Shown here: piece after piece, positions 1-64,000 of the stretch
Layout of the letters: every line of letters starts with the position of its first letter
How positions within the stretch are numbered: position 1 is the stretch's first letter
Sequence record: NC_019401.1
Reading direction: 5' to 3' (one strand)
DNA length: 64,000 nucleotides
Translations under genes and position numbers: made by a program
Notes under the pieces: generated by a model
Told to the model about the DNA's origin: nothing
Databases searched by the model: none
Seen by the model: only the letters and a program-made list of their open reading frames with translations

Positions 1-36
1 TTCTAAATCAGACAATTTTAAATTTATCATTTTCAT
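1..36 (-). CDS. 5' end of a minus-strand gene running off the window
   Basis: Reverse complement GGGGGA-atact-ATG AAA ATG ATA AAT..., open to the window edge. Confidence 0.4.
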   Translation of the reverse strand, partial: MKMINLKLSDLE

Positions 37-104
37 AGTATTCCCCCATTAGATATTTTTATTTAATGGATTGAAAATGATAAAAATATATTAAATAAGA
101 ATTA

Positions 105-277
105 TGCCGCGAACAGGTTCGATTCCTGTTCATCACTGAGAGAACGTACTAGAAAGGTGCACAGAGTAAAGTACAAGTATCAATAACGGTATTGTGATAG
201 GGTGACAAGAAGATATTCTTGAACGTCTGGTTGGCGTGTTCACCTGAGATGGGATCGACACCCATCAGCGGCTCCTA
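105..277 (+). ncRNA. candidate tRNA-like structured RNA with two T-loop hairpins
   Basis: GCCGC(106-110)/GCGGC(268-272) closing helix; GAACAGG-TTCGATT-CCTGTTC; GATGGG-ATCGACA-CCCATC; several internal helices. Confidence 0.5.
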
Positions 278-444
278 TTAATTAAGGAATGAATAATGCT
301 TCAGTACTTAAAAGAACGTGCTTGTTTTATTTTGTTCGGAATATTATTCTTATGTGTCTGCGGAATTGTTACTAATGCAATTGCAGATGGTATTCAACGT
401 AGCATCACTCAAGAAATGATTGATGATACATATCGTATTCACAG

Positions 445-657
445 GTGATAATATTCATGACATTAACTGAGATTCAAAAAGAACTTCGTAGTTCATTTCG
501 AAACGGATTATATATCCGTCGCCCATCATTCAACTGCATTGAACTTTATATTTCTAAATCTGGTAAAGTGTGGCAGATTGAAAAAAGCAATGGTAATACT
601 TTTGAAACCGAATTCATGAAATATGAATTTAACCTTGATGATTGGGAGATTGTATAA
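445..657 (+). CDS. hypothetical protein
   Basis: ORF track; tiles with neighbours; ATG at 457 is the likely start. Confidence 0.6.
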   Translation: MIIFMTLTEIQKELRSSFRNGLYIRRPSFNCIELYISKSGKVWQIEKSNGNTFETEFMKYEFNLDDWEIV

Positions 658-863
658 TGTTTCCAGGATTCAAAGGTCAAATGGTTACATCAGTACTGAT
701 TGGTGCTTTAAGTTCTACTCTTTATCCTTTTTTACATAGTGGTAAAGTTAATAGTATTGGACTTACAGTAGTCATGATTTGTATCTTTTTGATTGGATAC
801 TGGCAAGGTGAAAAAGTATCTACAATAAAAAATTCTGACAATGACGATAAGAAGAAAATGTAA
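642..863 (+). CDS. small membrane protein
   Basis: Two hydrophobic segments; tiles with neighbours. Confidence 0.6.
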   Translation: MGDCIMFPGFKGQMVTSVLIGALSSTLYPFLHSGKVNSIGLTVVMICIFLIGYWQGEKVSTIKNSDNDDKKKM

Positions 864-1060
864 TGAGCCTTTTTTTAGTTTTTATTTTCCTTTGGAGTTT
901 GTTGATGGCAGTGTCTCAATGGTCACGTGCTGTAATTCAAATATTCAAAGGTGCATATGGTGAATGGTCACTATGTGCTGGTCATGCTGTAATGTATTCT
1001 GTAGTTTGTATTGATGCGTTTTTGCGTATTTTTAGTACTTCACACACAGGGTTATGGTGA
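863..1060 (+). CDS. small membrane protein
   Basis: Hydrophobic; stop/start overlap with the upstream ORF. Confidence 0.6.
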   Translation: MSLFLVFIFLWSLLMAVSQWSRAVIQIFKGAYGEWSLCAGHAVMYSVVCIDAFLRIFSTSHTGLW

Positions 1061-1503
1061 TGCAAATTATTTCATCTGATGAAGTTCCGGTACAGGAACT
1101 TGCACAACTGGCTTTAGATTCACATTTATATCATTCACCCGGCTGGACGATCATACGTTGTTTTGAAGATGTGATTTCAGAACCTGATATTGCAGATACA
1201 TCTAAAATTCTATTACTGCAAGATGATGAACAGAAAAATATCGGTACTGTATTTTTCAATGACGATTTCAACTATAACTATTGGGGTACTAACATTCAAA
1301 TGTATGTTAAACCTGAACATCGTGGAAATGGTTATGCTAAAAAGTTGTTCATCGAGTTGAATAATCGGTTGAAAAAATGTGGATGGGATGGTATAATCTA
1401 TAGTGGTTATGGTATAGGTGGTAGCGATACATTTTGGGGTCAGATGAATTCTTTGCACGAAGAAAAACCAGATGATTTTTATAAAGTAGTTTTAACTTAT
1501 TAA
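1054..1503 (+). CDS. GNAT-family acetyltransferase
   Basis: Acetyl-CoA motif A YVKPEHRGNGYAKKL. Confidence 0.8.
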   Translation: MVMQIISSDEVPVQELAQLALDSHLYHSPGWTIIRCFEDVISEPDIADTSKILLLQDDEQKNIGTVFFNDDFNYNYWGTNIQMYVKPEHRGNGYAKKLFIELNNRLKKCGWDGIIYSGYGIGGSDTFWGQMNSLHEEKPDDFYKVVLTY

Positions 1504-1511
1504 AAACAAAT

Positions 1512-1599
1512 GCGGGTGTGGCGGTATTGGCAGTACGCACAAGACTTAAAATCTTGTAGGGGTTTCCCCTTGTGAGTTCGAATCTCATCACCCGTACCA
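1512..1599 (+). tRNA. tRNA-Leu(TAA)
   Basis: GCGGGTG/CACCCGT acceptor; CAAGA-CTTAAAA-TCTTG; long variable arm; T-loop TTCGAAT; CCA encoded. Confidence 0.95.
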
Positions 1600-1615
1600 A
1601 TTACGAGAATTAAAA

Positions 1616-1810
1616 ATGGCAATTGTATCTAATGAATCACTTGAATACTTAAAAGACCGTAGAAGAAAAGCGAAAGAAACCACTCAATATGATAGTGGCT
1701 ATCGAATAGCAATTGAAGCACTTTCAGCAGCAATCGCCCAACTCGAACAGCTTAAAACAATAACTGATGGTTTTGAAGTTTCCATTTCAATCAAAAGTGA
1801 TATAAAATGA
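1616..1810 (+). CDS. hypothetical protein
   Basis: ORF track. Confidence 0.6.
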   Translation: MAIVSNESLEYLKDRRRKAKETTQYDSGYRIAIEALSAAIAQLEQLKTITDGFEVSISIKSDIK

Positions 1811-1949
1811 TGTGAATAGGTTAGAACTAAATTGACTTGGTTGAACCAAATAGTGGGTAGTTATTACAGTGTTGATGAAGATAATTTGATGAAGGGCAGC
1901 GAAAGTATTCGTATGCCAATTTACTACTACTAAAATAAGGATTAACTAT

Positions 1950-2402
1950 ATGTCAAAAGTACTAAAGCATGTATCATTAGTAACTGAAAACTGTGAAGTT
2001 TTCACATTAAATGGTTCAGACCTTATCTGGACAGATTATCAAAAACAAGATGATATTCGCAATCCGTTTGAACGTTCTATGTCTGAAGTATTAGGTCTTT
2101 GCTTCAGTAAAGATTCTCAAATCTTACTAGAAAAATCATTTATATCATCATTGCAATTCAACAAGCGAACTGATATTACATGGGTTGAATTCGTATTCGA
2201 TAACGATGAAACTGAAATTGTTACTATATGTTGGCCTGAAGGTGAAGAAAATCGTTATCTCACTGAACATCCAGGGCAACGCTGGTTTGTTACACCAGAG
2301 GGGAACTTTATGTTTCAATCATGGTATGCAACAGACAAAGAACGCATGATAAACTTAGATGAAAGTATCTATGATTTACGTGCAATGGATAAAAAAGCAT
2401 AA
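1950..2402 (+). CDS. hypothetical protein
   Basis: 150 aa ORF with AAGGA RBS. Confidence 0.75.
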   Translation: MSKVLKHVSLVTENCEVFTLNGSDLIWTDYQKQDDIRNPFERSMSEVLGLCFSKDSQILLEKSFISSLQFNKRTDITWVEFVFDNDETEIVTICWPEGEENRYLTEHPGQRWFVTPEGNFMFQSWYATDKERMINLDESIYDLRAMDKKA

Positions 2403-2476
2403 TTCGTACTTGACAGTACTGTAACTGTATGATATAGTACTGTTTATTAAGTGAGAGAATAAAAATTGAGGCTTAA

Positions 2477-3286
2477 ATGAACGAGTTCATCGAGAAGTTT
2501 ATCACAGGTTATACTGGTTTGAGTTCTAAAACTCGTAATCATATTCGCTGTTTTAATCGCCGAATCAGTAATTACAAATATGTAATGATTCATCCGGTAC
2601 TTATTAAAGATGACTATGAACTGATGATAGGTTTTGTTAATGACAATTCCAACATCTGGCCTTTGGGTGAAGAAGAACAACGTAACGCATTTAAATTCAT
2701 TGGAAATTATGGTCATGAATTCCTGCGTACCAATGATAAATTGGATACTGAAATTTTCAATCAAACGTTGTACATTGAAACTTCTCGTTTTTCTCCAATT
2801 GCATTGGAAACTGGTTCTTGGGAGCAACTTTTGAATGCTCCGAAAATTGAAGATGGTGAGTTTGGCCTTCTAGCTGAACCGTTTAGTACTTTCTTTAATC
2901 TGGATGAACATTACGACAATGATTTTGACGTATGGGGTTTCTTCCAGGAAAAAAATAAACCGGCTGATGTAGAACTGCGGGTTGTTTGGAAAGATGTTGA
3001 CAGTGGTCATAAGTATGGGAACATTAACACGCTAATCTTTTGGCAGGGTGAATTCATCGGTTGGGTGAATAGTGGTTGTAAATGGTTAGCAACACATGTG
3101 TATAATACAGTAAATGCTGAACGGTGGGAAGCATTCATGCAGTACTTGTATGAATGCTCAGGTCAAAAACCAAAGAATACCTTACGTGGGATTAATGTGA
3201 TTGACATGAACAGCGTAACTGACGTTGAGGGTGTTATCAGTATCCCCGGATTAACCGAACCTGATTACGGTGAATGTAATGAATGA
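2477..3286 (+). CDS. hypothetical protein
   Basis: 269 aa ORF, GAGG RBS, upstream TTGACA-N17-TATGAT promoter (2410-2438 region). Confidence 0.8.
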   Translation: MNEFIEKFITGYTGLSSKTRNHIRCFNRRISNYKYVMIHPVLIKDDYELMIGFVNDNSNIWPLGEEEQRNAFKFIGNYGHEFLRTNDKLDTEIFNQTLYIETSRFSPIALETGSWEQLLNAPKIEDGEFGLLAEPFSTFFNLDEHYDNDFDVWGFFQEKNKPADVELRVVWKDVDSGHKYGNINTLIFWQGEFIGWVNSGCKWLATHVYNTVNAERWEAFMQYLYECSGQKPKNTLRGINVIDMNSVTDVEGVISIPGLTEPDYGECNE

Positions 3287-3686
3287 ACTAATTGAAACGT
3301 GGATGCACAATGTGAAAGTGTATCCACCAGCAGAAATCTTTTTTGAAAAGTACGGTAATGAAGCAAAAGCACAAAAACGTATTGAAGATATTTGCGAAGA
3401 TGTTTATCGTTTTTGTTTTCCTGAAGGTACTAAAAACCCGTTGGGTGATCTTGGTCAATCGTATCGTGAATTTGAAGTTGCATATATTATGGGCTTTGAT
3501 GGTATGAAACCAGAGTACATCACAAAAGTTAAAGATGCGTTCCTTGCTGATGTGAAATACGCAATCACTGAACTTGAAAAGATGTTCAAAAAAGACCAAA
3601 TTCTTCAGAAGTATTATGCTCCGTGGAAAGTAAAATTCGCGGATATTAACTCAGCCGTATATGATATGACGAAGGATTATGTATAA
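3270..3686 (+). CDS. hypothetical protein
   Basis: ORF track; overlaps the upstream stop. Confidence 0.7.
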   Translation: MNVMNELIETWMHNVKVYPPAEIFFEKYGNEAKAQKRIEDICEDVYRFCFPEGTKNPLGDLGQSYREFEVAYIMGFDGMKPEYITKVKDAFLADVKYAITELEKMFKKDQILQKYYAPWKVKFADINSAVYDMTKDYV

Positions 3687-3724
3687 AAAATAAATTGGAT
3701 TGGTTCTACACATAAAAAATAATA

Positions 3725-3838
3725 GTGGAGTTCGTCTAGCGGCCCAGGACACGAAAAGCGATTCTTGACTAAGAATCTTACGGCATTTATAACTTTCATT
3801 TCACGAACGTAACATGGGTTCGAATCCCATACTCCACT
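3725..3838 (+). tRNA. tRNA-Glu(TTC) interrupted by a 41-nt insertion (3754-3794) at position 28/29
   Basis: GTGGAGT/ACTCCAC acceptor; Glu-type D arm; A26-C-G|insert|TTC-ATTTCAC-GAA-CG; T arm ATGGG-TTCGAAT-CCCAT. Confidence 0.85.
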
Positions 3839-3856
3839 CAAATTGAGGAAGGTACT

Positions 3857-4150
3857 ATGAAAAGTATTCTATTTTTCCAATACGCTGCCACTGGTGAAGG
3901 TTGGACAACAGAAATTCGTTTCTGTAATCAATCCAGAATTAGTGACGAACAAGCTATTGAAGAATTCAAACAGCGTCATCACGAGTACTTTCACTGTGGT
4001 ATAGAAATGCATAACATTGATGAAGCGAAGGAAGATAAACACTTCCTACAACATTTACAAGAACATGTACCTGCTTTACATCGTTATGTTTTGGGAAATC
4101 GTGATTGTTTAATTGATATTGACTACGTGCATTACGTCAATTTTTCATAA
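3857..4150 (+). CDS. hypothetical protein
   Basis: GAGG RBS; ORF track. Confidence 0.7.
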   Translation: MKSILFFQYAATGEGWTTEIRFCNQSRISDEQAIEEFKQRHHEYFHCGIEMHNIDEAKEDKHFLQHLQEHVPALHRYVLGNRDCLIDIDYVHYVNFS

Positions 4151-4227
4151 AAATCATTGACTTGTACCGTTTGGGATGATACAATATTTTAACTGGTTTG
4201 AAATAAAAAAGTTAATGAGAGGTTATC

Positions 4228-4506
4228 ATGAGAAACGGTATTGGTATGCGTATTCAGATTATGCCAGGCGGTATCGTTATTGGTCATGTAATACCTAGTG
4301 ACCATCCTGCAAACAACGGTGTAATTGAATTAATTGAAAATCATGTATATGAATTGCGTGGCGAATCAACTTTTGACACTACATCATTTCATGATATTGG
4401 CGAAGCCGATGTGAAAATGTTTGACATAGAATCTGGTGGTTGTAGTCTGGACAAATTCATTGCTTTGGCGGGCGGCAAACATCTTACTGTGAATAACGGA
4501 AAATAA
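4228..4506 (+). CDS. hypothetical protein
   Basis: GAGG RBS; TTGACT..TACAAT promoter upstream. Confidence 0.7.
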   Translation: MRNGIGMRIQIMPGGIVIGHVIPSDHPANNGVIELIENHVYELRGESTFDTTSFHDIGEADVKMFDIESGGCSLDKFIALAGGKHLTVNNGK

Positions 4507-4508
4507 CT

Positions 4509-4706
4509 ATGAAAGTACAGTGGATTAAAATTAAAAATCCAGATGATATGCAATTCTTCGCTGGAAAGATTTATCCAAAAGATAAAGATGACTATCAATA
4601 TATCGAAGATGAATTTGGTACGCAGTACTCGGTAAGTCCTGATGGACTTAAAGAACTTCAGAATTTCGGATGGGAAATTGAGGTACAATATGAAAGTATA
4701 CATTGA
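4509..4706 (+). CDS. hypothetical protein
   Basis: ORF track; tiles with neighbours. Confidence 0.6.
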   Translation: MKVQWIKIKNPDDMQFFAGKIYPKDKDDYQYIEDEFGTQYSVSPDGLKELQNFGWEIEVQYESIH

Positions 4707-5055
4707 TGATATTCGTGATCCTCAAAAGTACTTGACTGCTGAACAAGCTGAAGGTATTGTATGGCTCAAAGAATGGTGGGAAGCAAAACGTTTTTTGATT
4801 GAACATTCTTCTGAAATTGAAGTAATTCATTTCGATCATTATATGGATGAACCAACTTTAACTGGTACTGATCTGTTTATGATGGTTGCGGGTGATTGCA
4901 TGTGGGGTGATAAAGAACATTGGCCTAATGTGAAAACCATTTATCTTCATTCTTCGGATGAAGACCATATTGAAGAATTGATGGAAAACTATGCAGAACC
5001 TATGCATAAGGCTGGTGTAGAAGTTATCAATAATAGTCAGAGGAATAATTACTGA
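4690..5055 (+). CDS. cyclic-phosphate-processing receiver (cREC-like) domain protein, copy 1
   Basis: MKVYIDDIR...W...IHFDHYM...TGTD pattern; start moved to ATG 4690 (GAGG RBS). Confidence 0.7.
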   Translation: MKVYIDDIRDPQKYLTAEQAEGIVWLKEWWEAKRFLIEHSSEIEVIHFDHYMDEPTLTGTDLFMMVAGDCMWGDKEHWPNVKTIYLHSSDEDHIEELMENYAEPMHKAGVEVINNSQRNNY

Positions 5056-5411
5056 TGAAAGTATATGTTGATGATATTCGTAATCCAGAAAACCATCTCA
5101 GTGCTGAACAGGCCGAAGGAATCCACTGGAAAAAAGAATGGTGGGAAGCAAAGAACTTTATCTTCGATAACTGCGAAGAAATTGAAACTATTCATCTGGA
5201 TAATTTCTTAGGTGATAGTACACATACTGGTGCAGATATACTTCGTATGATAACTCGTAGTTTAAAACGAGGTATGTTCCCTAAACTGAAACAAATTTAT
5301 ATTCACAGTTCTGACAAAGAAGTTGTGAATAATTTATATAACTCTCAGATCGAGCGTTGTAAAGAAGCAGGTGTTGAGTTAATAAAAAACTCACGTCCTA
5401 ATCGTACTTAA
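5055..5411 (+). CDS. cyclic-phosphate-processing receiver (cREC-like) domain protein, copy 2
   Basis: MKVYVDDIR...IHLDNFLG...TGAD...IYIHS; tandem paralogue of 4690-5055. Confidence 0.7.
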   Translation: MKVYVDDIRNPENHLSAEQAEGIHWKKEWWEAKNFIFDNCEEIETIHLDNFLGDSTHTGADILRMITRSLKRGMFPKLKQIYIHSSDKEVVNNLYNSQIERCKEAGVELIKNSRPNRT

Positions 5412-5419
5412 TAAAATAT

Positions 5420-5546
5420 GGCGAGTTAGCTCAGTGGTAGAGCACGTATGAAACCCAGGATTCCTGTACTTGAATCCCGCAGCAACTATAACTCTCAAGC
5501 CTTTTAAGCTCGTGGTCGGGGCGTTCGAATCCCCCACTCGCCGCCA
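5420..5546 (+). tRNA. tRNA-Lys(TTT) interrupted by a 51-nt insertion (5447-5497) at position 28/29
   Basis: GGCGAGT/ACTCGCC acceptor; GCTC/GAGC D stem; ACG|insert|AGC-CTTTTAA-GCT-CGT; T-loop; CCA encoded. Confidence 0.85.
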
Positions 5547-5562
5547 AATACAGGATAAAAAT

Positions 5563-5796
5563 ATGTCAATTTTTTCTGAAATTAAAAATAGTTTTTTAAA
5601 TGCTGTTAAAACTGATGTTTCTTTCGTAGATCCAGCAATTGCACGTGAGCAATCATCTAAGTCAGTAAATCCTACTACTTATGATCGCTATCAGAAGTAT
5701 CATTTTACGTCTGGAGAAATGTCTAAAATGGACAAAGTACTTGGAAATTCCATTAATGCTGTAATTGATAATATTAAAAAGGGTATCATTAGCTGA
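5563..5796 (+). CDS. hypothetical protein
   Basis: The true start is probably ATG 5563 (AGGA RBS); the 5470 start lies inside the tRNA. Confidence 0.6.
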   Translation: MSIFSEIKNSFLNAVKTDVSFVDPAIAREQSSKSVNPTTYDRYQKYHFTSGEMSKMDKVLGNSINAVIDNIKKGIIS

Positions 5797-5997
5797 TTTC
5801 AGTTATATGGTGTGAAAAATTCGCGGGTAACGCTTGACAACTGCCAAACACCCCGCTATAATAGCTGGGTGAAAATATGAAATATTTTTATGAAATTTTA
5901 ATTACGATTACAATTATCCTTTCGATTGTTGCATTCGTATCTAAAAGCTATATAATCGCAAGCATAAGCATTATCTTTTTTATTGCTGGCTGCATAA

Positions 5998-6390
5998 TTG
6001 AATTCATTCTTAACCGGAATAATTAATATGAAAACCATCTTTGCCGTTTTATTTTTTGTCGCCGCTGTAGTTTCTGTTGTGTTTGGTCAGATCCCATTTG
6101 CAATTTTCGCAGCAATGTTTTTTGTTATTTTGTTGATGGCTCATAAATCGAAAGATACAAAAACATCAGAGGAACTTCTTGTAGAAGACAGTGGAATGAT
6201 TTTGGTAGAATATGCATTCTGCTCAAATGAAGATGAAAAATTCACTGCTGAAATTCCGCACAAAAGTACTGAATCTCTGACCGAAGAAAAAGTACTTTCA
6301 GAACTGGTTGAATATATCATTGAACGCACTGGTATTCCAACTGATAGTACACGATTGAAAGTACTTTGGTATCGTGAAGTTCATGCATAA
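5998..6390 (+). CDS. membrane-anchored hypothetical protein
   Basis: N-terminal hydrophobic hairpin. Confidence 0.7.
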   Translation: MNSFLTGIINMKTIFAVLFFVAAVVSVVFGQIPFAIFAAMFFVILLMAHKSKDTKTSEELLVEDSGMILVEYAFCSNEDEKFTAEIPHKSTESLTEEKVLSELVEYIIERTGIPTDSTRLKVLWYREVHA

Positions 6391-6402
6391 TTAAATCTTG
6401 TT

Positions 6403-6424
6403 AAGCCCTTATATAAGGGCTTTT
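6403..6424 (+). terminator. intrinsic terminator
   Basis: AAGCCCTT-ATAT-AAGGGCTT followed by T run. Confidence 0.7.
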
Positions 6425-6429
6425 AAAAC

Positions 6430-6517
6430 GGGGATATGGCGAAATTGGTAGCACGCAGGAGACTCAAAATCTCCCGCCAGAGATGGCGTGTCGGTTCGAG
6501 TCCGACTATCCCCACCA
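6430..6517 (+). tRNA. tRNA-Leu(CAA)
   Basis: GGGGATA/TATCCCC; GGAGA-CTCAAAA-TCTCC; long variable arm; CCA. Confidence 0.95.
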
Positions 6518-6545
6518 ATTTTAAGTAAGAAACCAAAAATTTACC

Positions 6546-6574
6546 TTGACTTACATTTACTGAAACTGTATGAT
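6546..6574 (+). promoter_or_regulatory. sigma70-type promoter for the autotransporter
   Basis: TTGACT-N17-TATGAT. Confidence 0.7.
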
Positions 6575-6641
6575 ATATTTCAAGGCGGTAAGATGGCCGA
6601 AGCGAAGAAGTTCAATTATAAATTTACCTGTTGGTGAAAAA

Positions 6642-8375
6642 ATGAAAAAGATTCTGATAGCTGTGACGTTTTTGGGATTGTCAAGTACTTCGTTTGGGGC
6701 AACCAGTCCAAATGACTATAAAGTTTCATGTGATTCAGTTAATAGTCACGCAAGTCAGCAACAATGGTCACAAGTTGCTGCTGAATTACCACGTCTGACA
6801 AATGCGTTGGGGCGTACTCCAACTGAAACTGAAATGAAAGCCTGCGTTGGTAAATCAAATTGGGATGGTTGGCAAAATTCTTCAAGTTATGTACCTACTA
6901 CCCCTGGTGGTACAGTTTCAGTAAGTAAAGATGATTTCAAAAAAGATCAGGATCGCCAAGATGCAAATCTTGATAAAGAAACTCAAGATCGCCAAGATTC
7001 CGACCAGAAAATCGTTGATGACCAGAAAAATGTTGACGATGCTCAGAACGTAGAAATCGGCAAAAAGGCAGATCAATCAGCATTGGATCAAGAAGTTCAG
7101 GATCGTAAAGACGGAGATAAAGCCCTGTCTGATACGATTGATAAGAACAAATCTGAACAGGCAACCAAAGATGGAGAACAGGATCAAGCTATTACTGACC
7201 TTGATAAAAACAAAGTCAATAAAGATGATCAAAAAGCCGTTGATAATGCACAAAACGCCGCCATCGGTGAAAAAGCAAATCAATCAGATCTGGATAAAGA
7301 AGTAGCTAATCGTACTGATGGTGACAAAGCATTGTCCGACAGTATTCAAAAATCCAAAGATGATCAGGCTGCTATTGATGCCGCCCAAAACGTGGTAATT
7401 GATAGTAAGGCGAATCAAGCCGACCTGGAAAAAGAAGTAGCTGATCGTCAATCAGGTGATGATAAACTTCATAGTCAGATTGATCAAAATAACGCACGTG
7501 ATGATGCTCAAGATGTAGCCATAAATGGCAAAGTAGATAAATCTACCTATTCAGTTGATAAAGCTAAACAAGCTGTTCATGATGCTGTTCAGGATGCTGC
7601 GATTGTTGGTCTTGTGGTAACTAAAGCTGACAAAGCTGTTCTGGATAAAGAAGTAACTGCTCGCAAAGATGCGGATAAAGTACTGCAATCAAATATTGAT
7701 TCTGAAGCCCAAACTCGTGTTAACGCCGATATTGCGTTGAAGAACAATATTGATCAGAACAAAGCAGACCAGGCTAAAACTGACGCTAAACAAGATAAGG
7801 CTCTCAGTACTGAAACTGATAACCGTATCGCTGGAGATAATGCACTGAAAGCTAACATTGATAAAAACAAAGCTGACCAAGCCGTAACCGATTCTAATCA
7901 GGATAAGGTTATCACAACTAAAGCAAGTAAGATCGAACTGACAAGTGAAACTGCGTCCCGCAAATCTGCTGATGCGAAGTTGTCCAACCGAATCGATTCT
8001 AACGATGCTACGTTAGTCCAACATGACCAACGCATTACCAGCAATACTCAACGTATTGGTTCTGTAGAAGGTCGTGTATCCAATCTGGAACAAAGTACTA
8101 ACAAGCGTTTCTCTGATATGGACAAACGTATCGGTGATAACCGTAAAGTTGCAAGTGCAGGTATTGCTGGTGCTGGTGCAATGGCGAACATTCCCCAGGT
8201 ATCACAGGGAAGTACGTTCTCAGTCGGTGCTGGTGTCGGTGGGTATGATTCTGAACAAGCGGTTGCCGTAGGGTTTAGTGCACGTGTGAATAACAATGTC
8301 GTCACTAAAATGTCTGTAAGCACTAATACTCAGTCTGAAGTACTTTGGGGTGCAGGTGTTGGTGTAGAGTGGTAA
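6642..8375 (+). CDS. YadA-like trimeric autotransporter adhesin
   Basis: Signal peptide MKKILIAVTFLGLSSTSFGA; coiled-coil stalk with repeated ExxxRxxxDxxL; C-terminal anchor ASAGIAGAGAMANIPQ...GAGVGVEW. Confidence 0.9.
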   Translation: MKKILIAVTFLGLSSTSFGATSPNDYKVSCDSVNSHASQQQWSQVAAELPRLTNALGRTPTETEMKACVGKSNWDGWQNSSSYVPTTPGGTVSVSKDDFKKDQDRQDANLDKETQDRQDSDQKIVDDQKNVDDAQNVEIGKKADQSALDQEVQDRKDGDKALSDTIDKNKSEQATKDGEQDQAITDLDKNKVNKDDQKAVDNAQNAAIGEKANQSDLDKEVANRTDGDKALSDSIQKSKDDQAAIDAAQNVVIDSKANQADLEKEVADRQSGDDKLHSQIDQNNARDDAQDVAINGKVDKSTYSVDKAKQAVHDAVQDAAIVGLVVTKADKAVLDKEVTARKDADKVLQSNIDSEAQTRVNADIALKNNIDQNKADQAKTDAKQDKALSTETDNRIAGDNALKANIDKNKADQAVTDSNQDKVITTKASKIELTSETASRKSADAKLSNRIDSNDATLVQHDQRITSNTQRIGSVEGRVSNLEQSTNKRFSDMDKRIGDNRKVASAGIAGAGAMANIPQVSQGSTFSVGAGVGGYDSEQAVAVGFSARVNNNVVTKMSVSTNTQSEVLWGAGVGVEW

Positions 8376-8430
8376 ACACTCAGAGGGATATTCGTATCCC
8401 TCATTTTAATTGAGCCTAAAAGAGTTTATT

Positions 8431-8940
8431 ATGAATAACGAAATGTTTCCATATATTAACAAGGGATGCTCGCGTGTAGTTTATGGCATCAATGACGATA
8501 TGGTTATCAAGATCGCCAGATATTTAAACACTGATTCCAATTCATCCAATATTGCACGTTGGGGAATTGATCAATGTAAAACTGAACTCGAAACTTATCT
8601 GCGTTACGGTGATAAATTTCCTTTGTGTAAAATTTTCATTGACTTATCCAATGAACAGCGTATAGTAATGGAAAGGGTAACACCTCTTACCGATTCTCAT
8701 TTGTGTCTAGAGTTGAGTAAGATAAATGATCTTATCTATCGCCTAGCGATGGAAGAAGAACGTGATGAGCCTGATTATCTGGAATCGCTTCATCCAATGT
8801 TACAGTCATTTGCTAAAAAAATATTAGAAAGTGGCTTGACACGGCAAGAGATTCATGATATACTCGATGACGTAGAGATGAATAACGTCGGTATAAAGAA
8901 CAATGAATTAGTTATTTTAGATTACGGTTTAGTCGGCTAA
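8431..8940 (+). CDS. minimal protein-kinase-like (PKL fold) enzyme
   Basis: GCSRVVY Gly loop, VIKIA Lys, helix-C Glu, DDVEMNNVG catalytic loop, LDYG (DFG equivalent). Confidence 0.75.
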   Translation: MNNEMFPYINKGCSRVVYGINDDMVIKIARYLNTDSNSSNIARWGIDQCKTELETYLRYGDKFPLCKIFIDLSNEQRIVMERVTPLTDSHLCLELSKINDLIYRLAMEEERDEPDYLESLHPMLQSFAKKILESGLTRQEIHDILDDVEMNNVGIKNNELVILDYGLVG

Positions 8941-9089
8941 AATAATTAAAAAAGTCCTTGACTTAAAATTTAAAGTTTGATAGTATAATCAACATCGACG
9001 GATGTAAAGCGTGAGTCTGGTATATAATTATAAAATAAAGATTATAATTAATACTTTTTGAAAAATAAAATATAAGGTTTAAAAAGAGA

Positions 9090-9305
9090 ATGGCTAAGAA
9101 TATTATTACTGATATTGGCGAAGTTGAACGTACTGTGAACTACATCCAGTTCCAGATTTCTCAGGCAGATGCAATGCTTGCACCATTCGCCAACAGCGAT
9201 AAATCCAAGATCTGCTATGCACATCTTCTGGACTGGAAGAAATCATTGCAGAACGAACTGCATGAGATCCGTAAAGCTCAGCAGAAAGCACGTTACCACA
9301 AGTAA
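9090..9305 (+). CDS. hypothetical protein
   Basis: ORF track. Confidence 0.6.
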   Translation: MAKNIITDIGEVERTVNYIQFQISQADAMLAPFANSDKSKICYAHLLDWKKSLQNELHEIRKAQQKARYHK

Positions 9306-9369
9306 TGTGAAGCCACGCCGCCAACATAGTTGGCGGTACTTTTAAGTTAGGTATAAAGGAACTGGAACC

Positions 9370-9612
9370 ATGAAAAGTGCAACGGAACTTAAAAACCTTC
9401 ATAAACGTATCCAGCAATTGAAAAGTCAGCAAAAGTTATTGAATGTTGAATATGCTGAACTGGATGCTAAAGAAAAGAAAACCAAAGATGAAACTAAACA
9501 TCTTGCCGCAGTACGCAATTTGCAGTGGTCTTTGATTTACAAAATTCGTGGTCTTGAATTAACGTTTAAAGACCTAAAAGAGCAAGTTATTCTCGAAATC
9601 ATCAATTCGTAA
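9370..9612 (+). CDS. coiled-coil hypothetical protein
   Basis: ORF track; heptad pattern. Confidence 0.6.
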   Translation: MKSATELKNLHKRIQQLKSQQKLLNVEYAELDAKEKKTKDETKHLAAVRNLQWSLIYKIRGLELTFKDLKEQVILEIINS

Positions 9613-9624
9613 CTGGAGATCATA

Positions 9625-10095
9625 ATGGGTACGATTATTTTGTACGGCGTGTTTATTGCATTGGGTTTATTCATCGTATACATGTTGGTGGTAACATCAG
9701 CAATGGGTACTGAACGCCTTAAAGTACCGCAATTTTTAATGTCTTCTTTGACTTACAGTGAAGAAGCAACTGCAAAGTTGAATCTCCTTCTGGATAAGTA
9801 TGAAGCAGGACTTTTGAAAATCAAACGTACTCAAACTTCATTGCTGTTTACTGACGCAGAAACAGGCTCAAAAGCTGGCGAAATCTGGATTAAGAACAAG
9901 TACTACTCGTATGGTATTCTCCATCGTTATGGTGCAAATGATGATCGACAGTTCGCATGTAATAAACCAAACATCAAAACGTTCAAGCGTATCGTGAAGC
10001 TTGAACAAGCAATCGACAAACACTTTAAAGAGCAGACTGCAAATGCAGCACCTGCAAAACCTGCGAAAGCTGGTGAAGAAGTTGTTCTAGATTAA
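9625..10095 (+). CDS. membrane-anchored hypothetical protein
   Basis: N-terminal TM; GGAG RBS; terminator AAGGGC-GAAA-GCCCTT follows. Confidence 0.75.
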   Translation: MGTIILYGVFIALGLFIVYMLVVTSAMGTERLKVPQFLMSSLTYSEEATAKLNLLLDKYEAGLLKIKRTQTSLLFTDAETGSKAGEIWIKNKYYSYGILHRYGANDDRQFACNKPNIKTFKRIVKLEQAIDKHFKEQTANAAPAKPAKAGEEVVLD

Positions 10096-10129
10096 GGGCG
10101 AAAGCCCTTTTTTAATTGAGAGAGTAATA

Positions 10130-10549
10130 ATGGCAAAAATTATTTGTGGTTTTCCTGGAATTGGAAAAAGTACTGTAGTAAAAAATGACAGTACTGTAAT
10201 TGATTTAGATAGTGCAGCGTATAGTAAGATTAAAACTTTCCCGTTGAATTATCTAACAGCTATTCTGCAAGCTGAAGCAGATGGTTATGAGTACATACTT
10301 ATCAGTACTCACAATTCAGTAAGAAATATGTTAAAAAACATGGGTATGAAATATACTAATGTTTATCCTGAAATTGATTTGGGTGAAGAATATATCGATC
10401 GATATAGAGAACGTGGTTCTCCAGAATCTTTTATTAACTTCCTTGAAGAAAATTGGGATGATTTTATTTTTGAGTTGCAGTATGATGAATCAGATTATAT
10501 TGAACTTGAGCCAGGTCAATTCCTTTCAGATGTGATTAAAAATATTTGA
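10130..10549 (+). CDS. P-loop nucleotide-kinase-like protein
   Basis: N-terminal Walker A GFPGIGKST followed by DLDS. Confidence 0.75.
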   Translation: MAKIICGFPGIGKSTVVKNDSTVIDLDSAAYSKIKTFPLNYLTAILQAEADGYEYILISTHNSVRNMLKNMGMKYTNVYPEIDLGEEYIDRYRERGSPESFINFLEENWDDFIFELQYDESDYIELEPGQFLSDVIKNI

Positions 10550-10556
10550 AAATAAA

Positions 10557-10585
10557 TGAAACGATAAAAATTTTTGTGGTATAAT
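10557..10585 (+). promoter_or_regulatory. TGAAAC-N17-TATAAT promoter (RNA-gene class)
   Basis: TGAAAC 10557-62; TGTGG-TATAAT 10575-85. Confidence 0.75.
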
Positions 10586-10602
10586 ATAGGACATAAGGCA
10601 TC

Positions 10603-10722
10603 GGAATCTTACAGCAAAAATAATTAATTTTTGATGAAAACAAAACGACGGCGGTTCGAATCCCCACCCACGATTTGCCTTATTTAAAGTGGGAGCATGG
10701 TGCTGGATAAACAAGAGATTCC
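10603..10722 (+). ncRNA. ACAGCAA element, permuted tRNA-like form
   Basis: GGAATCT/AGATTCC outer helix, ACAGCAA, T-loop GGTTCGAATCC, CCCAC/GTGGG acceptor-like helix. Confidence 0.75.
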
Positions 10723-10745
10723 AGATTTTAATTAAGCGATTAGTT

Positions 10746-11282
10746 ATGAACATATACAAAATTGCAAAAGAATTGATGAATAAGCACAATCTACAGGATT
10801 GGTCTTTCGAAATTTATGAAAGTTCAAATAAGCGTGTTCCTGGAACAACCAATACAATTGGAATGTGCATCTATCATGAAAAAGTTATCGCCATTTTAGA
10901 AGCGGTTGCTTATAGTCGTAGTGAAGAATATGTTCGTAGTTTAATATTGCATGAAATTGCACATGCATTAGCTGGTCATGAAAATGGTCATAATGAAGTA
11001 TGGCAGAAAATTGCAATAGAAATTGGTTCTAAACATATCACATCATGTGCAAACATGATTGAGTTTTTAAACCATAAAAATACAATCCGCAATTGTACTC
11101 ATCCGTATGTTTGGAAATTTATGAAGTATTTTTCAAATACTGATGAGTTAGTATTCAACTTAAACCGTATACACGGTAAAAGTACACAGTACTGGTATAA
11201 TGAATATCTAAGGATTTTAAAGTTTCAGGAACGTTTAAAAAAACGTAAAAAAATTGAAACGAATCAAAAATTTGTGGTATAA
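10746..11282 (+). CDS. SprT-like zinc metalloprotease
   Basis: LILHEIAHAL...GHNEVWQKIA (HExxH plus GH..W); start moved to ATG 10746. Confidence 0.8.
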   Translation: MNIYKIAKELMNKHNLQDWSFEIYESSNKRVPGTTNTIGMCIYHEKVIAILEAVAYSRSEEYVRSLILHEIAHALAGHENGHNEVWQKIAIEIGSKHITSCANMIEFLNHKNTIRNCTHPYVWKFMKYFSNTDELVFNLNRIHGKSTQYWYNEYLRILKFQERLKKRKKIETNQKFVV

Positions 11283-11283
11283 T
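11255..11283 (+). promoter_or_regulatory. TGAAAC-N17-TATAAT promoter (RNA-gene class)
   Basis: TGAAAC 11255-60; TGTGG-TATAAT to 11283. Confidence 0.75.
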
Positions 11284-11300
11284 AAAAGTATTAGCAACAC

Positions 11301-11418
11301 GAAATCTTACAGCAAACAATATCTTATATTTTTTATGCGAAAAAAACGATGTGGTTCGAATCCACAACAACCATGTTGCTATGTTGGTTGTGCATGGGGC
11401 TAGAAAACAACAGATTTC
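11301..11418 (+). ncRNA. ACAGCAA element, permuted tRNA-like form
   Basis: GAAATCT/AGATTTC helix; ACAGCAA; TGTGG-TTCGAAT-CCACA; ACAACCA/TGGTTGT. Confidence 0.75.
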
Positions 11419-11604
11419 AGTTCTTTAATTAAGACAAATAGGACAACGGTAATGACCGCAGAAGAAAATTTAGAAATCCTTAGCAAAATTCTTGATGGAA
11501 TTAGTAATGGTAAATTAAATGAAGTAATGTCCGAATTAGGTTTTGACGTATCCAAAAGTACAGATAAAAGTACCGAATGGGTAAACAAAAACCAATAACA
11601 ATTA

Positions 11605-11676
11605 GTTCCCATCGTCTAGCGGCTAGGACGCTTCCCTTTCAAGGAGGAAACCGGAGTTCGATTCTCCGTGGGAACG
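11605..11676 (+). tRNA. tRNA-Glu(TTC), uninterrupted
   Basis: GTTCCCA/TGGGAAC; CTTCC-CTTTCAA-GGAGG. Confidence 0.92.
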
Positions 11677-11688
11677 CAAAGTAGTTTT

Positions 11689-11770
11689 GGGGAGTTGGCA
11701 GAGCGGTCGAATGCACCTGACTGTAAATCAGGCACACCACACCCTGGTTCGAATCCAGGACGCCCCACCA
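11689..11770 (+). tRNA. tRNA-Tyr(GTA)
   Basis: CCTGA-CTGTAAA-TCAGG; T arm CCTGG/CCAGG; CCA. Confidence 0.92.
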
Positions 11771-11771
11771 A

Positions 11772-11878
11772 AAGAATCGCACAGCAAACATAAATCTTAT
11801 ATATTTCATTTGGCGAAAAACACCTTCGGTTCAATTCCGATTTACCACTGGTTGTGGGGATAGAAAAACACGATTCTT
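11772..11878 (+). ncRNA. ACAGCAA element with Gln-like anticodon arm and T arm (permuted)
   Basis: AAGAATCG/CGATTCTT; TTTC-ATTTGGC-GAAA; TCGG-TTCAATT-CCGA. Confidence 0.7.
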
Positions 11879-11905
11879 GTTTTTAATTTAGAAAATAAAA
11901 TGACG

Positions 11906-11985
11906 GAAGTGGGATTTAAACAGCAAACTAACCCTTTACTGAAAATCATATAGTAGATGGATTACTCGGAATTTCGATTCCCTTC
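11906..11985 (+). ncRNA. ACAGCAA element, degenerate
   Basis: GAAG(T)GGGA/TCCCTTC helix; ACAGCAA at 11920. Confidence 0.5.
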
Positions 11986-12106
11986 TTAATCATTACTCGC
12001 ACAGTATTAAAACAGTGTATTGTTTAAGTTCGTCAACTTATTCAATTATCCTTTTATTAAATCCCGTATAATAAAGTACTTAAATCCTATTGGACAGTAC
12101 TTTTAT

Positions 12107-12201
12107 GGAAGATTGGCAGAGTCTGGTTTATTGCACCGCACTTGAAATGCGGCGAACTAGTAACCCTAGTTCCTACGGTTCAAATCCGTAATCTTCCTCC
12201 A
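12107..12201 (+). tRNA. tRNA-Ser(TGA)
   Basis: GGAAGAT/ATCTTCC; CCGCA-CTTGAAA-TGCGG; long variable arm; CCA. Confidence 0.95.
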
Positions 12202-12207
12202 AATCTT

Positions 12208-12330
12208 GGGAAAGTAGCTCAGTTGGTAGAGCAGGTAAGAAAACCCAAATTACTGTATTGTAATTTCACAGCAACCATACTTCATCCACTTTTAATGGCC
12301 TGGTCGTTGGTTCAAATCCAACCTTTCCCA
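12208..12330 (+). tRNA. tRNA-Lys(TTT) interrupted by a 50-nt insertion (12236-12285) at position 28/29
   Basis: GGGAAAG/CTTTCCC; GCTC/GAGC; AGG|insert|CCA-CTTTTAA-TGG-CCT; GTTGG-TTCAAAT-CCAAC. Confidence 0.85.
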
Positions 12331-12333
12331 CAC

Positions 12334-12395
12334 AGAATCTAACAGCAAACCTTATTTTATCAAACTTTTACTTTGAAACCAAAATAATAGATTCT
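12334..12395 (+). ncRNA. minimal ACAGCAA element displaying a Lys(UUU) anticodon stem-loop
   Basis: AGAATCTA/TAGATTCT; CAAA-CTTTTAC-TTTG. Confidence 0.7.
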
Positions 12396-12422
12396 AGTAC
12401 TTTTAAATTCGAGAAGAATATA

Positions 12423-12824
12423 TTGGAAAATGATGAAATTGAAAATATGTTAGTTGAAGCATTGCGTAAAATCGACACTTCATCATATGAGTTTAAATCT
12501 TCCAAAGAGATTTCGAATTCGGAATTTGGTTCTGATGGAAAGCGACAATACTTAAAACTGTTTTTTGAAAAAAGTTCAGGGGAAGTAAGTATAGAATTCA
12601 TTTATCATTCTATAAAAGATACGTTAAAATTCAGAACTCAATATGTTGACCATTGTGATGAAGATGAAGACTTTGATGAAACTAGCATATCGCAAAAAAT
12701 ACCGCGAACTGAAGAAGAATATTTTCAGTACAGCACTATCCAAAATAATATTTTTAGTTTAGAGTTTTATACTTTATTAGAAAAGATAATGTCAGAATTG
12801 CTAGTAAAGTGGAAATCTAAATAA
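12423..12824 (+). CDS. EExxFQxST-family hypothetical protein
   Basis: C-terminal RTEEEYFQYSTIQ motif shared with eight other ORFs. Confidence 0.7.
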   Translation: MENDEIENMLVEALRKIDTSSYEFKSSKEISNSEFGSDGKRQYLKLFFEKSSGEVSIEFIYHSIKDTLKFRTQYVDHCDEDEDFDETSISQKIPRTEEEYFQYSTIQNNIFSLEFYTLLEKIMSELLVKWKSK

Positions 12825-12843
12825 AGATACACGAGGAAATACA

Positions 12844-13053
12844 ATGTTTTACGATTACTACTATAAAGTAGATGGTGTGCTTCGTCGTCATACATCTTCT
12901 GAAGAACTAAGCGATGAGCAAATCAGTAGTGTTTTCGGTTCACAAAAGAAAGTAGTACTACTAGAGCCTGTAGTTTTTGAACGCAGCGTTATTGTTGATG
13001 AAAAAGCAAAAACTATAAAAGAACACGTAGGATTTATTGGTTACGTGGAATAA
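12844..13053 (+). CDS. hypothetical protein
   Basis: GAGG RBS; ORF track. Confidence 0.65.
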   Translation: MFYDYYYKVDGVLRRHTSSEELSDEQISSVFGSQKKVVLLEPVVFERSVIVDEKAKTIKEHVGFIGYVE

Positions 13054-13076
13054 TAAAGAATAACGTAACAATAATA

Positions 13077-13122
13077 AAGAATCCATACAGCATTACTTTG
13101 GTCAATAATATATTGGATTCTT
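13077..13122 (+). ncRNA. minimal ACAGCA element (possible Gln-UUG loop)
   Basis: AAGAATCC/GGATTCTT; ACAGCA; CTTTGGT loop. Confidence 0.55.
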
Positions 13123-13147
13123 GTTTTAATTAAGGTGAGATTAAAAA

Positions 13148-13372
13148 ATGGATAATCAACATAAACAAATTAAAGGATACCGAGATTTATCTCAGAAAGA
13201 GATTAATCAAATGAATGCTATTAAAGATATCGCTGCTAAAGTGGGTGATATTATTGATGCATTACAAGATGACCCTGACGTTGATCAACGATGGCTTGCA
13301 ATTGCAAAAACTGACCTTCAAAAAGGTTTTATGTCAGCAGTGCGAAGCGTAGCTAAACCGGACTCTTTTTAA
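13148..13372 (+). CDS. acb2: anti-CBASS cyclic-nucleotide sponge Acb2
   Basis: MDNQHKQIKGYRDLSQKEI...RWLAIAKTDLQKGFMSAVRSVAKPDSF matches my recollection of Acb2 at both termini. Confidence 0.9.
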   Translation: MDNQHKQIKGYRDLSQKEINQMNAIKDIAAKVGDIIDALQDDPDVDQRWLAIAKTDLQKGFMSAVRSVAKPDSF

Positions 13373-13767
13373 TGGACAAATATAATCGTTTGTACGAAAT
13401 AGGTGAAGATCACTTAATAAGTCTGATGAAAATAGAATGCCCTCGATCAATATTAGGATTTTCAAAACACATTGTATTCAATAAAAATGATTCATTTACT
13501 ATGACTGATTGGGCAATCTTCTTTCATTTGGAAGACGGCATTAATACATTTAGTGTAATGATAGAACCAAATAATACATTCAAAGCATTGTACTATGAAA
13601 CCGAAGAAGAATTTGATGAAAATTACCACTTTACATTTTACAATGTTCCATATGACATTACTGAAGAATGGCACTTTCAGTTATGTACACAAAAGTATAT
13701 GCCATTCAGTTTTGAATTTCATACAAAATTAAAAGAATTTATTGAATTATGTATTAAAATAATGTAA
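13372..13767 (+). CDS. EExxFQxST-family hypothetical protein
   Basis: ITEEWHFQLCT motif. Confidence 0.7.
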   Translation: MDKYNRLYEIGEDHLISLMKIECPRSILGFSKHIVFNKNDSFTMTDWAIFFHLEDGINTFSVMIEPNNTFKALYYETEEEFDENYHFTFYNVPYDITEEWHFQLCTQKYMPFSFEFHTKLKEFIELCIKIM

Positions 13768-13772
13768 CAAAT

Positions 13773-13846
13773 GGGAATATAGCACAATTGGTCAGTGCAC
13801 TCGCCCGATAAGCGAGATGTTACGTGTTCGAGTCACGTTATTCCCA
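13773..13846 (+). tRNA. tRNA-Ile(GAT), with C33
   Basis: GGGAATA/TATTCCC; CTCGC-CCGATAA-GCGAG. Confidence 0.88.
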
Positions 13847-13850
13847 CTAA

Positions 13851-14045
13851 GTAGTACTGTGAAATTGTCCAACACAATAGGTAGCACTTTGGATGAATCA
13901 GTAAGCCTATATCGTACTACACCGAATATGTCTGACCACGGAAAAACGCCGATGACCGTGACAAAAAATATGAAGGGAACTTTATAAGTATTATCTACTA
14001 TCATTAAGTTGATGAAGGTATTATAAAGTGGCGTCCTTCCAGACA
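13851..14045 (+). ncRNA. candidate structured RNA (two domains, possible pseudoknot)
   Basis: GTAGTAC/GTACTAC, TCCAA/TTGGA, loop ATAGG with CCTAT; TGTCTG/CAGACA multibranch domain. Confidence 0.45.
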
Positions 14046-14053
14046 ACAAATTA

Positions 14054-14192
14054 AAGAATCTAACAGCAATTCAATTGTTAACTAAAAATAGCTGCCTCGC
14101 GGCATGTAGGTTCGAATCCTACGAACTATGTCAGTACTGAATAGTGATGGTGAAACAGGTAGACACGGCTATCAACACAAACATAGATTCTT
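14054..14192 (+). ncRNA. ACAGCAA element enclosing a circularly permuted tRNA-Leu-like sequence
   Basis: 3' half (ATAGC, variable arm, GTAGG-TTCGAAT-CCTAC) precedes 5' half (ATAGTGA-TG-GTG-AAACAGGTAGA-CAC-G-GCTAT). Confidence 0.8.
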
Positions 14193-14310
14193 GTATTAAT
14201 TAAATCTACAAGAGCATACGTATATTGATTCAATAAGCTATAGACTTTATACGATGGGTAGCAGATGGCTTATCATCTGTCGGTAGTTACGCTGCGGCTA
14301 CCAACAAATT

Positions 14311-14414
14311 TGGAATTCAACAGCAATTCATACTATCCCGCCGCATGTCGCAGTTTCGAGTCCTGCCTTCACTTCGGTATGGTAGATCAGCGGCCTAAAA
14401 AGAAATAAATTCCA
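14311..14414 (+). ncRNA. ACAGCAA element enclosing a degenerate permuted tRNA
   Basis: TGGAATT/AATTCCA; GCGGC/GCCGC anticodon stem; TTCG-capped acceptor remnant; paralogue of 15460-15580. Confidence 0.7.
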
Positions 14415-14428
14415 GTATTAATTAAAAA

Positions 14429-14436
14429 TATAAATA
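14429..14436 (+). promoter_or_regulatory. T4-type late promoter
   Basis: TATAAATA about 30 nt upstream of the ART gene. Confidence 0.55.
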
Positions 14437-14466
14437 TTCCTATATAACTTTTAATGGGGTATTGTT

Positions 14467-15066
14467 GTGGAAATGAAAAAGCTGATGGAAGATATTTCTG
14501 CCATCATGGAAGGACAAATGCCAGGATACTACTATCACGGCACTAAACAACCGATTCACACTTTTAGTGATGAATTTGTTGGAAAGGGTAATGACCAATA
14601 CGGTCCAGGAATTTACTTCACAAGTAATCCTAGTACTGCATTTGGTTATACTGATAAATCACCAAATGGTGTGGTTTATCAATGCACTCTGAATATTAGA
14701 AAAGAATTGTCCAAGAAACAAAGAATTAATAAAGCAGTACTTTTGAAGTTAATGAAAAGTACTCCAGACGATGAAGCATATACCAATTGGGGTGAACACC
14801 CAAACCGTGCATATCAAAATGCTTTAAATTCATATATGGATGCAGATGATAACATGTATGATGCATTAATGAATGTATGGTATGATTGGTATAGGTATCA
14901 CGGAACAGAATTTGTAAGAAAGCTTGTTGAATTGGGTTATGATGCTTTTACACATAAATTTGAAAGCGGTGAGTTATTTGTTATAGTATATAACCCTGCA
15001 AGTATTAATGTTGTTAAATCATATACTGTAGAACAAGCTAGAAATGAACTACTTCAATCTAAATAA
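14467..15066 (+). CDS. ADP-ribosyltransferase-fold protein (ART-PolyVal-like)
   Basis: YYHGT...G...GPGIYFTS..A..Y motif. Confidence 0.7.
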   Translation: MEMKKLMEDISAIMEGQMPGYYYHGTKQPIHTFSDEFVGKGNDQYGPGIYFTSNPSTAFGYTDKSPNGVVYQCTLNIRKELSKKQRINKAVLLKLMKSTPDDEAYTNWGEHPNRAYQNALNSYMDADDNMYDALMNVWYDWYRYHGTEFVRKLVELGYDAFTHKFESGELFVIVYNPASINVVKSYTVEQARNELLQSK

Positions 15067-15092
15067 TATAGTACTAACTATGTTATAAGGGA

Positions 15093-15452
15093 TTGGGAAT
15101 GTTCAAGACTCGTTTAAAAGTTGAATTAATCAACAACGAAGGAAAGAAGTGGAAACTTATTGAAGATTTGGTTTACGAAGATAAAAAGCACGGAAGAATC
15201 ACTATTCCTGCTGGATTCGAAACTGACTTTGCAAGTGTACCTAGAATACCAGTTGTGTTTGAATTGGTAGGGGATCGTGGTCATGCAGCAGCAACACTAC
15301 ATGATTGGTTATATCATAATGATAATCTATCACGCAAAGAAGTTGATAAGATTCTACTTCAAGCTTTAAGAGATACGAATGTAGGTAAAGTTCGTTCATA
15401 TTTGATGTACTTTGGTGTACGAGGATTTGGTTGGATGTTTTTTAAGAAATAA
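15093..15452 (+). CDS. DUF1353 family protein
   Basis: IPAGFETDFASVPR...AAATLHDWLY...MYFGVRGFG. Confidence 0.85.
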   Translation: MGMFKTRLKVELINNEGKKWKLIEDLVYEDKKHGRITIPAGFETDFASVPRIPVVFELVGDRGHAAATLHDWLYHNDNLSRKEVDKILLQALRDTNVGKVRSYLMYFGVRGFGWMFFKK

Positions 15453-15459
15453 AAGAATT

Positions 15460-15580
15460 TGGAATTCAACAGCAAATCAATTCTATCCACGCAACATGTC
15501 GCAGGTTCAAGTCCTGCCAGTACTTTCGAGTACTGTAGCTCAGTTGGTAGAGCAGTCGCCTATAAAAGAAATGAATTCCA
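15460..15580 (+). ncRNA. ACAGCAA element enclosing a near-perfect circularly permuted tRNA
   Basis: GCAGG-TTCAAGT-CCTGC, CAGTACT-TTCG-AGTACTG, TA-GCTC-AGTTGGTA-GAGC; TGGAATTCA/TGAATTCCA outer helix. Confidence 0.85.
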
Positions 15581-15871
15581 GTTTTAATTTATATTGGAGA
15601 AAAATATGTCAAAAATTATTAAGTCTATTAAAAGTGATTTGGAAAAGATGGTATCTTTAGGATTAGCATCAACTGAAACGGTTAATAAAGTTATTCCAAT
15701 TTCTAATGTTTCTTCGAAGAAGAATTCTAAAAAGAAATAAATTCAAGTTTTAATCAAATTCACCAGTCGTACTATGGTTTGACACGGATAGCATGTTATC
15801 CTATTAAGGTCAGAATAGAATACGTATTAGTTCCTTGGTCGGAACTTATGTAAACTCAATTTGTACTAATT

Positions 15872-15925
15872 TAGAATCTAACAGCAATTAAAACTTCTCG
15901 GATATAGAAAAAACAATAGATTCTA
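15872..15925 (+). ncRNA. minimal ACAGCAA element
   Basis: TAGAATCTA/TAGATTCTA; TTCT-CGGATAT-AGAA hairpin. Confidence 0.7.
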
Positions 15926-15951
15926 GCTTTGATTAAACTAAAAGGTTTGAT

Positions 15952-16185
15952 ATGAAAAATATAAAAATGTATTTGTTACAGCGTGAAAATAGAGATGATG
16001 ATTACGTAGGAGTACTTAACGGTACTAACGTTATGGTCGTATCTGATTTACTAAAACATATTTGGACTAATCCTGACCGATTTATAGCAGAAAACTTAAC
16101 ATTCCCATATACATTAGAAACATATTATGGTGATGTAAATATTCTTGACACGGCTACTCTTGTATGGGAACGTGACATAGAATAA
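15952..16185 (+). CDS. hypothetical protein
   Basis: ORF track. Confidence 0.6.
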   Translation: MKNIKMYLLQRENRDDDYVGVLNGTNVMVVSDLLKHIWTNPDRFIAENLTFPYTLETYYGDVNILDTATLVWERDIE

Positions 16186-16198
16186 AAAAAAAGAATTT

Positions 16199-16262
16199 GG
16201 AATCTAACAGCAACCATATATTGAACTCAACTGTTAATTGAAAACCTCAAAAAATGGATTCC
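16199..16262 (+). ncRNA. minimal ACAGCAA element displaying an Asn(GUU) anticodon stem-loop
   Basis: GGAATCTA/TGGATTCC; TCAA-CTGTTAA-TTGA. Confidence 0.75.
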
Positions 16263-16279
16263 CGCCTTTTTAAAATAAA

Positions 16280-16308
16280 TGAAACACCACAAAAAAATGT
16301 GGTATAAT
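16280..16308 (+). promoter_or_regulatory. TGAAAC-N17-TATAAT promoter (RNA-gene class)
   Basis: Directly upstream of tRNA-Asn. Confidence 0.75.
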
Positions 16309-16324
16309 ATAAGTATAAACAAAT

Positions 16325-16397
16325 GGTTACGTAGCTCAGCGGTTAGAGCGTTCGCCTGTTAAGCGAAGGGTCGCTGGTTCAAATCCAGCCGTGATCG
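16325..16397 (+). tRNA. tRNA-Asn(GTT)
   Basis: GGTTACG/CGTGATC; TTCGC-CTGTTAA-GCGAA. Confidence 0.93.
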
Positions 16398-16401
16398 CAA
16401 A

Positions 16402-16465
16402 AAGAATCTTGCAGCAAACATATTAAACATATTTTTTGGGTAAATAAACGTTAAAACGGATTCTT
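16402..16465 (+). ncRNA. minimal GCAGCAA element displaying a Pro(UGG) anticodon stem-loop
   Basis: AAGAATCT/GGATTCTT; ATTT-TTTGGGT-AAAT. Confidence 0.7.
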
Positions 16466-16473
16466 GTTTTTTT

Positions 16474-16546
16474 AGGGGATTAGCCAAGTTGGTAAGGCAC
16501 ATGGTTTTGATCCATGTATGCGGAGGTTCGAGTCCTCCATCCCCTG
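16474..16546 (+). tRNA. tRNA-Gln(TTG)
   Basis: AGGGGAT/ATCCCCT; CATGG-TTTTGAT-CCATG. Confidence 0.93.
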
Positions 16547-16682
16547 CTAAATCACTTCCTTTGTGATTTAAGCTGGTATGATTCCCCTAGCTTGTAAAAT
16601 TATATAACGGGAACCGCGTTGCACCTGAATGGGTCGGGTCGTAAAGATCAAGTACATTCAATACTGAGAGCGGCAGTACACT

Positions 16683-16754
16683 GCATCCATCGTATATCGG
16701 CTATTATAATTGGCTTCCACCCAATAGAACGGAGTTCGACCCTCCGTGGATGCT
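16683..16754 (+). tRNA. tRNA-Gly(TCC)
   Basis: GCATCCA/TGGATGC; ATTGG-CTTCCAC-CCAAT; U73. Confidence 0.93.
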
Positions 16755-16874
16755 CAAAATTTAACAAAACAATATAAGGTAAATTATATGCTATAGAATC
16801 CTAGTACTGGTCCTCCTGATAAGTTTAATTCAGAACAAACTACTAAATTAAACAATATCAAAAAGGAACATATT

Positions 16875-17201
16875 ATGTTAAACAAAGAACAATACATTAC
16901 TGTAAAAACAACCTGGAAAAAAGTTAAAGAGCACACTGTACACGAACACATTATCTATAATGTACTTCGGGGTAAAGATGCTGATGAAGGGTTTGTAGCC
17001 TTAACCGATTGGGGTCGTTTGAACGCAAGTGATAACAATCCGTGGTTTAACTATGATAACGCAGTACGCGAAATTCATTATCAGTTGAATGCAAAGCGTT
17101 ATAGCTATGAAAATACAGTAAAACATTATTCCGATGTTTTCGGCATTGATTTAACTCCTGAACTAGTTGCAGAAGTACTACAAGCAATTAAGTTCAAGTA
17201 A
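16875..17201 (+). CDS. hypothetical protein
   Basis: AAGGA RBS. Confidence 0.75.
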   Translation: MLNKEQYITVKTTWKKVKEHTVHEHIIYNVLRGKDADEGFVALTDWGRLNASDNNPWFNYDNAVREIHYQLNAKRYSYENTVKHYSDVFGIDLTPELVAEVLQAIKFK

Positions 17202-17208
17202 CAGAATT

Positions 17209-17264
17209 TAGAATCTAACAGCAATTAAAACTCATTTGGATAATATGAAAAACAATAGATTCTA
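17209..17264 (+). ncRNA. minimal ACAGCAA element (near-copy of 15872-15925)
   Basis: TAGAATCTAACAGCAATTAAAACT...GAAAAACAATAGATTCTAG. Confidence 0.7.
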
Positions 17265-17289
17265 GTACTTTTTTAGCTAAGAGACAAAT

Positions 17290-17526
17290 ATGAAACGTGA
17301 ATTCATGCATTTTATGCCTGATCCAAAAGCGAAAGAACCAAAGAAAACAATGACTCCTGAAGAATTTGCTGATATGTTTGAAGAACAACTCAGAAAGATG
17401 ATAGAAGATGGTGAAGAATATTGTGAACTTCGAATTGATATTCCAGATAATTTAACACCTGAACAAGCGGCAACGTTTGTTGAAGAAATCATTAAACGTC
17501 TCAATGATGAGGGTGATGATGAGTAA
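17290..17526 (+). CDS. hypothetical protein
   Basis: ORF track. Confidence 0.65.
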   Translation: MKREFMHFMPDPKAKEPKKTMTPEEFADMFEEQLRKMIEDGEEYCELRIDIPDNLTPEQAATFVEEIIKRLNDEGDDE

Positions 17527-18004
17527 TACTACTGAAAGAACTTTACAGGTATTACGCATGTTCTTCAATAACAAAGAACAACTACAATCAATGGTTGACA
17601 ATGATACATTAAAATGTCATCCTTCATTAAAGTTCTATGTTAAGCATGTACTTGACGGTACTGTTGATAGTTTGGATATGCAACTATATTCACGTGACAT
17701 TAACGAGTATCACAAAATTTACTTAGACTTGAAAGAAAAGAGTAAACCAATTCACGGCAACTTCTACAATGACTTGCGTCAGCGTTATTTTGATTTGCTG
17801 AATTGTACCCCAATTGAAAACTCAAGTGAACCATTAAGTGACACTCATATTGCATGGATGTTAACTAAACTCTCAGATGATACAATGTCTGAAACTAAGA
17901 AGCATCGTTGGTTGGGATATATTCAAGGTTGCATGGCGTACCGTGGATTTATTACAGTGAATGAAGAACGCGATAACACACGTGAAGTATTCAAAGGAAA
18001 ATAA
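17519..18004 (+). CDS. hypothetical protein (C-terminal KHRWLGYIQG motif)
   Basis: Start moved to ATG 17519 (GAGGG RBS). Confidence 0.7.
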   Translation: MSNTTERTLQVLRMFFNNKEQLQSMVDNDTLKCHPSLKFYVKHVLDGTVDSLDMQLYSRDINEYHKIYLDLKEKSKPIHGNFYNDLRQRYFDLLNCTPIENSSEPLSDTHIAWMLTKLSDDTMSETKKHRWLGYIQGCMAYRGFITVNEERDNTREVFKGK

Positions 18005-18005
18005 T

Positions 18006-18209
18006 ATGAAGTACTTTGTACGATACACATACAAAGCTGATTATAACAATGAAATTCATGATTATGATCGAATCGAAGAAAGTGATATTATTAGTACTGA
18101 AGAAGAATTTGAAGATATTTACGATGTGAAAACAGTACTGAAAGGTATGTTCACATGGAAAAATCTTCAAGAAACAGATTTTGATATTATAGCTTTAACC
18201 AAGCTGTAA
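18006..18209 (+). CDS. hypothetical protein
   Basis: ATG 18006 with AAGGA RBS. Confidence 0.65.
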   Translation: MKYFVRYTYKADYNNEIHDYDRIEESDIISTEEEFEDIYDVKTVLKGMFTWKNLQETDFDIIALTKL

Positions 18210-18216
18210 TATTTTT

Positions 18217-18288
18217 GGAGCCATCGTTCAACGGTTAGGATACGGCACTGTCACTGCTGAGATGGGGTTTCGATTACCCCTGGTTCCG
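18217..18288 (+). tRNA. tRNA-Asp(GTC)
   Basis: GGAGCCA/TGGTTCC; CGGCA-CTGTCAC-TGCTG. Confidence 0.9.
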
Positions 18289-18306
18289 CAAAAAATAAAA
18301 TAATTA

Positions 18307-18537
18307 TTGGAAATTACAATGCATAAAGCAGTATTAATTTTTGAACATACCTGGTATCAATATGATGGTGATTACTCACGTACTGAAACTGAAGTACTAA
18401 CTTCTGATACCGAGCAAGGCTTAGACAAGCTGATTAAAAAAATAACTGAAAAAACTGTTCGTAATGACTATGGCGATTTTGGTTTAATGACTCATACATG
18501 CGTACTAAAAAGTACTGAAAGGTTTGAGACTAAATGA
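18307..18537 (+). CDS. hypothetical protein
   Basis: ORF track. Confidence 0.55.
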   Translation: MEITMHKAVLIFEHTWYQYDGDYSRTETEVLTSDTEQGLDKLIKKITEKTVRNDYGDFGLMTHTCVLKSTERFETK

Positions 18538-18794
18538 ACAAAAAAGCTAAGCAACGAATAATGAATAAATTAATCGAAGCTGAACCATCATTGAGTACCG
18601 ATTATAAAAGACAGAATCGTTTTAAAAAGATTATTCTGATGAGTAGTAAATGTACTGGTGATAAAATGAATGAAGAACGTATACTTAATATGTTACTTCA
18701 TAATATTGAAAACGCAAAACAGTTTCACGCAGCAATTGCGAAAAGTGCTCTCAGTAATGAAAGTTACTATGGATTGTTGTGTGGCAAACCATAA
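18534..18794 (+). CDS. hypothetical protein
   Basis: ATGA-type overlap with the upstream ORF. Confidence 0.6.
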   Translation: MNKKAKQRIMNKLIEAEPSLSTDYKRQNRFKKIILMSSKCTGDKMNEERILNMLLHNIENAKQFHAAIAKSALSNESYYGLLCGKP

Positions 18795-18872
18795 TTTCCC
18801 GAAAGGGTGACGATGTGAATAGTGCATATCACTGCTGTATGTGACAATACAGTACTATTAAAAATAATAAAA

Positions 18873-18948
18873 GTTCGTGTAGCTCAACTGGAATTAGAGC
18901 GTTCGTCTACGAAGCGAAAGGTTATAGGTTCGATCCCTATCATGAACA
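18873..18948 (+). tRNA. tRNA-Arg(ACG)
   Basis: GTTCGTG/CATGAAC; TTCGT-CTACGAA-GCGAA. Confidence 0.92.
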
Positions 18949-18970
18949 CAAAATCTAAAGGATTAAAGAA

Positions 18971-19192
18971 ATGAGTAAACTACTACATATGGTTAAAGAC
19001 AAGAACGTCAAGTTTAGCCATTATAAAGAAAATGAGTTATGGTACAGTACTGAATGCGGCTTTATGTTTCCCGTTCCCGTAGCTGATACTGGTAACGCAG
19101 AATTTAAAAATGAAGATAAAGCCACTTTCTTCATGCGTTGGATTCGTAAACACCTTGATATGATCGAGGCTGAAAGAGTTCAAGCTGAATGA
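18971..19192 (+). CDS. conserved phage hypothetical protein
   Basis: LWYSTECGFMFPVPVADTGNAEF..EDKA.FFMRWIRK pattern typical of large myophages. Confidence 0.7.
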   Translation: MSKLLHMVKDKNVKFSHYKENELWYSTECGFMFPVPVADTGNAEFKNEDKATFFMRWIRKHLDMIEAERVQAE

Positions 19193-19506
19193 GAGAACCA
19201 ATGACTGATGAGAATTGGAAAGAAGTTCATACGATAATTGAAAATTATATAAACAATGGTGTTGATACCATATTTGGATATATAACGTATGATTACTTTC
19301 CAAAGTACTGTTATATTATTGCGACTGGCTTTAGTTTTACAAATGAATATATTCATTTTAACGGAACCCGCCGTAATATAGATAAAGTGCATTCTGAAGA
19401 GTCATATTTTCAGCAAAGTACATGCCATGATTTTGGTGAAATATCACTAGAAGAAATACTGGCATTAAAAGAAATCTATGAATTTATGATAGGGGATTTT
19501 CCGTAA
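19189..19506 (+). CDS. EExxFQxST-family protein
   Basis: HSEESYFQQSTCHDFG. Confidence 0.7.
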   Translation: MREPMTDENWKEVHTIIENYINNGVDTIFGYITYDYFPKYCYIIATGFSFTNEYIHFNGTRRNIDKVHSEESYFQQSTCHDFGEISLEEILALKEIYEFMIGDFP

Positions 19507-19536
19507 GGTTAATCCCTTTTTTCGTTTAGGGATTAT

Positions 19537-19932
19537 ATGGCAAGTCTAGTACAAAAATTTAAAGCATTTACTGATTTATCAGAACATAACATATCACAGG
19601 TTTATACATCGTTGTATGTAGAAAAAAGAGTTGTGAACTTTCATCCGAACTTTGCCCTGTTCGCTGATATGGAAGATGTTCTTGTACTTGAAGTAACGCA
19701 GAAAGAAGTACTAACATTCGTTGAATTTCATGAAGAATACATGCATGTTTCAGTATCGCGAAATTTTACTGAACATGAAATTGAAGATGCTGAAGATTTT
19801 GATTTGAAATATGATGCAACACCAGAATGGTTGTTTCAATTGAGTACTGTTCATGATATGGGGTTCATAGAAGGAAGATATATGAAACACTTGAATAAGT
19901 TACATGAACTTTATAGCACGGAGTGTGAGTAA
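19537..19932 (+). CDS. EExxFQxST-family protein
   Basis: TPEWLFQLSTVHDMG. Confidence 0.7.
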   Translation: MASLVQKFKAFTDLSEHNISQVYTSLYVEKRVVNFHPNFALFADMEDVLVLEVTQKEVLTFVEFHEEYMHVSVSRNFTEHEIEDAEDFDLKYDATPEWLFQLSTVHDMGFIEGRYMKHLNKLHELYSTECE

Positions 19933-19935
19933 TTT

Positions 19936-20346
19936 ATGTTTAAAGAAATTATTGAGCAAATAGATTACAATTTAGGTAAAAAATCATTAGTTGTAGAAAA
20001 AAAGATTATAAAATATGAATTATCTGAAGTAAAAACTAATAATAAGGAATCTGATTTTCTTTTTAGAGTTAGAATATTGATGGATTTTTCACCCTCTGAC
20101 CCTGAACAGTTGATTTATTATAATTTTTATATAACTCCAAATGATGGAATTAATGTAATAGTACATGGTGGGGCTTGTAGTTTTATTTGTAGGCAGTACG
20201 TTGAAAATATTGATGATTTTGAGAGTACTGTATTACAATTTAGTACAATTATTAATATGTATGATTTAGATAAAACATATTATTCAGTACTATTAAAAAT
20301 TAGAGATGATTTCCTTGAAAAAAGAACTAAATCTAAAAATATTTGA
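19936..20346 (+). CDS. EExxFQxST-family protein
   Basis: FESTVLQFSTIINMYDLD; tandem paralogue of the next ORF. Confidence 0.65.
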   Translation: MFKEIIEQIDYNLGKKSLVVEKKIIKYELSEVKTNNKESDFLFRVRILMDFSPSDPEQLIYYNFYITPNDGINVIVHGGACSFICRQYVENIDDFESTVLQFSTIINMYDLDKTYYSVLLKIRDDFLEKRTKSKNI

Positions 20347-20734
20347 ATTATGCTCTTTACGTGCAACGTATAATTGGTTCTCAAATAAAAATTCAGTACA
20401 AGACACTAATATTAGTTTTCAATTTGAAACTAAAAAGTACCAAGGACAGGGGTTGTTAATTTTCTCTATCTATATATACGATGGAAATAGTTGCAGTATA
20501 TTTAATTTTTCATATGATGAATCTGATATACTAGGAATTTCAATTATAGAAAAGGAAAATGTAATTCATTGCTCAGAAGTTTTAAATGAAGAAGAATTTG
20601 AGGCCAGATTATTTCAAATTCAAACAATAATTGATACTTACGATTTGGATACTAATATGTATCAAACAATGCGAGACTTGTACCGCATATATTTCAGAGA
20701 GAAATATGAAACAGTTCATCAAAATATGGTATAA
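20306..20734 (+). CDS. EExxFQxST-family protein
   Basis: FEARLFQIQTIIDTYDLD. Confidence 0.65.
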   Translation: MISLKKELNLKIFELCSLRATYNWFSNKNSVQDTNISFQFETKKYQGQGLLIFSIYIYDGNSCSIFNFSYDESDILGISIIEKENVIHCSEVLNEEEFEARLFQIQTIIDTYDLDTNMYQTMRDLYRIYFREKYETVHQNMV

Positions 20735-20735
20735 T
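20707..20735 (+). promoter_or_regulatory. TGAAAC-N17-TATAAT promoter (RNA-gene class)
   Basis: Directly upstream of tRNA-Pro. Confidence 0.7.
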
Positions 20736-20754
20736 ACCATAAGAAATAAAATTT

Positions 20755-20829
20755 CGGAGTGTGGGCTAATTGGTTAGCCGCCTAGTTTGGGACTAGGAGT
20801 TTATGCAGGTTCGAGTCCTGTCTCTCCGA
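20755..20829 (+). tRNA. tRNA-Pro(TGG)
   Basis: CGGAGTG/CTCTCCG; CCTAG-TTTGGGA-CTAGG. Confidence 0.93.
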
Positions 20830-20848
20830 CAAATATAAAGGAATTGTC

Positions 20849-21049
20849 ATGAAAAACGAAAAAGTAACATTACAATTATCAGTTGAAGAATTTAAATGGT
20901 TGGAAAAGATTTGGTCAAGTCGAGTTCGCCTTGGTGAAAATATTCTTACTCGCTACGAAGAATCAGACCTTCCACCAAATTTTCATGATAATTTTGATAT
21001 TGATAAATCTATCCTAAATGAGATAGAGCGGATTAAAAATGAAACGTAA
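20849..21049 (+). CDS. hypothetical protein
   Basis: AAGGA RBS. Confidence 0.65.
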   Translation: MKNEKVTLQLSVEEFKWLEKIWSSRVRLGENILTRYEESDLPPNFHDNFDIDKSILNEIERIKNET

Positions 21050-21353
21050 CAGACAAATGATCCTCAGTACTGAATCAGAAACCGATATTAAAGTTACAAG
21101 AATAAACAATCGTTATCATGCAAGATTATTTGTGAACGGTATATTTTCTGATGAAATGGCGTGTGAATTACGTTCAGATGTTGGGTGGATATGCAGAGAA
21201 ATGTTGCGTTGGTGCGATAAATTAGGTGCAGGTAATAAACATACTGCAAGTGCTCGCCGTCGCCATAATAAAGATGATGCACCTCGCGGTAAAGTACTTT
21301 ATTACGGTGAAATCCAAAACAATATTGCTAAACACAAGGCTAAAAAGAAATGA
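21039..21353 (+). CDS. hypothetical protein
   Basis: ORF track; tiles with neighbours. Confidence 0.7.
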   Translation: MKRNRQMILSTESETDIKVTRINNRYHARLFVNGIFSDEMACELRSDVGWICREMLRWCDKLGAGNKHTASARRRHNKDDAPRGKVLYYGEIQNNIAKHKAKKK

Positions 21354-21790
21354 GATTATCCGATAAGGATCTCGAAACATTAAAAATCATGAACGAAATT
21401 GAATTTGATTTTGAGTCATGGAATTATAGTCAATATAATTTTGGGTGTTTCTTTACAAAAGATACTACTGATTTAACAATCAGCGTAAGCTTTCACAATA
21501 TGGGATCTCAAATTGATATATCTTCTCCTGGATCTGGATATAGATTGGGTGTAAGAACTTATGAACCATATCTAGGCAATAATAATGAAGTACTTTTCAG
21601 GAATAAAGTTTATGGTCTAGTATTCGGTAATATAATCATTACAGAAAATTCAGTATCTGAAATTGAATATGAATTACTTAGTAAAGTACTATCTAAACTT
21701 GATCAACATAAAGATGCATGGAAACTGTTTTGGAGAGAAGATAATGATTCTCCTGATTCGGGTTCAAGCCCAGATAGTCACACCATTTAA
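21350..21790 (+). CDS. hypothetical protein
   Basis: ATGA overlap. Confidence 0.65.
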   Translation: MRLSDKDLETLKIMNEIEFDFESWNYSQYNFGCFFTKDTTDLTISVSFHNMGSQIDISSPGSGYRLGVRTYEPYLGNNNEVLFRNKVYGLVFGNIIITENSVSEIEYELLSKVLSKLDQHKDAWKLFWREDNDSPDSGSSPDSHTI

Positions 21791-21801
21791 GAATAAAATA
21801 C

Positions 21802-22254
21802 ATGATTAACTATTTCGTTAAAGAAATTATAAATTCAATTGTTCTTTCAGTCATTCAATATGATTCAGATAGAATAATTATAAATGAAAGCTATAAATGT
21901 CCTTTACCTTTTAGTTCAATAATTAATCCTGATGGTCATTTTTGTGTAGGTGATTATATATTTGGTATATACCACGACAATATCAGTACATGTGCTGCTC
22001 GGTTGACTTACATAGAACCGTTATTTGATGGTGGTGGATGGTATAATTTAGTACCGCAAATAGTTATTGGTAATGATGAAATATGGACACCAGAATATGG
22101 AACATTACCAATTTGTACCACAGAAGAAAAGCACTTTCAAGAGATGACTCGTACTGATTTTAAAGGTTTAGAAATTGAAGACTTCCAAGAAATAAAACAT
22201 TTCAATGATATAATTTTAAGGTGGGTTTGTGAGTGTAGAAAAAATTCTAAGTAA
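21802..22254 (+). CDS. EExxFQxST-family protein
   Basis: TTEEKHFQEMT. Confidence 0.65.
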   Translation: MINYFVKEIINSIVLSVIQYDSDRIIINESYKCPLPFSSIINPDGHFCVGDYIFGIYHDNISTCAARLTYIEPLFDGGGWYNLVPQIVIGNDEIWTPEYGTLPICTTEEKHFQEMTRTDFKGLEIEDFQEIKHFNDIILRWVCECRKNSK

Positions 22255-22477
22255 AATGAGACAGAACAAAAGAGATTGGTCAATACAAAGTTTACTCACT
22301 GTAGCAAGAAAACTTAATATACCATTTTCAAACCATAGATCAAGTCATTACATATTTAAATACGAAGGTATAATTGAGAACCTGAGTATCCCGGAAAACA
22401 AAAAAGATATCCACCCGGACTACATTACAAAGTTTCTTAGATTTGTGGATAGAGTTCAGGAATTGCAAAGCGGTTGA
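22229..22477 (+). CDS. HicA-like toxin (dsRBD-fold RNase)
   Basis: EKILSKM...DWSIQSL...SSHYIF...LSIP...IHPDYITKF HicA pattern. Confidence 0.65.
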   Translation: MSVEKILSKMRQNKRDWSIQSLLTVARKLNIPFSNHRSSHYIFKYEGIIENLSIPENKKDIHPDYITKFLRFVDRVQELQSG

Positions 22478-22491
22478 TAAGCCGCTAAAAT

Positions 22492-22565
22492 GGGTCGGTA
22501 ACTCAGTTGGTCAGAGTGATACACTGAAAATGTATTGGTCGCGAGTTCGAATCTCGCCCGTCCCA
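22492..22565 (+). tRNA. tRNA-Phe(GAA)
   Basis: GGGTCGG/CCGTCCC; ATACA-CTGAAAA-TGTAT. Confidence 0.93.
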
Positions 22566-22599
22566 CAAAAAGTACTTGACATGAAATGATTTATCTGCT

Positions 22600-23085
22600 A
22601 TGATAGCACTGTTAACCTTCAAACAGGAAATAAACTTTATGCTTTGTAAAATTAAGAGTACTTTGAATTTCGTAAAAATCTGGCCCACCGAGGGTCGCCG
22701 TGAAGACACGCCCTTCGTGATCCTAAGTGACAGCCAGGAAAACGCGAATGCTGAGGTTTCTAAAGTTGTAGAAACCTGGAACAGCATCGAAAAAGATAAT
22801 GCTGGTAATATCGTATACCAATGTTATCTTAAAAACGTAAAAACTGAAGCAATCTACATTGCGTCTTCATTTAAGCCCGCACCAGGCGATGTTGTACTTG
22901 ATGATGATGCAGTACTTCGTTTTATCACCACCAACAAAGTGTATCTTGTTCCTGATGATTCATGTTGGGTAGATGAAAATGGAAATGAAGTAAATTGGGT
23001 TACCCACAAAGTTATGCTTAACAATGATGTATATAGTGGTATGTCTGTACAAGATTGTATTAACACACATATCAATAAAAAATAA
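22600..23085 (+). CDS. hypothetical protein
   Basis: ORF track; TTGACA-N17-TATGAT promoter upstream; real start probably about 22639. Confidence 0.7.
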   Translation: MIALLTFKQEINFMLCKIKSTLNFVKIWPTEGRREDTPFVILSDSQENANAEVSKVVETWNSIEKDNAGNIVYQCYLKNVKTEAIYIASSFKPAPGDVVLDDDAVLRFITTNKVYLVPDDSCWVDENGNEVNWVTHKVMLNNDVYSGMSVQDCINTHINKK

Positions 23086-23241
23086 GAACAATGGGGATAA
23101 CAAGATTTATCCCCTAACGGAAGCTTATGTTTAGCTTTTTAAAACAACTTTTTTGTAATCATTACGAGAAGAAAGAAGTTTGTAAGATACATTACTTACC
23201 TGGAATTACTGAACTCATTTATAGTAATATATGTAAAGAGT

Positions 23242-23535
23242 GTGGAAAAAAATTGGGAAAAAGTACAACTAAGCAGGTTGGTACAAATGAAAAAGAATAA
23301 AGGTCTGTCAGACTTCATTCAAAAAGCCATGAATACTCCTGATATGATTCAGCGTGGTAAGATTCATGGTTCTGATTCACCAATGCATCATAATTTATCT
23401 CGTAAAGAGATAATGAAACTTCTCGATGCTGGTGATAAAGGTACTGATACAGAGATAACTGGCAGTACTCCAGAAGAAAGAAAATCAAGTTTACGCAGTA
23501 TTCTTGATGAACAAAAAAAGAAAAAAGGTACTTAG
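23242..23535 (+). CDS. hypothetical protein
   Basis: ORF track. Confidence 0.55.
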   Translation: MEKNWEKVQLSRLVQMKKNKGLSDFIQKAMNTPDMIQRGKIHGSDSPMHHNLSRKEIMKLLDAGDKGTDTEITGSTPEERKSSLRSILDEQKKKKGT

Positions 23536-23546
23536 TACCTTTCAAT

Positions 23547-23619
23547 ACCTCGTTAACTCAGTTGGTAGAGTAACGGTCTTTTAAACCGTGAGTCGCTGGT
23601 TCGAACCCAGCACGAGGTA
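23547..23619 (+). tRNA. tRNA-Lys(TTT), uninterrupted
   Basis: ACCTCGT/ACGAGGT; ACGGT-CTTTTAA-ACCGT. Confidence 0.93.
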
Positions 23620-23637
23620 CTAATATTAAGGAATATA

Positions 23638-23820
23638 ATGAAAAGTACTGAAGAACAATTCTTAGATTTTCTATCTAAAGATACTGATGAGCATCCTGAA
23701 AATGTTCATCCAGTATCAAAAGAGTTATGGGGACACGTTAAACAATTAGTTCAGGGTGTTGAAGTTGATTTAGACGAACCATTGGAAGATGAAGATGAAA
23801 CCAGAACAATGGATAATTGA
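23638..23820 (+). CDS. hypothetical protein
   Basis: AAGGA RBS. Confidence 0.6.
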   Translation: MKSTEEQFLDFLSKDTDEHPENVHPVSKELWGHVKQLVQGVEVDLDEPLEDEDETRTMDN

Positions 23821-23889
23821 TGATATGCGAGCGATGCGAGCTATCAAAGAACGCACATATGAACAACAAGCATACCTTGATTTGCTTCA

Positions 23890-24237
23890 ATGGTACTGCT
23901 CAGTACTGAACGGGAAAGCATAATGAGTACTAATTCGGTTCTATTAATTATTGCTGGTATGCTATTAGTTACATTGATCATTATGTATTTTATTAGTAAG
24001 CGTTTAGCTAAGGATCTTTTTCTTAAAACCTTTGATCAAAATGAAAAAGAATCTACTACCCCAAGCCCTTATACGATACGTCGCGAATATATTACTTATA
24101 GTGGTCGTGATTATTATTATATCTATAAAGGCAATCAACGGGTTGACACTCAAACATTCGTAACTGCCAAAGCTGCTCAAATTTCAATGAATGAGCTTGA
24201 ACAACTTGGCGGGTATAAAAAGACGAAGGTGGTATAA
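23890..24237 (+). CDS. membrane-anchored paralogue 1 (SPY...GYK family)
   Basis: N-terminal TM; PSPY..; ELEQLGGYKKT. Confidence 0.7.
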   Translation: MVLLSTERESIMSTNSVLLIIAGMLLVTLIIMYFISKRLAKDLFLKTFDQNEKESTTPSPYTIRREYITYSGRDYYYIYKGNQRVDTQTFVTAKAAQISMNELEQLGGYKKTKVV

Positions 24238-24590
24238 TGACTGACGTACAAATTATAATTATTTGCACAGCAATTGTAGCATTTTGTGCATGGTCAATTC
24301 ATAACAGTACTAAAACAATTGCTGCTCGTTTACATTGTCGGGTAATGGGAATTCCTTACGAGGAACCTAAACAGAGCAAACCCTTACCATCAAGTCCTTA
24401 TAGTATTATTCATACGTGCTCAAATAAAGGTACTTGGGGTTTTTGTGTAACGAAGCATGGTGAGATTTACCGTTCCAGTACATATGCATCAGCACCCGTA
24501 TATCCAAAACTCGAAGCTGCTATTCAAGTAATGAATGCATACGAAAAAATCGAAGGATATAAAATAACAACTATTGAGGATGTTGAATGA
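24237..24590 (+). CDS. membrane-anchored paralogue 2
   Basis: SSPYSI; GFCVTKHGEI; EKIEGYK. Confidence 0.75.
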   Translation: MTDVQIIIICTAIVAFCAWSIHNSTKTIAARLHCRVMGIPYEEPKQSKPLPSSPYSIIHTCSNKGTWGFCVTKHGEIYRSSTYASAPVYPKLEAAIQVMNAYEKIEGYKITTIEDVE

Positions 24591-24901
24591 GTACTTTAAT
24601 CATTTGCTGTACGGTAGCTTTCTGTGTATTGTGTCTCACCGTATACAATATAAAGAAAGTATCTGCCGACCTTTATAAAAAAGTCTGCATCGATGATAAT
24701 CTACCAAAAAGTCCATATGGATTAATACGTACTAAAAATTATTTAGGAAATATGGGATATACAATCACAAAAAATGGCGAAATAATTTATATCCCTGGTA
24801 CTGATAATAAACAATATGAAGTTTATTCAAGTCTTTCAAGTGCAATTGACCATATAAACATCCTCGAAAAAATTGATGGTTATAAATTAACAGAACTATA
24901 A
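24587..24901 (+). CDS. membrane-anchored paralogue 3
   Basis: KSPYGL; GYTITKNGEI; EKIDGYK. Confidence 0.75.
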   Translation: MSTLIICCTVAFCVLCLTVYNIKKVSADLYKKVCIDDNLPKSPYGLIRTKNYLGNMGYTITKNGEIIYIPGTDNKQYEVYSSLSSAIDHINILEKIDGYKLTEL

Positions 24902-24912
24902 GGCTAAACAAA

Positions 24913-25209
24913 ATGAATGTTTTAATTTGTGTTGTAATTTGTTTTGTATCTGTTTGTATTACTATTTTCCTGAACAAAAGAACAGCGGCTAAGCTTTATC
25001 AAAGTTTAGTACTTGAAGCTGATAAACCAGAAAGCCCATACAGCGTTTCGCGTGAACATGGGCCAGGTGGTTGGGGTTACTGCATTACCAAGAATGGCGA
25101 AGTTATGTACAGTGATAATAAGTCACGTGTATTTCGTAAAATCGAAGATGCTGTAACCGAAATTAATAAGCTTGAAGGTGTACAAGGATACAAAAAAACT
25201 CGTGTCTAA
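24913..25209 (+). CDS. membrane-anchored paralogue 4
   Basis: ESPYSV; GYCITKNGEV; EGVQGYKKT. Confidence 0.75.
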   Translation: MNVLICVVICFVSVCITIFLNKRTAAKLYQSLVLEADKPESPYSVSREHGPGGWGYCITKNGEVMYSDNKSRVFRKIEDAVTEINKLEGVQGYKKTRV

Positions 25210-25396
25210 GTTATCAAAATTTTTAAACAGTTCTAAATGCTCTAAATGTGGCTGTACTGGAATTCATGCTTGCATGGGTGATATTAATCAGCCAGGGCTT
25301 GACAATCGCAATCTTGGGATTTATAATACTCTGGAAGAAGCCATCGATCACGTTCGGCGGTCAGAGGCGAAAACCAGAAGGAAGCGAAAAAAATGA
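25172..25396 (+). CDS. hypothetical protein
   Basis: ORF track; CxxCxC motif. Confidence 0.5.
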   Translation: MKVYKDTKKLVSKLSKFLNSSKCSKCGCTGIHACMGDINQPGLDNRNLGIYNTLEEAIDHVRRSEAKTRRKRKK

Positions 25397-25605
25397 CTGG
25401 AACTCTTGTAGTTGTTGAAAATTTCGAAATCGAATTTGGTGTTGAACAGAAACGTTTGTTCAAAGCATTCGAAAATATTGAAACCTTTGAAAACTATTGT
25501 CTGAACAATGGTATTCGCATTTTAAAAGGTGCATTTGGTACTAAGTACTATGACGATACCTACGGGTATATTGTAAATCACGTGGAGCTTATTAGTGAAA
25601 GTTGA
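25393..25605 (+). CDS. hypothetical protein
   Basis: ATGA overlap. Confidence 0.6.
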   Translation: MTGTLVVVENFEIEFGVEQKRLFKAFENIETFENYCLNNGIRILKGAFGTKYYDDTYGYIVNHVELISES

Positions 25606-26077
25606 AACAGGTACAGTTATTAAAAAAGGTTTTATCGTAGAAATTGAATCTTGGGAAAACGATGCAGACAATTATGGTACTGTAATTACTTCTGGCTTAA
25701 CAAAAGTAGAAGCTGATTTTCTAGTAACTATTGCTCGTGCTTTTGTATCAAAGAATGGTTCTTATAAAAATCGTTCTGCATCGGGATTTGGTAATGATGA
25801 AATCAATACTCGTGTTATTACCTTTCTGGTTAAAACAATTTGTGAACTTAACGAAGAAAGTAAAGCATCAGTACTTGAACGCTTTTCACTCACCAATTAT
25901 GAAGAATTTGATAAAGGTGACTGGATTTCGTTCTTGAATGATTTCGTAACTGGCGATCCTGTTGAATACGATTGGGATTTCTGTCGCGTAGTTGAGACGA
26001 TCACGGTGAAATATTTGGAAAACGATTTTGTTGTTCCACATATTGATATTAAAGAAATTTCGAACGAAACTATTTAA
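25595..26077 (+). CDS. hypothetical protein
   Basis: 160 aa ORF. Confidence 0.7.
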   Translation: MKVETGTVIKKGFIVEIESWENDADNYGTVITSGLTKVEADFLVTIARAFVSKNGSYKNRSASGFGNDEINTRVITFLVKTICELNEESKASVLERFSLTNYEEFDKGDWISFLNDFVTGDPVEYDWDFCRVVETITVKYLENDFVVPHIDIKEISNETI

Positions 26078-26115
26078 TATACTTAGTACTTATAACTTAA
26101 ACACTGGTAAGATAT

Positions 26116-26502
26116 ATGAAAAAAGTTCTACTACTTTTAGGGATACTGGTACTTGTAGGTTGTGAACCGTTTCCCGATAAACCTTCATCATCAAGTACTG
26201 ATTCATCTGCAAGTACTGAAAGTACGCAAAGTGCACCTGAAAGTGAAAGCGAATCCTCTGATATTTCTTATAAAGCACAGAAAAACATTCGTATTTCAGA
26301 TAACGAAGTTGTGATCTATCAAGGTTCAATGAACAATGTTCAAACAGTAAAACGTGTTGAAGATAAAGATGCGGTTTGCTGGGTTACAATGAACAGTAAA
26401 GACTGGACAAGTTCAATCAGTTGCTTACCACGTTCACAGCTATCTACGCCAGTTGAGCCAGAAACAACCAATACTGATACGAAACCAGAAGTACAACACT
26501 AA
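26116..26502 (+). CDS. lipoprotein
   Basis: MKKVLLLLGILVLVG-C lipobox; Ser-rich linker. Confidence 0.75.
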   Translation: MKKVLLLLGILVLVGCEPFPDKPSSSSTDSSASTESTQSAPESESESSDISYKAQKNIRISDNEVVIYQGSMNNVQTVKRVEDKDAVCWVTMNSKDWTSSISCLPRSQLSTPVEPETTNTDTKPEVQH

Positions 26503-26722
26503 AAGCGTAAAGTACTCCTAAATAATTAGTACAGAATAGGAGTACTTTATGTTTATTTTAAGTAAAATTTGGTCTGCCCTAAAATGTTTATGGACTGCTC
26601 TATGCGAAGAACCTGCCAATAATGTTTTAGGACAGGATTTACCACCTGATGAACCTTCAGATAATGACCAACCACCACAATAAAAACAAGGGAGCTTATG
26701 CTCCCTATTTTATAGGCACATA

Positions 26723-27226
26723 ATGAAAACAGTTTCTAATATCGAAGAAATGACAATTGAGATTATTAATCAATTTGCCAGTACTTTTAAACATGGTTTT
26801 GAACCATATAAGTATGTCTTTGAAAACGATACTATAAAAATCAATAATAATGATGGTGTAACAGTACTGTTAATAACCAAAGAATCCATAACTATCCGAG
26901 ACGTTATTCAGGATGCTATTGACGATATAAAGTATCAGCAAGATCTACAAATTGCTCAGGTGAGAAATAAAGCGTTGTTAGAAGAATTCAAAAAATATAA
27001 TTTTGATCCACTAGTATTTCAAGTATTGCAGAATAATGCAATTTATATTAGTAAACCTGAACCAAATTATAAAACATTTAAGTACTTTAATACGGAAGAA
27101 CAATGGTTTCAACAAAGTACTGTACATGAAAATGTATTACCGTATGAATCATCAAAACAAATAAACAAAATAAAGCAAGCCGTTATGAAGGACTTGTCAA
27201 TACAGTGGATAGTATACAGTGAGTGA
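26723..27226 (+). CDS. EExxFQxST-family protein
   Basis: NTEEQWFQQSTVHEN. Confidence 0.7.
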   Translation: MKTVSNIEEMTIEIINQFASTFKHGFEPYKYVFENDTIKINNNDGVTVLLITKESITIRDVIQDAIDDIKYQQDLQIAQVRNKALLEEFKKYNFDPLVFQVLQNNAIYISKPEPNYKTFKYFNTEEQWFQQSTVHENVLPYESSKQINKIKQAVMKDLSIQWIVYSE

Positions 27227-27848
27227 TTTGATTAACAGACATAATATAGTACAATTTTTTTATGATTCATTATCTGATTTAAAAATCAGTGATCAAAGTA
27301 CTGATAGTTGTATGGTATATACCATAGAAGACATTATAAAAATAGAAAGATATGTAAAAGAAAACAGATTTGTTTTTTATATGCACCTTCATGGTTTTGC
27401 AACCGAAGACGAATTTGATGTTCAATCTCATGTATATAATCCAGCCACCGGCGTAATCCATAAAGTAGAAACTGAAATCATTGGATTAGCCAAAGTTATG
27501 GAATACCATAATGGAAAACTTGATATGGTAAGTGCTGCTGAAAATGATAACTGGATTACTTACATTAAAAAACAGGTGAGTTTTCGACAACCTAATTCAT
27601 GGCAATGGGAACCAAAACTTGTTAAGGAATTTGAAACTAAATTAAATTTATCTTTCAAAAAATTACCATTGTCTGAAGAAGCACACTTTCAGCAGATAAC
27701 AATTGACCCACTTGTTCTTGAATTAGATTATTGTTTAATGGTTGATGACATTATCAACTTCTTAAATGGAACTGGATCTATCGTACAGGTTAATCCTAAT
27801 TTGAAAGTACATTTATTGTTTAACGGGAAATTTCGCAGGGATGCCTGA
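27219..27848 (+). CDS. EExxFQxST-family protein
   Basis: LSEEAHFQQIT; 3' end overlaps tRNA-Cys. Confidence 0.65.
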   Translation: MSDLINRHNIVQFFYDSLSDLKISDQSTDSCMVYTIEDIIKIERYVKENRFVFYMHLHGFATEDEFDVQSHVYNPATGVIHKVETEIIGLAKVMEYHNGKLDMVSAAENDNWITYIKKQVSFRQPNSWQWEPKLVKEFETKLNLSFKKLPLSEEAHFQQITIDPLVLELDYCLMVDDIINFLNGTGSIVQVNPNLKVHLLFNGKFRRDA

Positions 27849-27912
27849 GATGGCTTAAAGGAGCGGATTGCAAATCCGATGTTCGGGGGTTCGAATCCCC
27901 CTCCCTGCTCCA
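27835..27912 (+). tRNA. tRNA-Cys(GCA)
   Basis: GCAGGGA/TCCCTGC; CGGA-TTGCAAA-TCCG; U73 and CCA. Confidence 0.93.
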
Positions 27913-27931
27913 ATTTTATAAAGGAACGCAT

Positions 27932-28291
27932 ATGCACCATTTTAATAGTTTAAAAGAAATAGCAAAGTTTTTTGACATTAACTACTGTCATTTTCTTAGA
28001 TATGATGACCATACAATTGAATATAATGGCATTACTTATCTAATGGAACTTGATGAAACTGCTCCAGTACCGTTAGTGAAACTCGGCTATTATGATGATG
28101 AAGGTGATCTAAATCTACTACTATGCATTGTTGATTTTGGTCTTTTAATCAATACTGACATGACAGAAGATGATAAGCCAGCTATCTATGAGTACGTTGA
28201 TATTATCAAAAATGATCTATTTGATTTAGGTCTGTATGATATTGCTAGATTCAACTTTATTCTGCACCGTGCCAAGAAAGATATGGTGTAG
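27932..28291 (+). CDS. hypothetical protein
   Basis: AAGGA RBS. Confidence 0.7.
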   Translation: MHHFNSLKEIAKFFDINYCHFLRYDDHTIEYNGITYLMELDETAPVPLVKLGYYDDEGDLNLLLCIVDFGLLINTDMTEDDKPAIYEYVDIIKNDLFDLGLYDIARFNFILHRAKKDMV

Positions 28292-28406
28292 TGTGTTTTT
28301 ATACAGTGCTAATGTACTGATATAGAAGAAAAAATTTATAAAAAACGTCTTGACAGCGTGATCCATCCATGACAAAATGAATTCAACTTGATTTAGAGGA
28401 CATATC

Positions 28407-28595
28407 ATGATGATCACGCAGAAGCGATTGGGTGAAATCGAGCAAGAACTGCTGAAAATACAGCAAGAGTTGCAGCAAGTGATTGTTACCGATAAAGACG
28501 AAAATCGATTTGGTATTACTTTATTTCAAAATGATTCAGTCTTTAGCATTAGTCGTGCAAGACAACGTGTAAGAAATCTTTCAAAATTAATCTGA
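28407..28595 (+). CDS. small helical protein, tandem paralogue A
   Basis: RLGEIEQEL..QQELQQVI..QN..SI..AR shared with the next ORF. Confidence 0.7.
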   Translation: MMITQKRLGEIEQELLKIQQELQQVIVTDKDENRFGITLFQNDSVFSISRARQRVRNLSKLI

Positions 28596-28602
28596 GGTTC
28601 AT

Positions 28603-28806
28603 ATGTCCAAATTAACACCAGAACGTTTAAGTCAGATTGAAAACCAATTAATGAATCTTCAACATGAGTTACAAACTGTAATAATTGTTGATGATTCAAT
28701 TAAAAAATCAGCTTATGCATCACAAAATCATATTGTTGGGAGCATCGCTGAAGCACGTAATGAATTAAATTATTTGATTAAGTCAATCAAGGCGACATAC
28801 AATTAA
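28603..28806 (+). CDS. small helical protein, tandem paralogue B
   Basis: RLSQIENQL..QHELQTVI..QN..SI..AR. Confidence 0.7.
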   Translation: MSKLTPERLSQIENQLMNLQHELQTVIIVDDSIKKSAYASQNHIVGSIAEARNELNYLIKSIKATYN

Positions 28807-28812
28807 TTTAAT

Positions 28813-28887
28813 GGTCAGTTAGTTCAGTTGGTAGAACGTTTCACTCATAATGGAGAGGCTTCACTGGTTCAAGTCCAGTACTGACCA
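28813..28887 (+). tRNA. tRNA-Met/Ile2(CAT)
   Basis: GGTCAGT/ACTGACC; TTTCA-CTCATAA-TGGAG. Confidence 0.9.
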
Positions 28888-29628
28888 CTAATTATATTTT
28901 TCATCCCAAATACGAATTCGTTCTAAGAGTTCTTCATATGTAATACTAGATGTACTATGTTTTATAGTATTATCAGTTTGAAGCATTATAGAACAATTTG
29001 CTGGATGTTTAAGAATTGACGGGTCAACTTTATTGTAGTATCCGTCATATACTGAATACATATGATCACGAGAAACTCCTTTTGGATTTTTCTTTGGGTG
29101 GAACATGCCATGTTCTTCCAATAAAGATAAATCATATTCATCTGGATAATTTCTCAAATCATGTGTAAAATTACAGAGTCCACGGTATTCTGTTATGGTT
29201 CTACATGATGGACAAAATTCATGCTTGAAGCACCCTAATGAAATTTCTTTAATGCCACATTTAGGACAATTTCTAGTATTAACAAATTTTCGTGGGCGAT
29301 GTGGCGATATTTTAGTACTACAATCTTCACACAATTTTCTTTTTTTATCAGTGGTTGTTTTTTCATTTTCACACACTTGACAAATATAAGTATAAGTCGA
29401 TGATAAAGATTTGGAAATTGAAAGTGCTTTGGCTTGTAATTGTTCTTTAGTTCTGTTAGAATTATTGTACTTTGCTGCACACGAACTATTACAAAATTTT
29501 TTACTAGAGTGAATTAATTTTTTGCATGTTAGACATGAATTGGTTTGACACTTCTCATAATGAGATTTAATATTGCATGTAGATATTTCTTCATGACATT
29601 TTAAGCAAGAACATTTTTTATGAATCAT
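28888..29628 (-). mobile_element. free-standing HNH-type homing endonuclease with Zn-ribbon repeats
   Basis: Several CxxC pairs; C-terminal SRDHM...HPANC...DN; AGGAG RBS; lies between two CAT tRNAs. Confidence 0.75.
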
Positions 29629-29647
29629 TTTATTTTCTCCTTTTTGA

Positions 29648-29655
29648 TATTTATA
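29648..29655 (-). promoter_or_regulatory. T4-type late promoter for the endonuclease
   Basis: TATAAATA on the minus strand 20 nt upstream of ATG. Confidence 0.65.
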
Positions 29656-29710
29656 AAAAGATTGGCGATGAAGGTTCGAAATCGGTATCTAAAAAAAAAT
29701 TAAAAATTTT

Positions 29711-29739
29711 TGAAACGGTTCTAAAAAATGTGGTATAAT
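29711..29739 (+). promoter_or_regulatory. TGAAAC-N17-TATAAT promoter (RNA-gene class)
   Basis: Directly upstream of tRNA-Met. Confidence 0.75.
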
Positions 29740-29755
29740 ATACACATAAAGAAAT

Positions 29756-29835
29756 TGCGGAGTAGAGCAGTCTGGTAGCTTGCAAGGCTCATAACCTTGA
29801 GGTCGTGTTTGGTTCGAATCCCACCTCCGCATCCA
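29756..29835 (+). tRNA. tRNA-Met(CAT), initiator-like D arm
   Basis: TGCGGAG/CTCCGCA; GAGC-AGTCTGGTA-GCTT; CAAGG-CTCATAA-CCTTG; TTT bulge in T stem; CCA. Confidence 0.88.
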
Positions 29836-29851
29836 ATTTTAAGAAGTATAT

Positions 29852-29924
29852 GGGGCTATAGCTCAGTTGGGAGAGCGTCTGCCTTGCACGTAGAAGGTCA
29901 ACGGTTCGAACCCGTTTAGCTCCA
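29852..29924 (+). tRNA. tRNA-Ala(TGC)
   Basis: GGGGCTA/TAGCTCC with G3:U70; TCTGC-CTTGCAC-GTAGA. Confidence 0.95.
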
Positions 29925-30105
29925 CAAAGTACTATATACTTATCGTCTAACGTTTAACTTGCATGACAGACATTACTTGTTGTAATAGTTGAATAGGATA
30001 CTGTACTACCCGCAGATGGTAGTAAGAGATACAAGTGAAAGTCTTGTTAAGTATGCCAGTTTAAAGAAACAAAAAGTAAGTAACTAAGAAACCAATCAAA
30101 AACCA

Positions 30106-30795
30106 ATGAGGTATATCATGCAAGTTCAATTTAAAAACGCACTATTCGGTCTTAAAGATTACGATTTCGCTGTTGTTAATGATACAACTTTGAACATCGT
30201 TCTCAAAAAACGTGTTATCGAACTCGAATTCGATTCTCATGAAGAAGCAATGGCTGCACAAACCGAACTCGGTGAAGTTCTTTCTGCTGCTGAAGGTAAA
30301 TCTTTCTCTGTAACTGATCTTATCGAAGATGCCGCTGATGTTGTTAATGGTGTTCTCGGCGGTCTGTTTGGTTCAGTGAAAGCAAAAGCGTCCAAAGCTT
30401 CTACCAGCTTCGAAGAACGTGCTCAGCAAATGGCTTCTGACCTTGAAGAAGTTATCAAAACTGTAACTACTGCTGCTGAACGTACCACCAGTGCTACAGC
30501 ATCTGAAGCAAATGATGTTTTCGGTACTACTCGCAGTACTAAAGCGGCAACGGATACCGTAATTGCTGATCTATCCGACGATGCACTTCGTGCTGCAATC
30601 AACACCAAAGTTGAACAACTAATTGCAAATGATGCACGTGTTCAAGCACTTGTTGAAGAACTTCGTAGCTTCTACAGTGATGCACAGGTACAAGAAATCA
30701 TCGATCTTCGCAAAGAGCAAGTGTTTGATATTGCTCGTCAGAACGATGACCTAACTGTTACCGAAGTACTTGCTCGTATTCTTCGTAGCATCTAA
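30106..30795 (+). CDS. helical hypothetical protein
   Basis: 229 aa; highly biased codon use; GAGG RBS before ATG 30118. Confidence 0.8.
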   Translation: MRYIMQVQFKNALFGLKDYDFAVVNDTTLNIVLKKRVIELEFDSHEEAMAAQTELGEVLSAAEGKSFSVTDLIEDAADVVNGVLGGLFGSVKAKASKASTSFEERAQQMASDLEEVIKTVTTAAERTTSATASEANDVFGTTRSTKAATDTVIADLSDDALRAAINTKVEQLIANDARVQALVEELRSFYSDAQVQEIIDLRKEQVFDIARQNDDLTVTEVLARILRSI

Positions 30796-30850
30796 GTTAA
30801 AGTTTTAAAATTAAGGCAGCCATTGGCTGCCTTTTGTCGTTTGGAGTTAT

Positions 30851-31393
30851 ATGAAAGTAACAGAACAGTACCGAAAGATCGGTGTACAAGAATACTATAA
30901 AGATAGAAATACTCAACAAAACTATATCAATCCACATGCTGAATATGTTAATGAAAGCCTCCTGAATGCATTCTATGGGTACTTTACAGAAGATGCTACC
31001 GTACTGGATTTGTGCTGCGGTAATGGCCTGGTAAGCTCTGTATTGAAGTCTTGTGGAGTATTGAATATAGAAGGTGCTGACAAATATATGTTCGAACGGT
31101 ACACCGAAGAAACAGGATTTAACTGTTACCATTATTCATTCGAAGATATAGCAGACTTTAATTGTATGTTTGATAAGTATTATGATGTTATCATTTGTAG
31201 CTATGCATTTGATATAGTTCCTGAATCTTACAGAAACAAGTTGCTATACGCTTTAAGTACTTATACTGATACGTTGATACTAATAAGACCTAACTCACAT
31301 GAAATCAATTCTGAACTATGGGAGTTGATGTATAAGAATAAAGTACATAAAAGTACTGCTACAATATATAAGAAAAAAGAAAGGCACTCATAA
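30851..31393 (+). CDS. class I SAM-dependent methyltransferase
   Basis: VLDLCCGNG motif I; GAD acidic motif II. Confidence 0.8.
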   Translation: MKVTEQYRKIGVQEYYKDRNTQQNYINPHAEYVNESLLNAFYGYFTEDATVLDLCCGNGLVSSVLKSCGVLNIEGADKYMFERYTEETGFNCYHYSFEDIADFNCMFDKYYDVIICSYAFDIVPESYRNKLLYALSTYTDTLILIRPNSHEINSELWELMYKNKVHKSTATIYKKKERHS

Positions 31394-31405
31394 GAGTGCC
31401 TTTTT
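31381..31405. terminator. bidirectional terminator
   Basis: AAGGCACTC-ATAA-GAGTGCCTT with A and T runs between convergent genes. Confidence 0.75.
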
Positions 31406-31407
31406 AA

Positions 31408-32541
31408 TTATATTTTACCTGCTATAACAACTTTACCAGTAAAATTATCATTACTAACTAACGTTATATTATCAGAGTCATCAATTATAATCATTATAGA
31501 TACAAGTTTAGTTGTATCATAAACGGATAATGATGGATTAATCTTATTATGAGTACTGAATGGTATTACCATTTTATACGCGGAACCATCCAACACCCAA
31601 GCTAGTGGAGAACTGTAAACAGTATTTTGATTGGTTGGACCAATAATAACTACATCCATATCTTGTGCAGAATCTTGTGTAATTGTTATATTACCATTTG
31701 AATCTACAGATACATCTGGATTATAAATTACCCCATTTGGATTCTGAATTTGAATTACTAAGTCAGTGCCGCGATTATGCTCTGTTTCGGTTAATGTATA
31801 GCTAAAAGTACCGTCACCATTGGCTACGAACTGACTAGCAGATACTGGAACATTAGTCGCGAAATCCGTTTCTTCTCCTGCTGGATGTACTTCGAATGGT
31901 ACAGTTGCAGTATTATAATGCGGAGACGTTATAGTGATTGTTCCCATACCAGGTTCAACAAACTGAACGTTAGTAAATCTAAAGACTCTATTAAGAACTG
32001 TAGTTGTATACTCAGTACCGTCAGGAGTAGTTAAAGTTACTATCATCCCATCTTCATTTAGAACACCACTTATAGCACTTACAGAACCAGTGACAGTTGT
32101 ACTATCAACAGTTACTGTATTAACTACAATGGTTCCTAAATCTGGTGTAGGGATATTACATTCAGGTGTATACATATCATATAGATATATACCGTTACTA
32201 AGAACGACTTTATTATACAAGAAACGGATCACGAACCCGTACTGAGACATAACATCATTATATCCACGAACGAAAAATGAATTGACAGGAATAACTTCCA
32301 GCAATTCATCATTCGAAAGACTATAATCTAATACTCTGTTATTTGTGTTATAACCAGTTAATTGTACTTTCTGATATATCACATTGGAAACAGGATCAAT
32401 GAGGTCGAATACATTTATAGAACGTTGTTTATAGATTCTTACATTCTTCAACTTAGTTCCATTTTTAAGTAATGCACCGTCCACAACAAACCCACATACA
32501 CCATATGGATAATCATTTGTACCAGCGATTGGTTTTGCCAT
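31408..32541 (-). CDS. probable virion structural protein (beta-rich, Ig-like)
   Basis: 377 aa, Thr/Val-rich beta pattern; minus-strand late-type orientation; GGGAG RBS. Confidence 0.6.
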   Translation of the reverse strand: MAKPIAGTNDYPYGVCGFVVDGALLKNGTKLKNVRIYKQRSINVFDLIDPVSNVIYQKVQLTGYNTNNRVLDYSLSNDELLEVIPVNSFFVRGYNDVMSQYGFVIRFLYNKVVLSNGIYLYDMYTPECNIPTPDLGTIVVNTVTVDSTTVTGSVSAISGVLNEDGMIVTLTTPDGTEYTTTVLNRVFRFTNVQFVEPGMGTITITSPHYNTATVPFEVHPAGEETDFATNVPVSASQFVANGDGTFSYTLTETEHNRGTDLVIQIQNPNGVIYNPDVSVDSNGNITITQDSAQDMDVVIIGPTNQNTVYSSPLAWVLDGSAYKMVIPFSTHNKINPSLSVYDTTKLVSIMIIIDDSDNITLVSNDNFTGKVVIAGKI

Positions 32542-32718
32542 ATATCACTCCCTAGTTATTTCTAGTATTTATTTTAACATCTCTAATTTTCCTTGACTTT
32601 TTCCGCATGTTCCAGTACTCTATTAGTTGAGGAAAAACAAGCTCCTAGAGAAGATTTTTATTTGACAGAGAGCAAAAATTTTGATACAATGAAGTACAAT
32701 TTAATTGAGGTATTTTTT

Positions 32719-33297
32719 ATGACACGTCTAGTTATTCGTGAAGACAAAATGAAGATTCGTTTGCACCAGGATGAGGCAGAATCTTTTATGGCGAAGGCCG
32801 CAGCAAAAGCTGAAAAATACAATAAACTCGCTCCAGGCAATCAGTCACCTTATGGCTTTAATCATGCTCACTCTCACTTAGTTGGTATGGCAGCAGAACA
32901 TGCTTCATGGATACTCTTTAATGAGATTGAAGCATTGACCGGAACTCATCTGAATATAGATCCCGCATATCAAGATGACCGTCGCGAAGGTGAATGTGAT
33001 CTTTATGTTGCGGGAATGCGAATTGAAGTTAAAGGCATCAAGTATGGCTCGTGGTTACGTTTCGGGCCGTGCATCAGTGCTCGCCAGCTTCCAAAAATTA
33101 AAAAGAAAGCTGACATTGTACTGTGGGCGTTGTATAATGAACGGGTTCAGGAATTTACGTTCGAGGGTTATAATTTCGTACATGAAATTGAAACTCTGGA
33201 AACAGTACTGACTGGTGCAGAAGGTCGCCCGAAGATTGAAAACTATCCCGTTATGTCAATCATCAAACCACTGCAAGATCTTAAACTCGCAAGCTAA
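32719..33297 (+). CDS. PD-(D/E)XK nuclease-like protein
   Basis: GMAAEHA helix, D...D, IEVK; start moved to ATG 32719 (GAGG RBS). Confidence 0.55.
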   Translation: MTRLVIREDKMKIRLHQDEAESFMAKAAAKAEKYNKLAPGNQSPYGFNHAHSHLVGMAAEHASWILFNEIEALTGTHLNIDPAYQDDRREGECDLYVAGMRIEVKGIKYGSWLRFGPCISARQLPKIKKKADIVLWALYNERVQEFTFEGYNFVHEIETLETVLTGAEGRPKIENYPVMSIIKPLQDLKLAS

Positions 33298-33307
33298 GAG
33301 GCGTAAA

Positions 33308-33610
33308 ATGAAATTAATTGGTATTATTTTTCTGGCATTCGTGGGATATATTGTGTTTATCGCATATGCAGAAGGAAGTACTTTACCAACTAATAAATTT
33401 GCATATTGTTCAGGTTATGCAGGTAAGATGCATGAAATATATCGGTTAAAACATTATCAAAAGATGCAAGATTTTTTTGAGAAACAAATCGGTAATAATA
33501 AAGATGAATTCACATCTGAGTACTATCAGTCTGGTGCGGAGTTTGTTAAAACTGGCGTAGCCATTAAACAAAACATCAACGATAAGTGCGAGGTTCTTTT
33601 TAAAGGCTAA
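33308..33610 (+). CDS. secreted or membrane-anchored hypothetical protein
   Basis: ATG 33308 with GAGG RBS; N-terminal hydrophobic segment. Confidence 0.65.
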   Translation: MKLIGIIFLAFVGYIVFIAYAEGSTLPTNKFAYCSGYAGKMHEIYRLKHYQKMQDFFEKQIGNNKDEFTSEYYQSGAEFVKTGVAIKQNINDKCEVLFKG

Positions 33611-33613
33611 ACT

Positions 33614-34096
33614 ATGTTCTTATTTGTAGTGTTTTTTATCGCATTCCAACTATTTTTTGCAGTTGCCAGTGGTGGGGTTGCTCCACGACTGATGTATGCT
33701 TTGACAGTATCTAATGGGTTTTTAAACTTCTTACAGAACTATGCGTTATCATATCAAGTTTCGTATGATCAAATTCATAGTACTGAAAAGTTTCTTCCTG
33801 AAGTTAATTCAAAGCTGGAAAGACTTTTATCACTGGTATTAATTGGTAAAGCAAATGTTGGTATAAGTGTAGATTATCGTTTCAGTATTAATGGAAGGAT
33901 ACTCCGCATTGAAAAACCACATTTCTTTGATGGAAGTCGTAGCACCGTTCATTTTCATATGGATACTGGTACTATAGACGGAACAAAAAAATATGCATTG
34001 TCACCGACTGTCTTTATACTTGCAGAAAAAGTGTACAAAATGCAGACAATGAAAGAAAGTCAAAAAGAACTTGAACAGAAAAGAAATATAATTTAA
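33614..34096 (+). CDS. membrane-anchored hypothetical protein
   Basis: ORF track. Confidence 0.65.
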   Translation: MFLFVVFFIAFQLFFAVASGGVAPRLMYALTVSNGFLNFLQNYALSYQVSYDQIHSTEKFLPEVNSKLERLLSLVLIGKANVGISVDYRFSINGRILRIEKPHFFDGSRSTVHFHMDTGTIDGTKKYALSPTVFILAEKVYKMQTMKESQKELEQKRNII

Positions 34097-34141
34097 TTGA
34101 CTTCTTTTTATTTTCAAGTAAAATGCTTTTAAAATATAAAC

Positions 34142-34684
34142 ATGCGAGAGGTTTACATGTCATCAGTACTAGCAACTAAAATCACCAAATCAATGATTAA
34201 CCGTGCAGGTTATATTCCAATTGAAAGTACTATGGAAGACGGTGGTTTTCTGGGGATCATGGATGATGACTTTATGTATTATACTTTTAAAGATTGTCTG
34301 AAAGTTAATACAACAGATTTCCATAAGTGGATCTGTTATTGGGATAATTACCCCTTCGCAATTATCTGTGATGTAAAAGCAGACAAACTTGCAAATGGTT
34401 ATACTAAAGTTGCAGTTCTAAGTAAAACTGTAGTACCTGTGTCTGAAGTAGGTGAATATCCGTCTAAACGTAATCACTTCTTCGGTTATCTGGTAAACGG
34501 AAAACTACGAACTTCCCAGGGTTTACAGCAGTTTGTAACTGACAGTATGGGTAATGTCGATGTGGCAGTATCACGTCCGGTCGCTCGCAGTACAGATAAA
34601 AAAGAAAAGACTGTACTTTCAAATGAGCAGATCAAAAACCTTAAAGAAGAAATGCAACGTAATTGGGGCGTTACTTTAAAATAA
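34142..34684 (+). CDS. hypothetical protein
   Basis: Own TTGACT-N17-TAAAAT promoter; GAGG RBS. Confidence 0.75.
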   Translation: MREVYMSSVLATKITKSMINRAGYIPIESTMEDGGFLGIMDDDFMYYTFKDCLKVNTTDFHKWICYWDNYPFAIICDVKADKLANGYTKVAVLSKTVVPVSEVGEYPSKRNHFFGYLVNGKLRTSQGLQQFVTDSMGNVDVAVSRPVARSTDKKEKTVLSNEQIKNLKEEMQRNWGVTLK

Positions 34685-34731
34685 AAACAAGGGGAGTTAT
34701 TATATTCCCCTAATACTTTAAAGAGATAATT

Positions 34732-35190
34732 ATGAAACGTTCTACCTTTGCTGGAATTACATTTGTACTGGTATTGATTGAGATTGTATATGCAATTGCT
34801 CAATTAAATGAAATGCATCATTGGTTCAATGGTGTATTACAACAGAAGTACTATGTATTATGCTTAATACTTTATATTGCTTTTGTAGTTTCTAGTTTTT
34901 GTTATTTTATGTTCAGTGTTCCAGAACTACAATACAAAAGATCTATACATATTCACTTCGGTGAAATATACGGAGAAAAACATTTCAACTTGTTATATTC
35001 GTATCATTTTCTAGCATTCGCCGCCGTCTGTTTTTATGTTGATTCATGGCATTATTTCTTTATGTCAGTTGGTGCTTGGGTATTATGGAATTGGGTTCGT
35101 ACTAAGCAAAATTCTTTTGCTGATGAGTATCAGTTAGAACGTAAAAAAGAAGAAGCAAAGAAAAAAACTACAGTAGTACTTGATGACTGA
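34732..35190 (+). CDS. multi-pass membrane protein
   Basis: Three to four hydrophobic segments. Confidence 0.7.
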   Translation: MKRSTFAGITFVLVLIEIVYAIAQLNEMHHWFNGVLQQKYYVLCLILYIAFVVSSFCYFMFSVPELQYKRSIHIHFGEIYGEKHFNLLYSYHFLAFAAVCFYVDSWHYFFMSVGAWVLWNWVRTKQNSFADEYQLERKKEEAKKKTTVVLDD

Positions 35191-35211
35191 TGAACTTTAA
35201 GAAAATATCAG

Positions 35212-35514
35212 TTGACACGCCTCGTGTTAACTGATATACTTACATTAATTCGGGATGGAGTAATAAAAATGAACCAGCAAGAAATTGTACAAAACATCAA
35301 AGATAAAGAAGTATTAGTAGAAGAACATCGTATTCGTATTAACGATCTATACGAACAAATCACTTCTGGATTGCAACATTCAGGCGGTGTACGTACTTCC
35401 GAAGTAGATGAAAAGTACAAAAAGATCGATGCTGCATTTGGTGCTAAAGCAAAACTCGAAGGTGAAGTTCGCAACCTCAAAAAAGAATTGCTGGGGATGT
35501 TACTTGATGAATAA
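35212..35514 (+). CDS. coiled-coil hypothetical protein
   Basis: Likely start ATG about 35269 (GGAG RBS). Confidence 0.65.
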   Translation: MTRLVLTDILTLIRDGVIKMNQQEIVQNIKDKEVLVEEHRIRINDLYEQITSGLQHSGGVRTSEVDEKYKKIDAAFGAKAKLEGEVRNLKKELLGMLLDE

Positions 35515-36235
35515 TGGCAACATTGAAACAGTACTGTATAACCTTAGTGCTGTAAAATATAGTTTCGCATTGGTGTGTGAAACTTCTTTAGAACAACTGA
35601 ACCATTATTTTTGTACAATAGGTAATGGAATTGATTATGACAGTGTTCACGGTTTACTGGATACTGATTATTCAAGGAACCATTTTTTCATTACCAAAGA
35701 ACACAACTTCGATTTTACGCCTATCCAGGATAAGTATAAAAAATCATGCGATGTACTACAAAAACAATATGACAGCATGAAAGAAATTTTTGGTGAAAAT
35801 GTTCCTGACCAAATTAAATCTTTATATGTGGATGAGATTGAAAAACTGAAAAAACCGTTCGAAGTTATGGACGAATCATATTTTTTCAGTTATAATGATA
35901 TTGCACACGAGATGATTGAAGCAGTACGTAAAAGTACTCGGTCAGATCGACACAACCGATTGCAGATCCGTACACCTTCAATGATTGATGAGCAGTACTC
36001 AATCATTTATAAAGTGAAAAGTTCTGACAATCCGGTGATGGTAAAGTTAGCTCTTGCCATGTGTAAAGCCTGGATTGTAGTACTGGAATATTATGTGCAA
36101 GCTGAATGGTACTTTACTGAAGAAGAAGTTCAAAAGTATCAAGGTGCATCGCACTGTTATTCACTAAATTACATCAATACATGTATTGATACATTTAAAA
36201 GCATCATTGAAGCTCTGGAGATTCATCATGATTAA
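35408..36235 (+). CDS. hypothetical protein
   Basis: Likely start about 35507. Confidence 0.7.
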   Translation: MKSTKRSMLHLVLKQNSKVKFATSKKNCWGCYLMNNGNIETVLYNLSAVKYSFALVCETSLEQLNHYFCTIGNGIDYDSVHGLLDTDYSRNHFFITKEHNFDFTPIQDKYKKSCDVLQKQYDSMKEIFGENVPDQIKSLYVDEIEKLKKPFEVMDESYFFSYNDIAHEMIEAVRKSTRSDRHNRLQIRTPSMIDEQYSIIYKVKSSDNPVMVKLALAMCKAWIVVLEYYVQAEWYFTEEEVQKYQGASHCYSLNYINTCIDTFKSIIEALEIHHD

Positions 36236-36279
36236 GCCAATTATTCTTCTGATCGTAGTACTCGGTATTGGTGCAGTAG

Positions 36280-36795
36280 GTGGTTATTTCGTTGGTACAA
36301 AACACCCGTCCGTTGGTGATTGTGTCAATTCGGTTATCGGGAGCTAAAATGAAAGTTACCATCAGTCGCAGTTCATGGCATTACCGTATGACCGAAGGTG
36401 TATGGGGAGTGTTCAATAAAGATCCTGGTAATTCCCTGTGCACCTATTTCTGGCAAGCAGTACTTTCACCAGTAATTGCATTAGGATTGACCATTTTTGC
36501 GTTAATATTTATTGTTAGCCTTATCTCTTTTCTTTTCTATGCGATAGGTGATTTTATCAGTCACGGATTATGGTATTTAAACATACTTCCTGATACGTTT
36601 AATACTGAGAAGGTTTTCAACTGGCGGTTTATCATTGTATCAGTTTTGTTTGATGCAGCAGTGATGGCGTTGATAGCATTCAATGAACTGGTATTGAAAA
36701 GTAAAAGTACTAAAACTAAAAGCACAAACGTGGTCGTGGCATTCGTCAAAGCAAAGAAAAATAAAATTTGTCCAATCATTGAGTATAAAGATTAA
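36280..36795 (+). CDS. membrane protein
   Basis: Two TM segments; likely start about 36349. Confidence 0.65.
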   Translation: MVISLVQNTRPLVIVSIRLSGAKMKVTISRSSWHYRMTEGVWGVFNKDPGNSLCTYFWQAVLSPVIALGLTIFALIFIVSLISFLFYAIGDFISHGLWYLNILPDTFNTEKVFNWRFIIVSVLFDAAVMALIAFNELVLKSKSTKTKSTNVVVAFVKAKKNKICPIIEYKD

Positions 36796-36809
36796 GAAAG
36801 GGTGTTATT

Positions 36810-37346
36810 ATGTTTGATGTAGATGACTGGATAATTCTTGTGAACGAATCCGCATTTGTTGAAATGCATAATCAAAATGGTGATATTGCTCGCCGGATTC
36901 GCAATAAAAAACTAAGGATTGTGGAATCAACATCTGATGGTTCTGTTCGTAAACTGGTTGATAAGAACGGCGATTATTATGAAGTGGGTTTGTACGCACG
37001 TGAACTAAGTCGCTGTTTTGAAAAAACAGACCATCCTGATAGTACACCAAAATTTGGTGCTTTTAAAATCATCATCACTTATGTTGAAAATGGTGAAACG
37101 ATTGAAGAAGAAGGTGTAACTAATATTCATATTACGGATAGTACTGTAGAATACAAATACAATCGTAAGAAGCTTGGCTTCCTGAAGTATAGTGGTGAAG
37201 TTAAATTGGAGATTGCTGATCTGAAACAAATCACTATCAGTACTCCACAAAATGAGCGTGTGTACCATATTCAAAATGGCGTCATTGTACGTGAACATAT
37301 CATGTATGATGAAGAACGTAAGTTTACAAACTTTAAAATCGGATAA
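36810..37346 (+). CDS. hypothetical protein
   Basis: 178 aa ORF. Confidence 0.75.
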   Translation: MFDVDDWIILVNESAFVEMHNQNGDIARRIRNKKLRIVESTSDGSVRKLVDKNGDYYEVGLYARELSRCFEKTDHPDSTPKFGAFKIIITYVENGETIEEEGVTNIHITDSTVEYKYNRKKLGFLKYSGEVKLEIADLKQITISTPQNERVYHIQNGVIVREHIMYDEERKFTNFKIG

Positions 37347-37351
37347 TAAAA

Positions 37352-37657
37352 ATGAATTCTCTTTCTAATAAAACACCATTACAACAATACTTTGTTGTAC
37401 AAATGGGTTCTGAATATATGGCTATCGATCAACAAAGCGGTGGTTATCCGTATAGTACTTCATTAGACCGTGCTCAACGCTATTCGACGTTAGAAAAAGC
37501 AATTGAAGCTCGCGGCATCAGTAATGACAGTACTGGTATTATTCATTGTAAAGTTTATGGTGAAGCCGTTATGCCTGAAGAAATTAAAAATCAGCTTCGC
37601 CGTTCTGCTATGGCTAAACTGAGCCGTGAGGAATTACGTGCATTAGGGTTAATCTAA
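37352..37657 (+). CDS. hypothetical protein
   Basis: ORF track. Confidence 0.7.
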   Translation: MNSLSNKTPLQQYFVVQMGSEYMAIDQQSGGYPYSTSLDRAQRYSTLEKAIEARGISNDSTGIIHCKVYGEAVMPEEIKNQLRRSAMAKLSREELRALGLI

Positions 37658-38040
37658 TGTTGGGTTCATTGGGATTGTTCTGGAGTGATGAAGATGGTAC
37701 TATGATCCTAGCACCATGCGATGAATCACCCCAGGAGCAACAGGTGGCATATTTTTATATCCAAGTTGAAACAGATTCTGAATATAAACATATCCGAATG
37801 GATAAGTGGGATACACCAGTACGAACTAATGATCATTTCAAATGTACACGGTTCAATACATATGAAGAAGCATTAGAAGTAGTTAATAAGTTCAATCTTG
37901 TCAGTACTGGTCACGTACATAAAATCCGTCTCGCTCGCGTCACTGGTACGCATATGTGGGATGATATTGTGTACGCTCATTGCTCCTTGAAAAATCTAGG
38001 GAATGGCAAATTTGGCCTTGCAGTCAGCGAACGCATGTGA
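37657..38040 (+). CDS. hypothetical protein
   Basis: TAATG overlap. Confidence 0.65.
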   Translation: MLGSLGLFWSDEDGTMILAPCDESPQEQQVAYFYIQVETDSEYKHIRMDKWDTPVRTNDHFKCTRFNTYEEALEVVNKFNLVSTGHVHKIRLARVTGTHMWDDIVYAHCSLKNLGNGKFGLAVSERM

Positions 38041-38116
38041 TACAGTGTTTGCATAGAGAGGGGATAATGGCTCCCCTCATATTAAGTGAGAAAGTTAAAA
38101 TAGTTTCAAAAAATTC

Positions 38117-38233
38117 TTGACAGTACTAAGTAGTGTGTTATACTGATAAGGTTCAAGCGGAAAGACAAGTTTAAAAAATCTTCTCGCTAAAAGTTAAAAA
38201 GTACTTGACAGCCACTTCGCTAGATAGTAAAAT
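38117..38233 (+). promoter_or_regulatory. tandem sigma70-type promoters
   Basis: TTGACA(38117)-N16-TATACT and TTGACA(38205)-N17-TAAAAT. Confidence 0.8.
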
Positions 38234-38239
38234 GTAATC

Positions 38240-39280
38240 TCTTGATAAGGAACGTAATGTTCCGAACTGCTGATAAAGAATACAGTGTGTTTAACAGATT
38301 ATGAGGATTGAACGCAAATGTAACAGATTAATTTAAATTTTATAATTATTGATCTTAAACTAAATGAATTTGCGGCTCTGAATGAGCAAAAAGTACAGTA
38401 CTACAGCGTGTAGACTGTTGTGTAGAACCTAGCGGGAGCTGCGTTGCCCCGCGAACCGGAACTATAGGAGAACGCCATCATGAAGTAATTAATTGATTCA
38501 AACCTTTTACTTATAAAATGATGCGAGTTCTTTACTACCGAGGTGCGTTAAGCAAATACGTATGACTCTGAAAGTAGTAAGAACTGACAAATTGCAAATG
38601 AACGTTGGACACTATGAGATCCAAGGTGGAGATGAAGTTGGGCGATGCCCGATATAGAATCTGTGAAACCTGTTCATGTCTGACTTGACCCTGGAATAGT
38701 AAGGGCTTAGGAGTTCCGAGAAGTGGAGAATATTTCCGGTATAATTGGGGTGACTGATTATGGCGTCGATACCACAACTCGGATATACAATACCCCACCA
38801 GATCGGGAACGGGGAATTGCGAAATCTGTAGTAACATTGCGGGAAGTGTACGCTTGGTCGGAATCGCATTATGGGCTTAGTGCCAATTGATGGTTCCGAA
38901 GGGGTTTACCAATCGCATTATGGAGTAGAAACACGACTAACTGAGCACGGTTAGATGAAGCTGAAGTAAAAGCTTTCCCTTCAATTGGGTACGGTCGATT
39001 TTTTTATCAAGCCGTGAGTGTTTCAAACATGCATTATCTGTATAGCGTAGATACAGAACTCTTTCGAGAGAAGCTTGATTAGCGGTGCATGTGGAACTTT
39101 CCGAACAAAGTTCAGATCGAATTGCAGTACTACGAAGTTGTGTGTTATAATCAGTTCGGTGATGACTAACACACAGCGAATCATTATTAACCTTTAGTTA
39201 AGGTAGGTATCCTCCGGGATGTGCAAAGACACAGGATGCCGTAACATGGGTAAGAGTCATGTTATCTCCCGGATCTTTTA
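38240..39280 (+). ncRNA. candidate large (about 1 kb) structured non-coding RNA
   Basis: No credible ORF; raised GC; many long helices; tandem promoters at the 5' end; hairpin plus T tract at the 3' end. Confidence 0.75.
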
Positions 39281-39310
39281 ATTGAGCCTAATTGTTAAGT
39301 GAGAATTATA

Positions 39311-39541
39311 ATGAACGATTCAATCAAGAAACAACTTTTCAGTACTATCAAAGGTGTAGTTGCAGAAAAAAACATGTCTCAACGTGACTTGGCTAAAACA
39401 TTGCAAGTCTCTCAGCCTCGTGTGTCTAACCTGATGGATGAACGTAAAGATCTGTTCAGCATCGATAAACTGCTTGAATTCGTTGATACTCTAGGGTATG
39501 ATGTTCAAATCAAAGCAGAGAAAAAGGAAGAAGCACTATGA
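39311..39541 (+). CDS. XRE/HigA-like helix-turn-helix regulator
   Basis: MSQRDLAKTLQVSQPRVSNLM...FSIDKLLEFVDTLGYDVQI. Confidence 0.85.
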   Translation: MNDSIKKQLFSTIKGVVAEKNMSQRDLAKTLQVSQPRVSNLMDERKDLFSIDKLLEFVDTLGYDVQIKAEKKEEAL

Positions 39542-39781
39542 AAGAGTATATCGTAGAGTACTTCATGAAAGGTGGTTCGAACCCCTTAGCGACTCGCCAG
39601 TTCGCTCACAATGAAGCGATGGCACGTAAAAACGCACAACTCGAAAAAGGTCAGGATATTGTTATCCGCAGCGTTCGACCAGCATAATTTTAAGTTAGTT
39701 GAAAATTGAAAAAAGCCAGCCTAAGCTCTGGCTTTTTTTATTGGTAAATTTTGGTTGTTGTTAATTTGTACGGAGATAAAT

Positions 39782-40777
39782 GTGAGTCCAAAGAAATTAA
39801 ACTTAGATGCAATTCAGGACGAAATTCTTGATGAATGTTTTGAAGCAGAAGAAAAAACAATTGAATCACTTGATGTTGATGATTCAGAATTAGAAGAAGA
39901 TTCTGCTAGTACTGATGATGTACATCACGGTTTAACAATGGATAAAATAAAAACTACTATCAAATCTGATCAGTACATTAGCAACGAAGAATTAGTTCGT
40001 AAAGTACAATCTGGTATTGACGTAGAAGAATCCAAAAAACTACTAGTAATGTACAACAGCGGATTAGTTTACAACGAAGCAAAAAACTGTACTTGTAATA
40101 TCCCATTCCAGGATAAAGTACAATATGGTTTCGAAGGTCTAATGAAAGCTATCTACGGATTTAACACTTCATTCCGTACATTGTTTAGTACTTACGCTAC
40201 TACAACAATTCGTCAGCATATGTACCGAAATGGTAATAATGACGTTCGTATGGTTGCCCTACCTGAACATCTGTCTGTTAACAATATTCGTATACAATCT
40301 TTTATTGAACGTTATATGAATGATAATACTGGTTATCCAAGTAATGAACAAATTGCAGAAGCTACTGGTATTGATATTCGTTCAGTAAAACGTATCATGA
40401 ACTACAACAGTAATACTTTTAGTATCGATACACCAATGAACAAAGGTGACGAAGGTTCTGAACAAACACTAAAAGATATTATCGCTGGTGAAAGTGCTGA
40501 TTATGTGGTTGATGAACGTTGTGTTGCAAAAGACTTTGTAAGTACAATGGAAGAAATCATGAATGAACTTGAAGAACATGAACGTGTTCTACTTGGGTTA
40601 GTTCACGGTTTAGATGGTTATCGTATTCATACGTTTGATGAAATTATTAACACTGGATACATTGATGGTAAAGGAAAGTTCGTAACTTCTAAAGCTACAC
40701 TATCTCGTCGTTACAATGATATGATGGATAAAGTACGTCGTATTGTTGAACGTAAACAAATCAACTTTGATCTTTAA
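39782..40777 (+). CDS. sigma70-like RNA polymerase sigma factor
   Basis: Region 2 (DKVQYGFEGLMKAIYGF...FSTYATTTIRQ) and region 3 (PSNEQIAEATG, SIDTP); GTG start with GGAG RBS. Confidence 0.85.
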   Translation: MSPKKLNLDAIQDEILDECFEAEEKTIESLDVDDSELEEDSASTDDVHHGLTMDKIKTTIKSDQYISNEELVRKVQSGIDVEESKKLLVMYNSGLVYNEAKNCTCNIPFQDKVQYGFEGLMKAIYGFNTSFRTLFSTYATTTIRQHMYRNGNNDVRMVALPEHLSVNNIRIQSFIERYMNDNTGYPSNEQIAEATGIDIRSVKRIMNYNSNTFSIDTPMNKGDEGSEQTLKDIIAGESADYVVDERCVAKDFVSTMEEIMNELEEHERVLLGLVHGLDGYRIHTFDEIINTGYIDGKGKFVTSKATLSRRYNDMMDKVRRIVERKQINFDL

Positions 40778-40789
40778 AGGGTATACATA

Positions 40790-41299
40790 GTGCTTCCATC
40801 ACAAGAAGAATTAAAACGTATATTTGATTATGATGAAAGTACTGGTGCTTTAACGTGGAAGTACCGTGAAGATGCAGAACCTGAATGGAACACCCGTTAT
40901 GCAGGTAAGCCAGCATTAACAACGGTTCACGCCAAAGGTTATCTTTATGGTACACTTTTAAATAAATCGGTACGTGCACATCGTGTTATATGGAAATTGT
41001 TGTATGGCGTTGAACCAAACAAAATTGATCATATAAACGGAGTACGTGATGATAATAGAAAGGAAAATTTAAGAAGCGTTACTACCCAGGAAAATCAAAA
41101 AAATTTAAAGAAACGTTCCGATAACAAATCTGGTTATTCAGGAGTTCAATACAGAAAAGATATTGGAAAATATCGTGCTTATATCACCGTTGATAAAAAG
41201 CAAGTTAGCTTAGGTGTATTTGAAACAATTGAAGAAGCTATAAAAATTCGGAAAGAAGCAGAAATTAAATATAACTTTCATCCTAATCATGGTAGGTAA
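40790..41299 (+). mobile_element. HNH-AP2 homing endonuclease
   Basis: AHRVIW...DHINGVRDDNRKENLR...EN; C-terminal AP2 domain SGYSGVQY...YRAYI...LGVF. Confidence 0.9.
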
Positions 41300-41301
41300 T
41301 T

Positions 41302-42009
41302 ATGTCAGCAGATAAACGTTCAGTAACAACAGATGCATTACATTCACTTGGAATGATTCATTGGCAAGAAGAAAAACGTGATGCAATTCACTTGGGTGTA
41401 GAACCGGTTGTAGCAGGTGAGGATATTGCAGTTGGTGCAAATATTGGTATTGATAAGGATGGCTTTGCATATGCTACCGATTATCGTACAGATATTAAAC
41501 CAGTTGGTATTTCTGATCCGTTCCTCAAAGAACGAATCCAAAAAGGTGAGTCTTTCTGGTTAGTAGTATATCCACGACAGATTACTTCGTTACGCCATTG
41601 TTGGGAACATCCTGATTTTGATAATACAGAAGAACCGAAAGTACTTGACATTTCAGAAATTTCTAGTGATGATCTGATGGTGGAGATCCAACGCCGTTTA
41701 GCTACTAACAACGTTGTACAAACGGTTCAGGAACCGAGCCAGGATGCTACTGAAGCAGCCAAAAAAAGTAAGGCGTGGCAGTGGATTCATAATTACGCAG
41801 ACGGCTTAGGGCTTGATGTAGACGAGCTAATGGAGTACGCCGATATGTGGGTTTCATCTGAACGTCGCGGTGGATACGGTGAGTATCTATGTAAAGGCGG
41901 CGATCTCGAAGGTGAATATGTATCCGACGAGTTTTGGGATAATTATGATATTGTCCGTGATGAACGTACTGATAATGAACGTGGATCGTTCTTTACCTGT
42001 TCATGCTAA
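41302..42009 (+). CDS. conserved phage hypothetical protein
   Basis: 235 aa; RDAIHLGVEPV motif. Confidence 0.75.
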   Translation: MSADKRSVTTDALHSLGMIHWQEEKRDAIHLGVEPVVAGEDIAVGANIGIDKDGFAYATDYRTDIKPVGISDPFLKERIQKGESFWLVVYPRQITSLRHCWEHPDFDNTEEPKVLDISEISSDDLMVEIQRRLATNNVVQTVQEPSQDATEAAKKSKAWQWIHNYADGLGLDVDELMEYADMWVSSERRGGYGEYLCKGGDLEGEYVSDEFWDNYDIVRDERTDNERGSFFTCSC

Positions 42010-42017
42010 GGTGAAGA

Positions 42018-42209
42018 ATGAAAAAAGAACATAAAGGCATAGTTTCTGCTGGTAAGATTTTAAATCGTAATCTATTTGGTTTAAAAGGTAGTCGTCAAGG
42101 TTTTGGTAGTATTGGTTTAGAGAACTTCAAAACTGAAACTATCGTCGATACTACAAAGATGACATCAGAAGAAAAGAAAGAATACTTAAAAAATTTCAAT
42201 AAACAATAA
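42018..42209 (+). CDS. hypothetical protein
   Basis: ORF track. Confidence 0.6.
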   Translation: MKKEHKGIVSAGKILNRNLFGLKGSRQGFGSIGLENFKTETIVDTTKMTSEEKKEYLKNFNKQ

Positions 42210-42264
42210 ATTTAAGGGTTGACTTAGGTCAGCCCTTTATTTTAATTAAAATTTTATAATTGTC

Positions 42265-43239
42265 ATGGCTGCCAAGTTTACGCAAAAAGAAGTTGAAAAG
42301 AAAGTTAAAAATAAATGTAAAAAAATGAATTATAAAGTTGAAAAGTTTGTATATACAACTGCGAAGAAAACTAAACTATTACTTACATGCGAGCATGGAC
42401 ATACTTGGAATAGTACTTCTGTTGAAAACTTTTTAAGAACTTCTACTGGATGCCCCAAATGTAGTGGTACTAAGAAGTTGACTCAAGATGAAGCAGTAGA
42501 GAATGTTACCTCAAAATGTTTAGAACTTAACTATAAATTTGAGCCATTCATTTATATATGTGCTAAAAAAACTTTATTGACATTGACTTGTAATAATGGT
42601 CATACTTGGAATACTACCACATATCATAAATTACTCCAGGCTAACAAAAATTATGGCTGTTGCAAAAAATGTGGTTCTATGAAGGCTTCTGAAAAACAAA
42701 GATTCCCATCAGAAGAAGTTATAGAAAAAGTTCAATTACGGTGTGAAGAATTGAATTATAAATGCGAACCATTTGAATATATCAGCAGCGTTAAAACAAA
42801 ACTACATTTGACCTGCGATAAAGGGCATTCATGGAATACTACAATATGTAGAGACTTCTTAAATGGTTCATCATGTCCTATTTGTAAAGGACATTCACAA
42901 ACGATTGCATACATTAATCTAATAAATGATGGTGATATTTCTATAGGATTAAAATATGGAATTGAAAGCACAAAAGGTCGCCGTTCCAAACAGCAAAATT
43001 ATAGTACTGCTTTTGAAATAAAAAGAATTAAGAGTTTCAAATTTGGTTCAGTCGATTCTTGTAAAAATGCAGAAAGCGAATGTAAAAAGATTTTTCAAGA
43101 AGAAAATATAAGGTGTTGTAAAAAGAAAGGAATTCTATCAAAAAAAGAACTTCCTGATGGATATACAGAAACTACTTATATTAAAAATATAGACAAGATT
43201 ATAGAAATATATAAAAAACATGGTGGTGTTGAAATATGA
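42265..43239 (+). mobile_element. putative homing endonuclease with three Zn-ribbon repeats and a GIY-YIG-like C-terminus
   Basis: 3x C..GHxW...GC..C repeats; AYINLI...LKYGI...RR..Q. Confidence 0.65.
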
Positions 43240-43466
43240 AATATTTCCAATGGTTTCTTATTGCAGTGATGAGTATACTATGTGTACTTTTGATTTGTGC
43301 ATTGTTTCTTGAAGAACCTCAACCAAAGGTAACTGAGTATAAGCCACAAAGTACTAGCACTGTAAAACAAGAATATGAAGACGATTGTACATATACTATG
43401 TGTAATGCGTTTGGTGGTGGCATTGCTGGTGATACCTTAGCAATACAATTTATGAATGGTGATTAA
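43236..43466 (+). CDS. small membrane protein
   Basis: N-terminal TM. Confidence 0.6.
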   Translation: MKYFQWFLIAVMSILCVLLICALFLEEPQPKVTEYKPQSTSTVKQEYEDDCTYTMCNAFGGGIAGDTLAIQFMNGD

Positions 43467-43641
43467 TATGAAAGATAAAGAAGTTAAAAAAGGTTTAGTA
43501 GTTTCTATTAGTGTAGTAGTTAGTATTGACCCCATCAAAACGAAAGTCAAAACAGTACTATTTGAAGATGTTGAAGAAGGTCGTGAGTTCGCAAAGAATC
43601 ACACCACTATTAGTAAAGAGATTGTACAGTTCGTTAAATGA
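43456..43641 (+). CDS. hypothetical protein
   Basis: ORF track. Confidence 0.5.
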   Translation: MVINMKDKEVKKGLVVSISVVVSIDPIKTKVKTVLFEDVEEGREFAKNHTTISKEIVQFVK

Positions 43642-43645
43642 AAAA

Positions 43646-43679
43646 AAGGCTTGACTTCGGTCAGCCTTTTTAGTATCAT
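43646..43679 (+). promoter_or_regulatory. composite terminator/promoter
   Basis: AAGGCTTGAC-TTCG-GTCAGCCTTTTT; TTGACT-N17-TATCAT. Confidence 0.75.
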
Positions 43680-43696
43680 AGCACCATATTAATTAA

Positions 43697-43951
43697 ATGA
43701 AGGTAAATTATATGACCATGCAGGAAATTAAATGGAAAAGCTTTAACGGTACTGAATCAGCATGTGATTCACTGTATTCCAATCCTTCTTATGAAGATTC
43801 TTTCAAGTTTAAAACAATTAACGATGATATATTCACTGGAAATATAGCATGGGAACAAGGCCGTAATAACAATTATCGGTTCTACGCAGGAGAACATGGT
43901 TCATCCCAAATCTATTTCCCTGATCAAGTTACACACATCGAAGAAAAATAA
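43697..43951 (+). CDS. hypothetical protein
   Basis: ORF track. Confidence 0.6.
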
Positions 43952-43955
43952 AACC

Positions 43956-44396
43956 ATGACACGTATTAATTTAGTACCAGTACAAGAATTAGCTGATCAG
44001 CATTTGATGGCAGAATACCGTGAATTGCCACGTGTATTTGGTGCAGTACAAAAACACATCGATGCAGGGAAAAAGATTAAAGATTTTAAAATCAGCCCAA
44101 CGTACATTCTCGGTACTGGTCATGTGACTTTCTTCTACGACAAATTACTGTACCTTAGTAACAGGCATGAACAAATAGTACTTGAATGTCTAAAACGTGG
44201 AATCAATATAAGTAATATCGAAAAGTACAATATTTCACATTTTCCGTCAGTATGGTGTAATGATTATGAACCATCTGAACAAGAGATTGAAATTTCTCGT
44301 GCACGTTTGATTGAAAAACTTATTTTGAAACCAAAATGGTATAAGTTTAGTACTGACTCCGTTCCAAAGTACTACGAAGATATGCTGAATTTTTGA
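43956..44396 (+). CDS. denV: pyrimidine-dimer DNA glycosylase / endonuclease V
   Basis: MTRINL...[21 protein letters not shown]...[13 protein letters not shown], closely matching T4 DenV. Confidence 0.95.
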
Positions 44397-44452
44397 CATT
44401 TCGTTAACACGGTCTACTATATAATTTCCTTACATAAAACAGTAGGTGAATT

Positions 44453-44638
44453 ATGATAAGCCAGTATATGGTAGACCGTCTGAAGGAGAAAGGATTTCAC
44501 ATTATCAGCCATGATGATAGTGAAGTAGTGGTTAAAGGTACACGTAAAAGTATTAACGAACGTGACTGGACAGCAGAAGATGATGTACCTTTGTACAGTG
44601 ATCGCGAAATACGCAGGTTCCTGGAAGTACACGGTTAA
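44453..44638 (+). CDS. hypothetical protein
   Basis: ORF track. Confidence 0.6.
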   Translation: MISQYMVDRLKEKGFHIISHDDSEVVVKGTRKSINERDWTAEDDVPLYSDREIRRFLEVHG

Positions 44639-44648
44639 TTTCAAAAAA

Positions 44649-44681
44649 GGGTTGACTTGGGTCAACCCTTTTTGCTATCAT
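44649..44681 (+). promoter_or_regulatory. composite terminator/promoter
   Basis: GGGTTGAC-TTGG-GTCAACCC-TTTTT; TTGACT-N18-TATCAT. Confidence 0.7.
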
Positions 44682-45115
44682 TAGAGCATACCGAAACTGT
44701 AGAGATGAACAAAATGGAAAATGCTTATCCTGAGAACTTATTGAAAATTCGTGCAGTAATTACTATTAATTATATTCCTACACAGCCTGAAAGCGAACTG
44801 TTTAATGAAGTTCAGGATGCACTTCGCATTTTAATTGAGAGTTACGCTAAGCGTAACAATTCGGAAAAAGATCATGAATATTATGCATTCATGACAGAAA
44901 CATTTTTAACAGATTTTCAAAAGTACGACGATGATGTTTTTATATGGTTCATCCGTGAACTTACTGCTTCGAATGTTTGCATCAAGTATAAAGATGTTCC
45001 AATGTTCAAATCTGTTGTACAGCATTATGGACCGATTTTGCGTAGTGCTCGGTGCATGAATATTAAACCGCACGAGTTAGAAGAATACATGTTCCGGCGG
45101 AATCTTATGCAATGA
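44657..45115 (+). CDS. hypothetical protein
   Basis: Real start probably ATG about 44705. Confidence 0.65.
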   Translation: MGQPFLLSLEHTETVEMNKMENAYPENLLKIRAVITINYIPTQPESELFNEVQDALRILIESYAKRNNSEKDHEYYAFMTETFLTDFQKYDDDVFIWFIRELTASNVCIKYKDVPMFKSVVQHYGPILRSARCMNIKPHELEEYMFRRNLMQ

Positions 45116-45309
45116 CCGCCACACAACGACAAGATTTGTGTTTCTTTGGTGGTTTAGCTATTGCAGTACTAATTCTGTTAATCGGTGCGGTTCTTACAGT
45201 ACTGTATAACAAGGAATGGATACTTCCAGTAACGGGAATCATTGCAATAGCATTATCTTTCCTGTATATTGAACTGATATTAAAATTCGTAAAGGTGAAG
45301 CTAAAATGA
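45112..45309 (+). CDS. small two-TM protein
   Basis: Hydrophobic; ATGA overlap. Confidence 0.6.
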   Translation: MTATQRQDLCFFGGLAIAVLILLIGAVLTVLYNKEWILPVTGIIAIALSFLYIELILKFVKVKLK

Positions 45310-45539
45310 TTTATCAATACGCAATTGTTGACGAAGAATCAGAAGAAGTAATCGGTAAGTATGTGAACACTATCAAACCGTTCAAAATGCGTAATATCGA
45401 ATACACGTTGAAATCGCCCGATGGCGAAATACTGGCACATGGTAAAGCCTTTCTTTCTCGGACTCAGCGTTTTTGGGATGAAGTGAAAGATCCTTTATTC
45501 AGTGCTAAACTTGAAAACAACTTGGTAATTGAGGGATAA
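45306..45539 (+). CDS. hypothetical protein
   Basis: ATGA overlap. Confidence 0.6.
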   Translation: MIYQYAIVDEESEEVIGKYVNTIKPFKMRNIEYTLKSPDGEILAHGKAFLSRTQRFWDEVKDPLFSAKLENNLVIEG

Positions 45540-46002
45540 AATGAACACACCTCAGCAACATACGTTGGAACAAGCAAAAGCCCTGCTGGATAGTGCAGAT
45601 CATGGTGATCCACTTCATTGGGAACTCGCAAAATATCTGTTCCGTAACATGAATTCAGTTGAATTCGCAATCAAATCTGGATGGCTTCAGAATTCATCAG
45701 ACGATGACAAAGAATTCTCTGAAAAATTTGTTTCGTTGCGTGACCAATACCAACAGTTGTTCGAAGATGAATCGGGTACTGCATCTGTACCAGAATATTG
45801 CACTGAAGTAATTCCAGATATTCTGGATTACTACGACTTTAGTACTGAAGCGGGTCAAATCATTCTCAACATGATTAAGACACATGTCGCTCAGAACTAT
45901 GCGGCTGGTATGGAAAACAATCCAGATGAGTACGCTAAACTGAATCAGGAGATTCAGGGAAAGATCGAAAAAATTGACCAAAATATGAAACCACAAAATT
46001 AA
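45529..46002 (+). CDS. hypothetical protein
   Basis: GAGGG RBS before ATG 45541. Confidence 0.7.
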   Translation: MRDKMNTPQQHTLEQAKALLDSADHGDPLHWELAKYLFRNMNSVEFAIKSGWLQNSSDDDKEFSEKFVSLRDQYQQLFEDESGTASVPEYCTEVIPDILDYYDFSTEAGQIILNMIKTHVAQNYAAGMENNPDEYAKLNQEIQGKIEKIDQNMKPQN

Positions 46003-46014
46003 TTGTGGTATAAT
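45986..46014 (+). promoter_or_regulatory. TGAAAC-N17-TATAAT promoter (RNA-gene class)
   Basis: Directly upstream of an ORF-less structured region. Confidence 0.75.
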
Positions 46015-46020
46015 CATATA

Positions 46021-46500
46021 GACAATCCTGTTTGATAGGGAGGGTTAAACCTCCCTAATGATTTGCACCCACTTCAATGAAAATGTAATTGATGGATGAG
46101 AAGTTCAAGCAGTTCGCAGAGCAAAAGAAACCCGTCAGGATTCGGCATAGTTTGTACCGACCACGGCAATGCGGCTCTATAAAGAAGTACATCTAATCGT
46201 TATCAGTACTTCCTCGATAGACATATAAGTGCAACCTTACCAAAACGATAAGGGAGAATATGCACCGATTTTGTACAATATAGATCCGTCCAAAATTTGT
46301 GAATCATATTCAAGTACTTTGTTTGATTGTATAGACAAGTATTAAGTGAGCTAAGACCTCGACCGTTGTTAGAACTGAAATAGGAAGAAACAGGACAACC
46401 CGCTTCCGTGCTGCAAAGCAATTTTCAATACAATTGCCGACGACTATCATCGTCAGTTTTCATCCTCCAGCGGGGGGATGAAAATGCCTCAACAAATCTC
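46021..46500 (+). ncRNA. candidate structured non-coding RNA (about 0.48 kb)
   Basis: RNA-class promoter; helices AATCCTG/CAGGATT, TAGGGAGG/CCTCCCTA, GAAGTAC/GTACTTC, TTTTCATCC/GGATGAAAA. Confidence 0.65.
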
Positions 46501-46653
46501 GTCAGTAATAAATGTGTTTAACGTGGTACAGTTGAATTTTAAATAAATGATTTTCTTGCGGCGAAGCGTAAGAAAATCCTTGACTTGCGACAGCAAGGCG
46601 AGTACGATACATTCATTCACACAGAATAACTACTTTTCATTTAGGGGTATTAC

Positions 46654-47454
46654 ATGGGTACTATCTATCTTGCTGCGGATCTCAGTGACGTTACTGAAGA
46701 TAATGTTTCAGACTTTTGTTTTGATAAAATTGAATGTTCTGAACTTGAGAATATTCCCAACATTGATGCTGTTCGTGCAGTTCTTGTAAAATCTAATATC
46801 TCTCGCGAGATGCAAGATCACCTGAACAGTCTTCGCCAATTAAGTAAGGAAGAATGTCTTTCTATTTTAGAACATTCTGATAGGGTATATACCTCTCGCA
46901 TTTTACAACACCAGTACGATCTCGATGTGATTTATAAGTACCTCGATAAACTGGACATTTGTTACGTAGAAACACAAGATTCTCTTGACGCTCAATTCGT
47001 TGAGAAGTACTATGACGATATGGATATGTCTGGTTTTGTCAAGTACCGTGCACAGCTTGGCGACATTGATAAGTTCATGAACATTCCAATGGTGTGGAAT
47101 TATTATGCGAAACGTGTGTTGAACTATGATACACCGATTGAAGAAGTTGAACAGTACATTCGTCGTCTGAATCCGAATGTGAACGTTGATGTAATGCACA
47201 CTGTACTTAATAAATTGTACTTAACTCCAGTTAACGCTACTACGTTAGCAGCGGCATATTCTAATCGTAATCGTTCGAGCCATTCTGTCGATACAGTTGT
47301 TAATTATTACAACCGTAATCATGGCAACTCGTATGAAAACTGGTTCGCATATGTTGCTGATGGGGAGCGTCAAAATGAAACTGCGTTGATTGATGTGTGG
47401 TTCAAAGATCATTTCATGCCTGAACTTCGCGAACTGGCTAACGTTCAAAACTAA
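46654..47454 (+). CDS. helical-repeat family protein 1
   Basis: FVEKYYDDMD repeat motif. Confidence 0.8.
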   Translation: MGTIYLAADLSDVTEDNVSDFCFDKIECSELENIPNIDAVRAVLVKSNISREMQDHLNSLRQLSKEECLSILEHSDRVYTSRILQHQYDLDVIYKYLDKLDICYVETQDSLDAQFVEKYYDDMDMSGFVKYRAQLGDIDKFMNIPMVWNYYAKRVLNYDTPIEEVEQYIRRLNPNVNVDVMHTVLNKLYLTPVNATTLAAAYSNRNRSSHSVDTVVNYYNRNHGNSYENWFAYVADGERQNETALIDVWFKDHFMPELRELANVQN

Positions 47455-47513
47455 TTTTAACTGTGTGGTACATGTTACCACACATTACATACTTTAAAAT
47501 AAGGTATTAAAAA

Positions 47514-48512
47514 ATGTTAACTATTAAGTCCGATAAAACTTCTCTGCTGGATTTGAGCATTGCAGAACTTCGTCGTGTTGCATGGAAACATATTGACGTT
47601 CGTGAATTTTTGGATGAGTTGGCTGATCCAAAACTACTTACTCGTTTGATGTATGGTTCTGGTAAACAAATCCTGGTAGAAATGACTTCTTACGATCAAT
47701 ATCTTCGGTATTGTCATGAAGATACCATTGCTAAAATGATCGATGCTATGATTGCATTAGGTAATACCTATATCATCGACTCGTCCATGTTCTATGACGG
47801 TAAACAGTACTCGATTGAATTTCTGACAAAATATGCAGATTATATTGCATTGAATTATGTTGAACGTCAGAAATCATTGACTCCAGAATTTGTCGCAAAA
47901 TATAGCCATAAAATGGATATGGAAGATTTCTGGATGCGTTTTGATCGTACCATTGGTATTTCTAATATCAAGCAATTCATCGATTACAATAACGGTATGT
48001 TCCGCGACGAAATTATGGACAGCGAGATTCTACAGTACTGTACTCGTTCGGATCTTATTTCTCTTGATATGGAAGTGCCGGATTTTTATGATACGGTAAT
48101 GACTGAACAGCGTGTGATGAGTGGTGATCCATGTAATGATGGTCAGCGGTCATATGCTATCTGGTTACGCAAATATCGCCGTGTGTTTAATGATCCAGAA
48201 GGTTTCCCAACTTGGAATAATTTACTGGAACTTTATAAAAAGTATCCAAGTATGAATAAAAATTCATATGTTGATTGGCTTTACAGTCGTGCAGTTCATA
48301 ATAGTGAAGAATATGTTTCTGAGTTCGACGAACATTTGTCTTATAATGTTGGAGAAATTTCAGTACATACATATCAGAATATTACTGATACTGAAAATAG
48401 TAATGAAGCACAAGAAGCATTCTTGGTTGAATTTAGTGATGTTCTTACGCCTACACCACGCCGCACACCCGCACGTGATCCGGCAACAGGTCGCTTCGTA
48501 TCGAGCAACTAA
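47514..48512 (+). CDS. helical-repeat family protein 2
   Basis: FVAKYSHKMD repeats; C-terminal DPCNDG domain. Confidence 0.8.
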   Translation: MLTIKSDKTSLLDLSIAELRRVAWKHIDVREFLDELADPKLLTRLMYGSGKQILVEMTSYDQYLRYCHEDTIAKMIDAMIALGNTYIIDSSMFYDGKQYSIEFLTKYADYIALNYVERQKSLTPEFVAKYSHKMDMEDFWMRFDRTIGISNIKQFIDYNNGMFRDEIMDSEILQYCTRSDLISLDMEVPDFYDTVMTEQRVMSGDPCNDGQRSYAIWLRKYRRVFNDPEGFPTWNNLLELYKKYPSMNKNSYVDWLYSRAVHNSEEYVSEFDEHLSYNVGEISVHTYQNITDTENSNEAQEAFLVEFSDVLTPTPRRTPARDPATGRFVSSN

Positions 48513-48577
48513 AGTTAAAAAATTATACTTCCTAATGCCAAACAACTAGTTTGGCATTTTTTATTAAAAGGTAATAT

Positions 48578-49102
48578 ATGTCTACTGTTAAAGCTTCAAA
48601 GCGAGTTTCAATTAATAGCGTTTCAGAACTAATTGCAGCAATTCATACTTATGGCTCTGAGAATGTACGAACTCACGATTCATATGAAATAATTTCATAT
48701 GCATATTGTAATGGTGTTAATACTTCAGAGTGGGTTGAACTTATCAATATTGCTGATGATAGTATCGTTACTAATGCTATTTCTACGTTGTTTTCTGTAG
48801 AAAACTATCTGGATGCGTTTGTTAAAGCGTTTGGTGTATCCAAAGAACAATTCGTACATCATATGAATAACATTGCACTTGAACGGAAGTTATCATTATC
48901 TCGTCTGCACGAAAGTACTTCTCTTGAACAGTTAAACGCACTTGCTGATGCTGGTCTAGCACCTTTGTATTATGTTGAAGTAGTATCTTCAATTGATACT
49001 GATTTCGTTCGTAAGTATTACGACCGAATGGACTTATGTGCACTAGCTCGCCATACATCAAGTCAAGCAGTTCGTGAACTTGCAAATCAACTTAACGATT
49101 AA
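48578..49102 (+). CDS. helical-repeat family protein 3
   Basis: FVRKYYDRMD motif. Confidence 0.75.
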   Translation: MSTVKASKRVSINSVSELIAAIHTYGSENVRTHDSYEIISYAYCNGVNTSEWVELINIADDSIVTNAISTLFSVENYLDAFVKAFGVSKEQFVHHMNNIALERKLSLSRLHESTSLEQLNALADAGLAPLYYVEVVSSIDTDFVRKYYDRMDLCALARHTSSQAVRELANQLND

Positions 49103-49111
49103 GGATTATAA

Positions 49112-49915
49112 ATGGCTGTTATCCATATTACTAATAATTACGATGTGAAAGAAGTAGCTCGTGAACTAAACGATTTCAACTTTAATGATGATATTAGTTT
49201 AAATGATTTTTCTGCTTTAGTCGAAGAAGTTGATCCAAGCGAATATCGTAAATTGCTGTATGCTGGAGTACTATCTTGTGTTAAAGAAGAAGTACCACAA
49301 GAACTGGCAGAAGTACTGGTATCATCCAATATTTCATACGATGAAATTATTCGTTCATTAACTTTGTCTGATTCAATGATTAATAACATCATTACCAATC
49401 ACTTGGATAAAGTAGATGGTGAAGTCTTAATGCGTCAACAAGGAATTACTGATGAACAGTTCGTACATATCATAAACTATGGTTATCAAATTTATCCTGG
49501 TTCTCTAGGTGAATGTATTGGTGAATTGCGTAACGTTGAATATGCTAAGTACATTATCAATAACTGGAATTCAATTCCAAGTTTGTGTGATAATGATATT
49601 AATGACTTCCGCTATGCACTATTCAATCGTTTTGGTTCAGTACTGTTATCGAACGATGAATCTATGACCTTGTTTGGACAAGTTCGTCCTGAACTTAGCT
49701 CAGAAGAATTGCGTAACTATGAACCATGTGCAGAAGGTTGGAAACGCACTTACAAATGGGCGGGTCGTTCTGATAAGAAATACTCCTGGAATGAATTCAT
49801 TGCAAGGCATGTTCTTGCAAATCAGGATAATGTCGATGGTGCAAAATCTGATCTCGAATGGTTAGCAGAAACTCTTTCTGATGAACACGATTATTTTTAC
49901 CATACTAACTGGTAA
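49112..49915 (+). CDS. helical-repeat family protein 4
   Basis: C-terminal LRNYEPCAEGW domain. Confidence 0.75.
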   Translation: MAVIHITNNYDVKEVARELNDFNFNDDISLNDFSALVEEVDPSEYRKLLYAGVLSCVKEEVPQELAEVLVSSNISYDEIIRSLTLSDSMINNIITNHLDKVDGEVLMRQQGITDEQFVHIINYGYQIYPGSLGECIGELRNVEYAKYIINNWNSIPSLCDNDINDFRYALFNRFGSVLLSNDESMTLFGQVRPELSSEELRNYEPCAEGWKRTYKWAGRSDKKYSWNEFIARHVLANQDNVDGAKSDLEWLAETLSDEHDYFYHTNW

Positions 49916-49982
49916 TAATTTTAGGGTTGACTTTTTGTACAGCCCTTGATAAAATGGACTCTTACAATAGAATGGAGTCCAT

Positions 49983-50480
49983 ATGATTAAGTCAGAAGAA
50001 GCTTACCGCAATACATGTTGTATGTGTTGTGGTATTCCTTTAAAAAATGGGAAGTACTTTGAAAAAGAAGATGGTACGTTAGTGCGTTGCACCGTTGACC
50101 ACGTATTACTTAGATCTCTTAACGGTCCAAATACCATCGATAATTTAGTACTTATGTGTCATGATTGTAACCAGCTTCGTGGTAATTTATTTGCTGAATT
50201 GGATCAATTTATTGAATGGTACTGGAGCGATGAACCTTTACCAAAAGAAAAGAATTTTTCATATATACGCAAACAACAACGCCACAAATATACATTTTGT
50301 GATAATAACTTTGTAAAGTCATCATCTAAAGTTAAACAAAATGTTTACAAAGAAGTAATTCCAGTACTTGAACCAACAAGTTCAAAATCAATCTTACTTG
50401 GTACGGTTGAACTTAATGGCTATAAGTACAATCAATATAAACATCCATTATTTGGTACAAGTCTGGTAAAGGTGGAATAA
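49983..50480 (+). CDS. HNH endonuclease
   Basis: CxxC...VDHVLLRSLNGPNTIDNLVLMCHDCNQLRGN. Confidence 0.85.
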   Translation: MIKSEEAYRNTCCMCCGIPLKNGKYFEKEDGTLVRCTVDHVLLRSLNGPNTIDNLVLMCHDCNQLRGNLFAELDQFIEWYWSDEPLPKEKNFSYIRKQQRHKYTFCDNNFVKSSSKVKQNVYKEVIPVLEPTSSKSILLGTVELNGYKYNQYKHPLFGTSLVKVE

Positions 50481-50482
50481 AC

Positions 50483-50800
50483 ATGACTATGTTCGGTTTT
50501 ATGGTTGGTACAGTATTAGTTAACACATTGTTTGCATTCGATGTGTTTATTTCCAAATACCAACGCCGGGCTTCTCTGTGGGGAAGTACTATGATTTTTG
50601 TTGTTGAAAATTATAGTGTTTATACTGTAACACCACTGTGGACACTTGTTTGTCTGTGGCTCGGTGGGTTATTGTTTGGAAATACCGTTAACCCTTTCCA
50701 GATACTTATTTGTGCATGTTTTTGGGCATATATGATTTCTTTGTATATCACAAGCACGTACTATTACTATAAGTGGAAAGTGCCGGAGATGAAAAAATAG
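50483..50800 (+). CDS. membrane protein
   Basis: Three hydrophobic segments. Confidence 0.65.
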   Translation: MTMFGFMVGTVLVNTLFAFDVFISKYQRRASLWGSTMIFVVENYSVYTVTPLWTLVCLWLGGLLFGNTVNPFQILICACFWAYMISLYITSTYYYYKWKVPEMKK

Positions 50801-52011
50801 TGAATGCTTTTACATTCATGGGTCAAACAGTTACATTCAGAGGTCAAACATTTAAATTTACCACATCAATTAAAGTAGATCCTGATGCAACAAAAAATCA
50901 TGTCGTAGATACCACACCAATACCTGTAATTAAAAGGAATAATATGATTGTTTCAGAAGAAGTACGTGAGCAAATCTCTGATATAGCACGTGCAAGTTTA
51001 AAATATGCTAATAGCTTACATTTCCGTGATGTGGTTCGCTATAAGCTCGCAGAGCAGTTGATCAATACTCATAGTGATACCGAATACTATGTTAATGATA
51101 ATGAAAAAGAAGGAAAGAAAACCTTCAAACAAGTAGTTAGTTCTTTCTGTGAAAAACACAATCTCGGTACTATCAGTATGGGATTCCAGGAACTAATTTT
51201 CAACGAAAAACACGTTGTTGGTTCAGCTACGTTTATTCATTATACTGATAAAACATTCGGTTTTAGTTTTGTACTGGATGAAACATTAGTTGAAGATTTT
51301 AAAGAATGTATTAAGAACCGTGAGAATTGTAACAACACTCCGATTCTTAGTCGTTTAAGTCTAGATGGTATGGGTCGCATGAATGAGAATAATATTCTGT
51401 TCAATGCACCTAAAATTAATATGCCATCTAATATCATGTATCCGTGGTTTGAATTCAGTCCTGAAGAACTTGCACAACAGTTCATGGATAGTACTGCAAA
51501 CGTATTAGTACTGTACGGCGATCCAGGTACTGGTAAAACTACATTCATTAAGCGTATGCTAATGGGTGTTGGCTTCGCTGATAATCGCTCTATCAGTGTG
51601 GTGGATACACCAGCAGTAATGCAATCACCAGAACTGGTGAATAACATTTATACATCTAAACATAAAGATATTTTTATCTTTGAAGATGTTGATCGTCATC
51701 TTTATTCCCGCGAAGAAGGTAACGATATTATGGCTGGTCTACTTAACGCAGCAGAAGGTTTAGCTTCACCTGATGTTAAAATCATTATCAGTACTAACAT
51801 CAAAAATCTTTCTGATATTGATAGTGCGTTGATTCGTCCTGGCCGCTGTTTCAAAACTCTTGAGTTCGTTAAACTCAATAAAGAACAGCAGATCGATGTT
51901 CGTGAGTTCTTACAGATGGAAACTGATTCCTGTACTGATGATGAAAAATCTCTTGCAGAAGTTATGAATGATACTGTAACTGATGGTATGAGCGGTTCTG
52001 GCTTTTTATAA
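50773..52011 (+). CDS. AAA+ ATPase
   Basis: Walker A GDPGTGKT, Walker B FIFEDVD, STN sensor, IDSALIRPGR SRH. Confidence 0.9.
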   Translation: MESAGDEKIVNAFTFMGQTVTFRGQTFKFTTSIKVDPDATKNHVVDTTPIPVIKRNNMIVSEEVREQISDIARASLKYANSLHFRDVVRYKLAEQLINTHSDTEYYVNDNEKEGKKTFKQVVSSFCEKHNLGTISMGFQELIFNEKHVVGSATFIHYTDKTFGFSFVLDETLVEDFKECIKNRENCNNTPILSRLSLDGMGRMNENNILFNAPKINMPSNIMYPWFEFSPEELAQQFMDSTANVLVLYGDPGTGKTTFIKRMLMGVGFADNRSISVVDTPAVMQSPELVNNIYTSKHKDIFIFEDVDRHLYSREEGNDIMAGLLNAAEGLASPDVKIIISTNIKNLSDIDSALIRPGRCFKTLEFVKLNKEQQIDVREFLQMETDSCTDDEKSLAEVMNDTVTDGMSGSGFL

Positions 52012-52063
52012 TAATTAGGGATGCTACGGCATCCCTTTTTCACTTGACATTAGGGATTATTTT

Positions 52064-52249
52064 ATGGTACAGTATAAAGTAGTACTCAAAGGTTTGAAAG
52101 ATGGTGAAGATGTATATGAAACTATCGAACTAAATATTGAAGGGAAAACTGAATCAGATGTTGATGCATTGATCCAAGATGCAATCTATCAGGTTCGTCT
52201 GGATAATATGTATTATAAAATGAAATACGTATCGAAGGTAAAATGCTAA
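52064..52249 (+). CDS. hypothetical protein
   Basis: ORF track. Confidence 0.6.
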   Translation: MVQYKVVLKGLKDGEDVYETIELNIEGKTESDVDALIQDAIYQVRLDNMYYKMKYVSKVKC

Positions 52250-52515
52250 TGAGTATGAGTATCCAATCTTATTTGAACCGTTGTAAAGCATCATGGAAAA
52301 CACGTCAGGATGTTAACAGTACCATCAAACAATTACAAGATAAATTGAACTGTCTGATGAAGACTCGCTCAAAAGATTTAAGGAACTCTAAGAATCTGGA
52401 CGAGAAGGTTGTAGTACGTAATCGATACGATAATGATATTAAGTTCTATGATTACCTTCTGTACGTTATTAAGTTAGAGTATTACGATATTATTGGGAAG
52501 CTTAAAAATGTTTAG
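52243..52515 (+). CDS. hypothetical protein
   Basis: ORF track. Confidence 0.55.
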   Translation: MLMSMSIQSYLNRCKASWKTRQDVNSTIKQLQDKLNCLMKTRSKDLRNSKNLDEKVVVRNRYDNDIKFYDYLLYVIKLEYYDIIGKLKNV

Positions 52516-52684
52516 TAAAGAAACATTCAATGAATTAAATCGCATTCTGGAAGAAGATGATTTCTTCGAAATGCCGTCTGGTTTGTCCAGAGAAGAAATG
52601 CGACAGTTCATAATTGATTGTGCTGAAGGTAAAATTGAACCATCGACGAAAGGAAGTAAGCGTGATTTATCAAATGATTGTTAA
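52493..52684 (+). CDS. hypothetical protein
   Basis: ORF track. Confidence 0.5.
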   Translation: MGSLKMFSKETFNELNRILEEDDFFEMPSGLSREEMRQFIIDCAEGKIEPSTKGSKRDLSNDC

Positions 52685-52829
52685 GGCATTAAAAGAGATG
52701 CAGGAATACGGTACTGATATTGGTAACGCAGTGAAGTACTGTTCAGAGAATGCATTTGATTTGGTTCAGAAATACGAAGAAGGCACAGCATTGGAAGAAT
52801 TGTTAAGCATTTGTTTGGATAATAAATAA
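52614..52829 (+). CDS. hypothetical protein
   Basis: ORF track; true start probably downstream. Confidence 0.45.
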   Translation: MIVLKVKLNHRRKEVSVIYQMIVKALKEMQEYGTDIGNAVKYCSENAFDLVQKYEEGTALEELLSICLDNK

Positions 52830-52862
52830 ATGAAAGGAAATCATTCAATAAGGATATAAATC

Positions 52863-53135
52863 ATGATTCATCCAAATATGAACGTCATAAAGAAATGGAA
52901 TTCTATCAAGATTTCTAAACTTGGTGACTTGCTTAAATCACAAGGTTTTCACTTTGTTAAAGCTTTTAGTACTGATGAGCACAGAATTTTCGTCAGCGAG
53001 GACAACTCACTGATGATTATTTTTGAACGCAATGTTGGTAAAGTATACAACACAAAAGACCGCAAAAGTCCTTTACATTCTTTCAGCGTCATCGCTGAGG
53101 GGCCAAAGTTAAATGACGTAAAGCGTGGAATTTAA
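52863..53135 (+). CDS. hypothetical protein
   Basis: AAGGA RBS; terminator follows. Confidence 0.65.
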   Translation: MIHPNMNVIKKWNSIKISKLGDLLKSQGFHFVKAFSTDEHRIFVSEDNSLMIIFERNVGKVYNTKDRKSPLHSFSVIAEGPKLNDVKRGI

Positions 53136-53180
53136 ACAATAAAGCTCAACTATGTTGGGCTTTTATTTTAACTAAAAATA

Positions 53181-53960
53181 ATGAATACAAAAATCTGCTC
53201 CACTTGTAAACTTTCTAAAAGTATTGATGAATTCTATTATTTGAAATCTGAAAATCGTTACCGAAGTAATTGCAAAAAATGCTCTAATATTTCTTCTAAA
53301 TTAACTCGTAAAGTAAAAGATAAAACAAACTTTAATACGTTGTTAGAGAAAAAAGAATATAATAGAAAATTAATACATCGAATAAAAGTACTGAAAGGAT
53401 GCTATGTTTGTGGTGTCAAGTTCAGTGAGTGCTTAGATCTACATCACGTCAATAAAGACGAAAAGGAAATGACTCCATCTGCAATGACATCTAAAAGTAC
53501 TGAATTTGTTAGAAGTGAATTACGTAAATGTGTTGTGTTATGCACTAATCATCATCGTATGGTTCATTCAGGTAGGATTGAAATATATAAAAAATGGTTG
53601 ACTTGGGTCAGCCATTTTGCTATTGTAGAAGTAATGAAATGTCTGACTGAGGTCAATAAAATGAACGTTAAAATCGAACTGAACCAGATCTTTACAAAAG
53701 AACGCCTTATCAAAGAGCTTAAACATATCGTTGAAAATATCGAACGTTTCGACCGTTATGACCCAATTCGCCATGTTCCAATTCAAGGTACTGTTACAGT
53801 GGCGAAGGAAGGTGAATTCGCCAAGTACGCATTGTTAGATCGCCGGAATGATCGGGTCATTCGTTACTACTCTGACGACGAATATAAAAATGGCTCAATT
53901 GAACAATACGATCATGTTACCCAATGTTTGATTGAAATCGAAACCAACACGATAGTATAA
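53181..53960 (+). CDS. HNH endonuclease reading in frame into a separate downstream gene (ATG 53661)
   Basis: CxxC..CxxC, CYVCG..LDLHH..C..LC.NHHRMVH; internal terminator/promoter at 53595-53626 and GAGG-ATG at 53661. Confidence 0.7.
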   Translation: MNTKICSTCKLSKSIDEFYYLKSENRYRSNCKKCSNISSKLTRKVKDKTNFNTLLEKKEYNRKLIHRIKVLKGCYVCGVKFSECLDLHHVNKDEKEMTPSAMTSKSTEFVRSELRKCVVLCTNHHRMVHSGRIEIYKKWLTWVSHFAIVEVMKCLTEVNKMNVKIELNQIFTKERLIKELKHIVENIERFDRYDPIRHVPIQGTVTVAKEGEFAKYALLDRRNDRVIRYYSDDEYKNGSIEQYDHVTQCLIEIETNTIV

Positions 53961-54015
53961 AAATCTATTTTGAACCTTCAACATCACGTTTAAAAGTTTA
54001 AAGAATAAAGAAAAA

Positions 54016-54048
54016 GGGGTTGACTTCGGTCAGCCCTTTTGATATTCT
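54016..54048 (+). promoter_or_regulatory. composite terminator/promoter
   Basis: GGGGTTGAC-TTCG-GTCAGCCC-TTTT; TTGACT-N17-TATTCT. Confidence 0.75.
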
Positions 54049-54100
54049 TCTGTCATTGAATAGAGCTAATACTTAACACTTTAATGTAGGAACGAAAAAC

Positions 54101-54559
54101 ATGACTCATATCGTCTATAACACCCTTTTTAATAGTTTAAACAAACCGTTGGTTAACATTACTGTAGAAGATGAAGCTCTACAATATGCACTCGAAACAA
54201 ATTCAGCAATTGGTGGGATGGCTCCTTTTGTTTTCAGTAAACTACTTTTAAAAGATAAAAATCCATCGATTGTTGAACATGGAAAAGGTCTATGCATTAC
54301 TATTCCGGGTGATAATAAAAAGTATAAATGCATCATCTATTCAAATGAATCTGGTTCTTTGAATGATACTAAGATGCGTAGTAAATTGATCAATCAGGGT
54401 TTTCATAAACTTAATATTGATGGTGATACTTCATCTCTTTCACCTATTAAAGACGGTGATGTTTTCTTAATTGCACATTATACATCGAAAGATAAAAATT
54501 TAAAATACGCTGGTGAATTTTCAGTGGAATCTATTTTAAAGGTTGTTGATAAAAAATGA
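54101..54559 (+). CDS. hypothetical protein, first gene of the DUF262 operon (possibly PUA/SRA-like)
   Basis: AGGA RBS; ATGA overlap with DUF262; C-terminal KYAGEFSV. Confidence 0.65.
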   Translation: MTHIVYNTLFNSLNKPLVNITVEDEALQYALETNSAIGGMAPFVFSKLLLKDKNPSIVEHGKGLCITIPGDNKKYKCIIYSNESGSLNDTKMRSKLINQGFHKLNIDGDTSSLSPIKDGDVFLIAHYTSKDKNLKYAGEFSVESILKVVDKK

Positions 54560-55740
54560 AAAACATTGTTCAAGATTGTAAAATGGTGAGTATTCGTGAA
54601 TTAATGGATATTAAACTTACAATTCCTCACTATCAGCGTGAAAACACATGGAGTATTAAACAGAAGCAGTTCTTGTTAGATTCAATAATTAAAGGTTATC
54701 CAATAACTTCGTTTCTTTTATGTAAATCTAATGAAGAACTAAGTTTTGATTTAGTTGATGCGAAGCATCGTTATCAGACTATTTGTGAATTTAAAAATAA
54801 TAAACTACCATACACATTTTATAACGATGATGGTAAGCGTATAAACCTGTTTTATGGGACTGATGATGAATCTGAAAAAGAGATTATATACAATTCGTAT
54901 AATAATGTATCTATCATGAGTTCTGATATGCGGGCGGCGTTTGATTCTTACAATATTATTTTACAAATATTCAGTTCCGAAGATTACGAAGTTAATGCGG
55001 AAATTTTCAAGCGTGTAAACACATCAGGTAAAAAAGCAAATAAAGCTGAAATCAAAGCCAGCCAAACATCTGGATCTGACTATCATGTAATGCTAAACAG
55101 CATTTTAAAAGCTTCTGAAAATATTTCACCTAACCTTAAATTGAAAGTATTAAACTTCTTTGAGTGTTTAGATAAAGAAAAAACTGGAACAACTGACCTA
55201 CGTTATAGTCGTTTAACTAACGATAAAAGTATTAAAAGTTTGAAATATAGCAATATTTTTCATAAAATTGAAGTGTATTGTAGTATTGCTAAGAATATCG
55301 TGGAACACATCTCTGAACCATATGATAAATTGATTTTTAAAATACCGAATATTAATTTGGCAATCGATGAAATTATTGATTCAAAGTTTGAATTATCTGA
55401 AATGGACGCGATCCATGATTTTAATACTATGTACAATGATTTATTAAAGGCTGTTGGATATTTCGGAGGGAAGTTTTCCATTAATAAGAAAACTTTCAAT
55501 GAAACAATGATGTGTGTGTTTACTGCTTTGGTCAAAGAACGTTCAAGTGAAATTGGTCCAATGTTTAGTTCTTATTGGATAAAGAACCTTGATACTATGT
55601 GCAAACAGGCAGAGACTTATTTTCCGCATAAATCACTTGACAGTGCTGGTAGTATAGTTCGTGCATTTAAATTCGTAAACGAATATTTTGATTATGCAAT
55701 TAATAAAGTTGAAATCGGCGGTGACGAGGTGGGAAAGTAG
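54556..55740 (+). CDS. DUF262 (GmrS/ParB-like) domain protein
   Basis: IPHYQR..W...LLDSIIKGYPI...VDAKHR (variant of DGQQR). Confidence 0.8.
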   Translation: MKNIVQDCKMVSIRELMDIKLTIPHYQRENTWSIKQKQFLLDSIIKGYPITSFLLCKSNEELSFDLVDAKHRYQTICEFKNNKLPYTFYNDDGKRINLFYGTDDESEKEIIYNSYNNVSIMSSDMRAAFDSYNIILQIFSSEDYEVNAEIFKRVNTSGKKANKAEIKASQTSGSDYHVMLNSILKASENISPNLKLKVLNFFECLDKEKTGTTDLRYSRLTNDKSIKSLKYSNIFHKIEVYCSIAKNIVEHISEPYDKLIFKIPNINLAIDEIIDSKFELSEMDAIHDFNTMYNDLLKAVGYFGGKFSINKKTFNETMMCVFTALVKERSSEIGPMFSSYWIKNLDTMCKQAETYFPHKSLDSAGSIVRAFKFVNEYFDYAINKVEIGGDEVGK

Positions 55741-55964
55741 AAAAGAGGCGTTCACTTTATAACTTAAAATCGTTGCTGTTATTGAGTCATAAATATTGTT
55801 ATCTGTGTGATTTAAAATTCAAACCCACTGATTCAATAAATGTTGACCACTTTATTTCTCTTGCAATTGGTGGTTCAAACAAAATAACGAACTTGCGACC
55901 TACACATGAACGATGTAATAAAATAAAAGGAATTAGGATAATCAATTTAAAGGGAATTATATGA
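55725..55964 (+). CDS. HNH domain in the -1 frame (no good independent start)
   Basis: CYLC...VDHFISLAIGGSNKITNLRPTHERCNKIKG; frame opens after TGA at 55722-24. Confidence 0.75.
   Translation, partial: RGGKVEKRRSLYNLKSLLLLSHKYCYLCDLKFKPTDSINVDHFISLAIGGSNKITNLRPTHERCNKIKGIRIINLKGII
55731..55737 (+). promoter_or_regulatory. candidate -1 ribosomal frameshift heptamer G-GGA-AAG
   Basis: In the correct register immediately before TAG; the -1 frame is open into the HNH domain. Confidence 0.6.
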
Positions 55965-56794
55965 GTATTAAAAATAAGTTGGATCAGTACTACACAAATC
56001 CAGATTATGCAAAATATTGTTTCGATATAAGTCAATCAATTATATCTGAAAAGATGAATGTTGAATCATGTTTCTATTTGGAACCTTGTGTCGGTACTGG
56101 TTCTTTTTATAAACTCTTTCCAGAGGGTAGAAAATTTGGGTTCGATATTGAACCTGTTTATGTTGACGATAATGTGATAAAAGCTGACTTTTTAGAAGAA
56201 ATGTTTGTGAACCAGAAATGTCCAAACTCTGATATGATTGTTATTAGTAACCCACCATTCGGGCGGCTATCATCGCTTGCAGTTAAATTCTTTAATAAAT
56301 GTGCAAATATTAAAGAAGTAAAATATATTTCATTCATAGTACCTATGACTTTTAGAAAGGTTGCAACTCAGAATAAATTACATGAGAATTTTCATTTAAT
56401 CTACGATGAGATTTCACCGCATGATTCGTTTATACTACATGGAGAACCTCATCATGTACCATGTGTTCTACAAATTTGGGAACGCAGGGATCATGAAATT
56501 CGTGCTAAACATAAAATAAAAAATGAATCCGAATATTTCACATACTGTACAAAAGATGAAGCGGATTTATACATTAAGCGTGTCGGAACTAAAGCGGGAG
56601 AAATAGCAGAACCAGGAACAGAACATAAAGACGCTAGTATGTACTACATAAAAACAGATCATAAAGATAAAATATATCAAATTATGAACAGTGCATCTTA
56701 CTTAACTGATATTAAAGCTATTCGCCAAACGACTGCTGGCGTATACTGTGTTTCAAAGTCTGAACTTGTTATAAACATTGAAAAATACTGGTAA
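55961..56794 (+). CDS. N6-adenine DNA methyltransferase
   Basis: DQYYT, LEPCVGTG motif I, DFL, NPPF motif IV; ATGA overlap with HNH. Confidence 0.85.
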   Translation: MSIKNKLDQYYTNPDYAKYCFDISQSIISEKMNVESCFYLEPCVGTGSFYKLFPEGRKFGFDIEPVYVDDNVIKADFLEEMFVNQKCPNSDMIVISNPPFGRLSSLAVKFFNKCANIKEVKYISFIVPMTFRKVATQNKLHENFHLIYDEISPHDSFILHGEPHHVPCVLQIWERRDHEIRAKHKIKNESEYFTYCTKDEADLYIKRVGTKAGEIAEPGTEHKDASMYYIKTDHKDKIYQIMNSASYLTDIKAIRQTTAGVYCVSKSELVINIEKYW

Positions 56795-56805
56795 TTTAGA
56801 AAAAA

Positions 56806-56838
56806 GGGGTTGACTTCGGTCAGCCCTTTTGTTATTAT
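56806..56838 (+). promoter_or_regulatory. composite terminator/promoter
   Basis: GGGGTTGAC-TTCG-GTCAGCCC-TTTT; TTGACT-N17-TATTAT. Confidence 0.75.
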
Positions 56839-56880
56839 GGAAGGACTGAAGCAAAAAATAACTTTTAAGAGAGAAAAAAG

Positions 56881-57795
56881 ATGAAAGTGCTGAACTGTCG
56901 TAATGTTAAATTCAAAGGTGAATTCGTTCTGAATAACATCACTTCATTACGTAAGAATTATAAATTTAATTCTGGAGTTTTGGCTTTGATCGAAGTAGCT
57001 AAACGTGATGGATTGAAATGTGATACCTGTGGGAACTGCGACATACACTTTAAATTAATTCCCGAATCCGGTATGGCTATGTTTATGGGTAAGGTTCGTA
57101 TGACACGTGACCATGACCTTCTGAATTCTCTGAATGGCTCAGATGATGTTGATAACCAGCATCTTCTTTGTGAGGACTGCAATCAACTACGTGGCAATCG
57201 ATTTGCTCAGTATAAAGAATTTAAAGACTGGTATGAAAGCGTCATTGCTGAAGGAAAAGATCCTAAAAAAGTAGTTAATAAATTAAATCGTAATTTTTCA
57301 TATACAGATTATGAAAAGAATGGTTACTCTAATAAAAACCCAATTCAAATAGTTCAAAAAGATGTTATGCCTGATTATCTTAAAGAAGGATTAACTAAAC
57401 ACTTCTTAAAACATAATGCATTTCGTGTAACAAAAGATTTTTATAGTCTCAGTACTATGTATTCATATACAGAAAAAGCCTGGGATGACTTTCTTAACGA
57501 ACTTATGGTACTTGTAGTTAAACATCGTACTAATAAAATTACACCAGTAAACAACAATAAATTTAGTGTTTATAAGTACAAGAAGTCTAATAAGTCTTTA
57601 GAAACATTCCTGCTCCATCTTAACACTGCGTTTAAAAAAGAATATCAAGAACGCAAAAAGGTAGCAGTCGATGTTACTGAACAGAGTTTTACTGTAATTC
57701 CAGTTCAAGAAGAACAATCAATCGCTAAGGTATCAGTATTCAGTAATATACTGCAACGGTTTAAAAATATGTTCCAGACATTTGTGGCAGCATAA
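56881..57795 (+). CDS. HNH-domain protein (paralogue of 49983-50480)
   Basis: CDTCG...RDHDLLNSLNGSDDVDNQHLLCEDCNQLRGN. Confidence 0.8.
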   Translation: MKVLNCRNVKFKGEFVLNNITSLRKNYKFNSGVLALIEVAKRDGLKCDTCGNCDIHFKLIPESGMAMFMGKVRMTRDHDLLNSLNGSDDVDNQHLLCEDCNQLRGNRFAQYKEFKDWYESVIAEGKDPKKVVNKLNRNFSYTDYEKNGYSNKNPIQIVQKDVMPDYLKEGLTKHFLKHNAFRVTKDFYSLSTMYSYTEKAWDDFLNELMVLVVKHRTNKITPVNNNKFSVYKYKKSNKSLETFLLHLNTAFKKEYQERKKVAVDVTEQSFTVIPVQEEQSIAKVSVFSNILQRFKNMFQTFVAA

Positions 57796-58061
57796 TAACA
57801 AAGGAACCGCAGATGCGTTACGACAAATTTTAAACGATTGATTCACCATATTAACAGTTTTAGGTGTGTCAATTTACGTAAACTTTGGTTCCAGTAGTTT
57901 TTACATCTATTTGATAAGTTACTGAATACTGATTGAGTTAATGCTTTGTTGTATACAAATAGACGTGGAAGCGGTAGCATGTATTAACTCCTAATATTTT
58001 TGGTTTACCCCTTGACTTCACTCATTTTTTTTGGTATTCTATGGGTGTTGAGTAGGAGGGG

Positions 58062-58850
58062 TTGTGTATGATTAATCGACGTGATGTACTAAAACTGCGT
58101 ATCGCTGAAAACTTCGAAGCGATGATGGATACATTAGAATGTATCCTTGATCCATTGAACCCTATCAAGGCTATGACCGTGACAGGAGCGAGTGGTATTG
58201 GTAAATCGTATAACCTGATTAAACGGTTAGAAGATGCACATGATCGTGGATATTGTAACTACCACTACCTGAACGGTAAATGTACTGGCTTAGGTTTATA
58301 TCAGGCATTGTATAATGCACGTGAATTAGGCTCAGTACTGTTAATGGATGACGTTGATGTATTCGATACAGAAGATAAACTGAACCTTCTGAAAGCATCA
58401 CTGGAATCTGATGATACTCGTATCATTACCTATATGAGTTCATCACGCCATTTGGCTGACAATGGCATACCTACACAATTTGAATTCTGCGGCAAAGTTA
58501 TTTTCATCACTAACAAAGACCTGGTGAAAATCTCTGATGCGAATTCAGCATTGTCTCCACATGTCGATGCATTGATGACTCGTGGTGTGTTCATCGATCT
58601 GGAAATCCATGATAACGAAAGTATTATGATTCATATCGAAAACATCATGCGTAATACTAATATTGTTAAAGGTCTTGGTGTTCCTTCTGACGGGGCAGAA
58701 CAGATCCTCAACTTTATGCTGAAAAATAGTGCGAACCTGCGAAAGCCATCACTACGTATGCCAGTACAGTTAGCAGGGCTGTACTTACAATTTCCCGAAA
58801 AATGGGAGCAACATGCAATGAAAGTATGCGTAAAATCAAATAAGGTATAA
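58062..58850 (+). CDS. P-loop AAA-type ATPase
   Basis: GASGIGKS Walker A; LLMDDVD Walker B; IFITN. Confidence 0.85.
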   Translation: MCMINRRDVLKLRIAENFEAMMDTLECILDPLNPIKAMTVTGASGIGKSYNLIKRLEDAHDRGYCNYHYLNGKCTGLGLYQALYNARELGSVLLMDDVDVFDTEDKLNLLKASLESDDTRIITYMSSSRHLADNGIPTQFEFCGKVIFITNKDLVKISDANSALSPHVDALMTRGVFIDLEIHDNESIMIHIENIMRNTNIVKGLGVPSDGAEQILNFMLKNSANLRKPSLRMPVQLAGLYLQFPEKWEQHAMKVCVKSNKV

Positions 58851-58851
58851 T

Positions 58852-59175
58852 ATGGTAGAAATGATAATTCAAATCCTGGCAGTGGTGAACATTATTACCA
58901 TTCTTGTAATGTTTATCGGGTACTGGACGTATGCTGATTACTACACGAATATGGATGGTAGTAACCGCTATTTGTACTGGCTGATTACTGGATTCACCCT
59001 TGGTATCTGTATAGAATGTGCTATCATCGCAGACCACGAAAGGCTGTTAACAATACTTACGCGAATTTTTGCAATACAAGCTGCATTAATTATTTCGTAC
59101 TTTGTATTATCAGTAATTATTATTAATTTCGTTAAGTCCAGAAAGTACTTCGGGCAAAAACGAAATAAACTATGA
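58852..59175 (+). CDS. three-TM family protein 1
   Basis: W.YADYY...YFGQKRNK. Confidence 0.7.
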   Translation: MVEMIIQILAVVNIITILVMFIGYWTYADYYTNMDGSNRYLYWLITGFTLGICIECAIIADHERLLTILTRIFAIQAALIISYFVLSVIIINFVKSRKYFGQKRNKL

Positions 59176-59186
59176 GATATTAATTT

Positions 59187-59546
59187 ATGATTGATATTTT
59201 CGTATACACAAATGCAATAATCTGGTTCGTCGGTGGTGTAGTACTTCTTGTCGGCAATCTTACATACGCGAATTACTATACTAAAATCAAATCCTCAAGT
59301 ATGGAAGCTTTTTGGATGGTTTATACAATCGCAGTTGGTCTTGCGTTGTTCAACTTCTTGATTGCATTTACTGTTAATCACTTTGCTGAAGCAAGTGTAC
59401 CACAAAAACCATCTGCATCCTATTATGGTATGGCTATACTTGCGGGTGAATCAGTAATTATATACTTTGTACTTTCTTGTATGATGCTAATTTCTGGATT
59501 CATTAAACTAAAACAATATTTCGGTCGCAAACGTAATAAAATTTAA
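59187..59546 (+). CDS. three-TM family protein 2
   Basis: TYANYY...YFGRKRNK. Confidence 0.7.
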   Translation: MIDIFVYTNAIIWFVGGVVLLVGNLTYANYYTKIKSSSMEAFWMVYTIAVGLALFNFLIAFTVNHFAEASVPQKPSASYYGMAILAGESVIIYFVLSCMMLISGFIKLKQYFGRKRNKI

Positions 59547-59557
59547 GGTACATAAAA

Positions 59558-60322
59558 ATGATCAAACTCTGCTTCGAAGATAAAACTCTGAAAGACCTGG
59601 ATGCTAACCTTCTTCCGTTTGTCCAGTGGAAATCTGTAACAGTTGCTGATACCGAAGGCGTACCAACTGAAGTACTGTCAAAGTATGTGTTCGAAATGGC
59701 TAAACCAGTAATGAAATCACTGGTTAAAAATAATCGCATCGATCTGTCAAATCTGAATACTAAACAGTGGATTGACCTGATTGATGAGGCAAACCGCGAC
59801 GGGTACAGTATTTTTGATTTAGTCCAGGTTCCGTATGGTGTTATTATGGAAATTATGAATGATGGCACACGTCGCCGCCGTCATGCATCGAAAATCGCAC
59901 GTACTCAAAACCAAATGCCAGTAGAGCTTGCACTTAAACACCTTGATACGTATAGTATCAAAGACGTTATGCGTACTGGATCTAATATGGCATTGCTGGA
60001 TTATATGTTCAGCGATGAAGGTGTTTCCATTCTTAAACTGGAACACAATGTGAATCACTTTACTTATGTGACTTCAGCAGAAGCGGCGAAACTCGGTTTA
60101 AAAATTAAAAATCGTACAATCAGTACTGGAGTTCTTCGCCGTGCTGGTGCGTGTAGTAATGGTATGTCGTACTGTACTAAAATTCTTAAAGAACTGAACG
60201 TCGATTCAATCACGTGGGATGATGCAATTAAAACAATTCGCAGTAATCCTAAACTTCAAAACCGTGCATCATTGTTTGAGTATATGGATTGGATCGTTGC
60301 TCACTCCCGCCGCATGGATTAA
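59558..60322 (+). CDS. protein with C-terminal LRRAGACSNG domain
   Basis: Shares the PC/AC..G domain with 47514-48512 and 49112-49915. Confidence 0.75.
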   Translation: MIKLCFEDKTLKDLDANLLPFVQWKSVTVADTEGVPTEVLSKYVFEMAKPVMKSLVKNNRIDLSNLNTKQWIDLIDEANRDGYSIFDLVQVPYGVIMEIMNDGTRRRRHASKIARTQNQMPVELALKHLDTYSIKDVMRTGSNMALLDYMFSDEGVSILKLEHNVNHFTYVTSAEAAKLGLKIKNRTISTGVLRRAGACSNGMSYCTKILKELNVDSITWDDAIKTIRSNPKLQNRASLFEYMDWIVAHSRRMD

Positions 60323-60367
60323 TAACATTATACTTTAAACTCCCTTCGGGGAGTTTTTGAGGTTTAT

Positions 60368-60721
60368 ATGATACCTGATTGGCTATATTATGTAGCATTC
60401 ACTTGCTATTTGTTGAACGCTTCTTCAGTAATAGTACTTTTTATCGGTTGGTTAACACACGCTGGGTACTACTATAAATTAATGAACAAGGTAGATGAAA
60501 TACTTTTTTCTGCGTTAATGATCACTAATCTTTGTGTAATTTTCGCTGGAGTCATCGTGTACATAATCGATAATAGTTATGACAAAACAGAATTCAAGAT
60601 GATATGCATGATGAACGCTTTTATAGTTTTATGCGTCCTTGTATGTATCGTGGTCAAATATGTTATCGGATTTGTGCTAAAATTACACAACTATTTCGGA
60701 GAAAAACGGGGAATTAAATGA
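60368..60721 (+). CDS. three-TM family protein 3
   Basis: WLTHAGYY...YFGEKRG. Confidence 0.7.
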   Translation: MIPDWLYYVAFTCYLLNASSVIVLFIGWLTHAGYYYKLMNKVDEILFSALMITNLCVIFAGVIVYIIDNSYDKTEFKMICMMNAFIVLCVLVCIVVKYVIGFVLKLHNYFGEKRGIK

Positions 60722-61056
60722 GCGAAATTATTGACTTCATCAAAGAGTATGCAGTATTTTATGCCATTCCATTTTATGCAGTATGTATATTTTATGTAAT
60801 GCTCTTGCTGGGATGGTTTTTCAGTACTGATTATTATGATAGCATTTATGAAGCATTTGATACAGGTGATGATGATTTTCATGCTGTCCATATTGCATGT
60901 TTAATCATTATCGCGATTGAATCCTGTGCTATATACTTTGGTGGTATTCAATGCAATGGTTCAATACTATTGAATAGTTTTCTATGGGCTTTTCTTGGAG
61001 CACCAGCATTGTATACATTAAGGTTATATCTGCGTCAGAAACGAGGTAAGTTATGA
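60718..61056 (+). CDS. three-TM family protein 4
   Basis: WFFSTDYY...YLRQKRGK. Confidence 0.7.
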   Translation: MSEIIDFIKEYAVFYAIPFYAVCIFYVMLLLGWFFSTDYYDSIYEAFDTGDDDFHAVHIACLIIIAIESCAIYFGGIQCNGSILLNSFLWAFLGAPALYTLRLYLRQKRGKL

Positions 61057-61400
61057 ATTCATGGGATAAGTTTATGAGCTTCGCGTTTTATATTTCATTC
61101 CCTACGCAAGCTTATATCGTGTTTTACATTTTTATGCTTGTTATGTGGTTGTTTGCAACGGATTTATATGATAAGTTCCGAGATGCCTTTTTAAATGATG
61201 ACTCTAAGTTTCTTTTTTTGGTATTTTTAGGGTTGTCGGTTATCAACGTTATACTCGGATATTTCATCACATGGGAAAATCCAATTAACTACATACTGAA
61301 TATTGTTATGGTAATATATCTAACAATACTCATTGGTATATTCATTTACGAAAAACTACAAACATTCCACAACTATTGTCGAAGGAAACGCGGAAAATGA
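61053..61400 (+). CDS. three-TM family protein 5
   Basis: WLFATDLY...YCRRKRGK. Confidence 0.7.
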   Translation: MNSWDKFMSFAFYISFPTQAYIVFYIFMLVMWLFATDLYDKFRDAFLNDDSKFLFLVFLGLSVINVILGYFITWENPINYILNIVMVIYLTILIGIFIYEKLQTFHNYCRRKRGK

Positions 61401-61741
61401 CATTCACAATTTTATGCCATATAGTCAATGGCCTTGTATTACTTTTAGCAGTACTGTGTGTACTGGACTGGACACTTGCTAAGGATAAACTAAATCCTGC
61501 AATTGAAAAATTCTGTGAAAAACATATCAGTCCAGAATATGCATGTCCAATCTTTGGCTGTATTTTCATAGCACTATTATCAGCTATTGGGTATCTTGTA
61601 TTCGGTGGGTTATTTTTCAGTACAATGTACCTAGTCAGTACTGGTACTGCAATGGTAATGGTAGTGATCGTATTAGTGTTTATGGCACTAACAAAAGGGC
61701 TATCCAGTATCCGAAAATATATTCTTTCCAAGAAAAAATAA
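61376..61741 (+). CDS. membrane protein
   Basis: Three hydrophobic segments; likely start ATG 61397. Confidence 0.65.
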   Translation: MSKETRKMTFTILCHIVNGLVLLLAVLCVLDWTLAKDKLNPAIEKFCEKHISPEYACPIFGCIFIALLSAIGYLVFGGLFFSTMYLVSTGTAMVMVVIVLVFMALTKGLSSIRKYILSKKK

Positions 61742-61810
61742 TAATTTTCCTTGACTTATACTTACAAATACCTCATAATAGTGGTATCAAATAAACAATA
61801 AGGTTTAAAA

Positions 61811-62089
61811 ATGAAAAAAGATATTGTTGTTACAATCGCTAAACGTACTATGACTGAAGTCAAAGAACAACTGTCCGAAGTTCCATTTATTGCTCAGTGT
61901 TGGGCTATTATGGGATTGCTTCTCGTAAGCTGGGGTGTGATGTTTCTTTGCGTAGTACTACAACTTTTCTTTATCGCGTATGAACAGTACAAAGAAGTAC
62001 TTTCTGAAATCGAAGATGGTACTGAAGAATTCGAAACTCAGAAAAAAGTTAATACTTCTGTACCTGAAGAAGAAAAGAAAGAACAATAA
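61811..62089 (+). CDS. single-TM protein
   Basis: Own promoter; central TM. Confidence 0.65.
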   Translation: MKKDIVVTIAKRTMTEVKEQLSEVPFIAQCWAIMGLLLVSWGVMFLCVVLQLFFIAYEQYKEVLSEIEDGTEEFETQKKVNTSVPEEEKKEQ

Positions 62090-62142
62090 TACAGTACTTA
62101 CCCACGTTTAATTAGGTGGGTTTTTAATTGCGAGGAAAACAA

Positions 62143-62766
62143 ATGAAACGTACTAAGAACATTAATAAAGATCGTTTCCGCAAAGTACATTCATTCTGGA
62201 AATACAGTGCACTGTTCGTTGCAATGAGTGCCGCTTCAATGTTCCTGACTGGATGTGATGAACCGGAAAATGTATCCGTGTACCAAACTATCCAGGACTG
62301 CGAACGTTCAGCAGAAAACGATGCAGCTAAGCAAAAATGTGCTCTCGATTACCAGAACGCATTAGCTCAGAATAAAAGTACTGCACCCAAATACAGTTCA
62401 CAACGTGATTGTGAAGATGAATTCGGCGTAAATCAATGTACCACAACTAACAGTACTCATAGCTCTTTGATGTGGTTCCCATTGATGAGCGGCTATAGTT
62501 CTTCTCATTCGAACTATCAAAGCCAGCCATTGTATTCCAGTACTCGCTATAACTCACCGTTCCACGGTAAGTTCGTTGATGCAAATGGTAATTCATTCGG
62601 TTCATTTAAACCATCTGGAACTGCTTCTGTATCTAAGTCTGCATTAGCAAGTAAGCCAGCAGTAACCACTACTACAACTCGTGGTGGATTTGGCAGTACT
62701 GTATCATCCCATGCAGCAAAAAGTTCTTCCTTCCATTCATCAGGCAGTCGTAGCTTCGGTGGATAA
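62143..62766 (+). CDS. DUF1190/UPF0441 lipoprotein (YgiB-like)
   Basis: MKRTKNI...FRK, LTGC lipobox, TAPKY...DC..EFG..QC, W.PLM.GY, TTTRGGFG, SRSFGG all parallel enterobacterial YgiB. Confidence 0.9.
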   Translation: MKRTKNINKDRFRKVHSFWKYSALFVAMSAASMFLTGCDEPENVSVYQTIQDCERSAENDAAKQKCALDYQNALAQNKSTAPKYSSQRDCEDEFGVNQCTTTNSTHSSLMWFPLMSGYSSSHSNYQSQPLYSSTRYNSPFHGKFVDANGNSFGSFKPSGTASVSKSALASKPAVTTTTTRGGFGSTVSSHAAKSSSFHSSGSRSFGG

Positions 62767-62770
62767 AACA

Positions 62771-62792
62771 AAAGCCCCTATATAGGGGCTTT
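62771..62792. terminator. bidirectional terminator
   Basis: AAAGCCCCTA-TA-TAGGGGCTTT between convergent genes. Confidence 0.8.
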
Positions 62793-62794
62793 TA

Positions 62795-63448
62795 TTATTG
62801 TGATATTGGAGAAAGCGGTGCTGTCGGTACTGTGATAGTACTTGTGGCTGGATTATATAATGCCATGTTCGTAATACGTATCTGGTCAATGTACGATAAC
62901 GAACTAGATTCATATCCGCCTATGCGTAATGGCGTATTTAAATCACCCCATATATCTCCTGTAAGAGTTATACGTTTTGTTCCACCAATGTAAAAATAAA
63001 CATTACCACCAGTTTGCATTATACAAAAATGTGTCCACGTATTTAATGGTATCAATGAACTCGCAACTAGGCCACCTTTGGTTCTTCCCTGTAAATATAA
63101 GCTCCCACTGTAAATTTTTAAACCACTTGTAGTACCAGTACCTGAACTTACATACCAGTTGTTAGAACTGTTGTTAGTACAATATCCGTACCATTCAAAT
63201 GTGAAATCCGAACTAGTACCAATGTTTGTCTTTGCACGATCAGCAGCAGAAATAATCAAATATCCCGATCTGCAATCATAACTTTTATTAACTAATGCTG
63301 GTGTTGATGCTAGTGGTACAACGCCCGATGTAGTAATTGGCGTTTGACTTGCTAAATCAACAATTCCATTTTCAGCATGAAGTAATATTTTTGTGACGTA
63401 ATTTACAATCACAACACCAAATTTTATAATCCTTGCGAAAGGTAACAT
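62795..63448 (-). CDS. LamG/concanavalin-A-like virion protein
   Basis: DFTFEWY...NTWTHFCI...GNVYFYIGG...LRIGG...YIDQIRIT; N-terminus MLPFAR. Confidence 0.75.
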   Translation of the reverse strand: MLPFARIIKFGVVIVNYVTKILLHAENGIVDLASQTPITTSGVVPLASTPALVNKSYDCRSGYLIISAADRAKTNIGTSSDFTFEWYGYCTNNSSNNWYVSSGTGTTSGLKIYSGSLYLQGRTKGGLVASSLIPLNTWTHFCIMQTGGNVYFYIGGTKRITLTGDIWGDLNTPLRIGGYESSSLSYIDQIRITNMALYNPATSTITVPTAPLSPISQ

Positions 63449-63457
63449 AATACATCC

Positions 63458-64000
63458 TTATTTTATTTCAGTTATTTTTAATTTAGCAAGTGACCCCGTA
63501 AAATAAAAAGGTGCACCACCAACTTCAGCACTAACGTATGAACCACCAATAGAAAGATTTGTACCCATACCAAATCCATATGCAGGAAATGTTTGAGTAC
63601 TATTATAGTACTGACTCTTTACTGTAATACCTGAGTTTTTAATGTAAGTAATTGTCACCGTGTCCCATGCTAATGGGTTTACACCATTCATTAGTACTCT
63701 ATTATAATTACCATTGTCCATAAACCACTGAAAATATGTTGATGGGTATTGGTTAATTGAATTGTTAATACCATATATTCTACGAGAACTCCAGTTTCCT
63801 GTTTCCCAAATATCTTGTATCTGTGATGTTGTAGTGGCCTTAAACTGTAACACTACCTCAAAACTTTTATTCGTTAAATCTAATCTAGTTCCAGAATAAA
63901 TTGGTGGTGACTTATAATATCCAGCACCACTAAATTTGAAAACATTCTTACCTAATGTTGAATCGTATTGCACTATTCCCGCTGTACCAATTAAACTAAA
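63458..64000 (-). CDS. LamG-like virion protein, 5' truncated by the window
   Basis: Frame open to 64000; SFEVVLQFK...IWETG...LSIGGSY...FTGSL jellyroll pattern. Confidence 0.7.
   Translation of the reverse strand, partial: FSLIGTAGIVQYDSTLGKNVFKFSGAGYYKSPPIYSGTRLDLTNKSFEVVLQFKATTTSQIQDIWETGNWSSRRIYGINNSINQYPSTYFQWFMDNGNYNRVLMNGVNPLAWDTVTITYIKNSGITVKSQYYNSTQTFPAYGFGMGTNLSIGGSYVSAEVGGAPFYFTGSLAKLKITEIK

What the first reader, a model, noticed from the sequence alone, without database searches (positions are those of the whole stretch)
10593..11418. Covarying leader-to-acceptor-loop pairing in the two promoter-proximal permuted elements
SEEN: in element 10603 the 5' leader ATAAGGCA (10593-10600) is the exact complement of TGCCTTAT (10676-10683), in the loop joining the acceptor-like strands. 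In element 11301 the leader TAGCAACA (11292-99) is the exact complement of TGTTGCTA (11374-81), at the equivalent position. The sequences differ but the 8-bp pairing is the same. INFERENCE: a pseudoknot or conformational switch that guides processing of the acceptor loop or replaces the 5' acceptor strand.
Basis: seen in the sequence. Interest (0 to 1): 0.7.

Follow-up and report, generated by a model that had tools for sequence, protein, structure and literature searches.

The report
Self-capping knot in phage tRNA mimics
Two small tRNA-shaped RNAs of the jumbo phage GAP32 tuck their first eight or nine bases into the loop that seals their "acceptor" end, and relatives keep this pairing through matching changes, so it is a real RNA knot that probably locks the loop and hides the RNA's 5' end.

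Summary
ATAAGGCA (10593-10600) is the exact complement of TGCCTTAT (10676-10683), and TAGCAACA (11292-11299) of TGTTGCTA (11374-11381). Chance gives about 1 in 1000 per element. The window is Cronobacter phage GAP32.

Both elements (E1, E2) are paralogous tRNA-like RNAs. Each has a terminal stem plus ACAGCAA, a T arm, a sealed acceptor hairpin and a mini D arm. Each sits behind its own TGTGGTATAAT promoter, so the leader is the first few bases of the transcript.

In 7 E1 and 10 E2 variants from related phages and metagenomes the helix is always present (6-9 bp). E1 shows A-U/G-C/G.U exchange at a ninth pair. E2 shows U-A to A-U, C-G to U.G and A-U to G.U changes. G.U pairs mean the pairing acts in RNA of the + strand.

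The E2 linkers (0-1 and 1-3 nt) allow only a compact H-type pseudoknot stacked on the acceptor stem. "Replaces the 5' acceptor strand" is not supported.

I read it as a structural cap that closes an oversized acceptor loop and buries the 5' end. That function is inferred, and a role as a processing guide is not excluded.

25 other phage elements of the same family show no such pairing once base composition is controlled.

The parts
10556..10585 (+). E1 promoter: ATGAAA, 18 nt, TATAAT, with TG (TGTGGTATAAT 10575-10585). Predicted start at 10591-10593.
   Evidence: conserved in all relatives
10593..10600 (+). E1 leader strand ATAAGGCA. Position 10601 forms a ninth pair in relatives.
10603..10617 (+). 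E1 terminal-stem 5' strand GGAATCTT, followed by the family motif ACAGCAA (10611-10617).
10650..10666 (+). E1 T arm, with the tRNA-type T loop TTCGAAT at 10655-10661.
10667..10693 (+). E1 sealed acceptor hairpin: CCCAC, a 17-nt loop, GTGGG. The loop strand TGCCTTAT lies at 10676-10683.
10715..10736 (+). E1 terminal-stem 3' strand GAGATTCC (10715-10722) and the conserved 3' tail TTTTAATTAAG (10726-10736).
11254..11283 (+). E2 promoter: TTGAAA, 18 nt, TATAAT, with TG. Predicted start at A11290.
   Evidence: two contigs of an RNA library begin at 11290
11292..11299 (+). E2 leader strand TAGCAACA.
11301..11315 (+). E2 terminal-stem 5' strand GAAATCT, followed by ACAGCAA (11309-11315).
11350..11366 (+). 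E2 T arm: TGTGG, TTCGAAT, CCACA.
   Evidence: pair 66/78 GC:4 CG:3 UA:2
11367..11391 (+). E2 sealed acceptor hairpin: ACAACCA, an 11-nt loop, TGGTTGT. The loop strand TGTTGCTA lies at 11374-11381.
11412..11433 (+). E2 terminal-stem 3' strand AGATTTC (11412-11418) and the 3' tail TTTAATTAAG (11424-11433).

Best explanation
E1 (about 10591-10736) and E2 (about 11290-11433) are paralogous, promoter-driven, non-decoding tRNA mimics. Reading 5' to 3', each has a terminal-stem strand with ACAGCAA, a variable hairpin, a T arm, an acceptor hairpin closed by a loop, a mini D arm and the other terminal-stem strand.

In both, the first 8-9 transcribed bases pair with the acceptor loop. This makes an H-type pseudoknot. 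In E2, and probably in E1, the helix stacks on the acceptor stem on the side of its 5' strand. The short 5' linker crosses the deep groove, and the RNA's own 5' end comes to lie against the end of the 3' acceptor strand.

Shown: the complementarity, its maintenance through compensatory and wobble changes, its fixed position, and its steric feasibility.

Inferred: the helix is a permanent cap. It would close a loop that would otherwise be long and single-stranded. It would occupy the place where a free NCCA tail and an RNase P cleavage site would be. It would also base-pair the 5' terminus. Together these would keep the mimic sealed, so that it is neither opened nor CCA-tailed, and would protect it from nucleases that need single-stranded RNA or a free 5' end.
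For: Exact 8-bp complements at equivalent places in two paralogues whose helix sequences differ at 6 of 8 positions. Chance is about 1e-3 each.

E1 orthologues: 8 invariant pairs set between loop linkers that vary in length (3-6 and 5-7 nt) and sequence. The ninth pair reads AU:3, GC:3, U.U:1. It reads G.U in two metagenome variants (one search run X17; L258).

E2: 6-9 bp in all 10 variants. Changes seen are U-A to A-U at the first pair, C-G to U.G, A-U to G.U, and a 1-2 nt slide of register in Eneladusvirus that still gives 8-9 bp. G.U pairs work only in RNA of the + strand.

Geometry: E2 linkers are 0-1 nt and 1-3 nt. In ideal A-form RNA the deep-groove crossing of 6-8 bp needs 10-16 A. The other route needs 26-34 A. 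So one defined compact topology fits.

The scaffold does not use these strands. Its energy is unchanged when both are forced single (-27.1 and -22.4 kcal/mol). The duplexes are worth -8 to -12 kcal/mol.

The predicted starts lie 0-2 nt before the helix. Two contigs of an RNA library begin at 11290.

The other sealed elements of this window that I read are closed tightly. E3 at 11773 has a 5-nt loop, 15469 has a 7-bp stem with a TTCG loop, and 14063 has a self-paired loop. E1 and E2 are the only ones I found whose acceptor loops are long and not self-paired, and the only ones with a complementary leader.

Precedent that such loops can be attacked: the M. smegmatis YrlA acceptor loop is cut by RNase P and CCA-tailed (PMC4201824, read).
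Against: There are no structure-probing or end-mapping data, so the function is inferred only.

Most helix pairs never vary among orthologues. Formal covariation therefore rests on the end pairs and on the E1/E2 comparison.

The tight link (1-4 nt) from the leader to the terminal stem is hard to reconcile with a canonical L-shape in which all helices form at once. Either the terminal stem folds back or the helix is not permanent.

The eighth E2 pair is lost in three relatives, and one relative keeps only 6 bp.

A cap could be had more cheaply with a tetraloop, as in sister elements. The long loop plus leader may therefore serve something else.
Confidence: 0.5

Rival explanations
1. Processing guide. 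The helix exists only in the precursor. It pairs two segments that are both to be removed, the 5' leader and the loop spacer. This would present the loop to RNase P, or build a roughly 20-bp coaxial stack for RNase III. The acceptor end would then be opened and CCA-tailed, as in M. smegmatis YrlA.
For: M. smegmatis YrlA is cut in the acceptor loop by RNase P and CCA-tailed in vivo (PMC4201824). In other phages 10 of 66 family members carry NCCA directly after the 3' acceptor strand, which suggests that loops are opened there. T arm, acceptor and helix stack to 20-21 bp.
Against: E1 and E2 encode no CCA after the acceptor stem. Paired leaders and trailers usually hinder RNase P (established knowledge, not tested here). 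The helix letters are more conserved than the linkers around them, which is unusual for discarded spacer. An RNA-library contig runs uncut across the E2 loop, 11340-11438; DNA carry-over cannot be excluded.
Confidence: 0.2
2. Folding guide or conformational switch. The leader catches the loop as soon as the loop is transcribed, before the 5' acceptor strand and the 3' terminal-stem strand exist. The helix either steers folding or alternates with the tRNA-like fold.
For: Order of synthesis (sequence). A nested fold containing the helix is nearly as stable as the minimum-energy fold: -22.1 vs -22.4 kcal/mol in E2 and -23.4 vs -27.8 kcal/mol in E1. The 1-4 nt tether to the terminal stem strains a canonical L-shape.
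Against: None of the six strands overlaps another, so nothing forces an exchange. No second, mutually exclusive conserved pairing was found for the leader or the loop.
Confidence: 0.15
3. Cis-mask. The loop sequence acts in trans by pairing with another RNA, and the leader keeps it covered until it is removed.
For: The helix letters are invariant over two phage genera. The E2 loop GUUGCU is also complementary to AGCAAC, which overlaps the family motif ACAGCAA(C) found in sister elements at 12268 and 16207.
Against: The E1 loop has no such match. No target was identified. 5-6 nt matches are weak.
Confidence: 0.08
4. Chance, or a DNA-level inverted repeat such as a protein operator.
For: Inverted repeats of 8 bp occur by chance in AT-rich DNA.
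Against: Joint chance is about 1e-6. The sequences differ between E1 and E2 yet stay complementary. G.U wobble variants would be C.A mismatches on the other strand. Linker lengths vary while the pairing stays.
Confidence: 0.02

Closest known systems
YrlA-type bacterial Y RNAs: tRNA-like module with a closed 'acceptor' stem-loop (Chen et al. 2014, PMC4201824; Wang et al. 2018, bioRxiv 10.1101/312249)
   Same: The order of parts is the same: 5' stem strand, variable arm, T arm, acceptor stem-loop, D arm, 3' stem strand. Both have a tRNA-type T loop. Both have an acceptor end closed by a loop. In M. smegmatis that loop can be opened by RNase P.
   Different: No TROVE/Ro60 gene was found in GAP32. 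The Ro60 motif GNCGAAN0-1G is absent, and ACAGCAA stands there instead. No Rfam model matches. The word 'pseudoknot' does not occur in the 2014 paper, so no leader-to-loop pseudoknot is described there.
Viral tRNA-like structures with an acceptor-arm pseudoknot (TYMV type; from general knowledge)
   Same: A pseudoknot forms part of, or extends, the acceptor arm of a tRNA mimic and stacks coaxially with the T arm.
   Different: In TYMV the knot creates a free, chargeable 3' CCA end. Here it seals the end, uses the RNA's 5' terminus, and there is no CCA.
Circularly permuted tRNA genes of red algae and archaea (PMC3978253, PMC3218864; abstracts only) and two-piece tmRNA genes (from general knowledge)
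   Same: [quoted passage not shown]
   Different: No bulge-helix-bulge motif, no anticodon arm and no CCA are present in E1 or E2. There is no evidence for circularisation.
Classical H-type pseudoknots and loop-loop 'kissing' helices (from general knowledge)
   Same: A hairpin loop pairs with a distant single strand. A helix of 6-8 bp is bridged by linkers of 0-2 nt across the deep groove.
   Different: The long connecting 'loop 1' here contains a whole T arm, a variable hairpin and one strand of another helix.

Membership tests
YrlA / bacterial Y RNA | Encoded beside a Ro60 (TROVE) gene and bound by that protein | tested here: not met
   The PF05731 six-frame search found nothing in GAP32, which is 99% complete. 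It also found nothing in five other phage records that carry ACAGCAA elements. Binding itself cannot be tested with these tools.
YrlA / bacterial Y RNA | Ro60-binding motif GNCGAAN0-1G in the 5' strand (PMC4201824) | tested here: not met
   E1 has CAUCGGAAUCU and E2 has CACGAAAUCU. Both lack the flanking Gs, and the Yersinia phage Yen9-04 has UGAAAUCU.
YrlA / bacterial Y RNA | Order of variable arm, T arm, closed acceptor stem-loop and D arm between the two strands of a terminal stem | tested here: met
   Folds and alignments. The T stem and acceptor stem covary.
YrlA / bacterial Y RNA | Match to a curated covariance model | tested here: not met
   No Rfam family matched at gathering score over the whole window. 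At E<=10 over 10540-11460 only chance-level hits appeared.
Circularly permuted tRNA gene | 3' half upstream of the 5' half, with the acceptor strands joined by a linker | tested here: met
Circularly permuted tRNA gene | A complete tRNA body with an anticodon arm, and a CCA end that is encoded or can be added | tested here: not met
   The hairpin after ACAGCAA has a 6-8 nt loop of variable size and no U33. No NCCA follows the acceptor stem.
H-type RNA pseudoknot | Two helices with crossing strands, both supported by comparative data | tested here: met
   The leader-loop helix crosses the acceptor and terminal stems. Pairing is maintained in 17 variants with compensatory and wobble changes.
H-type RNA pseudoknot | Linker lengths sterically sufficient | tested here: met
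   E2 linkers of 0-1 and 1-3 nt compare with a deep-groove distance of 10-16 A for 6-8 bp. Helices of 9 bp would need fraying of an end pair.
H-type RNA pseudoknot | Forms in the RNA in solution or in the cell | not testable with these tools
   This needs chemical probing or a solved structure.

The most novel reading that the evidence does not exclude
The knot may be an anti-processing lock that turns a tRNA-derived RNA into an inert, long-lived decoy. By placing its own 5' end where the NCCA tail belongs, the RNA could still be recognised by tRNA-binding enzymes through its elbow and acceptor/T stack. Candidates are RNase P, the CCA-adding enzyme, modification enzymes and host tRNA-cleaving defence nucleases. 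None of them could cut, tail or charge it, so the phage would titrate such factors.
Probability: 0.12. Interest if true: 0.75.

Novelty: new variant of a known kind. Interest (0 to 1): 0.5.

Why it matters
Jumbo phages of the GAP32 group carry more than a dozen small RNAs built from tRNA parts, and their role is unknown. This work shows that two of them have evolved a specific, conserved way to seal the acceptor end with their own 5' terminus.

That says they are meant to stay closed. They are mimics, not tRNAs waiting to be matured. It also gives a clean handle for experiments, because disruptive and compensatory mutations of an 8-bp helix can test stability, processing and function.

It would add a second solution to the known acceptor-arm pseudoknot of plant-virus tRNA-like structures. 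In those the knot opens the end for charging. Here it would close the end.

Tried and rejected
1. Generality. I looked for the pairing in the wider ACAGCAA family, using 25 non-redundant IMG/VR elements with acceptor loops of 9-25 nt. A permutation across phages looked significant (p = 2e-4). A composition-controlled shuffle of each element's own leader did not (Fisher p = 0.44, only 1 of 25 below 0.05). I therefore reject generality. The first signal was a base-composition artefact.

2. Known families. Rfam gave no YrlA or other family.

3. Ro60 partnership. The TROVE domain is absent from GAP32 and from five other records.

4. 3D test.

5. E1-specific scan of viral contigs (CCCACGA...GTGGGAGC). 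It returned almost only chance hits in GC-rich phages.

6. Metagenome scan. It yielded only one relevant contig, L258.

7. Public runs. They are contigs, not reads, so they give sequence variants and one suggestive 5' end but no processing map.

8. Alternative partners. I looked for a leader partner in the 3' tail or a longer terminal stem. Only a non-conserved 3-bp extension was found.

9. MAFFT alignment of the E2 leader. It puts the Eneladusvirus leaders out of register, so under-counts helix 1. I counted that helix without a fixed register.

Full report
IDENTITY OF THE WINDOW. The window is the right-hand 64 kb of Cronobacter phage vB_CsaM_GAP32, a 358,663-bp jumbo myovirus of genus Mimasvirus. 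The E2 stretch is 100% identical to JN882285, and the window's own record has the same length. The region is a tRNA-gene field with 18 ARAGORN tRNAs and 19 Rfam tRNA hits. Interspersed are small elements that share a short stem followed by ACAGCAA.

THE OBSERVATION. Neither can be extended in GAP32.

Each element has the same build:
- an extended -10 promoter (TGTGGTATAAT; 10/12 and 11/12 matches with an 18-nt spacer);
- a leader of about 10 nt;
- a terminal stem (GGAATCTT/GAGATTCC in E1, GAAATCT/AGATTTC in E2), whose 5' strand is followed directly by ACAGCAA;
- a variable hairpin;
- a canonical T arm (GGTTCGAATCC);
- an acceptor-like hairpin whose two strands are joined by a loop of 17 nt (E1) or 11 nt (E2);
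- a mini D arm containing GG;
- the 3' strand of the terminal stem;
- a conserved tail TTTAATTAAG.

The leader strand is the 5'-most part of the transcript. The -10 hexamers end at 10585 and 11283, which puts the starts at about 10591-10593 and 11289-11291. In one metatranscriptomic run, two contigs begin exactly at 11290. This is weak support, because DNA carry-over cannot be excluded.

The chance of an 8-bp perfect match between a 14-nt leader and the loop is 6-7e-4 with local composition, or 1.5-1.8e-3 with the loop's own letters shuffled.

COMPARATIVE EVIDENCE. Only Mimasvirus and Eneladusvirus phages have these two elements. That is 18 GenBank records, a few IMG/VR contigs and one metagenome contig.

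E1, seven distinct sequences (alignment A1):
- The eight pairs never vary.
- The flanking loop linkers change in length (3-6 and 5-7 nt) and in sequence.
- A ninth pair reads U.U in GAP32, A-U in CBB, BF and Yen9-04, and G-C in XbC2, Kaldavass and L245 (AU:3 GC:3 other:1).
- In two metagenome variants the ninth pair is G.U (run X17: 10601 T>G without the loop insertion, L258).

E2, nine distinct sequences plus L258 (register-free count):
- TAGCAACA/TGTTGCTA, 8 bp: GAP32, CBB, XbC2.
- TAGCAAC/GTTGCTA, 7 bp: Kaldavass, L245.
- AAAGCAAC/GTTGCTTT, 8 bp: BF.
- AAAAGCAAC/GTTGCTTTT, 9 bp: Yen9-04.
- GAAGCAATA/TGTTGCTTT, 9 bp with two G.U: L249.
- AGCAAC/GTTGCT, 6 bp: L022.
- TAGCAACG/TGTTGCTA, with the eighth pair G.U: L258.

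So the first pair changes from U-A to A-U, a C-G becomes U.G, and an A-U becomes G.U. In Eneladusvirus the helix slides by 1-2 nt and is still 8-9 bp. A fixed-column count under-rates this helix because MAFFT did not gap the leader.

The scaffold helices covary as expected. The T-stem pair reads GC:4 CG:3 UA:2 and the acceptor pair reads GC:5 AU:2 UA:2.

E1 and E2 are paralogues that include their promoters. Their helices differ at six of eight positions, and all six differences are compensated. G.U pairs and the strand asymmetry argue for an RNA helix on the + strand and against a DNA-level repeat.

In Eneladusvirus E2 is not promoter-proximal. About 115 nt of another structured element, with a T arm, precede it. 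The helix is kept there and begins 1-3 nt after that element's last strand. The pairing is therefore tied to the 5' boundary of E2, not to the promoter as such.

TOPOLOGY AND STERICS. The order of strands is: leader, terminal-stem 5' strand, T arm, 3' acceptor strand, loop strand, 5' acceptor strand, terminal-stem 3' strand. The leader-loop helix therefore crosses both the acceptor stem and the terminal stem. With the acceptor stem it forms a classical H-type pseudoknot.

In E2 the linkers are 0-1 nt (acceptor 3' strand to helix) and 1-3 nt (helix to acceptor 5' strand). On ideal A-form coordinates the cross-strand phosphate distance is 10.0-16.3 A for 6-8 bp across the deep groove. It is 25.7-33.6 A the other way. 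Only one arrangement fits. The loop strand stacks onto the 5' acceptor strand, and the short 5' linker crosses the deep groove. The leader continues the 3' acceptor strand across a nick. The RNA's 5' terminus then lies where a discriminator and CCA tail would start.

This gives a coaxial stack of T arm (5 bp), acceptor (6-7 bp) and new helix (6-9 bp). Helices of 9 bp probably fray at one end. The eighth GAP32 pair is the one lost in three relatives.

The tether of 1-4 nt between the leader and the terminal stem cannot be satisfied in a canonical L-shape with a rigid 'anticodon-like' arm. Either the terminal stem folds back along the extended acceptor arm, or the helices are not all present at once. 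The junctions on both sides of that stem are long and unpaired (ACAGCAA... and GAUAAACAA), which would allow a fold-back.

ENERGETICS. The duplexes are worth -7.9 to -11.7 kcal/mol. The scaffold keeps its full energy when both strands are forced single (-27.1 and -22.4 kcal/mol), so the helix is an add-on and not a competitor. A purely nested fold that contains the helix is 4.4 kcal/mol (E1) or 0.3 kcal/mol (E2) above the minimum. A transient or alternative state is therefore thermodynamically possible. During transcription the loop strand appears before the 5' acceptor strand, so the leader-loop helix can form first without displacing anything.

WHAT IT IS NOT.
- No Rfam family matches. The only weak hits are to Dictyostelium Class I RNA, through the shared decamer CUUACAGCAA.
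- The elements have the YrlA order of parts (PMC4201824). They lack the Ro60 motif.
- GAP32 has no detectable TROVE protein. Neither do five other phage records that carry ACAGCAA elements. I therefore do not file E1 and E2 as Y RNAs, although other notes of this scan read the family that way.
- They are not decoding tRNAs. The hairpin after ACAGCAA has a loop of 6-8 nt that changes in size between relatives, and no CCA follows the acceptor stem.

IS THE PAIRING GENERAL? A scan of IMG/VR for ACAGCAA followed by a T loop gave many sealed, permuted tRNA-like elements. Ten of 66 non-redundant ones carry NCCA right after the 3' acceptor strand. Some are complete permuted tRNAs, for example L029 with a D arm and a GUU anticodon loop.

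Among the 25 with loops of 9-25 nt, leader-loop complementarity looked enriched when leaders were swapped between phages (p = 2e-4). The enrichment vanished when each leader was shuffled in place (Fisher p = 0.44). The pairing is therefore a speciality of the E1/E2 lineage.

MECHANISM. In the sister elements of GAP32 that I read, the acceptor end is closed tightly. E3 has a 5-nt loop, 15469 has a 7-bp stem with a TTCG loop, and 14063 has a self-paired loop. E1 and E2 are the only elements I found with long acceptor loops that are not self-paired, and they close them with the leader.

The M. smegmatis precedent shows that a 7-bp acceptor hairpin of this RNA type can be opened by RNase P and CCA-tailed. 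I therefore favour a permanent cap, at about 0.5. It would fill the loop, occupy the tail position, stack on the cleavage site, and pair the 5' terminus. In E. coli a paired 5' terminus is known to slow 5'-end-dependent decay (general knowledge, not tested here).

The rivals are a precursor-only processing guide (0.2), a folding guide or switch (0.15), a cis-mask of a trans-acting loop (0.08) and chance (0.02). None of these can be separated without end mapping and probing.

VERDICT. The pairing is real and maintained by evolution (I put this part at about 0.85). The function is inferred. It is a new structural variant within phage tRNA-mimic RNAs, of moderate interest.

Noticed in passing
window 10605-10677 and 11303-11352: The decamer CUUACAGCAA next to the terminal stem is identical to the conserved motif of Dictyostelium Class I RNAs. 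Rfam RF01414 gives weak hits (E 0.54 and 7.5). Both RNA kinds have a short terminal stem followed by this motif. It may be chance or convergence.
   Followed up: no
window 10726-10736, 11424-11433, 11884-11894, 14197-14207: Each ACAGCAA element I looked at is followed, 2-6 nt after its terminal stem, by a conserved AT-rich tail (TTTAATTAAG or a close variant). This may be a shared 3' processing or binding site.
   Followed up: no
L029 (minus strand, about 4850-5050), L020, L035, L052, L077, L113, L117: In unrelated IMG/VR phages, many ACAGCAA elements are complete circularly permuted tRNAs. NCCA follows the 3' acceptor strand directly, then a short spacer and the 5' strand. L029 has a full D arm and a GUU (Asn) anticodon loop. 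This suggests that loops are opened there to give a free CCA end.
   Followed up: partly
whole GAP32 record and five IMG/VR records (L029, L020, L094, L083, L035): No TROVE (Ro60) domain was found by six-frame HMM search. Three of the six records are at least 99% complete. The Ro60-partner reading of the ACAGCAA family is therefore not supported for these phages by this test.
   Followed up: partly
window 11292-11299 compared with 11309-11315, 12268 and 16207: The E2 leader (UAGCAAC) resembles the family motif ACAGCAA(C). The E2 loop GUUGCU could thus also pair with that motif in cis or in sister RNAs (5-6 bp).
   Followed up: no
L003 2709-2845 (Serratia phage BF); the same in Yen9-04, L022 and L249: An unannotated element of about 115 nt lies between E1 and E2 in Eneladusvirus. 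It is promoter-driven and ends in a T arm plus a 7-nt strand. ARAGORN does not call it a tRNA.
   Followed up: no
window 10747-11282: The SprT-like ORF between E1 and E2 is present in GAP32 and absent in CBB, XbC2, Kaldavass and several metagenome relatives, where E1 is followed directly by the E2 promoter. It is a recent insertion or loss between the paralogues.
   Followed up: partly
window 11452-11598: A 48-codon ORF with a good ribosome-binding site follows E2 and precedes tRNA-Glu in every relative with annotation. It is not enriched in Glu or Tyr, so it does not look like a leader-peptide attenuator.
   Followed up: no

What the first reader, a model, noticed from the sequence alone, without database searches (positions are those of the whole stretch)
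12208..12395. Second interrupted tRNA-Lys(UUU) followed directly by a Lys-anticodon mini-element
SEEN: the exon sequence differs from the 5420 copy, yet the 50-nt insert (TAAGAAAACCC-AAATTAC-TGTATT-GTAATTT-CACAGCAA-CCATACTTCAT) is at the same 28/29 site with compensatory helix changes. Four nt downstream is a permuted mini-element displaying CAAA-CTTTTAC-TTTG (UUU). With the intact copy at 23547, the phage carries four Lys-UUU anticodon loops. INFERENCE: strong selection around tRNA-Lys, the classic anticodon-nuclease target.
Basis: partly seen in the sequence, partly recalled or inferred. Interest (0 to 1): 0.8.

Follow-up and report, generated by a model that had tools for sequence, protein, structure and literature searches.

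The report
Ro60-handle RNAs displaying tRNA-Lys anticodon arms
The "interrupted" tRNA-Lys and the small hairpin after it are real, and both carry a conserved RNA handle (a short stem plus ACAGCAA) that in hundreds of phages lies beside a Ro60-like RNA-binding protein gene, so they are probably phage Y-RNA-type particles that display a tRNA-Lys anticodon arm, not an ordinary intron.

Summary
The window is Cronobacter jumbo phage GAP32. 12208-12330 is a full tRNA-Lys(UUU) cloverleaf with a 50-nt insert between positions 28 and 29. 12334-12395 is a 62-nt hairpin with a CAAA-CUUUUAC-UUUG arm.

The insert and the hairpin are one module in two circular permutations: a covarying stem followed by invariant (N)CAGCAA(A)C. 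The module is not specific to Lys. The window holds at least 16 copies, all on the + strand: three interrupted tRNAs (Glu, Lys, Lys), about seven permuted tRNA-like RNAs and six 42-62-nt minis. It also interrupts tRNAs of many anticodons in unrelated viral contigs.

The decisive link is a protein. Contigs found by the RNA pattern alone carry a DUF2828+vWA gene next to the RNAs. Contigs found by that protein alone carry the module beside the gene on the same strand in 51 of 75 loci, against 3 on the other strand. GAP32 encodes this protein (GAP32_176, next to an RNA ligase), and its model matches Ro60/TROVE structures. The permuted copies match Rfam YrlA. The minis match Dictyostelium Class I RNA, below threshold.

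Best reading: Ro60-like-protein handles grafted onto tRNA or anticodon-arm mimics, probably acting in the tRNA-damage conflict. Splicing is not excluded.

The parts
12208..12235 (+). 5' part of tRNA-Lys(UUU): acceptor 5' strand, D arm, positions 26-28
   Evidence: Rfam tRNA 49.5 bits over 12208-12330; model R1 122 bits; sequence read
12236..12285 (+). 50-nt insert, the handle module in hairpin form: A-rich 5' linker 12236-12246, stem-loop 12247-12266 (AAAUUAC-UGUAUU-GUAAUUU), CA + CAGCAAC 12267-12275, tail 12276-12285
   Evidence: Alignments A2 and A3; covariation of the stem; motif hit
12286..12330 (+). 3' part of tRNA-Lys: CCA (29-31), anticodon loop CUUUUAA 12289-12295, UGGCC, variable loop, T arm, acceptor 3' strand, discriminator A
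12334..12395 (+). 62-nt mini-element, the same module in permuted (outer-stem) form: stem 12334-12341 with 12388-12395, ACAGCAAAC 12342-12350, inner helix 12352-12358 with 12381-12387, Lys-like arm CAAA-CUUUUAC-UUUG 12361-12375
   Evidence: Conserved in CBB, XbC2 and Kaldavass with a compensatory change in the inner helix; scans
5420..5546 (+). First interrupted tRNA-Lys(UUU): 51-nt insert at 5447-5497, encoded CCA, one extra G in the T arm
   Evidence: R1 104 bits; not found by ARAGORN or by Rfam at gathering score
3725..3838 (+). Third interrupted tRNA, Glu(UUC) loop AUUUCAC, insert at 28/29 with stem GAUUCUU/AAGAAUC and variant motif UUACGGCAUU
   Evidence: R1 51.8 bits; sequence; hairpin found
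23547..23620 (+). Intact tRNA-Lys(UUU), the uninterrupted counterpart
   Evidence: ARAGORN and Rfam
15462..15578 (+). Clean permuted tRNA-like (YrlA-type) RNA: GAAUUCA-ACAGCAAAU-...-T arm-7-bp hairpin with UUCG loop-UA-D arm-...-UGAAUUC
   Evidence: homologous architecture scores on Rfam YrlA in XaC1 and L165
11301..11418 (+). Permuted tRNA-like module RNA (E1) behind a strong sigma-70-like promoter (11254-11283)
   Evidence: conserved with covarying stems in CBB, XbC2, Kaldavass, L142 and L224
11773..11877 (+). Permuted tRNA-like module RNA (E2), directly after tRNA-Tyr
11913..12063 (+). Longer module RNA (E3)
10604..10721 (+). Module RNA with a T-arm-like cargo
14056..14192 (+). Module RNA with a T arm and D-arm-like cargo
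   Evidence: homologue in XbC2 L003:2697-2832
16200..16261 (+). Mini with an Asn-like arm UCAA-CUGUUAA-UUGA, 60 nt upstream of intact tRNA-Asn(GUU)
13079..13120 (+). 42-nt mini (motif UACAGCAUU)
15874..15923 (+). 50-nt mini
16403..16464 (+). 62-nt mini between tRNA-Asn and tRNA-Gln
17211..17262 (+). 52-nt mini, paralogue of 15874-15923

Best explanation
The 50-nt insert and the downstream hairpin are two topologies of one RNA handle: a 6-9-bp stem followed by single-stranded (N)CAGCAA(A)C. I propose that this handle is the docking site for the phage's Ro60-like ring protein. That protein is DUF2828 + vWA, here GAP32_176, encoded about 190 kb away next to an RNA ligase.

On this reading the RNAs are phage Y RNAs. 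In 12208-12330 the handle branches from the 5' strand of the anticodon stem of an otherwise complete tRNA-Lys, making a three-way junction that leaves the anticodon loop, acceptor end and elbow intact. In 12334-12395 the handle closes a bare Lys-like anticodon stem-loop.

The resulting particles would present tRNA-Lys anticodon arms while carrying a Ro60-like protein. By analogy with bacterial Rsr/YrlA, the RNA tethers the protein to whatever recognises that arm. For a lytic phage the most plausible partners are host anticodon nucleases (as a decoy or trap) or broken tRNA (for repair or quality control with the neighbouring ligase).

Shown here:
- the structure, by covariation
- the family and its two topologies
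- the genomic coupling to the Ro60-like gene
- the Ro60 fold of the protein

Inferred:
- physical binding of the protein to the handle
- that the insert stays in the mature RNA
- the decoy or repair role
For: 1. Same module in both topologies, with a covarying stem.

2. RNA-first search: of the 336 loci held when one search ran, 19 found through RNA patterns carry a DUF2828 gene, and all 19 come from the tRNA+CAGCAAC+GGUUC scan. None of the loci from the two looser scans does. In these loci the interrupted tRNAs lie 100-900 nt upstream of the gene on the same strand.

3. Protein-first search: 51 of 75 DUF2828 loci have at least one stem+CAGCAA module within 700 nt upstream or 500 nt downstream of the gene on the same strand (104 modules). 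The opposite strand has 3.

4. All phages that carry the module, and for which a whole genome record could be searched, encode the protein: GAP32, CBB, XbC2, Kaldavass, BF, pEa_SNUABM_*, Yen9-03/04 and XaC1. In GAP32 and PHA46 the gene follows an RNA ligase (PF21189 + PF09414).

5. The AlphaFold model of GAP32_176 (pLDDT 87.7) has as its top PDB matches the TROVE domain 9kop, Xenopus Ro60 (2i91, 1yvr, 1yvp; E about 1e-8, TM 0.57), Thermus phage phiLo Ro60 (9l5y) and Deinococcus Rsr (2nvo).

6. Permuted members score on Rfam YrlA as well as a mycobacteriophage YrlA that sits beside its own Ro-like gene: 40.9 and 42.1 against 39.3 bits, E from 1e-5 to 1e-8. That mycobacteriophage RNA also carries stem+ACAGCAAU, and two further modules flank it. 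Rsr binding of YrlA RNAs, their tRNA mimicry, and their position within 4 kb of the Ro60 gene on the same strand are published (PMC4201824).

7. Interrupted tRNAs duplicate an intact tRNA of the same anticodon in every testable case: GAP32 Lys and Glu, L155 Ile(GAU), L165 Ser(GCU).

8. Minis cannot be tRNAs, yet their commonest hairpin loops have anticodon-loop form, CU-NNN-AA: Lys 10, CAU 5, Asn 4, plus UGA, UGU and GAA.
Against: - No binding or expression data exist for these RNAs.
- In GAP32 and its relatives the protein gene is far from the RNAs, so adjacency is borrowed from other phages.
- The motif differs from the published GNCGAAN0-1G of bacterial YrlA.
- All Rfam YrlA and Class I scores are below the gathering scores.
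- Most interrupted tRNAs keep a canonical 5-bp anticodon stem and a U33/R37 loop, and their anticodons vary between relatives (Lys in BF, Ile in Yen9-03). That is what a decoding tRNA spliced from a precursor would also show.
- The junction is biased to G|UA, which could be a cleavage signal.
- The RNA ligase is adjacent to the DUF2828 gene only in the Rak2-like group, 1 of 75 other loci.
Confidence: 0.55

Rival explanations
1. True intron. The module is a splicing signal. It is cut out at G|UA...U|N and the exons are joined, giving a decoding tRNA-Lys. After excision the anticodon stem is a nicked duplex, a good substrate for a phage RNA ligase. In the permuted copies the same reaction would circularise the cargo, as the bulge-helix-bulge system does for archaeal and algal permuted tRNAs. 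The Ro60-like protein could be the platform for this reaction.
For: - The anticodon stem re-forms across the insert in all homologues, with covariation.
- Most loops are canonical, with many different anticodons.
- The same module occurs in intron-like and permuted arrangements, including a permuted tRNA-like gene shared by XaC1 and the unrelated contig L165.
- The first two insert bases are usually UA after an exon G.
- An RNA ligase and a CCA-adding enzyme lie near GAP32_176.
Against: - No endonuclease candidate was found.
- The sequence cannot form a bulge-helix-bulge (checked by hand on L206 and GAP32).
- No known ribozyme or intron family matches.
- Many permuted cargos have closed acceptor-like hairpins or only a 4-bp arm, so they cannot become tRNAs.
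- Every testable interrupted tRNA is redundant with an intact one.
- The permuted arrangement is exactly that of YrlA, which is not spliced (PMC4201824).
- The insertion point drifts between 28/29 and 31/32.
Confidence: 0.27
2. Protein-independent decoy. The interrupted tRNA and the mini are simply nuclease baits or competitive inhibitors for tRNA-Lys-specific anticodon nucleases such as PrrC, RloC or PARIS AriB. The extra hairpin only prevents their use or turnover. The link to the Ro60-like gene is indirect.
For: - Lys, Asn, Glu and other anticodon-loop mimics recur.
- The phage also keeps intact copies.
Against: - It does not explain a 7-nt invariant single-stranded motif conserved from mycobacteriophages to enterobacterial jumbo phages.
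- It does not explain modules whose cargo has no anticodon arm.
- It does not explain the tight same-strand adjacency to DUF2828 genes.
Confidence: 0.1
3. Selfish DNA or decay. The module is a small mobile repeat (MITE- or REP-like), or a processing or terminator hairpin, that has landed in tRNA genes. The interrupted genes would then be pseudogenes.
For: - There are many copies with similar stems (GAAUC) within one genome.
- The BF copy is annotated as tRNA-Pseudo.
- An HNH endonuclease gene follows the pEa50 copy.
Against: - All copies lie on the transcribed strand.
- Stems covary while the motif stays fixed.
- The exons remain perfect cloverleaves across very distant phages.
- Orthologous positions are conserved between genera.
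Confidence: 0.05

Closest known systems
Bacterial and mycobacteriophage Y RNAs of the YrlA type with Rsr/Ro60 (Chen et al. 2014, PMC4201824; Rfam RF02553)
   Same: - A terminal stem formed by the two RNA ends, with a conserved single-stranded motif on the 5' side.
- A cargo that is a permuted tRNA mimic, in the order T arm, closed acceptor-like stem, D arm.
- Encoded beside a Ro60-family gene on the same strand.
- Several RNAs per locus.
- Linked to RNA ligase or repair genes.
   Different: - The motif is ACAGCAA(A)C, not GNCGAAN0-1G.
- The partner is the DUF2828 branch, which has no sequence-level match to solved Ro60 proteins.
- The handle also occurs as a hairpin inserted in a complete tRNA with a real anticodon arm, and on tiny RNAs that show only an anticodon stem-loop. 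The held literature I could search describes neither.
- In GAP32 the RNAs are dispersed in the tRNA region, far from the protein gene.
Dictyostelid Class I RNAs (Rfam RF01414; Kjellin et al. 2021, PMC7919456)
   Same: - 42-65 nt long.
- A 6-bp stem joining the 5' and 3' ends.
- An unpaired 11-nt motif CCUUACAGCAA right after the 5' stem strand, then a variable middle.
- Phage minis read (A)AUCUUACAGCAAAC, are 42-62 nt long and have an A-rich 3' side.
- RF01414 and YrlA are the only families that hit DUF2828 loci, apart from tRNA-clan models and two plastid models that matched only the reverse strand of tRNAs.
   Different: - All scores (18-32.5 bits) are below the gathering score of 41.5.
- The 12334-12395 mini itself was not hit.
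- Class I RNAs are eukaryotic, probably Pol III transcripts with a DUSE promoter, and are reported as unique to Dictyostelia.
- Their known direct binder is the RRM protein Rnp1A.
- Whether dictyostelids have a DUF2828 protein was not testable here.
Archaeal and algal bulge-helix-bulge tRNA introns, permuted and split tRNA genes
   Same: One RNA motif appears inside tRNAs at non-canonical positions and, permuted, at the ends of tRNA-like genes.
   Different: - There is no bulge-helix-bulge geometry.
- The element is defined by primary sequence.
- No EndA-type endonuclease is known in phages.
- No evidence of splicing.
Phage countermeasures to anticodon nucleases (T4 Pnk/Rnl1 repair of PrrC-cut tRNA-Lys; nuclease-resistant phage tRNAs such as T5 tRNA-Lys against PARIS). 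Named from general knowledge, not tested here.
   Same: - The focus is on tRNA-Lys(UUU) and other anticodon loops.
- The phage carries extra copies.
- An RNA ligase lies in the same gene neighbourhood as the partner protein.
   Different: Here the extra copies carry a protein handle or are bare stem-loops, which suggests tethering or sequestration rather than simple replacement of cleaved tRNA.

Membership tests
tRNA (Rfam RF00005) | Cloverleaf with acceptor, D, anticodon and T arms, scoring above the gathering score | tested here: met
   12208-12330 scores 49.5 bits (gathering score 29) with a 65-nt anticodon-arm region. All helices are 87-100% paired in homologues.
tRNA (Rfam RF00005) | Contiguous 17-nt anticodon stem-loop compatible with decoding | tested here: not met
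   A 50-nt insert lies between positions 28 and 29. ARAGORN does not call the gene.
Y RNA / YrlA (RF02553) with Ro60 | Encoded close to a Ro60-family gene and on the same strand | tested here: inconclusive
   Met for the family: 51 of 75 protein-first loci, and 19 RNA-first loci. Not met in GAP32 itself: GAP32_176 lies at record position 105,937-107,451, while the RNAs lie at roughly 298-312 kb of the record (offset taken).
Y RNA / YrlA (RF02553) with Ro60 | Partner protein is a Ro60/TROVE ring with a vWA domain | tested here: met
   Pfam gives DUF2828 + DUF7788 (vWA). Foldseek top hits are TROVE and Ro60 structures, E from 7e-10 to 7e-8. Sequence search against the PDB found nothing.
Y RNA / YrlA (RF02553) with Ro60 | Terminal stem with the conserved 5'-side motif GNCGAAN0-1G | tested here: not met
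   A stem is present, but the motif is (N)CAGCAA(A)C. A mycobacteriophage YrlA carries ACAGCAAU as well.
Y RNA / YrlA (RF02553) with Ro60 | tRNA-like domain (T arm, closed acceptor-like stem, D arm) and a score above the gathering score of 69 | tested here: inconclusive
   The architecture is present in 15462-15578 and others. XaC1 and L165 homologues score 40.9 and 42.1 bits, E from 1e-6 to 1e-8, below the gathering score but equal to a mycobacteriophage YrlA that sits beside its own Ro-like gene. The two RNAs of this finding differ: one is a full tRNA, the other only an anticodon-like arm.
Y RNA / YrlA (RF02553) with Ro60 | Physically bound by the Ro60 orthologue | not testable with these tools
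   Needs co-immunoprecipitation or a gel shift with GAP32_176.
tRNA intron (bacterial group I, or archaeal/eukaryal bulge-helix-bulge) | Group I core of about 200 nt or more in the anticodon loop, or a bulge-helix-bulge at the splice sites | tested here: not met
   The insert is 39-65 nt and sits in the stem strand. No intron or ribozyme family matched even at E up to 10. Hand folding gives no 3-4-3 bulge-helix-bulge.
tRNA intron (any kind) | The insert is removed and the exons are joined in vivo | not testable with these tools
   Needs RNA-seq junction reads or a northern blot.
Dictyostelid Class I RNA (RF01414) | 42-65 nt, about 6-bp terminal stem, unpaired CCUUACAGCAA next to the 5' stem strand | tested here: inconclusive
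   The mini at 12334-12395 is 62 nt with an 8-bp stem and AUCUAACAGCAAAC. Related phage minis score 18-32.5 bits (gathering score 41.5) over the full model length. The 5' part of E1 scores 20.4 bits. This mini itself gave no hit.
Anticodon-nuclease decoy or resistant phage tRNA | Binds, resists or titrates a defined anticodon nuclease | not tested
   Only the sequence mimicry of anticodon loops was shown.

The most novel reading that the evidence does not exclude
The stem+ACAGCAA handle is the signature of a very large, undescribed class of Y RNAs that partner with the DUF2828 branch of Ro60-like proteins. The dictyostelid Class I RNAs share the same motif, position, stem and size, and have been thought unique to social amoebas. 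On this reading they are the eukaryotic members of the same class and bind a DUF2828-type protein. One candidate to check is the uncharacterised Class I RNA pull-down protein DDB_G0281243, named in bioRxiv 10.1101/2020.04.05.026054. In phages the class has specialised into particles that display real anticodon arms, either whole tRNAs carrying the handle in the anticodon stem or bare stem-loops, to neutralise tRNA-targeting defence nucleases.
Probability: 0.3. Interest if true: 0.9.

Novelty: new variant of a known kind. Interest (0 to 1): 0.8.

Why it matters
Ro60 and its Y RNAs are conserved from bacteria to humans, yet what the tRNA-like part of bacterial Y RNAs does is still open. This material bears on that question in four ways.

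- **A testable handle.** It gives a simple sequence handle that predicts the RNA partners of a protein family found in at least 711 sequenced phages and thousands of metagenomic contigs.
- **A clue to function.** The cargo is often a genuine tRNA or a bare anticodon stem-loop of Lys, Asn, Glu, Ile, Met or Thr type. This points to anticodon-loop-recognising factors as what is being tethered.
- **Better annotation.** It explains dozens of "tRNA-Pseudo", "tRNA-Undet" and "tRNA with intron" calls and spurious small ORFs in jumbo-phage annotations. GAP32_431A, for example, lies over the interrupted tRNA-Lys.
- **Possible wider links.** If the particles block or repair anticodon-nuclease damage, this is a new counter-defence principle. 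If the link to Dictyostelium Class I RNAs holds, it gives those abundant RNAs a protein partner and an evolutionary origin.

Tried and rejected
- **Known ribozymes or introns.** Rfam at E up to 10 over 12150-12450, 5300-5700 and 11200-12120 gave no intron, and no ribozyme match except one chance-level Hatchet hit (16.8 bits, E 2.4, gathering score 51). Hand comparison with hammerhead, hairpin, pistol and twister cores did not fit.
- **Bulge-helix-bulge.** The sequence cannot be folded into one.
- **A short helix (P0) between the 5' linker and the 3' tail, next to both junctions.** It is present in some homologues (L206) but impossible in close relatives (L213), so I dropped it.
- **CAGCAAC pairing with the D loop or T stem in cis.** This pairing is not conserved.
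- **The E1 hairpin loop UGUUGCUA as a trans guide for CAGCAAC.** The loop is perfectly complementary to E1's own 5' leader UAGCAACA, and it is confined to the Mimasvirus group. A cis pseudoknot is therefore more likely. This remains unexplained.
- **Loose collection scans.** GTAGAGCA..CAGCAAC and AATCTNACAGCAAAC returned mostly chance matches.
- **RNA ligase as a universal neighbour of DUF2828.** Only 1 of 75 loci has it.
- **phmmer of GAP32_176 against PDB sequences.** Nothing was found. Only fold comparison showed the Ro60 relation.
- **Whether Dictyostelium has a DUF2828 protein, or what DDB_G0281243 is.** No tool or held paper answered this.
- **Prior literature on these interrupted tRNAs.** I found only a remark in the CBB paper that tRNA gene 13 needs help for "correct formation" (PMC5259590), and unrelated "enigmatic introns" in Lak phage tRNAs (PMC6784885).
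Full report
**What is there**

The window is part of Cronobacter phage vB_CsaM_GAP32, a 359-kb myovirus of the genus Mimasvirus.

At 12208-12330 the Rfam tRNA model finds a complete cloverleaf at 49.5 bits. It has 65 nt where the 15-nt anticodon arm should be. ARAGORN misses it. GAP32's annotation places a 39-codon ORF, GAP32_431A, over it.

Read directly:
- Exon 1 ends GAGCA-GG at 12235.
- A 50-nt insert follows at 12236-12285.
- Exon 2 starts with CCA, so GG+CCA pairs with UGGCC around a canonical Lys loop, CUUUUAA.

The 5420 copy has different exons and a 51-nt insert at the same 28/29 position, with a compensated hairpin. Three bases after the discriminator base lies a 62-nt hairpin (12334-12395) whose tip is CAAA-CUUUUAC-UUUG. 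An intact tRNA-Lys(UUU) sits at 23547.

**One module, two topologies**

The insert reads: A-rich linker, stem-loop, NN-CAGCAAC, tail. The mini-element reads: stem 5' strand, ACAGCAAAC, cargo, A-rich linker, stem 3' strand. This is a circular permutation of the same parts.

Both features are conserved in CBB, XbC2 and Kaldavass. The stem and ACAGCAAAC are invariant there, and the inner helix shows a compensatory change. The 5420-type copy is conserved in BF, Yen9-03/04, the pEa_SNUABM phages and Vibrio phage D479.

A pattern scan of IMG/VR (GTAGAGCA..CAGCAAC..GGTTC) recovered about 30 further interrupted tRNAs from unrelated contigs:
- Inserts are 39-65 nt, at 28/29 to 31/32.
- Anticodons include Lys, Ile, Asn, Arg, Gln, Leu, Val, Ala, Phe and Ser.
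- In every one the anticodon stem re-forms across the insert.

A covariance model built on these sequences aligned 51 matches (46 distinct). The insert hairpin is 91% paired with double changes at all seven pairs. The split anticodon stem is 99% and 87% paired. None of 500 shuffles reached the observed values, and slid registers drop to about 40% paired. The caveat is that this alignment is fitted to the model.

**The family inside the window**

Model and motif scans show at least 16 modules between 3.7 and 17.3 kb, all on the + strand:
- Three interrupted tRNAs: Glu(UUC) at 3725-3838, and Lys at 5420 and 12208.
- About seven RNAs whose terminal stem encloses a T arm, a closed acceptor-like hairpin and sometimes a D arm. 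The cleanest is 15462-15578.
- Six minis of 42-62 nt.

The mini at 16200-16261 shows UCAA-CUGUUAA-UUGA, the loop of the tRNA-Asn gene 60 nt downstream.

XaC1 has four modules in tandem. Two carry CAAA-CUUUUAA-UUUG and one carries a permuted tRNA-like cargo. A near-identical permuted design occurs in the unrelated contig L165.

**The protein link**

I clustered ORFs in the loci recovered by the RNA pattern alone. One family of about 500 aa turned up in 12 loci, just downstream of the RNAs. Pfam calls it DUF2828 + DUF7788 (vWA), with a weak match to the Ro60 vWA domain.

By tblastn, 19 of the loci held at that point that had been found through RNA patterns carry this gene. All 19 come from the specific scan. 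None of the loci from the two looser scans does.

The converse test is stronger. I fetched 80 loci through the protein alone. Of the 75 non-Mimasvirus loci, 51 have at least one stem(≥7 bp)+CAGCAA module within 700 nt upstream or 500 nt downstream on the gene's strand, 104 modules in all. The opposite strand has 3.

The protein occurs in 711 phage records, where it is annotated "Ro-like RNA-binding protein" or similar. Every module-bearing relative of GAP32 that I checked has it. GAP32's own copy is GAP32_176, immediately after the RNA ligase GAP32_175 (PHA02142 OB fold + PF09414) and near a tRNA nucleotidyltransferase. Salmonella phage PHA46 has the same ligase-Ro pair.

An AlphaFold model of GAP32_176 (pLDDT 87.7, pTM 0.84) matches these solved structures best, at E from 7e-10 to 7e-8:
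- a TROVE domain (9kop)
- Xenopus Ro60 (2i91, 1yvr, 1yvp; TM about 0.57)
- Ro60 of Thermus phage phiLo (9l5y)
- Deinococcus Rsr (2nvo)

Plain sequence search of the PDB found nothing.

**Relation to Y RNAs**

Bacterial Ro60 (Rsr) binds Y RNAs. The YrlA type has a terminal stem with a conserved 5'-side motif and a permuted tRNA mimic (V, T, closed acceptor-like stem, D). It lies within 4 kb of the Ro60 gene on the same strand and also occurs in mycobacteriophages (PMC4201824).

Rfam's YrlA model hits:
- the permuted element of XaC1 at 40.9 bits, E 7e-8
- the permuted element of L165 at 42.1 bits
- an RNA right after the Ro-like gene of mycobacteriophage MsGreen at 39.3 bits

All three are below the gathering score of 69. 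The MsGreen region in fact carries three modules: GGACAC..ACAGCAAU; GGACCCC-ACAGCAAU, which closes the YrlA; and GGACGGU-AACAGCAAC with a CUGCUAA loop.

So the ACAGCAA handle reaches from actinophages to enterobacterial jumbo phages. It replaces the GNCGAAN0-1G motif described for cellular YrlA.

**Relation to Class I RNAs**

The Rfam consensus of Dictyostelium Class I RNA is a 6-bp terminal stem followed by CCUUACAGCAA. Phage minis read AAUCUUACAGCAAAC.

Apart from tRNA-clan models and two plastid models that matched only the reverse strand of tRNAs, RF01414 and YrlA are the only families that hit DUF2828 loci: four full-length hits of 28-32.5 bits in 64 kb. RF01414 also hits three XaC1 minis and the 5' part of E1. 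All these hits are below the gathering score of 41.5.

Class I RNAs are 42-65 nt, the motif is unpaired, and they are reported as unique to Dictyostelia (PMC7919456). One of four pull-down proteins, DDB_G0281243, is uncharacterised (bioRxiv 10.1101/2020.04.05.026054). I could not test whether dictyostelids have a DUF2828 protein.

**What the cargo says**

Among 152 distinct minis, the commonest 7-nt hairpin loops are:
- CUUUUAA/C (Lys): 10
- CUCAUAA (CAU): 5
- CUGUUAA (Asn): 4
- CUUGAAA, CUUGUAA and CUGAAAA

All have the anticodon-loop form CU-NNN-AA.

Wherever it can be checked, an interrupted tRNA duplicates an intact tRNA of the same anticodon:
- GAP32 Lys (23547) and Glu (11605)
- L155 Ile(GAU)
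- L165 Ser(GCU)

This fits RNAs whose job is to display an anticodon arm, rather than sole decoding genes.

**Mechanism proposed**

The Ro60-like ring binds the stem+ACAGCAA handle. The handle is grafted either into the 5' strand of the anticodon stem of a whole tRNA-Lys or onto a bare Lys-like stem-loop. The particle thereby couples the protein to factors that recognise the tRNA-Lys anticodon arm. The most plausible such factors are host anticodon nucleases (sequestration) or damaged tRNA (repair or quality control with the adjacent ligase).

- Shown: the fold by covariation, the family and its two topologies, the genomic coupling, and the Ro60 fold of the protein.
- Inferred: binding, persistence of the insert in the mature RNA, and the biological role.

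I put this explanation at 0.55.

**Rivals**

- **Real splicing (0.27).** It is favoured by the intact stems and canonical loops, the G|UA junction bias, and the intron-plus-permuted pattern that recalls bulge-helix-bulge systems. A nicked anticodon stem would suit a ligase. Against it: no endonuclease candidate, no bulge-helix-bulge, no ribozyme match, cargos that cannot become tRNAs, and redundancy with intact genes.
- **A protein-independent decoy (0.10).** It does not explain the invariant motif or the gene adjacency.
- **Selfish DNA or pseudogenes (0.05).** Strand bias, covariation and preserved cloverleaves argue against it.

**Novelty and verdict**

Y RNAs that mimic tRNA, and their presence beside phage Ro-like genes, are known. 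A review also notes ROT/TROVE proteins "with a tRNA-like partner" in jumbo phages (PMC7824862).

As far as the held literature shows, four things are new:
- the ACAGCAA handle as a signature of the DUF2828 branch
- its occurrence as a hairpin inside complete tRNAs
- minis that display bare anticodon arms
- the match to Class I RNAs

I rate this a new variant of a known kind, with high interest.

Noticed in passing
window 3725-3838: An unannotated third interrupted tRNA with a Glu(UUC) loop AUUUCAC. The handle hairpin is GAUUCUU/AAGAAUC and the motif variant is UUACGGCAUU. An intact tRNA-Glu(UUC) lies at 11605.
   Followed up: partly
window 12229-12348 (GAP32_431A, L001:1224-1343): The annotated 39-codon 'membrane protein' ORF lies entirely over the interrupted tRNA-Lys and the start of the mini-element, so it is probably spurious. 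Relatives annotate the same RNA as tRNA-Ser(AGA), tRNA-Phe, tRNA-Undet, tRNA-Pseudo or tRNA-Lys.
   Followed up: partly
window 11292-11299 and 11374-11381: In module RNA E1 the loop UGUUGCUA of the acceptor-like hairpin is perfectly complementary to the 5' leader UAGCAACA, which lies just upstream of the terminal stem. Both are invariant in six Mimasvirus-type genomes while the hairpin stem covaries. This may be a long-range pseudoknot, or an alternative partner for the CAGCAAC motif of other modules.
   Followed up: partly
L006:319-439 and L193 (Yersinia phages fHe-Yen9-03/04) versus L007 (Serratia phage BF): The same interrupted tRNA body carries a Lys arm (ACA-CUUUUAA-UGU) in BF and an Ile(GAU) arm (ACU-AUGAUAA-AGU) in the Yersinia phages. 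The whole anticodon arm has been swapped between close relatives.
   Followed up: no
L002:1206-1324 (phage CBB orthologue of the 12208 gene): CBB keeps the tRNA body and the handle, but its anticodon region is a 10-nt loop (AUAUAUGAAA) on a 5-bp stem. Its mini has loop CCUAACC instead of the Lys-like loop.
   Followed up: no
window 5520-5546: The 5420 copy has an extra G in the T arm (GGGGCGUUCGAAUCCCCC) and an encoded CCA end. This explains why the Rfam tRNA model and ARAGORN miss it. The CBB orthologue has a normal T arm.
   Followed up: no
window 12396-12413, 11419-11433, 11878-11893, 15579-15592: In GAP32 and its relatives a conserved tail follows the 3' strand of the terminal stem: (A/U)GU(N)UUUUAAUUUAG-like. 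It could be a processing or termination signal. Dictyostelium Class I RNAs likewise end with CUGU after their stem.
   Followed up: no
L010:250-700 (Xanthomonas phage XaC1): Four module RNAs stand in tandem in an unannotated gap upstream of the head maturation protease gene. Two are near-identical minis with a perfect Lys loop, CAAA-CUUUUAA-UUUG.
   Followed up: partly
L165:9301-9375 (- strand): ARAGORN calls a tRNA with a CUA anticodon (a possible amber suppressor, labelled Pyl) in the IMG/VR contig that also carries the Ro-like gene and 22 other tRNAs.
   Followed up: no
L134, L153, L177, L205, L213: An SPFH/Band-7 protein gene lies a few kb from the Ro-like gene in one clade of contigs.
   Followed up: no
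window 11254-11283: A near-consensus sigma-70-type promoter (TTGAAA-18-TATAAT with an upstream TG, 11 of 12 matches) lies directly upstream of module RNA E1. This suggests early, host-polymerase transcription of these RNAs.
   Followed up: no

What the first reader, a model, noticed from the sequence alone, without database searches (positions are those of the whole stretch)
14054..14192. Circularly permuted tRNA-Leu-like gene
SEEN: inside the ACAGCAA helix the order is anticodon 3' side (...TAAAA-ATAGC), a Leu-type variable arm (TGC-CTCGC-GGCA), T arm, acceptor 3' strand GAACTAT, an 11-nt linker containing the palindrome TCAGTACTGA, acceptor 5' strand ATAGTGA, a Leu-type D arm GTG-AAACAGGTAGA-CAC and GCTAT. 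GCTAT/ATAGC re-forms the anticodon stem. The acceptor has two mismatches and position 33 is uncertain. To my knowledge permuted tRNA genes are not described in phages (inference, not searched).
Basis: partly seen in the sequence, partly recalled or inferred. Interest (0 to 1): 0.8.

Follow-up and report, generated by a model that had tools for sequence, protein, structure and literature searches.

The report
Phage Y-RNA-like tRNA-Leu mimic
The "permuted tRNA-Leu" is a real, conserved phage RNA, but it is most likely a Y-RNA-like tRNA mimic, one of about 15 related small RNAs that probably partner with the phage's Ro60-like protein, and not a gene for a decoding tRNA.

Summary
The window is the last 64 kb of Cronobacter jumbo phage GAP32. 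When the two halves are swapped back in silico, ARAGORN calls tRNA-Leu(taa). Orthologs in four phage lineages keep all six helices: about 90% of pair cells are paired against about 38% in slid controls, and 16 of 33 pairs show compensatory changes. So this is a selected, structured RNA.

It does not look like a decoding tRNA:
- The anticodon-loop register and sequence drift between orthologs.
- Position 33 is C.
- The discriminator position is never A.
- The acceptor is closed by a hairpin.

The topology (end stem, V arm, T arm, closed acceptor, D arm) is that of YrlA Y RNAs. A paralog at 15459-15581 hits Rfam YrlA at E about 1e-7.

The element is one of 12 permuted or short paralogs, plus two unpermuted ones. 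All share a covarying end stem followed by the motif ACAGCAA. GAP32 encodes a DUF2828 protein (GAP32_176) next to an RNA ligase, and its model matches Ro60/Rsr. The same ACAGCAA stem module lies beside DUF2828 genes in phages of Mycobacterium, Listeria, Staphylococcus, Bacillus, Campylobacter and E. coli, and in 41 of 69 uncultivated viral contigs. Binding and expression are untested.

Verdict: a new variant of a known kind.

The parts
14054..14192 (+). e2, the finding: whole Y-RNA-like element with a permuted tRNA-Leu-like domain (139 nt)
   Evidence: Sequence. CM R1 scores it 137 bits and its orthologs 109-139 bits. Covariation.
14054..14062 (+). 5' arm of the closing helix (AAGAATCTA); pairs with 14184-14192
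   Evidence: 97.8% paired in orthologs, with 6 of 9 pairs compensatory. Family-wide: 93% paired, with all 9 pairs compensatory.
14063..14069 (+). ACAGCAA motif directly after the 5' arm; proposed recognition site for the Ro60-like protein
   Evidence: CAGCA is invariant in the orthologs. The motif is present in all 12 window paralogs. The same motif with a stem lies beside DUF2828 genes in unrelated phages.
14088..14092 (+). ATAGC, equivalent to the 3' strand of a tRNA anticodon stem; pairs with GCTAT 14168-14172
   Evidence: 96% paired. Becomes ACAGC/GCTGT in the Yersinia/Serratia phages.
14093..14104 (+). Variable-arm hairpin (the V stem-loop of YrlA)
   Evidence: GCC/GGC against ACC/GGT, five sequences each.
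14106..14122 (+). T arm GTAGG-TTCGAAT-CCTAC
   Evidence: Partial Rfam tRNA match at 14105-14122. 100% paired, with 2 pairs compensatory.
14123..14147 (+). Closed acceptor-like hairpin: 3' strand GAACTAT, 11-nt linker (itself a small hairpin), 5' strand ATAGTGA
   Evidence: 6 of 7 pairs show compensatory changes. The sequence is wholly different in the Yersinia phage and in the two distant contigs, yet it still pairs, with G-U pairs.
14150..14166 (+). Leu-type D arm GTG-AAACAGGTAGA-CAC
   Evidence: Invariant stem. The same 23-nt pattern also hits genuine tRNA-Leu genes in viral contigs.
14168..14172 (+). GCTAT, equivalent to the 5' strand of the anticodon stem
14184..14192 (+). 3' arm of the closing helix (TAGATTCTT), followed by GTATTAATT
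14310..14415 (+). e3: paralog with a degenerate permuted tRNA-like core (stem GGAATT/AATTCC)
   Evidence: R1 36 bits
15459..15581 (+). e4: paralog with a clean permuted tRNA-like core (T arm, 7-bp acceptor closed by TTCG, D arm)
   Evidence: Rfam YrlA RF02553: 44.7 bits, E 1.1e-7 to 2.6e-9, full-length model. R1 57.6 bits.
10603..10722 (+). eA: paralog with a T arm, a hairpin and a D-like arm; a sigma-70-like promoter lies at 10556-10585
11301..11418 (+). eB: paralog with a T arm and a 7-bp closed acceptor; promoter-like site at 11254-11283
11772..11878 (+). eC: paralog with a T-arm-like core, directly after tRNA-Tyr
11910..12066 (+). eD: longer paralog (stem GGGATTTAA/TTAAATCCC)
12334..12395 (+). 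e1: short paralog with no tRNA part
15871..15926 (+). e5: short paralog
16199..16262 (+). e6: short paralog; its stem has a G-U pair
16402..16465 (+). eE: short paralog between tRNA-Asn and tRNA-Gln
17208..17265 (+). e7: short paralog
12208..12330 (+). tRNAx: the unpermuted sibling. Normal open acceptor, D and T arms, but the anticodon region carries the same module closed by a loop (AAATTAC-TGTAT-GTAATTT, then CACAGCAA).
   Evidence: Rfam tRNA 49.5 bits; ARAGORN silent. Ortholog alignment A6 shows the hairpin covarying and the Lys-like loop not kept in CBB.
3724..3839 (+). Second unpermuted sibling: acceptor AGTGGAG/CTCCACT, D arm, hairpin GATTCTT-GACT-AAGAATC followed by TTACGGCA, then a T arm
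   Evidence: R1 weak hit at 3771-3871; sequence read.

Best explanation
The element is a non-coding RNA of the Y-RNA-like (YrlA) class.

Shown:
- It sits on the + strand of the phage's tRNA/early region.
- It can fold so that its 5' and 3' ends form a 9-bp stem.
- That stem is followed by the conserved single-stranded motif ACAGCAA and an A-rich 3' strand.
- The interior folds into a tRNA-Leu-shaped body: V arm, T arm, acceptor stem closed by a hairpin, and D arm. The nucleotides needed for the L-shape are present (U8, A14, A15/U48, G18G19, T54-C56).
- Where a tRNA would have its anticodon loop, this RNA has the end-stem module.
- The same stem module sits next to DUF2828 genes across many phage lineages.

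Inferred:
- The stem plus ACAGCAA module is the docking site for the phage's Ro60-like protein, GAP32_176. This protein has DUF2828 and vWA domains, is encoded next to an RNA ligase, and lies about 200 kb away.
- The tRNA-shaped body is the effector module. It presents a tRNA-like surface to tRNA-handling enzymes (repair ligase, kinase/phosphatase, CCA enzyme, host nucleases or PNPase) or gates the Ro ring, as proposed for bacterial Ro60-Y RNA particles.
- It does not decode.
- It may be cut at the acceptor loop by RNase P, as M. smegmatis YrlA is.
For: Structure is under selection. The order V-T-acceptor hairpin-D between end strands is the published YrlA architecture.

Paralog e4 matches Rfam YrlA full length at E 1e-7 to 3e-9. 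CM R1, built from e2 orthologs, finds e4-type, e3 and the short elements as one family. The family-wide closing helix is 93% paired, with all 9 pairs compensatory.

GAP32_176 has DUF2828 and DUF7788 domains and a weak VWA match. Its AF2 model has pLDDT 87.8. The top three Foldseek PDB hits are a TROVE domain, Xenopus Ro60 and D. radiodurans Rsr, at E 7e-8 to 5e-6 over the full length. Homologs in mycobacteriophages are annotated as Ro-like. Its upstream neighbour is an RNA ligase.

The identical module (arm, then [ACU]ACAGCAA, then an A-rich stretch, then the complementary arm) lies directly beside the DUF2828 gene in:
- Mycobacterium phage Snenia, where one copy is also an Rfam YrlA hit at 39 bits
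- E. coli phage Alf5
- Listeria phage LMTA-57
- Campylobacter phage CPX
- Bacillus phage FADO
- Staphylococcus phage S-CoN_Ph10

In 69 IMG/VR loci there are 105 co-oriented modules against 31 on the opposite strand. 53 fall in the 500 nt just upstream of the gene and 17 just past its end, against 1-8 in other bins.

The 18 phage records that share the e2 region by blastn equal in number the 18 records whose DUF2828 protein is at least 60% identical.
Against: - e2 itself gets no Rfam YrlA hit, and e4 is below the gathering score (44.7 against 69).
- The published Ro60 motif GNCGAAN0-1G is absent; the phage motif is ACAGCAA.
- In GAP32 the RNAs are about 200 kb from the Ro-like gene, whereas published YrlA genes lie within 4 kb of it.
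- There are no expression, end-mapping or binding data.
- Genomic linkage to DUF2828 could reflect co-regulation or a shared processing signal instead of binding.
- Record positions 150-294 kb of GAP32 were not inspected.
Confidence: 0.7

Rival explanations
1. A true circularly permuted tRNA-Leu gene. The transcript's ends are joined, for example by the phage's RNA ligases. RNase P and 3' processing then open the acceptor, CCA is added, and a decoding tRNA-Leu(UAA) results.
For: The swapped halves are called tRNA-Leu(taa) by ARAGORN. The phage encodes RnlA, a second RNA ligase, a polynucleotide kinase/phosphatase and a CCA-adding enzyme.
Against: - The anticodon-loop sequence and register are not conserved. 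The implied anticodons are UAA, AAA and CCC.
- Position 33 is C.
- The discriminator position is G or T, never A73, which is the main LeuRS determinant in E. coli (my own knowledge). The phage's two canonical tRNA-Leu genes have A73 and CCA.
- The acceptor has two mismatches in GAP32, and is extended and closed by a UUCG loop or a 3-bp extension in other lineages.
- No bulge-helix-bulge junction is visible.
- The same module occurs in paralogs that have no tRNA part.
Confidence: 0.05
2. Decayed remains of two adjacent tRNA genes (the 3' half of one and the 5' half of the next) with no function of their own. This is the 'dimeric tRNA' artefact known to mimic YrlA.
For: The D arm cannot be told apart from that of real tRNA-Leu genes. 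Chen et al. warn about such false positives.
Against: Compensatory changes occur in the closing helix, the anticodon-like stem, the V arm and the acceptor across four lineages. The acceptor linker is a closed hairpin, not a spacer between genes. The GCTAT/ATAGC pairing across the whole element is maintained, becoming ACAGC/GCTGT.
Confidence: 0.03
3. The shared stem plus ACAGCAA module is an intergenic RNA-processing or termination signal of the tRNA/early operons, or a DNA-level inverted-repeat element. On this view the tRNA-like inserts are incidental cargo.
For: The elements sit in intergenic gaps just after stop codons and are followed by U-rich sequence. The short members have little internal structure.
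Against: - All copies are on the transcribed strand.
- G-U pairs occur in the stems, so pairing is at the RNA level, not the DNA level.
- The module is conserved in phages of Actinobacteria, Firmicutes and Proteobacteria, whose hosts have different termination and processing machinery. There it tracks one phage gene, DUF2828, in position and orientation.
- eA and eB have their own promoter-like sites.
- None of these elements is among the 10 terminator-like sites the scan lists.
Confidence: 0.1
4. A two-piece tRNA-like RNA. RNase P cuts in the acceptor linker and CCA is added, as shown for M. smegmatis YrlA. This leaves two strands held together by the end stem and the acceptor, possibly aminoacylated. 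This reading is compatible with the Y-RNA reading.
For: There is a precedent in Chen et al.. A 7-bp acceptor stacked on the T stem is present in the distant ortholog L010 and in the Yersinia/Serratia phages. The phage encodes a CCA enzyme.
Against: In GAP32 the two acceptor pairs next to the T stem are mismatched. No A73 is present. Cleavage is untested.
Confidence: 0.12

Closest known systems
YrlA, bacterial and mycobacteriophage Y-RNA-like tRNA mimics (Chen et al. 2014, PMC4201824; Rfam RF02553)
   Same: The 5' and 3' ends form a stem with a conserved motif near the 5' end. The interior runs V stem-loop, T arm, acceptor-like stem-loop and D arm, in that order. The T and D arms are nearly invariant and the acceptor and V arms covary. 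The genome encodes a protein with the Ro60 fold. Shorter partner RNAs without the full tRNA part exist, like YrlB.
   Different: - The motif is ACAGCAA, not GNCGAAN0-1G.
- The tRNA body is class II (Leu-type long D loop and variable arm), so the Rfam model misses it.
- The partner is the divergent DUF2828 branch, not a Pfam TROVE protein.
- About 14 copies are scattered through a tRNA cluster about 200 kb from the protein gene, in place of 1-2 copies within 4 kb of it.
- Unpermuted siblings exist.
Circularly permuted tRNA genes of the red alga Cyanidioschyzon merolae and some archaea (Soma et al. 2007; from my own knowledge)
   Same: The 3' half lies upstream of the 5' half, and the acceptor ends are joined by a short linker.
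   Different: Those genes have a bulge-helix-bulge junction cut by the splicing endonuclease, a circular intermediate, an intact conserved anticodon loop, and a decoding product. None of these is seen or conserved here, and enterobacteria lack that endonuclease.
Two-piece (permuted) tmRNA of alpha-proteobacteria and cyanobacteria
   Same: A permuted gene order for a tRNA-like domain, with function as a non-canonical tRNA-like RNA.
   Different: ARAGORN reports no tmRNA. There is no Rfam tmRNA or tmRNA_permuted hit at E up to 10.
D. radiodurans Yrn1 / metazoan Y RNAs with Ro60
   Same: An end stem bound by Ro60, plus a second module that recruits or regulates other factors (PNPase in Deinococcus).
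   Different: Different stem motif. In Yrn1 the T-like and D-like arms have the opposite orientation relative to the ends. That resembles the unpermuted siblings at 12208-12330 and 3724-3839 more than it resembles e2.

Membership tests
YrlA / Y-RNA-like (RF02553) | Order is end stem, V, T arm, closed acceptor-like stem-loop, D arm, end stem | tested here: met
   Sequence. Pair counts on orthologs: 90.8% paired, 16 of 33 pairs compensatory.
YrlA / Y-RNA-like (RF02553) | Reaches the Rfam gathering score of the YrlA model | tested here: not met
   e2 has no hit at E up to 10. Paralog e4 scores 44.7 bits against a gathering score of 69, at E 1e-7.
YrlA / Y-RNA-like (RF02553) | GNCGAAN0-1G motif near the 5' end (the proposed Ro60 contact) | tested here: not met
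   The motif is ACAGCAA in all paralogs and orthologs. It shares only the GCAA/CGAA-like core.
YrlA / Y-RNA-like (RF02553) | Genome encodes a Ro60 ortholog | tested here: met
   At the fold level, GAP32_176 (DUF2828 + vWA): the top Foldseek hits are a TROVE domain, Ro60 and Rsr, at E 7e-8 to 5e-6. There is no Pfam TROVE sequence match and no phmmer hit to the PDB.
YrlA / Y-RNA-like (RF02553) | Encoded within about 4 kb of the Ro60 gene and on the same strand | tested here: not met
   In GAP32 the RNAs are at record positions of about 298-312 kb and the gene is at 105.9-107.5 kb. The same module is adjacent and co-oriented in 6 other phages and in 41 of 69 viral contigs.
YrlA / Y-RNA-like (RF02553) | Bound by Ro60/Rsr; carries pseudouridine 55 and dihydrouridine | not testable with these tools
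   Needs RNA immunoprecipitation and modification mapping.
Circularly permuted tRNA gene | 3' half upstream of 5' half, with acceptor ends joined by a linker | tested here: met
Circularly permuted tRNA gene | Bulge-helix-bulge junction flanking the halves | tested here: not met
   By inspection of the supported structure only: a 9-bp end stem is separated from the anticodon-like stem by a 25-nt and an 11-nt single-stranded stretch. There are no paired 3-nt bulges 4 bp apart. No dedicated BHB search tool was available.
Circularly permuted tRNA gene | Rejoined product has a conserved 7-nt anticodon loop with U33 and a fixed anticodon | tested here: not met
   The loop region differs in sequence and length between orthologs, and position 33 is C in GAP32.
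Circularly permuted tRNA gene | Identity elements of the cognate synthetase (A73 for Leu) | tested here: not met
   G or T follows the acceptor 3' strand in all six ortholog types. The phage's real tRNA-Leu genes have A73.
Circularly permuted tRNA gene | Circular intermediate and mature linear CCA-ended tRNA | not testable with these tools
   Needs RT-PCR or small-RNA sequencing.
Two-piece (permuted) tmRNA | Alanine-type acceptor, tag reading frame, pseudoknots | tested here: not met
   ARAGORN reports no tmRNA. No Rfam tmRNA or tmRNA_permuted hit.

The most novel reading that the evidence does not exclude
The phage makes a panel of anticodon-less mimics of particular tRNA bodies: Leu-type e2, Lys/Asn-type e4 and tRNAx, and a Glu/Asp-type copy at 3724-3839. 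Each is mounted on a Ro60-like/DUF2828 particle through the ACAGCAA stem. These particles would act in the tRNA war with the host. Either they soak up host tRNA-targeting defence nucleases as uncleavable decoys, or they guide the neighbouring RNA ligase and kinase to broken tRNAs of matching shape. The ACAGCAA-stem/DUF2828 pair would then be a widespread, so far undescribed phage RNP found from mycobacteriophages to jumbo phages.
Probability: 0.12. Interest if true: 0.85.

Novelty: new variant of a known kind. Interest (0 to 1): 0.6.

Why it matters
- It explains a striking 'permuted tRNA' without invoking a new tRNA maturation pathway.
- It shows that jumbo-phage tRNA clusters hide a multi-copy family of Y-RNA-like RNAs. 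Some of them are currently annotated as 119-122-nt tRNA-Lys or tRNA-Ser genes.
- It gives the large DUF2828 protein family (710 phage records) a candidate RNA partner with a simple, searchable signature: a covarying stem followed by ACAGCAA.
- If binding is confirmed, phages become a tractable system for asking what the tRNA-like module of Ro60-Y RNA particles does. That question is still open for bacterial YrlA.

Tried and rejected
- Rfam on e2 itself found only the T arm and no YrlA hit.
- phmmer of GAP32_176 against PDB sequences found nothing; the link to Ro60 needed a structure model.
- An exact 15-mer scan of viral contigs with GGAATTCAACAGCAA returned 118 stretches. Of the 78 new loci checked, all but GAP32 itself and one doubtful case were chance matches without a 3' arm.
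- The highly expressed ncRNA001 and ncRNA002 of the related phage PA5oct were checked as possible expression evidence. They do not contain the module.
- GAP32 record positions 1-150 kb contain no convincing module. There are 17 hits with arms of at least 7 nt over both strands, none with the family's stem sequence.
- Literature searches for DUF2828, Ro-like with Y RNA and phage, and permuted tRNA with phage found no prior description. The supplement of Chen et al. and the 2020 Ro60 review are not held, so I cannot say which 22 phages were already listed there.
- The small hairpin that the MFE fold draws with ACAGCAA in GAP32 is not kept in the Yersinia phages, so I do not count it as part of the structure.

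Full report
**Identity and context.** The window is identical to the last 64 kb of Cronobacter phage vB_CsaM_GAP32 (JN882285; window position = record position minus 294,663). The region holds 18 ARAGORN tRNAs and 19 Rfam tRNA hits. The finding lies in a 620-nt unannotated gap between tRNA-Ile and GAP32_436.

**The observation.** Native e2 is invisible to ARAGORN. When the 5' half, the seven bases ACTAAAA and the 3' half are put in tRNA order in silico, ARAGORN calls tRNA-Leu(taa), 85 nt. That call has two mismatches at the base of the acceptor and A32-C33. The nucleotides used for tRNA tertiary folding (U8, A14, A15/U48, G18G19, T54-C56) can be read directly from the sequence. The 23-nt D-arm pattern also hits genuine tRNA-Leu genes in viral contigs. 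So the body is Leu-type.

**Conservation.** Orthologs occur at the same position in:
- Pectobacterium phage CBB, Xanthomonas phage XbC2 and Erwinia phage Kaldavass
- Yersinia phages fHe-Yen9-03 and fHe-Yen9-04, and Serratia phage BF
- several uncultivated contigs, including two distant ones of 241,681 bp and 412,435 bp

On a plain MAFFT alignment with the structure I named, 89.5% of pair cells are standard pairs, against 36-41% when partners are slid. 16 of 33 pairs change on both sides, and no shuffle out of 500 reaches these values. A model-fitted alignment gives 90.8%. By helix: closing helix 97.8% paired, anticodon-like stem 96% (ATAGC/GCTAT becomes ACAGC/GCTGT), T arm 100%, D arm invariant. 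The acceptor has 6 of 7 pairs with compensatory changes. RNAalifold on its own recovers the closing helix and the V, T and D arms. This is a selected RNA structure.

**Why it is not a decoding tRNA.**
- The seven bases that would be the anticodon loop differ between orthologs in sequence and register: ACTAAAA, CTAAAAA, AACCCAA.
- The base after the acceptor 3' strand is G or T, never A. Both canonical phage tRNA-Leu genes have A73 and CCA.
- The acceptor is closed by a small hairpin in GAP32, by a UUCG tetraloop in the Yersinia/Serratia phages, and by a 3-bp extension in a distant contig.
- No bulge-helix-bulge junction is visible in the supported structure.

**A family.** A search for a stem followed by CAGCAA finds 12 elements, all on the + strand between 10.6 and 17.3 kb. 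They share three features: a covarying end stem (for example GGAATCTT/GAGATTCC, AAGAATCG/CGATTCTT, GGAATT/AATTCC), ACAGCAA right after the 5' arm, and an A-rich stretch before the 3' arm.
- Six carry a T arm, a closed acceptor-like hairpin and a D-like arm in the permuted order.
- One (eD) is longer, with no tRNA-like core noted.
- Five are only 56-64 nt.

The model built from e2 orthologs recovers them all, and their orthologs in related phages. Across 73 distinct sequences the closing helix is 93% paired, with compensatory changes at all nine pairs. That alignment is fitted to the model.

Two further RNAs have the same module in unpermuted form: tRNAx at 12208-12330 and a second at about 3724-3839. 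They have an open acceptor and D and T arms, but a hairpin followed by CACAGCAA or TTACGGCA where the anticodon arm should be. Opening that hairpin's loop and closing the acceptor gives exactly the e4/e2 topology. Orthologs of tRNAx are annotated as tRNA-Ser(AGA) in CBB and tRNA-Lys(TTT) in XbC2 and Kaldavass. However, the Lys-like loop is not conserved in CBB.

**What kind of RNA.** Paralog e4 matches Rfam YrlA over the whole model: 44.7 bits, E 1.1e-7 in a 6.5-kb search and 2.6e-9 locally. This is below the gathering score of 69. YrlA RNAs are Ro60-associated tRNA mimics with precisely this order of elements. M. smegmatis YrlA, which has a 7-bp acceptor, is cut by RNase P and receives CCA. 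Chen et al. reported them in 254 bacteria and 22 phages, always within 4 kb of a TROVE gene, and discarded anything overlapping tandem tRNAs.

**The protein partner.** GAP32_176 (record 105,937-107,451; 504 aa) carries DUF2828 and DUF7788 and a weak VWA match. RefSeq names it 'RNA-binding protein'. An AlphaFold model from 35 homologs has pLDDT 87.8. Its three best PDB matches are a TROVE domain (9kop), Xenopus Ro60 (1yvr, TM 0.58) and D. radiodurans Rsr (2nvo), at E 7e-8 to 5e-6 over the full length. All later hits match only the vWA domain. The gene upstream, GAP32_175, is an RNA ligase. The phage also encodes RnlA, PseT, a CCA-adding enzyme and a Thg1-like protein.

**Linking RNA and protein.** tblastn finds DUF2828 homologs in 710 phage records. 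In mycobacteriophages they are annotated as Ro-like. Around these genes I find the same module:

| Phage | Modules and position |
|---|---|
| Mycobacterium phage Snenia | three copies directly downstream; the middle one is an Rfam YrlA hit at 39.3 bits |
| E. coli phage Alf5 | four copies in the tRNA cluster just downstream |
| Listeria phage LMTA-57 | three copies just upstream |
| Campylobacter phage CPX | two copies just upstream |
| Bacillus phage FADO | three copies upstream |
| Staphylococcus phage S-CoN_Ph10 | three copies just downstream |

Aeromonas phage phiAS5 instead has two 118-nt unpermuted tRNA-like RNAs with a hairpin followed by CGGCAAC.

In 69 uncultivated viral loci whose DUF2828 protein is 41-47% identical to GAP32_176, there are 105 modules on the gene's strand and 31 on the other strand. 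53 fall in the 500 nt before the start codon and 17 just past the stop, against 1-8 in every other 500-nt bin. 41 of the 69 loci have at least one module within 700 nt upstream. This positional and strand linkage across Actinobacteria, Firmicutes and Proteobacteria phages is the main reason I infer that the stem plus ACAGCAA module is the Ro-like protein's RNA site.

**Mechanism.**
- Shown: a conserved RNA structure with a tRNA-Leu-shaped core and an end-stem module; a family of paralogs; a Ro60-fold protein in the genome; genomic linkage of the module and the protein family.
- Inferred: the protein binds the stem/ACAGCAA module, and the tRNA-like core recruits or regulates tRNA-handling factors or gates the Ro ring, as in the bacterial Ro60-Y RNA models.
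- Possible: RNase P cleavage in the acceptor loop.

Promoter-like sites sit directly upstream of eA and eB. e2 has none of comparable quality and is probably co-transcribed with tRNA-Ile.

**Caveats.**
- There are no expression or binding data.
- e2 fails the Rfam YrlA model.
- The motif differs from the published Ro60 motif.
- In GAP32 the RNAs are remote from the protein gene.
- Record positions 150-294 kb were not examined.
- I could not see which phages Chen et al. listed in their supplement.

**Verdict.** The element is best filed as a new variant of the Y-RNA-like (YrlA) kind: a class II tRNA mimic on an ACAGCAA stem, tied to DUF2828 Ro-like proteins.

Noticed in passing
window 12208-12330: A 123-nt RNA that Rfam scores as tRNA (49.5 bits) and ARAGORN misses. 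Its orthologs are annotated as tRNA-Ser(AGA) in CBB and tRNA-Lys(TTT) in XbC2 and Kaldavass. It has a hairpin followed by CACAGCAA in place of an anticodon arm, so these tRNA annotations are probably wrong.
   Followed up: partly
window 3724-3839: A second unannotated, unpermuted tRNA-like RNA with the hairpin GATTCTT-GACT-AAGAATC followed by TTACGGCA. It was found only as a weak hit of the e2 model.
   Followed up: partly
window 14467-15066 (GAP32_436): The 'hypothetical protein' just downstream of e3 matches Pfam ART-PolyVal, an ADP-ribosyltransferase of polyvalent proteins, at E 2.9e-11.
   Followed up: no
window 13890-13925 and the equivalent flanks in L006, L007, L014, L018: A block reading GGATGAATCAGTAAGCCTATA..GTACTAC between tRNA-Ile and e2 is conserved across Mimasvirus and Eneladusvirus phages. 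It may be another small RNA or a signal.
   Followed up: no
window 10556-10585 and 11254-11283: Sigma-70-like promoters with an extended -10 (ATGAAA or TTGAAA, 18 nt, TATAAT) sit 15-20 nt upstream of elements eA and eB. This suggests that these two are primary transcripts.
   Followed up: no
L024:1413-1964 (Listeria phage LMTA-57): A ROOL RNA hit (88.5 bits, just under the gathering score) lies about 1 kb upstream of the DUF2828 gene. An RtcB-type 'tRNA-splicing ligase' lies 1.3 kb downstream of the gene.
   Followed up: no
L023:6709-6826, about 6840-6960, and 6977-7094 (Aeromonas phage phiAS5): There are unannotated 118-nt 'tRNA' hits 2.3-2.6 kb downstream of the DUF2828 gene. 6977-7094 and a neighbouring copy at about 6840-6960 have a hairpin followed by CGGCAAC or CCGCAAC in the anticodon region, like tRNAx. 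The hit at 6709-6826 instead carries an extra T-arm-like hairpin.
   Followed up: partly
L022:4943-5016, 5768-5841, 6170-6248 (E. coli phage Alf5): Rfam tRNA hits that are not annotated in the record, interleaved with ACAGCAA modules in the tRNA cluster next to the DUF2828 gene.
   Followed up: no
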